DNA of 64,000 nt from Mustelus asterias. Its lineage: Eukaryota. The stretch covers positions 496,001 through 560,000 of the forward strand of contig NW_027590255.1 of NCBI RefSeq assembly GCF_964213995.1. Direction: 5' to 3'. Both the position numbers and the translations under genes were made by a program. A model generated the notes under the pieces. That model searched no databases, was not told the origin of the DNA, and was given only the letters and a program-made list of their open reading frames with translations. Of the stretch, positions 1-64,000 are shown one piece after another; the stretch's first letter is position 1, and every line of letters begins with the position of its first letter.

Positions 1-1490
1 CAACATCCACTGCCCTACCCTGATCAATCATCTTTGTTACTTCCTCCAAAAACTCAATCAAGTTCGTGAGACACAACCTCCCTGCTTGCTATCCTTCTTA
101 AATAAAGGAACAACATTGGCTATTCTCCAATCCTCTGGGACCTCCCCTGTAAGAGTTTTAACAACACCAGGTTAAAGTCCAACAGGTTTATTTGGTAGCA
201 AATGCCATTTGCTACCAGATAAACCTGTTGGACTTTAACCTGGTGTTGTTAAAACTCTGACTGTGTTTACCTCAGTCCAACACCGGCATCTCCACATCAT
301 GACGTCCCCTGTTGCCAGTGAGGATACAAAGATTTCCCTCAAGTCCCCAGCAATTTCCTCCCTTGCCTCTCTCAGTATTTTGAGGGACTTGTCTACCTTA
401 ATGTTTCTCAAGAACCTCAATACCTCCTCCTTTTTGATATCAACATGGCTCAAACTATCTACACATCCTTTCCCAGACTCATCACCCACCAAGTCCTTAT
501 CTTTGGTGAATACTGATGCAAAGTACTCATTTAATATCTCACCCATTTGCACTGGTTCCACGCATAGATTCCCTCCCTTGTCCTTGAGTGGGCCCACCCT
601 CTCCCTGGCTACCCTCTTGCTCTTGACATATGTATAAAAAGCCTTGGGATTTTCCTTAATCCTGCTGGCCAATGCTTTTTCGTGACCCCTTTTAGCCCTC
701 CTTACTCCTTGCTTAAGTTTCTTTCTACTTTCCTAGTATTCTACACTTGCTTCGTGTGTTCCCGGCCTCCTAGCTTTGACAAATGCTTCCTTTTTCTCTT
801 TGACTAGGCTCACAATATCTCTCGTTATCCAAGGTTCCCAAAACTTGCCATACTTATCCTTCATCCTTACAGGAATGTGCTGGTCCTGAATCCCTACCAA
901 CTTACATTTGAAAGCCTCCCACATGCCAGATGTTGATTTGCCCTCAAACATCTTCCCCCAATCTACATTCTTCTGTTCCTGCCTAATATTGTTGTAATTA
1001 GTCTTCCCCCAATTTAGCACCTTAACTTGAGGACTACACTTATCTTTATCCACCAGTACCTTAAAGCTTACTGGATTGTGGTCACTGTTCCCGAACTGCT
1101 CCCCGACTGAAACATCGACCACCTGGCTTGGCTCATTCCTCAATACCAGGTCCAGTATGGCCCCTTCCCTAGTTGGACTATCGACATATTGTTTCAAGAA
1201 GCCCTCCTGGATGCTCCTCACAAACTGCCCCATCCACGCCCCTAGCATTAAGTGAGTCCCAATCAATATAGGGGAAGTTAAAATCTCCCACCACAACAAC
1301 CCTGTTACTTTTATACCTTGCCAAAATCTGCCGACATATCTGTTCCTCTATCTCCCGCTGGCGTTGGGTGGCCAACAGTAAACCCCCAACATTATGACTA
1401 CACCTTTCCTATTCCTGAGCTCTACCCATATTGCCTCGCTGTATGAGCCCTCTGAGGTGACCTCCCGGAGTACAGCTGCGATATTCTCCT
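1..1490 (-). mobile_element. Degenerate CR1-type LINE ORF2 fragment (endonuclease to start of RT) with frameshifts and internal deletions
   Basis: Minus-strand ORFs 235..672, 733..1299, 1178..1375 and 1348..1530 give CR1 ORF2 motifs (VGDFNFP, PTREGAILDL, GNSDHN, KENPKAFY); interrupted by a PLE mini-insert at 151-300. Confidence 0.9.
151..300. mobile_element. Fold-back mini-insertion made of Penelope-like element termini
   Basis: Inverted arms (aacaacaccaggttaaagtccaacaggtttatttggtagc and its reverse complement) plus a tail ending catctccacatcat; flanked by gacctcccctgt (139-150) and gacgtcccctgt (301-312); same terminus as the PLE at 55257. Confidence 0.8.
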
Positions 1491-1499
1491 CATACTCAC

Positions 1500-2626
1500 C
1501 TGATGAACAAAGAACAATACAGCACAGCAACAGGCCCTTCGGCCCTCCAAGCCTGCCCCGATCATGTGTTCCGAACTAGACCATCCATTTGTATCCCTCT
1601 ATTCCCAGTCTGTTCATATTTCTATGGTAAGAAGTTTAACAACACCAGGTTAAAGTCCAACAGGTTTATTTGGTAGCAAAATGTGTGGCTTTTGCTACCA
1701 AATAAACCTGTTGGACTTTAACCTGGTGTTGTTAAACTTCTTACTGTGTTTACCCCAGTCCAACGCCGGCATCTCCACATCATATTTCTATGAACAGACT
1801 GGAAATAGAGGGATACAAATGGATGGTCTAGTTAGGAACACATGATCGGGGCAGGCTTGGAGGGCCGAAGGGTCTGTTGCTGTGCTGTACTTTGTTCATC
1901 AGGTGAGTATGAGGAGAATATCCATGTTCATGTGGCTATCTAGATAAGTTTTAAATGATCCTAGCGTGTCTGCCTCAACCACCTTGCTTGGCAGTGCATT
2001 CCAGGCCCCCACCACCCTCTGTGTAAAATACGTCCCCCGCATATCTGTATTGAACCTTGCCCCCCTTGAAACTTGTGACCCCTTGTGTTTGTCATTTCTA
2101 ACCTGGGAAAAAGCTTCCAACTGTTCACCCTATCTATGCCCTTCATAATTTTATAAACCTCTATTAGGTCGCCCCTCAACCTCCGTCTTTCCAGGGAGAA
2201 CAACCCTAGTTTACTCAATCTCACCTCATATCTAATACCCTCCATACCAGGCAACGTCCTGGTAAACCTTTTCTGCACTCTCTACAAAGCCTCCACGTCC
2301 TTCTGGTAGTGTGGCGACCAGAACTGGACGCAGTATTCCAAATGTGGCCTAACCAACGTTCTATATAACTGCAACATCATATGCCAACTTTTATACTCTA
2401 TGCCCCGTCCAATAAAGGCAAGCATGCCATATGCCTTCTTCACCACCTTTTCCACCTGTGCTGCCACCTTTAAGGATCTGTGGACTTGCACACCCAGATC
2501 CCTCTGCTCCTGATGGGTCTGCCATTTATTGTATAGCTCCCCACTGCATTAGATCTACCAAAATGCATCACTTCTCATTTATCTGGATTAAATTCCATCT
2601 GCCATTTCTCCGTCCAATTTTCCAGC
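1500..2626 (-). mobile_element. 3' portion (RT C-terminus and 3' UTR) of a minus-strand CR1 LINE that continues at 5861-8545
   Basis: ORFs 1899..2120, 1961..2278 and 2282..2491 (LVRPHLEYCVQFWSP, ERRRLRGDLIEVYKI); ttttccagc at ~2626 joins ctatctatatcctgc at ~5861 across the nested plus-strand LINE. Confidence 0.85.
1627..1780. mobile_element. Fold-back mini-insertion made of Penelope-like element termini
   Basis: Near-perfect inverted arms gtaagaagtttaacaacacc...gtagcaaaa / ttttgctacc...aaacttcttac plus tail; 12-bp direct repeat catatttctatg at 1615-1626 and 1781-1792. Confidence 0.85.
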
Positions 2627-5600
2627 AGGACCCCGAGGGTGGTAGTCTCAGGATTGCTGCCTGAGGAACATGCCAGTGAGGGCAGGAGTGGGATGCTTGG
2701 GCGGATGAACACGTGGCTCAGGAACTGGTGCAGGGGGCAGGGTTTCCAGTTCTTGGATCATTGGGACCTCTTCTGGGGCAGGTGGGACCTGTACAAGAGA
2801 GACGGGTTACACCTAAACTACAAGGGGACCAATATACTTGCAGGGAGATTTGCTAGTGTTATTGGGGAGCGTTTAAACTAGATTTGCAGGGGGGTGGGAA
2901 CCAGAGTGCCAGAGCAGATAGTGGAGCAGGGGTAAAAAGACAGGTTAGTTAAAGCAAAATCACAAATGGAAGGGTAGAGTGTGGTGGAAATAATTTTTTG
3001 AGGTGTGTCTATTTCAATGCCAGGAGTATTGTAGGGAAGGCAGATGAGCTGAAGGCGTGGATAGACACGTGGAAATATGACATTATAGCCATTAGTGAAA
3101 CTTGGCTACAGGAGGGGCAGGACTGGCAGCTCAATGTTCCAGGGTTCCAATGTTTCAGGCGGGATAGAGGCAGAGGGATAAAAGGTGGGGGGGTGGCATT
3201 GTTGGTCAGGGAAAATGTTACAGCGGTACTCAGGCAGGATAGATTAGGGAGCTTGTCTACAGAGGCCCTATGGGTGGAGCTGAGAAACAGGAAAGGTATG
3301 ACCACATTAATGGGCTTGTATTATAGACCACCCAATAGTCAGCGAGAATTGGAGGAGCAAATCAGCGGAGAGATAGCTGACAACTGCAAGAAACACAAAG
3401 TTGTGATAGTGGGGGATTTTAATTTTCCACATATAGATTGGGACTCGCATACTGTTAAAGGTTTAAACGGGGTAGAGTTTGTAAAATGTGTTCAGGAGAA
3501 TTTTCTACATCAGTATATAGAGGTGCCAACTAGAGAGGATGCGATATTGGATCTCCTATTGGGAAATGAGTTAGGGCAGGTGATGGATGTGAGTGTGAGG
3601 GAACACTTTGGATCCAGTGATCATAATGCCATTAGTTTCAACCTAATTGTGGATAAGGATAGATCTGGTCCTCGGGTTGAAGTTCTGAACTGGAAAAAGG
3701 CCAAATTTGATGAAATGAGAAGGGATCTGGGAAGTGTGGATTGGCACAGGCTGTTCTCTGGTAAGGATGTAAATGGAAAGTGGGAGGCCTTCAAAGGAGA
3801 AATTTTGAGAGTGCAGAGTTTGTATGTTCCTGTCAGGATGAAAGGCAAAGTAAATAGGAATAAGGAACCTTGGTTCTCGAGGGAGATTGTCACACTGATT
3901 AAGAGGAAGAGAGAGTTGTATGAAATGTACAGGCAGCAAGGAACACATCAGATGCTCGAGGAGTATAAAAAGTGCAAGAAGCTACTTAAGAGGGAAATCA
4001 GGAGGGCTAAAAGAAGACATGAGGTTGCTTTGGCAGACAGAGTGAAGGAAAATCCAAAGAGCTTCTATAGGTATGTTAGGAGCAAAAGGATAGTGAGGGA
4101 TAAAATTGGTCCTCTTGAAGACCAGAGTGGTAGACTGTGTATGGAACCAAAAGTGATGGGGGAGATACTAAATGGTTTTTTTGCATCCGTATTTACTGAG
4201 GAAACGGGCATGGAGTCTACGGAAATAGGGCAAACTGGTAGGGAGGCCATGGAACCTTTACAGATTAGAGGAGAGGAGGTGCTCGCTGTCTTGAGGCAAA
4301 TCAGAGTGGATAAATCCCCAGGACCGGACAGGGTATTCCCACGGACCTTGAGGGAAGCTAGTGTTGAACTTGCAGGGGCCCTGGCAGACATATTTAAAAT
4401 GTCAGTATTCACCGGGGAGGTGCCGGATGATTGGAGGGTGGCTCATGTTGTTCCGTTGTTTAAAAAAGGTTCCAAAAGAAATCTGGGAAATTATCGGCCA
4501 GTAAGTTTGACGTCGGTGGTGGGCAAGTTATTGGAAGGTGTGATAAGGGATAGGATCGACAAATATTTGGATAGACAGGGACTTATTAGGGAGAGTCAAC
4601 ATGGCTTTGTGCGTGGTAAGTCATGTTTGACCAATCTATTAGAGTTTTTCGAGGAGGTTACCAGGAAAGTGGATGAAGGGAAGGCGGTGGATGTTGTCGA
4701 CCTGGATTTCAGCAAGGCCTTTGACAAGGTCCCTCATGGGAGGTTAGTTAGGAAGGTTCAGTTGCTAGGTATACATGGGGAGGTAGTAAATTGGATTAGA
4801 CACTGGCTCAATGGAAGAAGCCAGAGAGTGGTTGTGGAGGATTGCTTCTCCGAGTGGAGGCCTGTGACTAGTGGTGTGCCGCAGGGATCGGTGTTGGGTC
4901 CATTGTTGTTTGTCATCTATATCAATGATCTGGATGATAATGTGGTAAATTGGATCAGCAAGTTTGCTGATGATACAAAGATTGGAGGTGTAGTGGACAG
5001 TGAGGAAGGTTTTCAAAGCTTGCAGAGGGATTTGGACCAACTAGAAAAATGGGCTGAGAAATGGCAAATGGAATTTAACGCAGACAAGTGTGAGATATTG
5101 CACATTGGAAGGACAAACCAAAGTAGAACGGACAGGGTAAATGGTAGGACTCTGAAGAGTGCAGTTGAACAGAGGGATCTGGGAATACAGGTACAGAATT
5201 CCCTAAAAGTGACGTCACAGGTGGATAGGGTCGTAAAGAGTGCCTTTGGTACATTGGCCTTTATAAATCGGAGTATCGAGTATAAAAGTTGGAGTGTTAT
5301 GGTAAGGTTATATAAGGCATTGGTGAGGCCGAATTTGGAGTATTGTGTACAGTTTTGGTCTCCCAGTTACAGGAAGGATGTAAATAAGATTGAAAGAGTG
5401 CAGAGAAGGTTCACAAGGATGTTGCCGGGACTTGAGAAGCTGAGTTACAGAGAGAGATTGAATAGGTTGGGACTTTATTCCCTGGAGCGTAGAAGATTGA
5501 GGGGAGATTTGATAGAGGTGTATAAGATTTTGATGGGTATAGATAGAGTGAATGCAAGCAGGCTTTTTCCGCTGAGGCTGGGGGAGAAAAAAACCAGAGG

Positions 5601-5865
5601 GCATGGGTTAAGGGTGAAAGGAGAAAAGTTTAAAGGGAATATTAGGGGGGGCTTCTTCACGCAGAGAGTGGTGGGAGTGTGGAATGAGCTGCCGGATAAA
5701 GTGGTAAATGCATTTAAGAAAAACTTGGACGGGTTCATGGATGAGAGGGGTGTGGAGGGATATGGTCCAAGTGCAGGTCAGTGGGACTAGGCATAAAATG
5801 GTTCGGCACAGACAAGAAGGGCCAAAAGGCCTGTTTCTGAGCTGTAATTTTTCTATGGTTCTATC
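2624..5865 (+). mobile_element. 5'-truncated CR1-type LINE (end of ORF1, open ORF2, 3' UTR) nested in an older minus-strand CR1
   Basis: ORF1 esterase tail 2639..2881 (DGLHLN), ORF2 2998..5790, tail ttctatggttctat; host LINE is continuous on either side. Confidence 0.95.
2998..5790 (+). CDS. CR1 LINE ORF2: AP endonuclease plus reverse transcriptase (930 aa open frame; no ATG at the called start)
   Basis: YFNARSI, SETWL, VGDFN, SDHN (APE domain); [33 protein letters not shown] (RT domain). Confidence 0.9.
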   Translation: MRCVYFNARSIVGKADELKAWIDTWKYDIIAISETWLQEGQDWQLNVPGFQCFRRDRGRGIKGGGVALLVRENVTAVLRQDRLGSLSTEALWVELRNRKGMTTLMGLYYRPPNSQRELEEQISGEIADNCKKHKVVIVGDFNFPHIDWDSHTVKGLNGVEFVKCVQENFLHQYIEVPTREDAILDLLLGNELGQVMDVSVREHFGSSDHNAISFNLIVDKDRSGPRVEVLNWKKAKFDEMRRDLGSVDWHRLFSGKDVNGKWEAFKGEILRVQSLYVPVRMKGKVNRNKEPWFSREIVTLIKRKRELYEMYRQQGTHQMLEEYKKCKKLLKREIRRAKRRHEVALADRVKENPKSFYRYVRSKRIVRDKIGPLEDQSGRLCMEPKVMGEILNGFFASVFTEETGMESTEIGQTGREAMEPLQIRGEEVLAVLRQIRVDKSPGPDRVFPRTLREASVELAGALADIFKMSVFTGEVPDDWRVAHVVPLFKKGSKRNLGNYRPVSLTSVVGKLLEGVIRDRIDKYLDRQGLIRESQHGFVRGKSCLTNLLEFFEEVTRKVDEGKAVDVVDLDFSKAFDKVPHGRLVRKVQLLGIHGEVVNWIRHWLNGRSQRVVVEDCFSEWRPVTSGVPQGSVLGPLLFVIYINDLDDNVVNWISKFADDTKIGGVVDSEEGFQSLQRDLDQLEKWAEKWQMEFNADKCEILHIGRTNQSRTDRVNGRTLKSAVEQRDLGIQVQNSLKVTSQVDRVVKSAFGTLAFINRSIEYKSWSVMVRLYKALVRPNLEYCVQFWSPSYRKDVNKIERVQRRFTRMLPGLEKLSYRERLNRLGLYSLERRRLRGDLIEVYKILMGIDRVNASRLFPLRLGEKKTRGHGLRVKGEKFKGNIRGGFFTQRVVGVWNELPDKVVNAFKKNLDGFMDERGVEGYGPSAGQWD

Positions 5866-6854
5866 TATATCCTGCTGTATTCTCTGACAATGTTCATCAC
5901 TATCCGCAACTCCAGCAGTCTTTGTGTAGTCCGCAAACTTACTGATCAGACCAGCTACATCTTCCAAATCATTTATATATATCACAAACAGCAGAGGTCC
6001 CAGGACAGAGCCCTGCGCAACACCACTAGTCACAAACCTCCAATCAGAAAAAGACCCCTCCACTGCTACCCTCTGTCTTCTATGGCCAAGTCAGTTCTGT
6101 ACCCATCTCGCTAGTTCACCTTTGATCCCGTGAGATTTAATCTTTTGCACCAGTCTGCCATGAGGGACCTTGTCAAATGCTTTACTAAAATCCATGTAGA
6201 CGACATCCACGGCCCTTCCCTTGTCTATCATTTTTGTCACCTCCTCAAAAAACTCAACCAAATTTGTGAGGCATGACCTCCCTCATACAAAACCATGTTG
6301 TCTATCGCTAATGAGACTATTCAGTTCTAAATGTGTATAGATTCTACCTCTAAGAATCTTCTCCAACAATTTCCCTACCACGGATGTCAAGCTCACTGGC
6401 CTATAATTACCCCGGTTATCCTTGCGACCCTTCTTAAATAACAGGACCACATTTGCTATCCTCCAATCCTCTGGGACCTCACCTGTGTCCAATGAAGAAA
6501 CAAAGATTTCTGTTAGAGGCCCAACAATTTCATCTCTTGTCTCTCTCACTAATCTCGGAGAGATGCCATCTGGCCCTGGGGATTTGTCTACCTTTATGCT
6601 TCCTAAAACACCTCACACTTCCTCCCTTGTAATTGCGATTTGTTCTAACGGGTCTACAGATCCCTCTGAGACACTCCCAATCAACGTGTCCGTCTTCTTT
6701 GTGAATACTGATGCAAAGTATTCATTTAGGATCTCACCTACTTCCTTGGGTTCTAAGCATAATTCCCTTCCTTTGTTCTTGAGAGGTCCGACTCTTTCTC
6801 TGACAACCCTCTTGTTCCTAACATATGTATAAAATGCCTTGGGATTCTCCTTAA

Positions 6855-6977
6855 TGAAGGGGCAGCGCTCCGAACCTAGTGGCTTGTGCTACCAAATAAA
6901 CCTGTTTGACTTTAACCTGGTGTTGTGAGACTTCTTACTGTGTTTATCCCAGTCCAATGCCGGCATCTCCACATCAT
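6855..6977 (+). mobile_element. Single PLE terminus (partial hammerhead-like motif plus tail) at a deletion junction
   Basis: tgaaggggcagcgctccgaa...aataaacctgtttgactttaacctggtgttg...catctccacatcat flanked by attctccttaa (6844-6854, 6978-6988). Confidence 0.8.
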
Positions 6978-7438
6978 ATTCTCCTTAACCAGTAGTGCAA
7001 CTCCCCCACCCCTTTTACATCCCCCTCTATCCCGCCTGAAACATCTGTATCCTGGAATGTTAAGCTGCCAATCCTGTCCTTCCCTTAACCAAGTCTCTGT
7101 AATGGCAACAACATCGTATTTCCTCGTACTAATCCAAGCTCTAAGTTCATCTGCCTTACCTGTAACACTTCTCGCATTGAAACAGATGCACTTCAGTCCA
7201 CCAGACCCTCTTTGATTATAAACCCCACCCTGCCTGCTGTTTCTCTGGGTCTTACTGGCCCGACTCTCCGGTTCTCCTTCAGCTAATTCACCTTTGCTTT
7301 GGTTCCCACCCCCCTGCTAAACTAGTTTAAATCCTTCCATGTGACATTAGCAAACCTCCCGGCCAGAATATTTGTGCCCTCCCAGTTTAGATGCAACCCG
7401 TCCTTCTTGTACAGGTCCCATCTGCCCCGAAAGAGACT

Positions 7439-8233
7439 TCAATCATCCAGATATCTGAAACCCTCCCTCCTGCACCAGCTGTTTAGCCACATGTTGAGCT
7501 GCACTATCTTTCTATCCCTAGCCTCACTGGCATGTGGCACAGGGAGTAATCCTGAGATTACAACCCTTGAGATCCTGCTTTTTAACTTTCTACCTAACTC
7601 CCTAAACTGCTGCTGCAGGACCTCATCACTCCTCCTACCTATGTCGTTAGTACCAATATGTATCACGGCCTCTGGCTGTTCACCCTCTCCCTTCAGAATG
7701 CTTTCTGTCTGTTCAGTGACATCCTGGACCCTGGCACCAGGGAGGCAACATACCATCCTGGAGTCTCTTTCACGTCCACAGAAACGCCTATCTACACCCC
7801 TAACTATAGAATCCCCTATAGCTATTGTTCTAGTGCTCTTTGTCCCTCCCTGCTTAACAACAGCCATGGTGCCACTGCTTTGGCTGCTGCTGCTGTTATT
7901 CCGTGATAGCCCATCTCCCCCAACAGTATCCACAACGGTATACTTGTCAGCGAGGGGGATGACCACAGGGGATTCCTGCACTGACTGCCTGCCCCTTCTG
8001 GCGGTCACCCATCCATCTGCCTGCACCTTGGGTGTGACCACGTCTCTAAAGCTCCTATCTATGATGCTTTCCGCCTCCTTCCTGCTCCTAAGAGCATCCA
8101 ACTGCTGCTCCAACCTATCCATGCGGTCTGAAAGGAGCTGCAATTGGGTGCACTTCCTGCAGACATAGTTGTCCGAGATGCTGGAAGCCCCGGATCTCCC
8201 ACATCCCACAAGTGCAACACTTAACCCCACCAA
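7439..8233 (-). CDS. CR1 LINE ORF1 (Cys motif/leucine zipper plus SGNH esterase), prematurely stopped
   Basis: YVCRKC followed by heptad leucines, IAIGDSIVRG, CLPGA, HIGTND motifs typical of CR1 ORF1 esterase. Confidence 0.85.
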   Translation of the reverse strand: MVGLSVALVGCGRSGASSISDNYVCRKCTQLQLLSDRMDRLEQQLDALRSRKEAESIIDRSFRDVVTPKVQADGWVTARRGRQSVQESPVVIPLADKYTVVDTVGGDGLSRNNSSSSQSSGTMAVVKQGGTKSTRTIAIGDSIVRGVDRRFCGRERDSRMVCCLPGARVQDVTEQTESILKGEGEQPEAVIHIGTNDIGRRSDEVLQQQFRELGRKLKSRISRVVISGLLPVPHASEARDRKIVQLNMWLNSWCRREGFRYLDD

Positions 8234-8694
8234 CCGACATTTCGAGCACCAATTAAATTATTTGAGAAAATTTATAAAACTCTTACCTTCACTTTTACCT
8301 TCCCACGGTGGCCTTTTTTTTGATTCGAGGAGGGAGCGAGGGAAACACTAATGTAGTGTTTCGGGTTTACCGTTCCTTGACACCAGATCTTCAGCTTCCC
8401 ACTTCTTGGTAAATGTTGCTGGTCCGACTTCTCCCAGAATGCACCAGTGAAGTCCCTCAGCCGCCTCGACTGGATGCTCAAACTCCTGTTTATCACTGGA
8501 GGTGATCTTCCGCTTTCCACTTCTTGGTAAATGTTGCGGGTTCCCCAACCACGGAAAACATCCTTTTTGCATGTAGTCTGTCCAGCCCTGTTAGAATTTT
8601 ATATGTTTTAATCAGATCTCATCTGATCCTTTCCTTTCTGTTTTTCACACCAAAGTGTATAACTTCACATTTAACCACGTTGTGCTGCATCTGC

Positions 8695-10075
8695 CGGGTG
8701 GTGGTGGATGGAAAATTTTCGGATTGGAGGCAGGTTGCTAGCGGAGTGCCGCAGGGATCAGTGCTTGGTCCTCTGCTCTTTGTGATTTTTATTAATGACT
8801 TAGAGGAGGGGGCTGAAGGGTGGATCAGTGAATTTGCTGATGACACCAAGATTGGTGGAGTAGTGGATGAGGTGGAGGGCTGTTGTAGGCTGCAAAGAGA
8901 CATAGATAGGATGCAAAGCTGGGCTGAAAAATGGCAAATGGAGTTTAACCCTGATAAATGTGAGGTGATTCATTTTGGTAGGACTAATTTAAATGTGGAT
9001 TACAGGGTCAAAGGTAGGGTTCTGAAGACTGTGGAGGAACAGAGAGATCTTGGGGTTCATATCCACAGATCTCTAAAGGTTGCCACTCAAGTGGATAGAG
9101 CTGTGAAGAAGGCCTATAGTGTGTTAGCTTTTATTAACAGGGGGTTGGAGTTTAAGAGCCGTGGGGTTATGCTGCAACTGTACAGGACCTTGGTGAGACC
9201 ACATTTGGAATATTGTGTGCAGTTCTGGTCACCTCACTATAAGAAGGATGTGGAAGCGCTGGAAAGAGTGCAGAGGAGATTTACCAGGATGTTGCCTGGT
9301 TTGGAGGGTAGGTCTTATGATGAAAGGTTGAGGGAGCTCGGGCTGTTCTCTCTGGAGCGGAGGAGGCTGAGGGGAGACTTAATAGAGGTTTATAAAATGA
9401 TGAAGTGGATAGATAGAGTGAACGTTCAAAGACTGTTTCCTCGGGTGGATGGAACTATTACAAGGGGGCATAACTATAGGGTTCATGGTGGGAGATACAG
9501 GAAGGATATCCGAGGTAGGTTCTTTACGCAGAGAGTGGTTGGGGTGTGGAATGGACTGCTGCAGTGATAGTGGAGTCAGACACTTTAGGAACATTTAAGC
9601 GGTTATTGGATAGGCACATGGAGCACACCAGGATGATAGGGAGTGGGATAGCTTGATCTTGGGCGGCACGGTAGCACAGTAGTTAGCACTGCTGCTTCAC
9701 AGCTCCAGGGTCCCGGGTTCGATTCCCGGCTCGGGTCACTGTCTGTGTGGAGTTTGCACATTCTCCTCGTGTCTGCGTGGGTTTCCTCCGGGTGCTCCGG
9801 TTTCCTCCCACAGTCCAAAGATGTGCGGGTTAGGTTGATTGGCCAGGTTAAAAATTGCCCCTTAGAGTCCTGGGATGTGTAGGTTAGAGGGTTAGCGGGT
9901 AAATATGTGGGAGTAAGGCCTGGGTGGGATTGTGGTCGGTGCAGACTCGATGGGCCGAATGGCCTCCTTCTGCACTGTAGGGTTTCTATGATTTCTATCT
10001 TGGTTTCAGATAAAGCTCGGCACAACATCGTGGGCCGAAGGGCCTGTTCTGTGCTGTACTGTTCTATGTTCTATG
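8695..10075 (+). mobile_element. 5'-truncated CR1 LINE (RT C-terminal half and 3' UTR)
   Basis: ORF 8524..9567 from RVVVDGKFSDW onward; tail gttctatgttctat; interrupts an older minus-strand LINE relic. Confidence 0.9.
9661..9997 (+). mobile_element. tRNA-derived SINE of HE1/V-SINE type, inserted in a CR1 3' UTR
   Basis: A/B-box head (ggtagcacagtagtt...gggttcgattccc), central gggtttcctccgggtgctccggtttcctccc, tail ttctatgatttctat; atcttgg repeated at both flanks. Confidence 0.85.
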
Positions 10076-10709
10076 CCATGTGTTTGCGCACTCACTCAAG
10101 TTGTCCAAATCACCTTGAAGCCTCCTTGCATCCTCCTCACAACTCTCAATTCCACCCAGTTTTGTGTTGTCAGCAAACGTGGAAATGTTATGTTTGGTTC
10201 CCTCATCCAGGTCGTACGCGTGAATATGCGCTGAAAAATGGGATTAGAATAGATAGATGCTGATGGCCAGTACATTCACGAGCGGCTGAATGGCCTCTTT
10301 CTGTGCTGTAAAATTCGATGTTCTCTGACCTCTTAAAGAAGTCATTCATTTGAGAACTCCTGAGATAATGATTGGTTCGATAGAAATAAAGATCTCTTGT
10401 CTTTTCTCTGGTGTCTTACACTTTGCTCCTTGCTTCCTGACAGGAATCTGCAAACTGGGGGAATTGTGGATCCTGGTGACATCACCCTGTTAGGGATGAA
10501 GCTATTGTCACAGAGTCCTGTGTTGTCAATGTACCGACCCGTTACCATAGTTACCCAGTTTCACTGGATGTTGGCAGAATGTTTACCATCGGTTTGGTGG
10601 TCGACCTGCCAGCTGTTCATATGGAATACAGATGCTGTGAGTGAGCATTGTCCACCTCCCACTTACAGCAATGACAGTGACAACCTGCATCATTTCCTAT
10701 TGGGACTAG

Positions 10710-11305
10710 AGTCATAGTCATAGAGTGACAGAGATTTACAGCTGGAAACAGGCCCTTCGGCCCAACTCGTCCATGCTGCCCAGATTTTGCCATTAAACTA
10801 GTCCAGGTGCCTGTGTTTGCCCCATATCCCTCGATACCAATCTTACCCATGTAACTATCTAAATGCTTTTTAAAAGGCAAAATTGTAACCACCTCTACTA
10901 CTACCTCTGGCAGCTCGTTCCAGACACTCCCCACCGTCTGTGCAAAAATTGCCCCTCTGGACCCTTTCGTGTTTCTCCCCTCTCAACTTAAACCTATGCC
11001 CTCCACTTTTAAACTCCCCGATCTTTGAGAAAAGATATTGACTATCGAGCTGATCTATAGCCCTCATTATTTTATAGACCTCTATAAGATCACCCCTAAA
11101 CCTCCTACACTCCAGGGATAAAGTCCCAGCCTCTCCTTATAACTCAAACCATCAAGTCCCGGTAGCATCCGAGTAAATCTTTTTTGCACTCTTTCAAATT
11201 TAATAATATTCTTTCTATAATAGGGTGACCAGAACTGCACACGGTATTCCGAGTGTGGCCTTACCAATGTCTTGTGCAACTTCAACATGACGTACAAAAT
11301 CCTAT
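10710..11305 (-). mobile_element. CR1 LINE 3' fragment
   Basis: ORFs 10617..10934, 10870..11067 and 11082..11324 resemble the RT C-terminus (LVRPHSEYRVQFWSP). Confidence 0.85.
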
Positions 11306-22973: not shown

Positions 22974-24206
22974 ACTCACCGCTTCACAGAGAGAGCATTG
23001 ACCAGGGGACGGGGGCTGGGACAGGCTGTTCAGTGTTTGAGATGCATGTTTGTTTTGTTTAGGTTACAGTGCGGGAATCACCGAATTTAACATTTCATTT
23101 GGAGCAGCGATGCGGATTGTTTTTGAAATTTTTAAGTGGATTGTCGAAGCAGCCCCCAGTTGACATGTGCCCTCAGTGAAACTCCACATCACTCCTGTTT
23201 AATCACTGTGTTTGGATAGAGTTTATCAAAGCTTTCTCTGGAATAGCGGAGTTTAGTAGCAGCAGCCGGTGAATCGTTCACTGGAACCAGTCCCAGTTGT
23301 GCTGCTATTTGCCCCCAGACGGTTGTTTCCTGCACTGAAACTGACGCTTTGTGAAACTGATCAGTTTCCGCTCAGTCATTCACAAACCCGCAATTCCCGC
23401 AGTTTGAGCCGCTCCAACCCCAGCCTGCTTCTGATTGGCCATCCTCTCCGCATTCGCAGCTCTGAACCAATCGCAGAGCATCGAATGTGAACATTGAGCC
23501 AATCATTGGCTTCAACTGTCAACCGGCAGAAATTTTGAATTGGGAGGAAATGCCGCCAATTTCAGCGCGGGAAAGGGAATTGAGACAAATTCTTAACTTA
23601 TTAAAAATAGATTCTCAATTAATATTCTGCTATAAGATTATTTTACAAAGAGGTTTCATTTGTGAACATTTGTCCGCCACGGGCAGCAAACGACTCTATT
23701 CAGAAATGTCAAACGGGACAAATATGAAGTCACTCTCTGTAACAAACAACAGACTCAACCCCTTTCACACCGGCTTCAGGGAGACACAGAGAAGCGACTG
23801 ATTTCTGATCCTTTCCCCCGAAAACGGCGGCGAATGTTACAAGCGACAGGAGAGGGGAAATCTGAATGGGCTGGAGAGGAAAGGGACAGGGATCGAGTGG
23901 AACAGCGTGAGATTCTGGGAATGAACAGCCCAGAGAGCGGGAAAAGGGTCGAAAGCACGAAGTGGGGGGAGATAGACTTCAAATCTTCAATGTTTCTGGG
24001 AATTATCTTATGAAGGACGGAATGAAGACTTATTTTATACAAACGGTTATTTCCTGCACAGAAAACGGCCCAATTTCTGAAAGGGGCGGTTAAGAAAACA
24101 ACTGAACCAATCAGAACCTGAGTTACAGACATTAATTCGCTGGTCACAGTTTGATTGAAACTTCCTGGGCCAATTCCCGCTGGGGGCGGTCCCTCACACA
24201 GTTTAA

Positions 24207-24689
<483 letters not shown>

Positions 24690-24718
24690 AACCCGACATC
24701 AGCACCAAGAACAACAAC

Positions 24719-24734
24719 GGCTCTTTTAAGAGCC
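24719..24734 (+). terminator. Histone 3' stem-loop (H3)
   Basis: aacGGCTCTTTTAAGAGCCacc, then gaaagagct downstream element. Confidence 0.93.
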
Positions 24735-25424
24735 ACCAAATCGGCAAATGAAAGAGCTGCGATCTCCTGTTAACGATTCTAGTGTTTCAATTCCCAGGAC
24801 AGAATATTCCCAGGACTCCAGTACTGAAACCTCTCAATGTTACAATTCATTCTCCGTTGCATTGGGGTCACTCATATCTCCAATCCTTAGATGGTTAGAG
24901 TAAAAACGATGCCGTTAACAGTTCTACCGCAATTCAATTTTAAAGTAGTTTTATTAAACCTGCGATCATTTCAGTTTCCGAGCAATAATTCCGCAAATCC
25001 ACTTTCTCCGCACGTGTTTCGAGTTGCAGCGAGAGTGTTGAAAATTGTGTCAATTAAGTTCAGAATATGAAGCATGTCTCCAACAGTAACCCACTCACAC
25101 AGATGTAGCCATTGCAGGAACACTTGCACATTCGCATAGACAATAATTAACACTTTTCCAGATCCAGTGACTGACTTTGAAAACCGATGGGCTGCAGATG
25201 AATATCCTCGCAGACTTTCACATTTTAAAGCAATTATATTTGAAATTGGATCATTTTAGTTCACTGGGATTGTTTCCCCGATAAACAGCAGCAACTTGTA
25301 TTAAAATACTGTCTGTGTCAATCGTACGGATTGAGAGAACAAAGCGGGAAACAGCTGTGCTGTGAATAGCAGTGCAGAAACTGACCGATAGACACCAGGT
25401 CGCCCTTTTTCAGATAAAGTGAGT

Positions 25425-25440
25425 GGCTCTGAAAAGAGCC
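25425..25440 (-). terminator. Histone 3' stem-loop (left H2A)
   Basis: Reverse complement aaaGGCTCTTTTCAGAGCCactca. Confidence 0.92.
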
Positions 25441-25470
25441 TTTGGGTTATCAGATTAAAGAATGGTCGCT

Positions 25471-26187
<717 letters not shown>

Positions 26188-26309
26188 TGAAAAGATGTGC
26201 GGGTTAGGTGGATTGGCCGTGCTAAATTGCTCCTTAGTGTCCCGGGATGCATAGTTTAGATGGATTTGCGGGAAAACTATGTGGGGTTACGGGGATAGTT
26301 ACGGGGTTA

Positions 26310-27825
26310 CGGTGGATAGTCAGAGATTCTGTAGATAGTTGAACAAGGAAAGAGTTAGCAGAGTGAGCACTGGTTCTATAGAAAGTGCAACTGGGGGATT
26401 GATAATGGAAAACAGGGTATTGGCAAATGTATTTTTCATTGGTGTTCACTGTAGAGGATACAAGTAACATCCCAGAAATAGCTGGAAACCAGCAAATGGA
26501 AGGGAGGGAGGAACACAGGAAAATTCCAATCAACAGGGAAAGTGGTATTGAGCAAATTGTCGGGTCGACAGGCTGACAAATTCCTGGGTCCGGATGGACT
26601 TCTCGTGAAGGACATGAAAGAAGTGGCGAATGAGATAGTTGATGCATTTGTTTAAATTTTGCAAAATTCCCTGGCTTTGGAGAATGTTCCATTAGGTTGA
26701 AATATAACAAATGTAATACCTTGATTCAAAAAGGGATGGAGACAGAAAGCAGGAAACTAAGGCTGTTAGCCTAACAGCTGTCATCGGGAAAATGTTAGAA
26801 GCCATTCTGAAAGATATTACAGATATTACAACTTGGAAAAAATACAAGGCAATCAGGCAGAGTCAATATGGTTTTCTGAAAGGGAAATCATGTTTAACTA
26901 AATTATTGGAGTTTTTTGAAAGAGGCCCATGTGCTGTGAATGGGGAACCGGTGGATGTCCTGTTCTTACATTTCCAGAAGACATTTGCCAAAGTGCCAGA
27001 TTAAAGGTTATTGTGTAAAATAAACATTCATGGTTTTGGGCGTATCATTTTGGCATGGATTGATGGTTGGCTAGCTAACAGGTCAAAAAGAGTTAGCACA
27101 AATGGTTCTTTTTCTGGGTGGCAGGATCTGATGAGTGGTGTATTCATGCTGGGGCTACAAATTGTTACAATTTATAAAAATTGCTTGGATGAAGGGACTG
27201 AAGGTACCATTGCTAAATTTGCTGACAGCATAAAGATAGATAAGAAATTAATTGTGAAGTATACGTAAGGAGGCTTCAAAAGGAAACAGATAGATTAAGT
27301 GAGGGCAAAATGTGGCAAATGAGGCAAATTGCGAGGGTAAAACAGTGGTTGACAAATGGGAGACTTTCAAAGTTGAGTTGAATGGGATGCCAGCCAGGTA
27401 CATAGCCACCAGACACACATATGCAGTGTCCAAAGCTGGGGTATCCTGGATGTCTGAGGTTATTGACGAGAAAATAAGGAAGAAAAAAGAGGCATATGAT
27501 GCATGCTGCAATAATAATAGCAATAGAAATCAGGAAAAACAGCTCAAAATGCAGGAGAGGGGCTAAGGCTGGAATAATGAAGAGGAAGCATGAGGAAATG
27601 TTAGCAGGCTGCGCTAATACAAATCATAACATGTTCTTCAAACATATTAATTGTAAAGGATTAGTGAAGGATAGAGTGGGGTTCATAAGGGCCAAGCAGG
27701 GTAAACTGCTCACTGCAGCAGAGGGTATGGCAGAGATAGTAAATAAGTACTGTACTTCTGGCTTTACCAAATTAGACAATGTGACAATGGCCCAGTTGAA
27801 AATGTATGTGTTGATTAACTGAGCT
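26310..27825 (+). mobile_element. Old rearranged CR1-like ORF2 fragments (RT part followed by an upstream linker part)
   Basis: ORFs 26792..27004, 27011..27268, 27312..27566 and 27496..27822 with degenerate RT/linker motifs in scrambled order. Confidence 0.75.
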
Positions 27826-27829
27826 TCAT

Positions 27830-30800
27830 AGTGAGAGTGTGGAATTAACTCTCTCTCAATCGATCATTGTGCGTGGGTGCGGAATTAACCCTGTCTCAAT
27901 CTATTCGTGTGTGTCAGTGTTGAATTAACTCTCTCTCAATCTATTACTGTGAGAGTGTGTGGAATTAATTCTCAATCGATCATTGTGTGAGAGTGTGGAA
28001 GTAACTCTCAATCTTTTATTGTGTGAGTGTGTGGAATTAACGGTTCCTCAATCTATTACTTGTATGAATGTGGAATTAACTGTCTCTCAATCTATTACTC
28101 AATGTCAATGTGGAATTAACTCTCAATCTGTTACATTGTGTGAATGTGGAATTGACTCTCTCTCAATCAATTACCATGTGTCAGTGTGGAATTATATCTC
28201 AATCTATTACTGTGTCCGAGCGGGGAATTAACTCTCCCTCAATCTTTTACTGTGTGCCAGTATTGAATTAACTCTCTCTGAATCTATTACTGTGTTTGAA
28301 TGTGGAATTAACTCCCTCTCAATCTATCATTGCGAGTGAGTGTAGAATTAACCTTCTCTCAATTACTGTGCGTGAGTGTGGAATTATCTCTCTTTCAATC
28401 AATTACTGTCTGACTGTGGAATTAACTCTCACTCAATCTATTACCGTGTGAGAGTGCGGAAATAACTCTCTCTCAATCTGTTAAAGTGTCAGCGTGGAAT
28501 TAACTTTCTCTGTCTATCTGTTACTGTGTCCATGTGCAATTAACTCTCAATCTATTTTTGTGTTCGTGTGTGGAATTAACTCCCTCTCAATCTATTACTG
28601 TGTGAAAGTGTGGAATTAACTCTCTCAATTTATTACTGTGTGAAAGTGTGGAATTAACTCTCTCTCAATCTATTACTGTGTGAAAGTGTGGAATTAACTC
28701 TCTCAATTTATTACTGTGTGAAAGTGTGGAATTAACTCTCTCTCAATCTATTACTGTGTGTGAGCGTTGAATTAACTCACTCTCAATCTATTCCTGTGTC
28801 AGTGTGGAATTAACTCTCTCACAATCTATTACTGTGTGTACGTGTGGAATTAACTCTCTCTCAATCTGTTGCTGTGAGAGAGCATGGAATTAACTTTCAA
28901 TCTATTCCTGTGTGTGAATGTGGAATTGACTCTCTCTCAATATATTACAGTGAGAGAGTGTGGAATTAGCTCTCTCTCAATCTATTACTGTGTGTCAGTG
29001 TGGAATTAACTCTCAATGTATTGCTGTGTGTCAGTGTGGAATTAACCCTCTCTCAATCTATTATTGTGTGTCAGTGTCCAATTAACTGTCTCAATCTATT
29101 ACGGTGTGTCACAGTAATGGATTGAGAGAGAGTTCATTGCACTGTCACACCGTAATAGATTGAGACAGTTAATTGGACACTGACACACAGTAATAGATTG
29201 AGAGAGGGTTAATTCCACACTGATACACAGCAATACATTGAGAGTTAATTCCACACTGACACACAGTAATGGATTGAGAGAGAGTTCGTTGCACTGTGTT
29301 AGTGAGGAATTAATTCTCTCTCAATCCATTAGTGAGTGTCAGTGTGTAGTTAAAACTCTCTCAATCAATTACTATGTGTGAGCGTGGAATTAACTCCCAA
29401 TCTATTACTGTGTGTGAATGTGGAATTGACTCTCTCTCAATATATTACTGTGTGAGAGTGTGGAATTATCTCTCTCAATCTATTACTGTGTGGGAATGTG
29501 CAATTATCTCTCTCTCAATCTATTTGTTGTGTGTCCATGTGGAATTAACTCTCTCTCAATCTATTGCTGTGTGTCAGTGTGGAATTAACTCTCTCAATCT
29601 ATTACGGTGTGACAGTGCAACTAACTCTCTCGCAATCTATTAATGTGTGTCAGTATGGAATTAACGCACTCTCAACCTATTAATCTGTGTGTGTGTGTGG
29701 AATTAACTCTCAATCTGTTACAGTGTGAGAGTGTGGAAATAACTCTCTCTGATCTATTACTGTGCGTTACTGTGGAATTAACTCTCCCTCGATCTATTAC
29801 AGTGTGTCAATGTGGAATTAACTCTCTCTCAATCTATTATTGTGTGTGAGCGTGGAATTAACTCTGTCTCAATCTATTATTGTGTGTCAGTGTGGAATTA
29901 ACTCTGCATCTATTCCTGTGTGCGAATGTGGAATTAACTCTCTCCCAATCTATTACAGTGTCAGTGTGGAATTAACTCTGTCTCAATCTATGACTGTGTG
30001 AGAGTGTGGAATTGACTAGCTCTCATTCTAGTATTGTGTGTGTGGAATTAACTCTCTCTCAATTTATTACTGTGTGTGAGCGTGGAATTAACTCGCAATC
30101 TATTGCTGTGTGTCAGTGTGGAATTAATTCTCTCTCAATCTATTACTGAGAGAGAGCTTGGAATTAACTCCCAATCTATTACTGTGCATGAATGTGGAAT
30201 TAACTCTCTCCCAATGTATTGCTGTGCATGAATGTGGAATTAACTCTCTCTCAATCTATTGCTGTGTCAGTGTGGAATTAACTCTCTCTCAATCTATTGC
30301 TGTGTGTCAGTGTGGAATTAACTCTCTCTCAATCTATTGCTGTGTCAGTGTGGAATTAACTCTCGCTCAATCTATTGCTGTGTGTCTGTGTGGAATTAAG
30401 AACAAAGAACAAAGAAAATTACAGCACAGGAACATGCCCTTCGGCCCTGCACCGACCTTGCTGCCCAACTGAATTAAAACCCCCGACCCTTCCAGGGACC
30501 ATATCCCGCTATTCCCATCCTATTCATGTATTTGTCCAGATGCCCCATAAAACTCACTATTGTATCTGCTTCAACCACCTTCCCCGGCAGTGAGTTCCAG
30601 GCACCCACCACCCTCTGTGTAAAAAACTTGCCTCATACATCTCCTTTAAACCTTGCCCCTCGCACCTTAAACCGATGCCCCCCAGTAATTGACCCTTCCA
30701 CCATTGGAAAAAGCTTCTGACTATCCACTCTGTCCATGCCCCTCATAATCTTGTAGCCTTCCATCAGGTCGCCGCTCAACCTCTGTCGTTCCAGAGAGAA

Positions 30801-33250
30801 CAAACCAATTTTCTCCAACCTCTCCTCACAGCTAATATCCTCCATACCAGCCAACATCCTGGTAAGTCTTTGCTGTACCCTCACCAAAGTCTCCACATCC
30901 TTCTGGTAGTGTGGCGACCAGAATTGAACACAATATTCCAAATGCAGCCTAACTAAGATTCTATAAAGCTGCAACATGACTTGCCAATTTTTAAACTCAA
31001 TCCCCCGCCGATGAAGGCAAGCATGCCGTATGCCTTCTTGACTACCTTCTCCACCTGCATTGCCACTTTCAGTGACCTGTGTACCTGTTCACCCAGATCC
31101 CTTTGCCTATCAATACTCCTAAGGGTTCTGCCATTGACTGTATATTTCCTATCTGTATTAGACCATCCAAAATGCATTAATTCACATTTGTCCGGATTAA
31201 ACTCCATCTGCCATCTCTCCGTCCAAGCCCCCAACCTATCTATATCCTGCTGTATCCTCTGATGGTGCTCATCGCTATCTGCAAATCCACCAACCTTTGT
31301 GTTGTTCGCAAACTAACAAATCAAACCAGTTGCATTTTCCTCCAAATCAGTTATATATATTACGAACAGCAAAGGTCCCAGCACTGATCCCTGAGGAACG
31401 CCAAATGTCACAGTCCTCCATTCAGAATCGCACCCTTCCACTGCTACCCTCTGTCTTCTAAGACCAAGCCAGTTCTGTATCCACCTTGCCAGCTCACCTC
31501 TGATCCCATGCGACTTCACCTTCTGCACCATTCTGCCATGAGGGACCTTGTCAAAGGCCTTACTGAAGTCCTTGTAGACAACATCCACTGCCCTACCCTC
31601 ATCAACCATCTTCGTCACTTCCTCGAAAAACTCGATCAAGTTAGTGAGACATGACCAGCCCTTCACAAAACCATATTGCCTCTCGCAAATACATCCACTA
31701 ATTTCCAAGTGGCAGTAAATCCTGCAGCCAGTGAGGATACAAAAATTTCTCTCAAGGCCCCAGCAATTTCCTCCCTTGCCTCTCCCAGTATTTTGGGGTA
31801 TATCCCATCAGGCCCTGGGGACTTGTCTACCTTAATATTCCTCAAGAACCCCAACACTTGATCTCAACATGACTCAAACTATCAACACACCCTTTCCCAG
31901 ATTCATTATCCACCAAGTCCTTGTCTATGGTGAATACTGACACAATGAACTCATTGAATACCTCACCCATTTCCTCTGGCTCCACGCATAGATTTCCTCC
32001 TTTGTCCTTGAGTGGGCCAACCCTCTCCCTGGCTATCCTCTTGCTCTTTATATATGTATAAAAAGCCTTGGTATTTTCCTTAATCCTGCTGGGCAATGAT
32101 TTTTTGTGACCCCTTTTAGCCCTATATTAACTCTCTCTCCGATCTATTACTGTGTGCCAGTGTGGAATTAACTCTCAATCTATTACTATGTGTGTGGAAT
32201 TAAGTCTCCCTCAATCTATTACAGTGTCAGCGAGGAATTAACTCTCTCAATCTATTTTTGTGTTCGAGTGTGGAATTAACTCTCAATTTATGACTGTGTG
32301 AAAGTGTGGAATTAACTCTCTCTCAATCTATTACTGTATGTGAGCGTTGAACTAACTCACTCTCAATCTATTCCTGTGTCAGTGTGGAATTCACTCTCTC
32401 ACAATCTATTACTGTGTGTACGTGTGGAATTAACTCTCTCACAATCTATTACTGTGTGTACGTGTGGAATTAACTCCCTTTCAATCTGTTGCTGTGTGAG
32501 AGCATGGAATTAACTCTCAATCTATTCCTGTGTGTGAATGTGGAATTGACTCTCTCTCAATCTATTACAGTGAGAGAGTGTGGAATTGGCTCTCTCTCAA
32601 TCTATTTCAGTGTCAGTGTGGAATTAACTCTTTCTGAATCTATTACTGTGTGGGCACATGGAATAACTCCCTCTCAATCTAAGGCTGTGTGTGGGTGTGG
32701 AATTAACTCTCTCTCAATCGATTAGTGTGTCTGAATGTGGAATTAACTCTCTCTCAATCTATGACTGTGCATGAGTGTGGAATTAACATTTTCTCAATCT
32801 ATTACTGTGAGAGAGTGTGGAATTAACTCTCTCAATCTATTAGTGTGTGAGAGTGTGGAATTAACGCTGTCAGCCATTCTCTGTTCATGTGTTTCAGTAT
32901 GGAATTACATCAGTTCATCTATATTAGTGAATGCGAGGATGGAATTAAATCTGTATTTGTTATTCACTATTACTGAATGTGAGTGGGACATTAACTCTCT
33001 GTTCATCGCTGTTATAGCATGTGAGAGTGGAATTAACTGTCAGTCTTGGTTATTGTGTATGAATGTAGCATTAACTCTTGCTCAGTAGAATTGAATGTGT
33101 AATTAACTCTGGCTGTGTTACTGTTTTTTAGTGTGAAATTGATTCTCTATCCTTTAATCACCATCACTGTATTTTTGTTTGGAATTACCATTGTGTCAAT
33201 CTCTGTTACTGCATCTGAATGTGTAATTCACTCCCTATCTATTAATAATA
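27830..33250 (+). repeat. Degenerate ~36-42 bp tandem repeat (gtgtggaattaactctctctcaatctattactgtgtgtca), interrupted by a CR1 at 30398-32123
   Basis: Many dozens of head-to-tail units, decaying toward 33250. Confidence 0.95.
30398..32123 (-). mobile_element. 5'-truncated CR1 LINE inserted in the satellite
   Basis: ORFs 30633..30977, 30953..31234, 31313..31708 and 31842..32096; tail aagaacaaagaacaaag; attaa on both flanks. Confidence 0.9.
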
Positions 33251-33339
33251 ATGTGTGAAATTATCTCACTGTCTGTCAGTCTCTGTTACTGCATGGAAGT
33301 GGGTCACTGTCAGCTTAGCAAACTGCTGCTTGCAGAGAG

Positions 33340-34215
33340 CCACATGGATCAGTGCTGGGTTCTCAGCTATTTACAATCTATATTAATGGCCCAGATGAAG
33401 GGACAGACCATCACCAAATTTTCAGACAATACATAAATAGGTGGGGAAGTAGGTTGTGAGGAGGACACAAAGAGTCTGTAAGGAGATATAGCGAGGTTAA
33501 GTGAATGGACACAAATTTGTGAGGTAGGATACAATGCAGGAAAATGTGAGGCTTTCCACTTCAGTGGGAAGGATGGGAAGGCAGAACATTATTTAAATAG
33601 AGGGGGAGATACAGCAGATTGATCCAGAAAAGGAGGAAATAACTCTAATTATAAGTACATATGTGGAGTATCAAAGTAGGGAAATGTTGCTACAAATACA
33701 TGATATTGCTGAGTTTAAAGGTTTTCTCTGATTTAAAGAGGGAAATACTTGTATTGGAGGCAGTGAAGATTCACTCGGCTGATTGCTGAGATGAAGGAGT
33801 TATCTTATGAGGAAAGTTCAATCAAGTTGAGCCGATCTCATAGAAGTTGGGAAGAATGAGAGATGATCAGATTGAAACATTGAAGGATCTGAGGGAATTG
33901 GACAGGGTAGATATCGAGAGGAATGTTTTCATTTATGGGCAAAATTAAAACTAGAGGACACAGTTAAAAATAAAGTATGCCCCACTTTCGATGGAGATGA
34001 GAAGAAATTTCTCCTCTCAAAATGTCCTTAATTTGTGGAATTTAATAGATTCCATCCTAAGTTAGAAAGAGTTTTGATCTACAGGAGAGACAAGGGTTAT
34101 GGGGCAGGCAATTAAATGGAGTTGAGGCCATAATCACATTAACCATGATCTTACCGAATGGTGGGGGAACCCTAAAGAACAAACTGCCTTCTGCTGCTCC
34201 TGCTTCTTATGTTCT
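33340..34215 (+). mobile_element. Old CR1/L2-like LINE 3' fragment
   Basis: Degenerate ggatcagtgctggg...aaattttcagacaatac RT sequence and tail ctgctcctgcttcttatgttc. Confidence 0.7.
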
Positions 34216-34754
34216 GATTTGATGTCAATGTGGGACTAACTCTCTGTTAGGCTCTGTTTCAGTATTTCAGTGTGAAATTAACTCAAGCTTGATACTGCAT
34301 ATGAGTGCAGAACTGATTTGCTGTCGATTATTTATTCTATATGAGAGTGCAATGTCTCTGCCAGTTTCTGTTCCTGTACAAGAAACTTTGATGAGAAATG
34401 TTTGGGCTCGACTGGTCTCAAATGTACTCAGGGTTAAACCCATCAGCTTTTCCTCCATCAACACTCCAGTTCAAAGCCAGCCAACAGGAACGTACCTTCA
34501 CAGAACATCCACCCTCATTCCAAAGGGGTCTTCATTTGTCTATTTCAGGCCTCAGTTTTCTGAACAGCTGCAATATTTCACCGGTAAAATCATGTGGATA
34601 CTGAACATCTGAAACAAAGTGAAAATTCTGGAATGACTCAACAGGTCAGGCAGGTCAGAGAGAAACAGAGTTCATGTTTCAGCTCTCTGACAATTGGCTT
34701 GCATTAAAACACGTACTGAATGGCAGCAGCCTTTAATTCCCACATGAGGAATTA

Positions 34755-35085
34755 ATGGTGTAGTGGTATTGTCACTGGACCATGATCCAGAGTAATGCAA
34801 TGGGACCTGAATATCACCACAACAGAGTGACATTTGAGCTCAATAAACAACTGGAAATAAAGGTCTAATGATGGCCATGTCGTAAAAACCCACTTGATTC
34901 ACTGATGTCCCTTTAGGCAAGCAAATCTGCCCACATGACCTCTTCTGGCCTACATGTGACTCCAGACACACAGCAATGTGTTTGACTCTTAAATGCCCTC
35001 TGAAATGGCCTAACAAGCCACTCAGTTCAAAGGTAATTAGTGCAATGAATGCTGGCCAAGTCAGTGACGCACACATTACAGGAAT
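34755..35085 (+). mobile_element. Second tRNA-derived SINE family (related copies at ~40487-40812 and inverted at ~57925-58230)
   Basis: Shared ttcactgatgtccctttagg...ggcctacatgtgactccagac...gcaatgtg and tail aatgctggcc...gacgcacacat. Confidence 0.65.
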
Positions 35086-35489
35086 GAATAAAAATAATTA
35101 TCTGCACCCAGAAAGCGCTCTATCCCACACACTGACTTGCCCAGGCACTGAGAGTGGGCACGCTCCCCAGGGGCAGCTGCAGGACAATCGGTGCAGGAAC
35201 TTTCCTCACTGCCACTTGTCTCCCATTCCACCAAGCTGCCTGTGTCCTTTTGAAGTTTCCCACTTTCCTCCTCACAGTTTCCAATGCCTCCAAGTTTGGT
35301 GGCGTGTGGAAATGTTGAGCTTGTGTCCTGTACACCAAGGTGTGTGTCATTAATATATATCAGGAAGAGCAGGGCTCCTAACACCGAGCCCTGGGGAACT
35401 CCACTGGAAACCTTCCTCCAGTCTGAAACACAACCATTAACCACTGCTCTCGGTTTCCTCTCACTCACACTGTTCCATATGGGGCGGTG

Positions 35490-35725
35490 AGGATGGCCTC
35501 GCTGCATCATCCGCTTCATGGTGCCGCTCCCCCGGCTCCCTCGCTGCACGTCCGCCGAGCCCGGCGGCTCTGATTCGGGCTCTGAGAGCCGCTGAGACTC
35601 ACGTTGTTGCGCGTGCACAGTTCCGCTCAGCTTCCGCTCCGGGACGGAGCCTCCTGACGCCTGCGCAGTGCGGATCATTCTGAATGAGATAGACCGTATT
35701 CACGCTCGCGGCGCATTGTGGGTTA
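35490..35725 (-). promoter_or_regulatory. CpG-rich promoter/first-exon-like island
   Basis: Abrupt CpG enrichment, gcctgcgcagtgcg (NRF1-like) and cttccg (ETS-like) motifs, Kozak-like GGCACCATG on the minus strand at ~35520. Confidence 0.45.
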
Positions 35726-35764
35726 CACTGCCCACCATTTCATGGAATAATACAGCATATCGTA

Positions 35765-36028
35765 GAAATCATAGGAATCATAGAAACTCTACAGTGCAGA
35801 AAGAGGCCATTCGGCCCATCGAGTCTGCACCGACCACAATCCCACCCAGGCCCTACCCCCACATATTTACCCGCTAATCCCTCTAACCTACGCATTTTAG
35901 GACTCTAAGGGGCAATTTTTAACCTGGCCAATCAGCCTAACCCGCACATCTTTGGATTGTGGGAGGAAACCGGAGCACCCGGAGGAAACCCACGCAGACA
36001 CGAGGAGAGTGTGCAAACTCCACACAGC
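35765..36028 (-). mobile_element. HE1/V-SINE-like SINE, 5' truncated
   Basis: gggaggaaaccggagcacccggaggaaacccacgcagacacg core in reverse orientation; atagaaatcatag tail. Confidence 0.85.
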
Positions 36029-37479
36029 ATCTGGGGTTATATTTAAACCCATCGGAATTCTGCCAGAGATTTCGTAGCGAATCCGCCCCATTTCCTCTTT
36101 ATGCCCTAAAATTCGCCCTTTAAAACGGTTTTTCTCCAACTGCTCTTTGAAAAAATTTTGCATCAGATTCCCCAGTTTTTTAGACAGCGTATTCAGGATT
36201 TACAGAAACTAGCTACCTATGTAAGTAAACATGTGTTTGCTCACAATATCTTTACTTTTTTAACAAATCATAATGAATCAATGTCCTCATGCAACAGGAA
36301 CAGTTTATGCCAATTTACTCTATTAAAGCTGTCCATGATTTTGAACACCTCCATGAAAACTCCTGTTAACGTGCCTGCCGACATCAAAAACTATGAATGC
36401 TGGAAGTACAAACTTAATTTTGAAAATCTGGATGTACACAAGTATGCACCTGCAGGGGTAAATAGTGATCAGGTTTAAACTTTCAGATCAACATCCTTTC
36501 ATCAGCACTGGTGAAAGTTACAAATGTGATCGAAGATTTTAAGAAAATGCTACAGAGAACGGCAGATGGCAAAAAAAAGGGAGGTTTGTGATTGTGTGCA
36601 ACACACGCGCATAAAATGGCAAACAGTCTAAAGGAAATAGTAAGAGTACAAGTAAAGATAGTGAGCACTGTGTCGTCAAGAGGGGTGCATGAGTTCCATT
36701 GGAGCACTAGAGAAGACCAAGGACAGAATGATCAGTGTGAGCAAAGCACAGAATTAAAATGATAGGAATTATCACAAATAGTGTGTTTCTTGTGGACTGA
36801 ATGGAAATGTTCCACAATCTGTACATCTGTCATAAGCATGTAGAGCAGAGTGCATTGTGAGCAGCAAATACAGCAGACTACATTTAAATGATTAGTCCAG
36901 TAGGATTCATTGAGGGGGTATCTGATGAGGAGAAAAGAGGTAAAAGGCCTGTTGTTGCACCTTGACAGGTGCCATGGAAAGTCAAAACGACAAATAGAAG
37001 CTGGTAGGAAAGGACTGCAGTATTCGGAGGGGAAGGAATGTTTGGTGAGAGCATCACACAAGCTAGAGGTGGTAAAAATGCTGAGAGCTAATCCATTGAA
37101 AAAGTTGGTAATTTAAAGGAGGAAGCATTATCATAATATAGAGAATATAGAGACGGGGTGAGAGCAGAGGTGTGGGACAAGAGCAGACACAGATGAGTAT
37201 GCTGTCAGCCACAGAGTGGGGAGATCAGTGGCTGAGGAAAAAGGAAGAAATATCAGAATTTCTCAAATGGAAAGCTCCATTATCAGTACGCATTGTTCAA
37301 GACCTTAATTATACGGCCAGGAGAAATATTGATGTATCTGAACGTTTTATGTTTCAATTTTGTAGAATACATTCAATGCTCACAATGTGGTTTGCTCTGG
37401 GTTGGATAGATTGAGTGTCTGCTTTGTGAAACACCTGTCTTCAGTCAGAACAAAGATTCAAATCCAAGCTTAAACTGAA

Positions 37480-38225
37480 GTCCCAACTCTAAACAAAGGA
37501 AACTCAGAATGTATTACAGGTGAGTTGGCGAAAATAGATTGGGAAACTCGATGAAGGGGCACGAAGGTGGATAGGCAGTGTCTGATATTTAAGGAAGAAA
37601 TGCTTGCATTGTAACAGTTGTACATTTCCTTCAGTCGCAAAAACATAACAGGAAAAATGACCCAATCATGGCTAATAAAATTAGGTATTATTAGATCTGA
37701 TGATGATTTTTATAAAGTTGAAAGAAAAAGTTGAAACCCGAAGGATTGGGAACAGTTTTTATTTCAGGAAAGGAGGACAAAGAGATTGATTAGAGGGATA
37801 AAATGCTGTACGAGAGTGAACTTGCAAGTCGCTGACAATTGGACTATTAAAGCTTATGTTAGTATGTGAAAAAATATAACAAAGATAAATTTAGGTGCTT
37901 TGCATTCGGATATGGGCAAATTTATAATGGAGAACAAGGAAATGGCAGCGCAATTAAATAAGTGTTTTCATGCTGTCTTCATGGAGGAACACACAAATAA
38001 CTACCCAGCAATGCTCAGGAACCATGGTCTAGAAATTGGGGGGATTTAATATTACTAAAATATATAGTGCTGGAGAAATTAATGGGACTGAGGGCTGAAA
38101 AATCTCCAAAGCCCAATAATCTACATCACAGGGTTCTAAACGAAGTGGCAATGGGAAGAATGGATCCAACATTCTCTACATTCTTTAACAGTCTAAGCAG
38201 TTTGGAGAGTGGAAAATGTAACCCC
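37480..38225 (+). mobile_element. Old CR1/L2-like ORF2 relic
   Basis: Degenerate linker/RT-proximal sequence (aaaatctccaaagcccaataatctacatcacagggttctaaa, ttggagagtggaaaatgtaacccc). Confidence 0.6.
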
Positions 38226-38227
38226 TG

Positions 38228-38928
38228 AGCACAGTTTCACAGCAGAGAGCACAGTTCCACAGCAGAGATCACAGTTTGACAGCAGAGAGCACAGTTCCAC
38301 AGCAGAGAGTATTTTTCCATAACAGGGAAATGAGTTCCACAGCGGAGATCACAGTTCCACAGCAGAGAGCACAGTTCCACAGCAGGGATCACAGTACCAC
38401 AGCAGATATTACAGTTCCACAGCAGAGAGCACAGTTCCACAGCAGGGAGCGCAGTTCCACAGCAGGGAGCGCAGTTCCACAGCAGGGAGCGCAGTTCCAC
38501 AGCAGAGAACACAGTTCCACAGCAGAGAGCACAGGTCCACAGCAGAGAGCACAGTTCCACAGCAGAGATCACAGATCCAGAGCAGAGATCACAGATCCAC
38601 AACAAAGATCACAGATCCACAGCAGAGATCACAGTTCCACAACGGAGAGCACAGTTCCACAGCAGCGAGCACAGTTCCGCAGCACTGAGAACTTTTCCAC
38701 AACAGGGAAAAGAGTTCCATAGCAGAGATCACAGTTCCACAGCAGAAAGTACAGTTCCACAGCAGGGATCACAGTTCCACAGCAGAAAGTACAGTTCCAC
38801 AGCAGGGATCACAGTTCCACAGCAGGGATCACAGTTCCACAGAAGGGATCACAGTTCCGCAGCAGGGATCACAGTTCCGCAGCAGAGATCACAGTTCCAC
38901 AGCAGAGATCGCAGTTCCACAGCAGAGG
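38228..38928 (+). repeat. 20-bp minisatellite (cacagttccacagcagagag), about 35 units
   Basis: Regular 20-nt period visible directly in the sequence. Confidence 0.97.
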
Positions 38929-39223
38929 ATCTATTTAGAAACAAGGAAGCAGAATTAAACAAGAAGAAGAAGGTTAGAAACAGGAGACATCTTGGGATTT
39001 ACATTAATGACCACTCAGTCCATTCTCCTTTGCCTGTGTGTGATCTTGTGTATCCTGACTATCTGTCGCTTCGTCTGTGTGTCTTTCTGTGTTTTCCATT
39101 CTTGGTGACAGTGGAATTGTGGCGCCAGGGGGAGCAGCCGAGCGCGCATGCACTCCAATGATGAACTCGGAAGTGAATACCTGTGACACATTCACAATAG
39201 CTCGCAGGCAATTTTAATTGTGT

Positions 39224-39295
39224 AGCAGAGTGGCGCAGCGGAAGCGTGCTGGGCCCATAACCCAGAGGTCAAAGGATCGAGACCATTTTCTGCTA
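39224..39295 (+). tRNA. Initiator tRNA-Met(CAT), T-arm variant (possibly a pseudogene)
   Basis: AGCAGAGTGGCGCAGCGGAAGCGTGCTGGGCCCATAACCCAGAGGTC is canonical iMet; 3' part AAAGGATCGAGACCATTTTCTGCTA deviates from GATGGATCGAAACCATCCTCTGCTA. Confidence 0.82.
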
Positions 39296-40486
39296 TTAGG
39301 TTTTGAGCAACAGCAAAAATAATTCCTCAGCGGCTCCTTCAAAATGATTTGACATTTCCGCCCAGGATGCTGTAATTTTCTTCCGCTTCTCGCTACTCGT
39401 TAACATTTGAATGAGCAACAGATCGCTAAAATGCCATTTACTCACACACGGACACAAGCTGTAAATGTTGCAAAGATACACAAGCCAAGGTTTTTCCCTT
39501 TCAGCCCGTTTCTCCCAAACAGCTGACACAGGCGTGATGATCCGAATGATCTTGAATTATTCACCATCACTCTATGATTGTCCGAATAGAAAAAAAGCTA
39601 TTTTCTTCAATGAAAACAATCTAGTGAAGTTTAGACATATTAGCTGCACTATTTCTGATCTCCAGGGCACCCTGCAGTAAGCCACCATGCTTATATGGAT
39701 GGGCAGCAGCGTCCTCCCTGTGACATGTACTATTGAGAAGGACAAGAATATCAGCACAGCGGACACAGCATCCCGTTAAAGACAGAGTTAATCCTTATTT
39801 GGACAGAAATCACTATTTTTTTCTTAATTACTGGTTTAAAACATGAAATTCAGTTCCCAAAATCACCATAAACTGAGAAAGTGAAGTTTCCTTTCTTCAG
39901 GCTTGCATTAGATACACATTGTATGAAATACTTTTTTCAGTCTCTCTGATTGTTCCCTTGATTCGCCTCTTCATAGCTGGATGGATTTTAACGTGTTCAG
40001 TTTACAACACATTTCACCCTTCTCGGCCTTACTTCAGGTCAAAACTGTGACCTGCGTGTGTCCTTTCTCCTCGCACTGAATGTCTGCCTCTAAAATATTG
40101 TGGTCACTCAGTGTTTGATGTTTATTTACTGTCAGATTATTAATTAATCCTGCTCCTGCCTCATTACTGAAATTCGTGGAACCTTTTGTCTTGTGCTTTC
40201 CAAAGCAAGGTGGAGGGCAGGAGTGATTAAGTAATAAAATAATTGGTGCTGCAAGGCGAAAGGGAGTGGGAAAGGAACAAGTAACAGCAAACAGAGATGT
40301 GTCTGAAGGAGGTGTGAATTGAAGAATGATGAACAACTGCCAGCTGAAAGCAAAATCAAGAGAAAATATAGATGAAAACCAAAAATCAAAATAAAATGGA
40401 ATCAATTATGACGGTTACTATCATATTAGAAATACGGGCAGGAGTCAGGCCATTCAGCCCCTCAGTCCTGCACCATCATTCAAGAA

Positions 40487-40812
40487 GGGGAGGCGATGGT
40501 CTCGTGGTATCATTGCTAGACTATTAATCTGGAAACTCAGCTAATGTTCTGGGCACCCAGGTTCGAAACCCTCCACAGCAGATGGTAGAATTTGATTTCA
40601 ATCAAAAGTAATTTGAAAATAAGAATCTAGTGATGGCGATGGAACCATTGTTGGAAAAATCCATCTGGTTCACTAATGTGCTTTAGGGCAGGAAATCTGA
40701 TGAAATTACCTTGTGTGGCCTACATGTGACTTCAGAGCGACAGCAATGTGGTTGACTCGATACGTGGATGGGTAATAAATGCTGGCCAGTGATGCACACA
40801 TCCTATGAATGG
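40487..40812 (+). mobile_element. tRNA-derived SINE (second family)
   Basis: Head with ggttcgaaacc B-box, body as at 34755, tail taataaatgctggcc...catcctatgaatg. Confidence 0.7.
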
Positions 40813-41115
40813 ACCAAGGAAAAAGATCATAACTAAAATAATTGTGGCTGCAATTCGACTTTTTGAACTTTTGCAGCAACCATTCACTCCCTTGTATAAT
40901 CTGTCTAATTCAGCCTAGAACATATTCAATGATCCAGTCTCAACTGTTGTCTGGGGAAGGGAATTCCACTGACTAACTATCCTCTGAGATGAGATGAGAG
41001 TGACTGCCCTCGACATCAAAACAGGATTTGACCGAGTTCAGCATCAAGGATCCTCAGCAAAAGCAAAGTCGATGGGAATCATGGAAACCTCTCCACTGGT
41101 TAGAACTTCATCCAC

Positions 41116-41232
41116 AGTAAGAAGTTTAACAACACCAGGTTAAAGTCCAACAGGTTTATTTGGTAGCAAAAGCCACACAAGCTTACGAGGCTGTAAGCCC
41201 CTTCTTCAGGTGAGTGGGAATTCTGTTCACAG
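41116..41232 (-). mobile_element. PLE terminus with a hammerhead-like motif (GAAA mutated to GTAA)
   Basis: Minus strand reads ccactcacCTGAAGAaggggcttacagcctcGTAAgcttgtgtgg...aataaacctgttggactttaacctggtgttg. Confidence 0.8.
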
Positions 41233-42549
41233 AATGTCAGACAGTAACACAACCTATTAGCTCACCCCCACCCCCCCATTCCAGACCATGTGATCTCCAG
41301 GGAGAGGCGAAAACCCAGAGTGAAAACCCCAGGGCCAATATGGGGAAAAAAAAAATCTGGGAAATTCCTCTCCGACCCCCTGAGGCGATCGAAACGAGTC
41401 CAGGAGATCACACTGGCCCTGATCGGAAAATTCATTCTGTATCTGAGTCTCATTGTGTGTCTGTCCAAAGGTGGTGCATGTGACTGCATGTAGTAATAAT
41501 TCTCTTCTTGGTGGTATTAGTTTTATTTTTGTTTGTATCGCTCTCATCCACAATATCAGTGTGTTCATTTTATTCTGTATCTGTCAGTCTCTGTACCTGT
41601 ATTTCAGTGCATGTGTTGCAGGACGGCAGTGGAATCACACACTGACTCTGTTTGACTGTTCTTCCTTTGCGCTTGATAAGCAATTGATAAAATACTCAAT
41701 GTATAGTGTATTTTCTATCTATCCTCTTAAATTTAATCAACATTTTTCCTTCTGACAGGCAAAGAGTTGAAACCAGCAGAATAAATGGAGCGATTCTTTC
41801 ACACAAGGTGAATTACAGCCAGCTCCTCACACACAGTAAGTGTCACTCACACACACAGCAGAGATGGCCAAGAGGTTCACTTGCTGGAGTTCTGATCCAT
41901 TGTGCTCTGCAAGCACAGGCCCCAAGCACAACATTGTTGTTGGTTTATGGTTCAGTCGTCTGGTTGGTGAGGGTTTCAACTAAATTGGCAGCGGGTTCGA
42001 CACCAGCATATAGAAGTAGCAGAAAGGAATAAGGGCAGAAAGGAGGGAGAGTGATGGATAATACTGGAGAAGGAGCAGACTAAGAAGCATTGAAGTTAGT
42101 CCTCTTCCAATTTAGAATGTCGACTTTAGATTGTTCCTTGCTAATGTCAAGCTTGTGATCCAATGATCACTGGATAAAAACACAGACACTTAATTCATGT
42201 GGCCAACCTTGGCCCACCCCATTCCCCAGCACCAGATCCAGCAATACTTTGTTCATAGTTTCTTGAGAATACTCTGGTCCAAGAAATTCTCTTGAACATA
42301 TTTGAAAATTCCCAGACAGATGAATGTATGAATTAGGAGCAGGTGTAGGCCACTTGGCCCCTTGCGCCTGCTCCACCATTCAATATGATCATGACAGGTC
42401 TGATTGTAACTCCAAACCCACATCCTTACCTATCCCCGATAATCTTTCACCTCCTTGCTTCCTCATAGCACCAGGGAGCCCGGTTCAATTCCAACCTTGG
42501 GTGACTGTCTGGAATTTGCACATTCTCCCTGTGTCAACATTTGTTCCTC

Positions 42550-43500
42550 TGGGTGCTTTTTCTGAGTGGCAGTCAGTGACTAGTGCAGTTCTGCAGGGAT
42601 CAGTGCCAGGACCCCAACTGTTCACATTATATATTAATGATTTAGAAGAGGGAACTAAATGTATTATCTCCAAATTTGCAGATGATACGAAGTTGGGTGG
42701 GAGGGTAAGCTGTGAGGAGGATGCAGAGTTACTTCAGCGTAATTTGGACAAGCTGAGTGCATGGACATCGCATGTCAGATGCACTATAATGTGGATAAAT
42801 GTGAGGTTGTCCACTTTGGTAGAAGGAATAGGAAAAAAGATTATTACATGAATGGTTGTAAATTTAGAGAGGTGGATATTCAATGAGATCTTGGAGTCCT
42901 CATGCATCAGTTGCTGAAATTAAGAGCGGAGGTACAGCAGGCAGTAAAGAAGGCAAATGGTATGTTGGCCTTAATAGCGAGAGGATTTGAGTACAGAGAT
43001 AGGGATGTTTTGCTGCAATTGTGTAGGGCATTGGTGAGGCCACACCTGGAGTATTGTGTGCACTTTTGGTGTCCTTATCTGAGGAAGGATGTCCTTGCTA
43101 TAGAGAGAGTACAATGGAGGTTTACTTGGCTGATTCCTGGGCTGGCAGATGTGTCATATGATCGGAGACTAAATCGCTTAGGATTCAGAGAGACGAAGTT
43201 GGCTGGAAAGAATATTCCAAATGGTGGGGGAGTCCAGAACTAGGGGTCTTGGTTGAGGATAAGGGGTAAAGCTTTTGGAACTTGGTGAATGTGCGGAATT
43301 CACAACCACAGAATGTAGTTGAGGCCAAAACGTTGTCTGGTTTCAAGAAGAAATTGGATCTAGCTCTTGGGTTCAAAGGGATCAAGGGATATGGGGGGGA
43401 GAGTGGGGATCAGGATATTGAATTCAATGATCAGAATGAATTGTGGAGCAGGCTCGATGGGCTGAATGGCCGACTCCTGCTTCTGATTTCTATGTTTCTA
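42550..43500 (+). mobile_element. Degenerate CR1/L2-like LINE 3' fragment
   Basis: ORFs 42324..42851 (QGSVPGPQLF, FADDTK) and 42902..43243. Confidence 0.85.
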
Positions 43501-43529
43501 CGCTCCAGTTTCCTCACACATTCCAAAGA

Positions 43530-44773
43530 TGTTTGAAGAGATAACAAATAGGTTAGACCAAGGAGAGCCAATGGATGTTATCTATCTTGACTTCCAAAAG
43601 GCCTTTGACAAGGTGCCTCACGGGAGACTGCTGAGTAAAATAAGGGCCCATGGTATTCGAGGCAAGGTACTAACATGGATTGACGATTGGCTGTCAGACA
43701 GAAGGCAGAGAGTTGGGATAAAAGGTTCTTTCTCAGAATGGCAACCGGTGACAAGTGGTGTCCCGCAGGGTTCAGTGTTGGGGCCACAGCTGTTCTCTTT
43801 ATATATTAACGATCTAGATGACGGGACTGGGAGCATTCTGGCCAAGGTTGCCGATGATACAAAGATAGGTGGAGGGGCAGGTAGTATTGAGGAGGTGGGG
43901 AGGCTGCAGAAAGATTTAGACAGTTTAGGAGAGTGGTCCAAGAAGTGGCTGATGAAATTCAACGTGGGCAAGTGCGAGGTCGTACACTTTGGAAAAAAGA
44001 ATAGAGGCATGGACTATTTTCTAAACGGTGACAAAATTCATAATGCTAAAGTGCAAAGGGACTTGGGAGTCCTAGTCCAGGATTCTCTAAAGGTAAACTT
44101 GCAGGTTGAGTCCGTAATTAAGAAAGCAAATGTAATGTTGTCATTTATCTCAAGAGGCTTGGAATACAAAAGCAGGGATGTACTTCTGAGGCTTTATAAA
44201 GCACTGGTTAGGCCCCATTTGGAGTACTGTGAGCAATTTTGGGCCCCACACCTCAGGAAGGACATACTGGCACTGGAGCGGGTCCAGCGGAGATTCACAC
44301 GGATGATCCCAGGAATGGTAGGCCTGACATACGATGAACGTCTGAGGATCGTGGGATTATATTCATTGGAGTTTAGGAGGTTGAGGGGAGATCTGATAGA
44401 AACTTACAAGATAATGAACGGCTTAGATAGGATGGACGTAGGGAAGTTGTTTCCATTAACAGGGGAGACTAGGACGCGGGGGCACAGCCTTAGAATAAAA
44501 GGGAGTCACTTTAGAACAGAGATGAGGAGAAATTTCTTCAGCCAGAGAGTGGTGGGTCTGTGGAATTCATTGCCACAGAGGGCTGTGGAGGCCGAGACGT
44601 TGAGCGTCTTCAAGACAGAAATTGATAAATTCTTGATTTCTCGAGGAATTAAGGGCTATGGGGAGAGAGCGGGTAAATGGAGTTGAAATCAACCATGATT
44701 GAATGGTGGAGTGGACTCGATGGGCCGAATGGCCTTACTTCCGCTCCTATGTCTTATGGTCTTATGGTCTTAT
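43530..44773 (+). mobile_element. Young 5'-truncated CR1/L2-like LINE (open RT C-terminal 385 aa) inserted in a SINE
   Basis: ORF 43529..44686 ([25 protein letters not shown]); (tcttatgg)n tail; host SINE ccaaagatgt|gcaggttagg is split by the insertion. Confidence 0.92.
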
Positions 44774-45613
44774 GTGCAGGTTAGGTGGATTGACCATGCT
44801 AACTTGCTTCTTTGTGTCCCAAGATGTGTAGGTTAGGGGGATTAGCAGGGTAAATGCATGGGGTTACAGGGATGCAGCAAGGAGTGGGCCTCAGAAAGAT
44901 GCTCTGTTGGAAAATCAGTGCTAACCCGAGGGGCCAAATGGCCTTCGTCGACACTGTAGGTATTCTATGATTTTCTATCCATCTCTGCAATCAAAATATT
45001 GAAAGATTTTGCTTGCTTTGCCTTTTGAGGAAGGGAGTTCCATCGACACACAACCCTCTGAGAGAAAATAATCTCGCCTCATCTGTGCCTCAAATGAATG
45101 ACCCTTTATTTTTAAACAGTGACCCCTCATTCTAGATTCTCCCACAAGAGGAAATATGCTCTTCATATCCATCCTGTCAAGACCACTCAGATCTGTAAAG
45201 TTTCAATCAAGTCGACACTTACTCTTCTAACCTCTCGCCTGCAAATTTATCCCCTCCAACATGTCCTCATGAGACAACCCGCTCCTTCCTGGTATTAATC
45301 CCGTAAACCTTCTCTGAACTGTTTCAAGCACATCTACATATTTAGCTGAAGCTAAACGAAGCATGTTATTTATTGGGAAAGTTATTATATATTATCTTTA
45401 TTTGTTCTAGCAAGTAGTCTCACAATACCAGGTTAAAGTCCATCTGGATTGTTTGGTGGCATGAGCTTTCAGCGCCTGCTCCTTGTTGGAGTGTAACCGG
45501 GGACAACTTTGATTGGATGTAATGTGACCAATGGGAACAAGATGTAAGGGTCAGCTGACCCAAAAAAGCATGGAACCAATCACAGAGTGATGTAATAGTC
45601 AGCTGATGAGCTG

Positions 45614-45942
45614 ATTCATTCTTGGCCTTTTGGCTGAGATCAGGTGTAGTATGGTCGGCTGCGCTTGGTTGAGGTCATTGGGTTGCACTGAAGCTTCGTG
45701 TGTTTCATATGAAGCAATTTTTTAAAAGCGGCATCTCGGCCTTTTGGCTAAGATGCAAATGAGCTCAAGTCTTGGAGGAGGAACCTCCCCCTTCTCCAAT
45801 CAGCTTGGCTCATGTAGATCAGGCCCAGGACAGGGTGATTTGGTCACTCGCCCTCTCTTGTCAGCCTGGATCTGAAATGTCTCAACTTGTTGAGACTCTG
45901 AATTGGATTTGATTTGATTGAATTGGAAAAGTATAAAAAAAA
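45614..45942 (+). mobile_element. U2 snRNA-headed, poly(A)-tailed short element (candidate SINE), copy 2
   Basis: Diverged U2 nt 1-39 at 45614-45652, internal gcatctcggccttttggctaagatgc, body colinear with copy 1, A-run 45935-45942. Confidence 0.8.
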
Positions 45943-45970
45943 TATATGCCCTGTTTGTGAACCCAATTCT

Positions 45971-46012
45971 CCACTCACCTGAGGAAGGAGAAGTGCTCCG
46001 AAAGCTCATGCT
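45971..46012 (+). ncRNA. Minimal type I hammerhead ribozyme-like motif in a PLE terminus
   Basis: cacCTGAGGAa-GGAG-aagtg-CTCC-GAAAgct-c-atg: core boxes, stem II and palindromic AGCT stem III. Confidence 0.6.
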
Positions 46013-46139
46013 ACCAAATAAACCTGTTCGACTTGAACCTGGTGTTGTGAGACTTCTTACCGTGCCCACCCCAGTCCAATGCCGGCATCACGACATCTGA
46101 TTTGTTCTAGTATAAGGTGTAAATTTTACATTGAAGACA

Positions 46140-47830
46140 CGTCAGGTGAAGACAGCTGAGTGGAATGTGTGGTTTGTCTCATGTGGGGAGTCTTGGATGC
46201 GGCCAGTGTCTTGAATGACCACATGTGCAGGAAGTGTTCCCAGCTGCAGAAACTGGAGCTCCAGGTTTCGGACCTTGAGGAGCAGCTGGACAGACTGTGA
46301 TGCATTTGAGAGGCTGAGAGTTATGTGGACAGCACATTTAGAGAGATGGTCACAGCAGAGCTCAAGGTACTAGAGGAAAGAAGGGAATGGGTGACCACTG
46401 AGCAGTCCAGGAAGAACAGGCATGTGGAATCATAGAATAGAATTATTGAATCCCTACAGTGCAGAAGGGGGCCATTCAGCCCATCGAGCCTGCACCAATA
46501 ACCATCCTACCCAGCCCCTATCCCCATAACCCCAGGTATTTACGCTGCCAATCTCTCTAACCTACACATCTTGGGGCACTAAAGGGCAATTTAGCATGGT
46601 CAATCCACCTAACATGCACATTTTTGGACTGTGGGAGGTAACCAGAGCACCAGGAGGAAACCCACACATAAACCGGGAGAATGTGCAAACTCCACACAAA
46701 CAGCCATCCAAGGCCAGAATTGAAGCCGGGTCCCTCATGCTGTGAGGCAGCAATGCGAACCACTTTGTCACCCTGCCACCCAAACGGGTACTGCAGGAGT
46801 CCCCTGGGATCCTAGTCACGAACATGTCTTCCATTTTGGATGCAGATGAGGGTGCTGATCAGCACCCCAGAGGAGTGCAGTCAGAGCCAAGATTCTGGCA
46901 CCACAAGCATCTTGCTTGAACAGCTGGGGAAGAAGAAGACAGGAAGAGCAATAGTGATAGGGAATTCATCAGTCAGTAGAGCAGACAGGCATTTCTGTGG
47001 CCAAGGATTTGACTTCAGGATGGTGTGTTATCTCTCTGGCCAGTGTCAGGGATGTCACTGAATCGCTGCAGGACATCCTGAAAGAGGAGGGTGATAGGAT
47101 AGAGGTTGTGATACATATAAAAGTAGCAGAAAGGAATAAGGGCAGAAAGGAGGGAGAGTGATGGATAATACAGGAGAAGGAAGTAATACCATGTTGGATA
47201 GAAGGAGACAAACAAGTACTATGAAGAATGTCCAGACAGGTTTCCAATGTATGTAAACACAAAGTGTGATAAATAAGGTTGATGAGCTTGAAGGACCAAG
47301 AGAAATGTGGGAATCTGATGCGAAGGCAATGACAGAAATGTGGCTTAAAGAGTGAAGACAGGGTGCTGAATATTCAAGAATTGTGTTCAGAAAGAGATAG
47401 ATAAGAGAAAAGGAGAGGGGGGATGACAATACTGACCAGGGAAGTCATTGTAGTGTTGGAGAGTGGAGATGTCCTTGAGGTGACAAGGACACAATCCAGT
47501 TGTTTAAAGTCTGAAATCAGTGTAATGGGAACTATTGAGAAAAATTGTGAGGGTCAAAATTAATCTCCATTTGCAGAGGCAAGGATTAATCAAGGATAGT
47601 CAGCATGGCTTTGTTCGGGGGAGATCATGTCTAACAAATTAGATTGAATTTTTTGGGGAGTTGTCTAGCCTTGTAGGTCAGGGCAGTGAGTTGATGTCGT
47701 CCACATGGACTTCAGTAAGGCATTTGCCAATGGAAGACTGGTCAAGAAGATATGAGCCCATGGGATCCAGTATAATTTGGAAAATTGCATCAAAACCTTT
47801 CGTAGTGGCATAAAGCAGAGGGTGATGGTC
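46140..47830 (+). mobile_element. Degenerate CR1 ORF1/ORF2 relic interrupted by a minus-strand HE1-like SINE (~46430-46790)
   Basis: HMCRKCSQLQKLE-like sequence at ~46220; AIVIGNS...RHFCG in ORF 46840..47061; RT remnants at ~47540-47830. Confidence 0.7.
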
Positions 47831-49429
47831 ACAGGTTGCATGTTCCTTTGTGTTCCAGCTTGTGTAGATTCAGTGGTTTGTGGGTTATTTGGATAGTGTG
47901 GGAGGGGGTTGTGTGGGCAAATGTAAGATGCTGAGTCAGTGCAGACTAGATGGCATAAATATCCTCCCCCACTATAGGGATGCAAAGAACAAAGAACAAT
48001 ACAGAACAGAAACAGATCCTTTAGCCCACCAAGTCTGTACCGATGTAGATGCCTCTCTGATCTTTGGAACAAGTTTGGTGAACCTTTGTTACACTTTCTA
48101 TCACAAAATAATTATCCTTCCTAAGGTAAGGGGACCAAAACTACACACAGTTCTCCAGGTGCCGTCTAACCAAGCTGCTATACAATTAAAGTAAGGCTTC
48201 ACTTCTGCTGTACTCAAAACCTTTTGCAATAACGTCCAACATATCATTAGCCTTCCTAATTGCCATCTGGACCTGCATGTTAACATCTTTAGTCCTTTTG
48301 TACATCTACATTTTCTTATCTTTTATCTTGACAGGTATATATCACAGGAATAAAACAAATTCATCCACTCACAGATATAAAACACGGTGTCACCTTGATC
48401 ACACATTAAGTAACAATTCTTCGCTCAGACAGACAAAAGATAATTGTACAATACTGAATAAATTACAATTAATTACCTGATAAATATGTAAATGAATCCA
48501 AAAAAGCTCAATATGAGTAAGACAGAAAGATGTAACAGCAATTCCTTTGCTTCCAATTGCAGGAATTGCTTCCCAGGTTATGTATCCAATTGTTACCATT
48601 CACAGAATTACAAATTGAATACTCACACACAGCTGCTGAATATAAACAGGGACAGTCAAATGTACTGGAAATCTACATGAAAAAATAAATTGAAAGATGA
48701 ACAAATATCAATACATTATGTTTTTAGCATGTAGTGTTTATCACAATGTCTGAGATACATGTAAAGTTAAAGTACAGAAGTATCCCACACTTCAACACAA
48801 CGCAAGAGACACATGGATAAAGATTGATTCCTACACCCACATGGATAATCAGAGAATCACAGATGTAAAATTAATCCTACTTTCTCAAACTCTCTAGAGA
48901 CAGATGGAAGAACAAGGAATTCCAAAACATACTAGAGAATGACAACTACAGAATGATACCTACATTCAAACTTTTGTTTTGAGAAACAGTGAAGCAAAAT
49001 GAAGTCCACTCTCACACAGTATCACAAGTAGCATCCATAGAATGAACCCTGCATTCACACACAACACCACAGACAGACAGAAAAGCACACCCAGATGTTG
49101 TACCAGAGACCGATGCATACAGTATGATTCAGACACTTATGCAGTTACTCAATGACACATGCCTGCAGAACTGAAATCAAACTCCCATTCAATTCAAGAC
49201 ACTGGCATGAGCAGAATTTACCCCATATTAACATACACAGTGGAGACTGATATAGTGCGTGAGTCACAAAATTATGTTCAGCCAATCTCACACATGCAAG
49301 CTGGCAATCAACAGACAAATACACATTTTGTTTCACATACTGTACCCAATACTTACAGGCACATAATTAATCACATTCTGTACATGAAATAGAGAGATGC
49401 TATTTCAGTCCCACACTCAGCCTCACTGA

Positions 49430-49765
49430 TTTAGAATAGGATCCCTCCAGTGCAGAAGGATGTTATTTGACCCATCAAGTCTGCACTGACTCAGCATTTT
49501 ACCCAGGCCCTATCCCCATAACCCCACAAATTTACCACGGCTACATACCCTAACTACACATCTTGGGATACCAAGGGGCAATTAACATGGCCAATCCGAA
49601 TAACCTGCACAACTTTGAACTGTGGGAGGAAACCAGTGCACTTGGAGAAAACCCATGCAGATAAGGGGAGAATATGCAACCTCCACAAAGACAGGCGTCC
49701 GAGGCCGGAAACGAACCTGGGTCCCTGGCATTGTGAGGCAGCTCTCTAACCATTGTGTCGCCCGT
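49430..49765 (-). mobile_element. HE1/V-SINE-like SINE, degenerate
   Basis: tgtgggaggaaaccagtgcacttggagaaaacccatgcag core in reverse orientation. Confidence 0.75.
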
Positions 49766-50615
49766 TCTTGCAGTGTACTTCACAAATGGTGCACACTGTG
49801 TATGAATGGTTGAGGGAGTAAATGCTGAAGCTGGTGAATGGTTTGCAAGTGAAACCAAAAACTAGATTTGTTTCTGAGATTCTTTGGTGTTGTTGGAGGT
49901 GCACTGACCAGTGAGTGGAGAGTATTCCATCCCTTACCTAAATGTGGAATTCAATTGTGGAAAGTCTGTTGGAAAATAGGAGGTCAGTCACTAGCTATGG
50001 ACATGCTCTGTTCTATTTTTAAAGCCAAAGTCATATTGTGACAGGATACAAGAAGTACCTTGTACCCATTTATCGTTAATTACAGTCACAGAATGATGAC
50101 CATGCTAAAACATAATTAGAAGATAAGAAATTGGAGCAAGAGTCGGCCATTCGGCTCTTCGAGTCCACATTGCCATACAGTGAAATCATGACTGATTTTC
50201 CACTTCAACACCATTTTCCTGAACTATCCCCGTAACCCTTGATGTTTTTGATATGTAGAAATCTATCAATCTCACTCATGAACATATTTAATGATTAAAT
50301 CTCCTCATATCTCTCCGCATTGCTTCTATCTGCAAAATTGTTGCCCATTCGCTCAGCCTCTTCAAATACACACAAAGAGTCTTTGCCTCCTTCTCACAAC
50401 TCACACATCCACCTTGTTTGTGACAGCTACCAATTTGGAAATATTACCTTTAATCCCAAATCATTGATACACAGATTGTAGATAGCAGTGGCCCAAACAC
50501 TGATCCTTGTGGTAGCCCACTTGTCATAGCCTGCTTACTTGAAAATGACCCATTTGTTCCTACTCTCAGTTTTCTGTCCATCAGCTCGTTCTCAGTCTAT
50601 TCCAGGACATTCTCT

Positions 50616-51064
50616 CCCCCAGCCCCCCCCCCCCCAGCCCCCACCACCCCCCCCCAGCCCCCACCACCCCCCCCAGCCCCCACCACCCCCCCCCCCAGCC
50701 CCCACCACCCCCCCCCAGCCCCCACCCCCCCCCAGCCCCCACCCCCCCCCAGCCCCCACCACCACANNNNNNNNNNNNNNNNNNNNNNNNNNNNNNNNNN
50801 NNNNNNNNNNNNNNNNNNNNNNNNNNNNNNNNNNNNNNNNNNNNNNNNNNNNNNNNNNNNNNNNNNNNNNNNNNNNNNNNNNNNNNNNNNNNNNNNNNNN
50901 NNNNNNNNNNNNNNNNNNACCCCCACCCAGCCCCCACCACCCCCCCAGCCCCCACCACCCCCCCCCAGCCTCCACCACCCCCCCCCAGCCCCCACCACCC
51001 CCCCCCAGCCCCCACCACCCCCCCCCCCCCCCAGCCCCCACCAACCCCCCCCCCAGCCCCCACC
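50616..51064. repeat. C-rich tandem repeat (cccccagcccccaccacc)n spanning an assembly gap (50767-50918)
   Basis: Visible directly; the G-rich minus strand has many runs of 3 or more G. Confidence 0.95.
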
Positions 51065-51494
51065 ACGTGCTCTCATTTTCTTTATTTGCCTCTGGTGTGG
51101 AACCATATCAAGGCTTGTAGCCAGTAATATCCAATTCTGATTCCACTGCTTCTTGCAGTCAGCTTTTTGTTTTAGCAACAATGTCAATGTGGCTGCTGCT
51201 CATCAAACTTATTCCCCTTCCACACGCCCAGATACTGTACACTGCCAGCTCCCGGTGATGGGCGGAAGTAAAGCAGAGCAGTTGGTGCTGGTGAGGAAGG
51301 GGAAATGTATGAACAGTATCAGCAGTCTGATAGAGTGATGTGGGATTAGCAGCAGAGAGAATGCGCTGGTGCGGCAGAGGGAGTGAGAGAGTCAGTGGGT
51401 TGGGTGGATCGGGGCGGACAAGGGGAAAGGACGGATTGACAACAGACTGGTTGCTGCTCAAATCCACAAACTCTGTGTTTGTGTATCTGAACTA

Positions 51495-51605
51495 ACCAAT
51501 CAGAGAGAGAGCGTCACGAATTGACATCATTGTGAATGAGCCAATGGGGAACAGGGCTTTCAGCAATCCTTCATTAGCATAGGCCTCTGCTTTGGTCTAT
51601 AAAAG
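51495..51605 (+). promoter_or_regulatory. H2B promoter: CCAAT boxes, octamer-like ATTAGCAT, TATA
   Basis: ccaat at ~51496 and 51541, attagcat at 51573-51580, tataaaa at 51598. Confidence 0.8.
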
Positions 51606-51656
51606 AGGAGTTCCGAGCGCGACTCAGTGATTCTGTGTCTGAAATTAACTGTGACA

Positions 51657-52031
51657 ATGGTGGATGAGAAGAAAGCAGCTCCTAAGAAGGGGGCGAAGAA
51701 AGTGATTAAGAAACCGGTAATAAAGGGCGGCAAGAAGCGGCGAAAGTCGAGGAAGGAGAGTTACTCCATCTACATCTACAAAGTGATGAAGCAGGTTCAC
51801 CCCGACACCGGCATCTCCTCCAAGGCCATGAGCATCATGAACTCGTTCGTGAACGATATTTTCGAGCGCATCGCGGGTGAGGCTTCCCGCCTGGCCCATT
51901 ACAACAAGCGCAGCACCATCAGCTCCCGGGAGATCCAGACCGCCGTGCGCCTGCTGCTGCCCGGGGAACTGGCCAAGCACGCCGTGTCGGAAGGGACAAA
52001 GGCGGTGACTAAGTACACCAGCTCCAAGTAA
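51657..52031 (+). CDS. H2B: Histone H2B
   Basis: [12 protein letters not shown]...[27 protein letters not shown]...TKYTSSK; stem-loop downstream. Confidence 0.98.
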
Positions 52032-52067
52032 AACTCCCCATGGACTGAAAAACATCCCAAACACAAC

Positions 52068-52083
52068 GGCTCTTTTAAGAGCC
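52068..52083 (+). terminator. Histone 3' stem-loop (H2B)
   Basis: aacGGCTCTTTTAAGAGCCact. Confidence 0.93.
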
Positions 52084-53079
52084 ACTCTCAATCTCCCTGA
52101 AAAAGCTGTATCATCCATTTAGTTTCAATTAATCTTTCACTCTGAAGCGTCTCGAACAATCTAATTGTTGTTTTTACTGTTGATCAATGATAGGTACTGA
52201 GTAATGCAAGTTGATCGCCCAGCGTCTGATTAATAATGTTTCATGAATTAATTAATTGGTTTCCGACCGCCTCTGCACTTAGATCTCAGAGGCCCGTTTC
52301 CCCGACTTTAGCGAGAGAGAGAGCTAATGGAGCAAATGTGTCAGCTTCCAATTCTGTTCCAGTTTGGTCTTAATAATCGATCAGTTTATTCCCTATCAGC
52401 CCCGATTGTGCAGGAACCTGAGTCTCGGCACTGGTCAATTTACACCGAAAATGTTCACTCCCCTCTTGATTCTCACGAATATGGAGAACATCCCGTCCGT
52501 TTACAGAACGATGTCAATGAGACTTTCTGGCGGCGAGTTCGAGAGTTTTAAAAAGGGCCGAGATTAACCCCGAATGGATCCAGGATTCTAAAAGCAAATC
52601 TGCAACTTGGGATAAAATGTGAAATGGTGCAAACACAGACTGATGTTTTAAACACTTTGTTGTTCAACAGTTAATTATTGAGAGATTTTATTTGAAATGT
52701 ATTTCTTGTTTTATAAATATATCTGCGAACTTTTCAAAAATGAATAGTGAAAATTTTGTTATTTTCGACTTATTTTCCGAAAAACCCAGGCTGAAAATCA
52801 GAAACTGCCAGATCCAGGTTAACTATAGACTGGGGAAGGAGAGAAAGGGAGATTCTTAGCTTACTCAAAATTAATTAACCATTACCTATTCGTATAATTT
52901 TCGAAACTCTTGTTCTTTCCGCTTTGGCGGCTTTTACAGTTTGAAATGAAATCGGTTGGAATCTGAGATTTTGGCGCCGTTATTTTCCGCTATCACTCCG
53001 TGGGCTCTCCGGATTGGTGCGTTAAGCAGATTTCTGATTGGTCATATGAACAAGATGCTGAGAGGCAGCAACAAAGTGA

Positions 53080-53571
<492 letters not shown>

Positions 53572-53601
53572 AGCGACCATTCTTTAATCTGATAACACAA
53601 A

Positions 53602-53617
53602 GGCTCTTTTCAGAGCC
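53602..53617 (+). terminator. Histone 3' stem-loop (right H2A)
   Basis: aaaGGCTCTTTTCAGAGCCactca. Confidence 0.95.
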
Positions 53618-55256
53618 ACTCACTTTTTCTGGAAAAGGGCGATCTATTGTTTGCCCCTCAGATGCTGCGCTGCTATTCACAGTCCAGCTGTTTCCCGCTT
53701 TGTTTTATCAATCCGGAGTTCCCCCTGTGTACGATAGTAAATAGACCCCATCAGTCTCGCAGCAGATAGAGGAATTCATCAGGCGAATACACCATCCACA
53801 TTACGATAGTATTGTCACAGGCAGTATTTTAATGCATGCAAGTTGCTGTTTTGTATTAATAGTTGATATCTGGAACTGGGGTTCTGATTTCAGTTAATCA
53901 ACAATTTCATTTGCGCCGTTTTTTGTGCAGCAAATAACCATCTGTGCAAACTAAGACTTTATTCCATTCTTACACAGATTGTTACAGGTACAGAGAGGAT
54001 TTGAAGTCTATCTTCCGCCACTTAGTGCGTTAGACTCGATCTCCGACCCTTTTCTCTCAAGCCCATTCAGATTTAACACATAAACTCACAGGATCAGTGA
54101 AAGGGCTGCTTGCTGGCAGCAGGGAGTCAGAGATGGAGTTATTGTCACGGTGGATTGATCTGTTTCTGATTTGTTTACTGATGTTTTCAGTTCCCTCTCT
54201 ATATTGAGCTCAAGTGAATAATTGAACGACATGGTGTCAGAATCAAGGTTTTTATAAATCCTTCAGTTTGCTTCATACCGAGTCCATCCCGGTGCATTAT
54301 CGACAACAAGGAAGAATTTCGCAGTTGGAGAATTATATATTTTCCTCTGTCGGATGATCTGGGCGTCGCTCCCGGAACAGAGTAAAGGCGGAAATGAAGA
54401 GGTTATTCTCGGGCTGATCTGTTTATTCCGCAGCTTTCCCAGAGGACGGAATCAGCGAGATTTCTGCACACACAGGACCTGAGTCCATTGCAACGCTTTA
54501 AGATCTGCCTCCCCCCGGCGCTCCCTATTCTCCAGACACAAAGCTGCCTGTTCCACCGGCGGGATCGGGCCGGGGATTCTCTCCGCACTTCCCATTGTAA
54601 CATTCCCGGCCGCTTTCAGGGGATAGGATCAGAAATCAGCCGTTTCCCTCTGTCCCTGTGAAGCCTGTGTGAAGGAGTTGGTTGGTGATCTCCATGTTTC
54701 TGCTTTTCCACTGAGCTGAGATTTGCTCCGTTTTAAATTGCTGAACGGGGTCTGATTACCGCGGGTTATAGATAAGAGATTGAGAAATTTAAACTGTTCC
54801 TAAAATAGCGCCAGGATTCTGTGGCGGAAAATACAATAAACAGATTATAAAGTGTGAGATTGAAATAGTTTCCTGAACATTCAGGCGTTCCGTTATTTTG
54901 TATTTTTCCTGCACTGAAATTGGCGGGTTTTTCCAGTTTGAAAATGTGAACCAATCAAAACCTCCCATTTCTTCTCCCTGGCTCTCCGATTGGTTACGAA
55001 TCTGATTGAAATGTGAGTGACCAATCAGAGCTCGAGTCTGGCTGCAGCCTCACAAACCGCTCACAATGATTATTAATAGAGATTAAACTGACGGAATCTG
55101 TATCTTCTCTCTCACCTGTACTTGAATTTTAAAATATACTTTGTTTCCACAGACAAATTATTGAAGGAAAGTGAATAAATGTGATGTCTCCTCCACGCAA
55201 GTTACAGGGAAGTGAGTCGCCAGCTCCTTCTCACGTTGTCTCTGACGGAGCTCAGA

Positions 55257-56490
55257 CAGTAAGAAGTCTCACAACACCAGGTTAAAGTCCAACAGGTTTA
55301 TTTGGCAGCACAAGCTTTTGGAGTCTCAGGCTCCTTCAGGTGAGTGAGAAGCTGTGTTCACAAACAGGGCACATACAGGCACAAACTCAATTTACAAGAT
55401 AATGGTAAGAATGCGAGTCTTTACAGGTAATCAAGTCTTAAAATTACAGACAGTGTAAGTGGAGAGAGGGCCAAGCACTGGTTAAAGAGGTGTGTATTGT
55501 CTCCAGCCAGGACAGTTATTGATATTTTGCCCAGGCAAGTTGTGGGGGTTACAGGTAGTGTGACATGATTCCAAGGTCCCGGTTGAGGCCGTCCTCATGC
55601 GTGCGGAACTTGGCTATCAGTTTCTGCTCAGTGATTCTGCATTGTCATGTGTCGTGAAGGCCACCTTGGAGAATGCTTACTCGAAGATCAGAGGTTGAAT
55701 GCCCATGACTGCTGAAGTGTACCCCGACAGGAAGGAAGCACTCCTGCCTGACGATTGTTGAGCGGTGTTCATTCATCCGTTGTCATAGTGTCTGCATAGT
55801 CTCTCCAATGTGCCATGCCTTGGGACATCCTTTCCTGCAGCGTGTCAGGTAGACAACATTGGCCAACTCGCAAGAATATGTACCGTGTACGTGGTGGATG
55901 GTGTTCTCATGTGAGATGATGGCATCAGTGTCAATGATCCGGCACATTTACCGAGGTTGCTGTGGCAGGGTTGTGTGGTGTCGTGGTCAATGTTCTCCTG
56001 AATGCTGGGTAATTTGCTGCAGACAATGGTCTGTTTGAGGTTATGCGATTGTTTGAAGGCGAGAAGTGAGGGTGTGGGGATGGCCTTGGCGAGATGTTCG
56101 TCTTCATTCTTGACATGTTGAAGGCTCCGGAGAAGATGTCGTAGCTTCTCCGCTCTGGGGAAGGATTGGACAATGAAGGGTACTCTGTCTATCGTGTCCT
56201 GTGTTTGTCTTCTGTGGCACATCGGAACTGTCGATCAATGAGTCGAGCACCATATCCTGTTGTTATGAGGGCATCTTTCAGCGTCTGTAGGTGTCTGTTG
56301 CAATACTCCTCATCTGAGCAGATCCTGTGTATGCAGAGGGCTTGTCCACAGAGGACGGCTTCTTTAACGTGTATAGGATGGAAGCTGGAGAAGTGGAGCA
56401 TCATGAGGTTATCCACGTGCTTGCGGTACAGTGAAGTGCTGAGGTGACCGTCCTTGATGGAGATGCGTATGTCCAAGAATGCAACCAATT
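55257..56490 (-). mobile_element. 5'-truncated Penelope-like retroelement (RT C-terminus, GIY-YIG endonuclease, 3' terminus)
   Basis: ORF 56189..56506 FLDIRI...TSLYRK...LHFSSFHP...GQALCIHRICS; ANVVYLTRCRKGCPKAWHIGET readable on the minus strand at ~55800-55870; terminus matches the mini-insertions. Confidence 0.9.
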
Positions 56491-56620
56491 CCAGACACAC
56501 AGACATCTTATTAGTTCAACGGTCTCAGAGAGCAGAAATAGTTGCAGACACATTTTCAATCCATCAATCAAACAGAGCAGGAGAGACAGACATTTTTGTC
56601 CATGTGACTCTAAATATCCT

Positions 56621-56703
56621 ACCAGGATGGCCGAGTGGTTAAGCGGTTGGACTTAAGATCCAATGGACTTATGTCCGTGTGCATTTGAACCGCACTCCAA
56701 TTA
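56621..56703 (+). pseudogene. tRNA-Leu(TAA) pseudogene
   Basis: ACCAGGATGGCCGAGTGGTTAAG..TTGGACTTAAGATCCAATGGAC..ATGTCCG matches Leu-TAA; T-arm and 3' acceptor strand are degenerate. Confidence 0.8.
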
Positions 56704-56711
56704 AATGGACT

Positions 56712-57290
56712 TTTAACACTACATTCTGCACCCTCTCCTTTTCTTCTGCTCTATGTGCTGTATGAACTGTCTGCTTTGTCTGTATAGCACGCAAGAAAAC
56801 AATACTTTTCACTGTATACCAATGCATGTGACAATAATAAATCAAATCAAACCCAGTACCATTGATAGTGGGATCCATAAATCCAAGTCCAAATTGACTC
56901 CTGCCATCAGATCATCACAGTGTCAATCCCACAATAGAGCATCCTTAGCTCCAAATTAAATATATGATAAAACTGACACATGGAATCTCATTAAAAGTTA
57001 CACAATGAACATTAATAATGTACTCTGAGATTCGACTTAAATACATCACGCAAATCAGGGGTTTTGAATTGATTGTACTAATGGCCACAGTGAATATTCA
57101 CAAATACATTTGATACAAATCCAAATCTGAAATACATTCTCAGATTGAGGTATGATTTGATTTATTATCATCACATGTATTAGTAAATAGTGAAAAGTAT
57201 TGTTTCTTGCGTGCTATACAGACAAAGCATACCATTCACAGAGAAGGATAGGAGAGAGTGCAGAATGCAGTGTTACAGTCATAGCTAGGG
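56712..57290. mobile_element. Two oppositely oriented LINE 3'-end fragments (plus ~56712-56850, minus ~57155-57290)
   Basis: tttgtctgtatagcacgcaagaaa..caatacttttcact...aataaatcaaatc and its reverse complement. Confidence 0.65.
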
Positions 57291-59764
57291 TGCTGAGGCC
57301 ATCTCCACCGCCCCATATGGAACAGTGTGAGTGAGAGGAAACAAAGAGTAGTGGTTAATGGTTGTGTTTCAGACTGGAGGAAGGTTTCTAGTGGAGTTCC
57401 CCAGGGATCGGTTTTAGGAGCCCTGCTCTTCCTGATATATATTAATGACACACACCTTGGTGTACAGGACTCAAGCTCAACATTTCCATACGCCACCAAT
57501 CTTGGAGGCATTGGCAACTGTGAGGAGGAAAGTGGGAAACTTCAATAAGACACGGGCAGCTTGGTGGAATGGGAGTGGTACAGTGGTTAGCACTGCTGCC
57601 TCACTGCGCCAGGGACCCGGGTTCGATTCCTGGCTTAGGTCACTGTCGATGCGAAGTCTACACAATCTCCCCATGTCTGCATAGGTTTCCTCTGGTCATT
57701 GGTCATGCTAAATGCTCTCTCAGTGTACCCAAACAGGCGCCAGAGTGCAGTGACTAGAGAGTTGTCAGTGTAACTTCATTGCAGTGTTAATGTAAGCCCT
57801 ACTTGTGACACAAATAAATAAACTTTACAAGTGGCACTGGGAAATGTTCCAGCACAGATTGCCCTGTGCCTGGGCAAGTCAGTGTCCTGGATAGAGCACT
57901 TTCCGGGGCGCAGAGCATTGTTTTTATTAATTCATGTGATGGGGGCATCACTGGCTTGTTAGGCCATTTCAGAGGGCACTTAAGAGTCAACCACATTGCT
58001 GTGTGTCTGGAGTCACATGTAGGCCAGAACAGTAAATTTGGGCAGATTTGCTTGCCTAAAGGAGCATCAGTAAATGAAGTGGGTTGTCATGACGTGGTCA
58101 TCATTAGATCTTAATTCCAGATTTTTTTAAGTTCAAATTGCACTCTCTGCTGTGGTAAAATTTGCTCCCATTGCATTACACTGGATCACTAGTCCAGTGA
58201 CAATACCACTACACCATTACCTCCCCATGTGGGAACTGCGGCCGCCATGAGTGGATATTAGGAAGTGTTTTATCTCATGCTGATTGTCAGTGAGCTGAAA
58301 CATGAACTCTGTTTCTCTCTTTGCAGATGCTACCTGACCTGTTGTGTATTCCAGAATTTTCACCTTGTTTCAAAATTCCAGTGGCCACATGATTTTACCA
58401 GTGAATTATTGTAGCTGTTGCTCAGAAAAATGAGGCCAGAAATGGACAAAGAATCCATTTGAACCAGGGTGGATGTTGGTTGTGAAAATTGGTGTCTCAC
58501 TTTCTGTGAAGGTATGTTCTTGTTGGCTGGCTTTGAACTGGAGTGTTGATGGAAGAAAAGCTGATGGGTTTAACCCTGAGTACATTTGAGACCAGTCGGC
58601 CCCAAACATTTCTCATCAAGGTGTCCTGTACAGTAACAGAGACTGACAGAGACATTGCACACTCATATAAAATTAGTAATGGAAAGGGAATCAGTTCTGC
58701 ACTCATATGCAGTGTCAAACGTAAGTTAATTCCACACTGAAATACTGAAACAGAGACTAAGAGAGTTAGTTCCACATTGACATCAAATCAGAACATATGA
58801 AGCAGGAGTAGCAGAAGGCAATTTGTTCTTTCGGGTTGCCCCACCATTCAGTAAGATCATGGTTGATGTGATTATGGCCTCAACTCCATTTTATTGCCTG
58901 CCCTATAACCCTTGTCTCTCTCGTAGATCAAAATTCTTCCTACCTTAGGATGGAATCTAATCAATGCCAAAAATTAAGGACACTTTGAGAGGAGAAATTC
59001 CTTCTCATCTCCATCTTAAGTGGGGCATACTTTATTTTTAAACTGTGTCCTGTAGTTCCAATTTTGCCCATAAATGGAAACATTCCTCTCAACATCTACC
59101 CTGTCCAGTCTCCTCAGATTCTTCCATGTTTCAATATGATCATCTCTCATTCTTCTCAACTTCTATGATATTAGCTTAACTTGATTAAACTTTCCTCATA
59201 AGATGACTCCTTCATCTTAGCAATCAACCAAGTGAATCTTCATTGCCTACAATACAAGTGTTTCCCTCTTTAAATCAGAGAAAGCATATAAACGTGTAGA
59301 CTCAGCAATGCCATGTATTTGCAGCAACATTTCCCGACTTTTATACTCCACATATGTACTTATAATTACAGTTAGATCCTCTGTACTGTAACATTCTGCT
59401 GTCTCTTCCTCTAATTAAATAATGTTCTGCCTTCCAATTCTTCCCACTGAAGTGGAAAGCCTCACTCTTTCCTACATTGTATCCTACTTGCCAGATTTGT
59501 GTCCACTCACTTAACCTCTCTATATCCCCTTGCAGACTTTTTGTGTCCTCCTCACAACCTGCTTTCCCACTTACCTATATATTGCCTGAAAATTTGGTGT
59601 TGATCTGTCCCTTCATCTGGGTCATTAGTATAGATTGTAAATAGCTGAGAACCCAGCACTGATCCCTGTGGCTCTCTACTAGCAGCAGTTTGCTAAGCTG
59701 ACAGTGACCCACTTCCATACAGTAACAGAGACTGACAGTTAATTGCATACATTATTAATAGATA

Positions 59765-60680
59765 GCTAGGGAGTTATTTCCACAATCACACAGTAACAGA
59801 TTGAGAGAGAGTTAATTCCACATTCACACTCAGTAATAGTTTGAGAGGGAGTTAATTACACATACACAGTAATTGGTTGAGAGAGTGTCAATTTCACACT
59901 CTCACACTAACATATTGAGAGAGAGTTACATCCACACTCTCACACAGTAATAGATTGAGAGAGAATTAATTCCACACTCACACTCAGTAATCGATTGAGA
60001 GAGAGTTAATTCCACACACTCTCAGGAATCGATTGAGAGGGAGTTAATTCCACACTCGCACCTAGTAATAGATGTGAGTTAATTCCACCCTCTCACACAG
60101 TAATAGATTGAGAGAGTATTATTTGCACACTCGCACTCAGTAATAGATTGAGAGATAGTTAATTCCACACTCACACTCAGTAATAGATTGTGAGAGAGTT
60201 AATTCCACACTGACAGAGCAATAGATTGAGAGAGAGTTAATTCCACACTGGCAGAGCAATAGATTGAGAGAGAGTTAATTCCAAAATCACACAGTGATAG
60301 ATTGCGAGAGCGTTAATTCAACACACACGCAGCAATCGATTGAGAGAGCTACTTCCACAATCACACAGAGGAATAGATTGAGAGAGAGTTAATTCCACAC
60401 ACACGCACACATGCACACACAGTCATAGGATAGAGTTAATTCCACACTCACATACAATAATAGATTGAGAGATTTAATTCTGCACAGTAATCGATAAAGT
60501 ATTAGAAGAGAGTCATTTCCACACTCACACACAGTAATAGAGTGAGAGAGAGTTAATTCCACACTCTCACACTAATAGATTGAGAGTTAATTCCACACCC
60601 ATACAGTAATAGATTGAGAGAGTTGATTCTTCACGCACACTCGCTGATAGATTGAGAGAGTATTCATTGCACACTTACAC
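59765..60680 (-). repeat. Inverted copy of the ~40-bp satellite (cagtaatagattgagagagagttaattccacac)
   Basis: Reverse complement of the unit at 27830-33250. Confidence 0.93.
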
Positions 60681-61030
60681 TGCTTCTAATGTGTTTACAT
60701 CTTTCTTTCGATAAGGGGACCAGTACTGTATACAATCCTCCAGATGTGGTCTCACCTCGTCCTGTTCAAGTGAAGCATCAATTCCCTACAATTCCTCACA
60801 TTAAGCAATAACATTCTATTTGCATTCCTAATTATTTGCTGTACATCTATATTAGCCTTTTCTGATTCATGGACGAGGAACCCAGAACCAGAGGGTTTTC
60901 ACACAGAGTTGTGAGTGTCTGGAACGAGCTGCCAGAGGCAGTCGTAGAGGTGGGTACAATTTTGTCTTTTAAAAAGCATTTAGACAGTTACATGGGTAAG
61001 ATTGGTATAAATTGGAATTGTAGGGAATTG

Positions 61031-61372
61031 GGGCGGCACGGTAGCACAGTGGTTAGCACTGCTGCTTCACAGCTCCAGGGACCTGGGTTCGATTCCTGGC
61101 TTGGGTCACTGTCTGTGTGGAGTTTGCACATTCTCCTCGTGTCTGCATGGGTTTCCTCTGGGTGCTCCGGTTTCCTCCCACAGTCCAATGATGTGCAGGT
61201 TAGGTTGATTGGCCATGCTAAAATTGCCGCTTCGCGTCACGAGATGCGTAGGTTAGAGGGATTAGCGGGTAAATATGTCGGGATAAGGGGGTAGGGCCGG
61301 GATGGGATTGTGGTCGGTGCAGACTCGATGGGCCAAATGGCCTCTTTCTGCACTATAGGGCTTCTATGATTC
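61031..61372 (+). mobile_element. Full-length HE1/V-SINE-like SINE inside a CR1 3' fragment
   Basis: Closely similar to the SINE at 9661-9997. Confidence 0.88.
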
Positions 61373-63180
61373 TGAAGGGATACAGGCCGAATGCAGGCAA
61401 TTGAGACTAGCTTAGTGGTATAAACAGGGCAGCTTGGACAAGTTGGGCCAAAGAGCTGTTTCCATGCTGTAAACCTCTATGACTCCAAGGATCCTATCAG
61501 CCTTATTAATAACTGTTTCAACTTGCCTTGCCCGCAACAGAGCATTATACACTTGAAACCCAAGTTCTCTCTGCTCCTGTACTTCCCCTAAATGCTGCAC
61601 CATAATGGGCATATTTTCTCCTCATGTTTCTTGTACCAAAATGCATTTCCTCACATTTTGCTGCATTGCAATTCATCTGCCAGGTGTCTGCCCATTTGGG
61701 CAACTTGTCAATGTCCCTCTAAAGTCACTCAGCATCATTCTCACAATTCACTATTCTCCCCAGCTTGGTATTGTATGCAAATCTTGCCCTTAACATCGAT
61801 CTCTAAATGGTTTATATAAATCAGAAAAAGCAAGTGTCCCAACACTGATCCCTGGGGAACACCACTTTCAACTCGTCTCGAGTCTGAGAAATGCACATCT
61901 ATACCCAACCTCTGTTTCCTATCTTTCAGCCAACTTCTAATCCATGCTGCCAAGGACCCATCAATCACAAACATTTCTAATTCGCTCACCAACCTGCCAT
62001 GTGGCACCATATCAAATGCTTTCTGAAAGTCCAAATATACAACATCGACAGCACTACCCTCATCCAATGTCTGTGTCTCATCTTGCCAAACATGACCTGC
62101 CCTTGAGAAAATTATGTCATCTGCCGAGTATGAACTTATATTTCTCTGAGAGTATATATATATCTTATTTCATACTGTGGCCTCCATCTGTTTTCTCACT
62201 ATTGATGTCCAGCTGAGAGGTCTGTAGTTTCCTGGGGTATCCTTTGCGCCTTTCCTGAAAAACAGCATTACATTTGCAATCCTCCAATCCCATGGGACTA
62301 ATTCTGTGTTCAAAGAGGCCAGGAAGTTTCTGTCAATGGCTGCGCAATTTGCTCCCTCACCTCTCAGCAATCTACGATGCATCCAGTCTGGACCTGGTGA
62401 CTTCTCTACTGAGAGTGCTGCCAGAGTTTTAGTGCCTCTTCTTTATCTATCACTATACTGTTCAGTTACTGAGCACCCATATTTTCAACAAGGCCATTGT
62501 CACATTGTTTAATTTTGTAAAGACAGAAGCACCGTACTCATTTAGTATCTCTGCCATACCCTCTGCTTCAGTGACCAGTTTACCCTGCTCGTCCCTTATG
62601 AGCCCCACTTTATCCTTCACTAACCTTTTCACATGTATATGTTTGAAGAACATTTTACTATTTGTTTTAGCGCAGCCTGCTATCCTTTCCTCATGCTCCC
62701 TCTTAGCCTCCCTTATTAAAGCCTTAGCCTCTCTCCTGCATTTGAACTGTTTTTCCTGATTTCTATTGCTATTATTATTCCAGCATGCATCATATGTCTC
62801 TTTTTTCTTCCTTATTTTCTCATCAATATCCTTAGACTCCAGGATACTCTAGCTTTGGATGCTGTGTATTTATTTCTGGTGGCTATGTACCTGGCTGGCA
62901 CCCTATTCATCTCAACTTTGAAAGTCTCAATTTTTCATCCACTGTTTCATCCTCGCAATTTGCCTCATTTGCCACATTTTGCCAATTCACATAACCTATC
63001 TGTTTCCTTTTGTAGCCTCTTTACGTACACTTTGCAATTAATTTCTTGTCAATCTTTATGCTGTCAGCAAATTTAACAACCGTATCTTCAGTCCCTTCAT
63101 CAAAGTCATTTTTATAAATTGTAACAAGTTGTGGCCCTGGTACAGATACACCATTCGACATATCCTGCCACCCAGAAAAA

Positions 63181-63309
63181 GATGTGGAGATGCTGGCATT
63201 GGACTGGGGTAAACACAGTAAGAAGTCTAACAACACGAGGTTAAAGTCCAACAGGTTTATTTGGTAGCAAAAGCCACCAGCTTTCGGAACAGGCTGCCCC
63301 TTCGTCGTC
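63181..63309 (-). mobile_element. Single PLE terminus with tail, at a deletion junction
   Basis: gatgtggagatgctggcattggactggggtaaacacagtaagaag...gctttcggaacaggctgccccttcgtcg. Confidence 0.8.
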
Positions 63310-63418
63310 GAATAGCTGTCAGGGTAACAGCCTGTAGTTCCCTGTTTTCTCTCTCCATCTCTTTTTGAATAAAGGTGTTACACTTTCTATATTTCATTCT
63401 AATGGAACATTCTCTGAA

Positions 63419-63575
63419 CAATAAGAAGTCCCACATCACCAGGTTAAAGTCCAACAGGTTTATTTGGTAGCACAAGGTTTACTTAGTAGTAAAATAAACC
63501 TGTTGGACTTTAACCTGGTGTTGTAAGACTTCTTATTGTGCTTACCCCCCAGTCCAACCCCAGCATCTCCACATC
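63419..63575. mobile_element. Fold-back mini-insertion made of PLE termini
   Basis: Inverted arms plus tail; 12-bp direct repeat acattctctgaa at 63407-63418 and 63576-63587; absent from the paralogous site at ~26690. Confidence 0.85.
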
Positions 63576-64000
63576 ACATTCTCTGAAGCCAGGGAATTTT
63601 GCAAAATTAAAACAAATGCATCAGCTATCTCATTAGCCACTGATTTCATGTCCTGAGTGTGAAGCCCATCCGGACGCAGGGATTTGTCAGCCTCCAGATC
63701 CGACAATTTGCTCAATACCACTTTCCCTGGTGATTGTAATTTTCCTGAGTTCCTCCCTCCCTTCCATTTGCTGATTTCCAGCTATTTTTGGGATGTTACT
63801 TGTGTCCTCTATAGTGAACACAAATGAAAACTACCTGTTCAATTCATTTGTCAATATCCTATTTTCCATTATCAATTCCCCAGATGCACTTTCGATAGAA
63901 CCAATGCTCACTTTAACTCTTTTATTGTTTAAATACCTACAGAAACTCTGACTATCCACCTTCATGTTACTGGCTGCTTGTCATCTTCAGCTTGTTAATT

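Follow-up and report, generated by a model that had tools for sequence, protein, structure and literature searches.

Between positions 45400 and 46110 of the window (the whole 64-kb stretch of Mustelus asterias DNA analysed here), an inverted and a direct end of a Penelope-like element (PLE) enclose DNA of another kind. The locus raises the question of whether this cargo was brought in by the PLE as it integrated, or settled later between two ends that were already in place. The original prediction favoured the former, by way of template switching during insertion.

Layout of the composite unit

The unit and the two copies elsewhere in the window with which its parts were compared comprise the following features.

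45400..45410, + strand: left target-site duplication (TSD), 11 bp, exact repeat
45412..45484, - strand: inverted PLE 3' end, tail-less, 5'-truncated inside hammerhead helix II and lacking the CTGANGA core
45485..45613, + strand: 129-bp promoter-like segment, with a TGATTG-N12-CCAAT module at 45510-45532
45614..45652, + strand: U2 snRNA-derived head, U2 nt 1-39 (Rfam U2, clear match from 45619)
45653..45942, + strand: body of the U2-headed element, with a 21-nt U2-like stretch at 45734-45754 and an A8 tail at 45935-45942
45943..46099, + strand: direct PLE 3' end, 157 nt, with the optional ~35-nt tail
45976..46010, + strand: minimal hammerhead motif as defined in the available text of PMC4209133, core 45979-46006 intact
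46100..46110, + strand: right TSD, 11 bp, exact repeat
25861..26187, - strand: second U2-headed element (comparator), no TSD, A8 tail joined to the start codon of a histone H2A gene
55257..56490, - strand: 5'-truncated, broken PLE (comparator) with remains of RT thumb, CCHH and GIY-YIG, motifs read by eye

The sequence ATTTGTTCTAG is found at 45400-45410 and again at 46100-46110 with 11 of 11 positions identical, and these are its only two occurrences in the window. The DNA flanking the unit matches the rest of the window only as weak repeats. The probability that an exact 11-mer stands at the expected positions by chance is 4e-7; a common 11-mer was present in 11 of 8909 window pairs placed 700 bp apart, a count in which the unit itself was left in. 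The cargo between the PLE arms measures 458 bp (the 129-bp segment plus a U2-headed element of 329 bp), in agreement with the ~460 bp predicted to replace the loop of a hairpin, and the predicted succession of TSD, inverted arm, promoter-like DNA, U2-headed element, direct arm and TSD was recovered in full and in place. No 5-mer is common to both sides across the inner junctions of the cargo, which thus has no inner TSD.

The inverted arm and the direct arm are identical at 61 of 73 aligned positions. The likeness to the empty PLE hairpins of the window that had been proposed holds for the geometry of the ends in 3 of 3 cases, with the qualification that the arms of the composite are longer and older (arm identities in the hairpins are 54/56, 55/55 and 45/48). 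As the end geometry is the same, the arms and the outer duplication can be attributed to one integration. The unit is old and probably inert.

PLE identity of the ends

The terminus is continuous with RT-thumb/GIY-YIG coding sequence in the 1.2-kb copy at 55257-56490. The coding remains of this copy have 15 homologues; shark proteins, 75-82% identical, head the list, and two of the homologues have an RT domain. Because the homologues are shark RT proteins, the ends of the unit are truly those of a PLE. Pfam searches with the PLE fragments of the window returned nothing relevant and left the fragments unnamed.

Twelve arms of the PLE terminus were aligned from the 64 kb, arranged as four inverted pairs and four solos, six of them tailed and six tail-less. 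The inverted arms are tail-less in 4 of 4 cases, and all four inverted pairs combine a left arm without the ~35-nt tail with a right arm that has it. TSDs of 11-12 bp, one with a mismatch, flank five of the eight PLE insertions of the window; a search for them at the three minus-strand solos found none. The PLE end at 41113-41465 on the minus strand, which has no tail, belongs to another subfamily whose ~300-bp upstream region is different; a TSD was sought there and not found. A 139-bp inverted repeat (94%) at 1478-1921 has outer ends that are PLE-like up to a CTGATGA core and then continue as another repeat, and the PLE hairpin 1627-1788 occupies its exact centre. Among other retroelements, the plus strand carries long open frames of APE/RT-type LINEs at 2953-5790 and 13663-16074 (945 and 803 codons), which suggest young copies.

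The hammerhead core pattern has its sole match in the window at 45979-46006, and 23 of 100 shuffles also yield one. In the motif of the direct arm, helix II and helix I each contain a mismatch, that of helix I lying beside the predicted cleavage site. Rfam gave no hammerhead match in the window or in the region of the unit, the minimum free energy fold of the PLE terminus did not display the minimal motif, and folding of the 129-bp segment and the PLE terminus revealed no significant structure (z -1.27 to +0.09). Both arms of the composite extend past the predicted cleavage site and both have the helix I mismatch. After the predicted cleavage position both read ATG, against GTG in all four other copies that reach that far, which would lend weak support to one template or one subfamily. 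The distance to the nearest window copy is 9/51 positions for the inverted arm and 2/51 for the direct arm (Fisher p 0.09, 8 vs 2); this unequal divergence may be a weak hint at different templates or ages. In two of the three empty hairpins (149-300, 1627-1788 and 63421-63575) one arm apparently ends no more than ~1 nt from the predicted cleavage site, the third being ambiguous, and such an arm looks as if it had been templated by cleaved RNA. Hammerhead cleavage is described as unnecessary in vitro (PMC11167929).

The U2-headed element

The head of the cargo element matches Rfam U2 with an E value of 1.1e-6 and 41.2 bits, under the gathering score of 46, and its first 5 nt match U2 poorly. 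Alignment with the second copy of the element gives 297 identities, 26 mismatches and 10 gap positions. That copy, at 26187-25861, is complete at its U2 5' end and at its 3' end; a search for a TSD found none, and no PLE lies beside it. Midway along the element (45614-45942 and 25861-26187) a hairpin precedes the sequence AATTTTT, which is Sm-site-like and is placed by Rfam opposite the Sm region of U2; after its second U2-like stretch the element has an octamer.

Past the A8 tail of the second copy, homology to an intact H2A gene continues beyond the stem-loop, so the locus is a stretch of genomic DNA whose promoter has been lost. The H2A frame at 26187-25400 (minus strand) has a 1-nt insertion, and no H2B was seen alongside. 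The H2A promoter at 26187-25400 has been replaced by a truncated stretch that is SINE-like and LINE-like. Histone genes form two dispersed groups in the window (18800-25900 and 51400-53700), interleaved with tRNA genes or pseudogenes; Rfam counts six histone stem-loops and four tRNA matches.

The U2 head stops at U2 nt 38/39, which is the insertion site of Keno and Utopia according to PMC4640811 and PMC6136364. The 3' flanks of both copies are one mismatch away from the hexamer U2 nt 37-42, a register selected after the data were seen, and 169 of 24981 comparable sites (0.7%) are as close. A 3' flank that starts at U2 nt 39 or at a TCT look-alike is found in neither of the two copies (three mismatches each in that register). 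Among 16 off-target Utopia junctions taken from supplement S4 of PMC4640811, most start with TCT and one has TATATG, as here. U2-site retrotransposons, Utopia among them, are described in the same source as rarely leaving a TSD off-target, and the U2-headed element probably has an insertion route of its own that leaves no TSDs. Since the other copy lacks a TSD and off-target U2-site insertions rarely have one, the missing inner TSD is not evidence against nesting, and the use made of it in the original prediction to argue against a later insertion carries no weight. No support was found for the suggested link between the U2-headed element and PLEs: nothing special ties the two together in the window, where the other copy adjoins the start codon of a histone H2A gene and has no PLE beside it.

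The hallmarks of SINEU that the element displays are a U2-derived head, a short length and a poly(A) tail. It is thus a SINEU-like element in a cartilaginous fish. Our literature search, of partial coverage, found no report of a shark SINEU.

The promoter-like segment

The three CCAAT/ATTGG boxes and two CAGCTG E-boxes that had been noticed in the 129-bp segment were confirmed by position (ATTGG at 45512, CCAAT at 45528 and 45576, CAGCTG at 45552 and 45600). Three boxes within 129 nt are found in 75 of 6388 window stretches, in about 12 regions, so the box count alone is modest and not very rare. The pattern TGATTG-spacer-CCAAT, which was picked after the data were seen, was searched on both strands with spacers of 6-21 and occurs three times (24152, 45510 and 55003), in each case with a spacer of 12. 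The module at 24152 lies upstream of a histone gene read as H3, and the one at 55003 belongs to an orphan histone-promoter-like stretch. Beyond the boxes, comparison of the 129 bp with histone promoters gave motif-kept shuffle p values of 0.03-0.21 in the five best of 14 tests, uncorrected. The segment has no TATA and no octamer. It contains an internal repeat with a spacing of 48 bp (70% over 37 nt), which, together with a TG start at 45492, is a possible LTR U3 feature. The segment looks like real promoter DNA, perhaps of histone type, and an origin from a U2 promoter or an LTR would also be possible.

Direct homology to the H2A promoter was considered as a candidate and rejected: the match ranks in the top 1% of 1000 windows, but p rises to 0.07 when the CCAAT boxes are kept. 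A weak PSE-like resemblance ~63 nt upstream of the U2 head may hint at a U2 gene promoter as the source. The available text of PMC5054213 and PMC11541246 holds no usable PSE consensus. Tandem Repeats Finder reported 0 arrays. A histone-promoter-like CCAAT cluster at 54950-55100, with no histone gene seen downstream, adjoins the 1.2-kb PLE copy.

Searches of the window with the 129-bp segment gave best non-self E values of 0.15 (blastn, word 4) and 4.6 (nhmmer --max), and no source locus was found in the 64 kb. Having no copy elsewhere in the window, PLE copies included, the segment is absent from the last 1.2 kb of the PLE present there. The original prediction would have fallen if the segment were ordinary PLE sequence; within the 1.2-kb PLE copy of the window it is not, and its foreignness is judged against the PLE copies of the window, that is, the 3' 1.2 kb and the subfamilies seen there. 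GTDB scans with the segment and with the body of the U2-headed element gave 0 and 0 matches in prokaryote genomes, where shark DNA is not expected, and a protein search with an 84-codon antisense frame over arm, segment and U2 head produced no candidate.

It is improbable that the 129 bp are internal PLE sequence, from an unseen subfamily or a part further upstream, and that the U2-headed element alone is foreign. PLE subfamilies do differ upstream of the hammerhead, as seen in the 55257 and 41113 copies, the window has no full-length PLE, and promoter motifs can occur in pLTRs (PMC3846280). Against this, the segment is unlike the 1.2-kb copy or any other PLE copy of the window, similarity of the direct arm to the 55257 copy extends all the way to the A tail, and the double-CCAAT spacing is common to the segment and histone-type promoters.

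Origin of the unit

We estimate at roughly 60% the probability that the whole TSD-flanked unit, cargo included, came from one PLE integration event; this value and the weights given to the other explanations are a matter of judgement, not computed. The PLE endonuclease would cut both strands 11 bp apart, and each nick would prime reverse transcription at one of the two start sites of the family, the right one with the tail and the left one without it. The two 5'-truncated cDNAs would then be joined head to head, the right-hand one having continued beyond the PLE end to copy the U2-headed element and then the 129 bp. We infer priming from both nicks from in vitro data on an Anolis PLE, for which two RT start sites bounding the tail, cleavage and extension of both strands, and a preference for cleavage at ATT are described (PMC11167929); the TSD of the composite starts with ATT. 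A precedent is provided by a rotifer, in which a host gene and non-coding DNA lie between pLTRs with TSDs and were mobilised in trans (PMC3846280). Recombination between distant loci is excluded by the intact outer TSD.

For the template of such an event we lean, tentatively, towards a read-through RNA from a source locus in which the parts were already joined, copied in trans, and slightly favour it over a template jump. At the source locus, the U2-headed element would have landed in a PLE end by its own insertion, taking the place of the DNA on its 5' side. The second copy of the element exemplifies the kind of junction required, with a complete 3' end, no TSD, and the 5' side of the target replaced by unrelated DNA; the 64-kb window contains no second copy of the composite. 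Speaking against one template, the arms have a single shared derived base, which could be independent CpG decay, versus 12 mismatches. The junction between the U2-headed element and the PLE, for its part, resembles a U2 target site, which counts against PLE carriage in that it fits nesting in place equally.

Somewhat less likely than the read-through RNA, though to be taken seriously, is later nesting, in which a PLE hairpin came first and the U2-headed element with a 129-bp 5' extension was subsequently inserted near its centre. A U2-site-preferring Keno/Tx1-like enzyme would have mobilised it, with target truncation and no TSD, and the 129 bp would stem from the donor locus of the element. 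Much in the U2-headed element agrees with such a route: both copies lack a TSD, the head terminates at the Keno/Utopia site, and both 3' flanks are within one mismatch of the U2 nt 37-42 hexamer, as are only 0.7% of comparable sites. Off-target Utopia insertions seldom have a TSD, and one of the 16 junctions taken from S4 of PMC4640811 shows the same TATATG flank; SINEU-2 is described with 5' extensions of 31-42 nt and target truncations (PMC4494074). Hairpin centres do accept insertions, as shown by the PLE hairpin 1627-1788 at the centre of another inverted repeat. The register, however, is 2 nt off the published junction, and the TCT start of most of the 16 Utopia junctions is seen in 0 of 2 copies here. 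Nesting also requires a 129-nt extension and a loss of the hairpin centre that spared both arms and the TSD, and no enzyme that would mobilise the element was identified. A template jump in the middle of the insertion is possible but less probable again, and its weight is counted within that of PLE carriage. The PLE RT would have passed from PLE RNA to the poly(A) end of the U2-headed element and then onto or through the 129 bp. A complete, tailed, small-RNA-like element 5' of a 5'-truncated retroelement end has the layout of a template-switch chimera (PMC4494074), template jumps have been proposed for PLEs (PMC3846280), and a second jump may be the reason why the first 5 nt of U2 match poorly. 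Yet the tail junction has an overlap of just 1 nt and the junction of arm and 129-bp segment has none, a random landing on a U2-target-like hexamer is expected in ~0.7% of cases (~2% with three registers), and the other copy of the element has the same kind of junction with no PLE. Two independent PLE stubs that share a chance 11-mer, or an assembly artefact, would account for arms that are only 61/73 identical in a window with two N gaps elsewhere (24560-24688 and 50767-50918); this is very improbable, as the exact 11-mer stands at the expected positions (4e-7), the tail-less left and tailed right arms are arranged as in 3 of 3 hairpins, and diverged arms are not what misassembly yields.

The original interpretation therefore stands in part. 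The two arms and the outer duplication arose in one PLE integration, the cargo is foreign DNA with respect to the 3' 1.2 kb of the PLE seen in the window, and transduction is plausible; template switching during insertion is not established, since an RNA reading through an already joined locus would explain the unit as well, and so would later nesting.

Significance and comparison with known systems

If the cargo came with the PLE event, Penelope-mediated transduction extends from a rotifer to a cartilaginous fish. PLE ends are dense in the window, at 12 arms per 64 kb, and could carry promoter DNA to new sites, and inverted PLE pairs with TSDs constitute a large natural data set for twin priming from two RT start sites. 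With one old copy, neither transduction in a cartilaginous fish nor twin priming is proven. We found no report of PLE transduction in vertebrates in a literature search of partial coverage. It is a long shot that the unit is a member of a recurring composite retroposon made of promoter DNA, U2-headed element and PLE end, mobilised by the PLE in trans and carrying its own upstream promoter. If true, an snRNA-headed element would have gained a heritable Pol II promoter and a PLE as its partner, much as in an SVA assembled around Penelope, and this would have implications for the transcription of SINEU-type elements.

The U2-headed element is likened to SINEU by layout, being short, with a U2-derived head, a repeated U2 fragment and a poly(A) tail (Kojima 2015, PMC4494074). 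The available text of that paper reports SINEU from crocodilians only, with 5' extensions and target truncations; unlike SINEU as described there, the present element has two copies in the window and no Mariner target. With Keno and Utopia (PMC4640811) it shares a U2 head that stops at the insertion site, 3' flanks that resemble the U2 site, and no off-target TSD. It differs from them, as far as described in that source, in being non-coding and in a 3' junction that lies 2 nt upstream of the published register.

The unit itself has much in common with canonical EN+ PLE insertions (Craig et al. 2021, PMC8557442; Frangieh et al. 2024, PMC11167929), namely a tail-less inverted arm, a tailed direct arm, a hammerhead motif and a TSD that starts with ATT; an inverted copy and a tail are described as typical of EN+ PLE insertions in PMC8557442. 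The family shows continuity with an ORF for RT and C-terminal GIY-YIG, the minimal hammerhead motif, the optional tail and the inverted truncated copy. Canonical insertions are described with an inverted 5'-truncated copy and a 30-40 bp tail, whereas the composite has no ORF inside and 458 bp of non-PLE DNA between its arms.

Transduction by a PLE leaves DNA of other origin enclosed by PLE ends and an outer TSD, as in the unit, and the route is not new: it was published for Adineta vaga (Arkhipova et al. 2013, PMC3846280). An empty allele is documented there, and two direct pLTRs with an 8-bp TSD frame the main cargo, a gene that contains introns; non-coding sequences captured between solo pLTRs with TSDs were also noted. 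The unit resembles the Adineta vaga capture in having foreign DNA between direct and inverted PLE ends, a short TSD and no internal PLE sequence. It differs in that it resides in a vertebrate, its arms are truncated and occur only as one inverted and one direct end, and its cargo is non-coding. By analogy, the unit would work like the published PLE capture events, a kind of event already known from rotifers, and the composite is a single old, degenerate instance of a known phenomenon.
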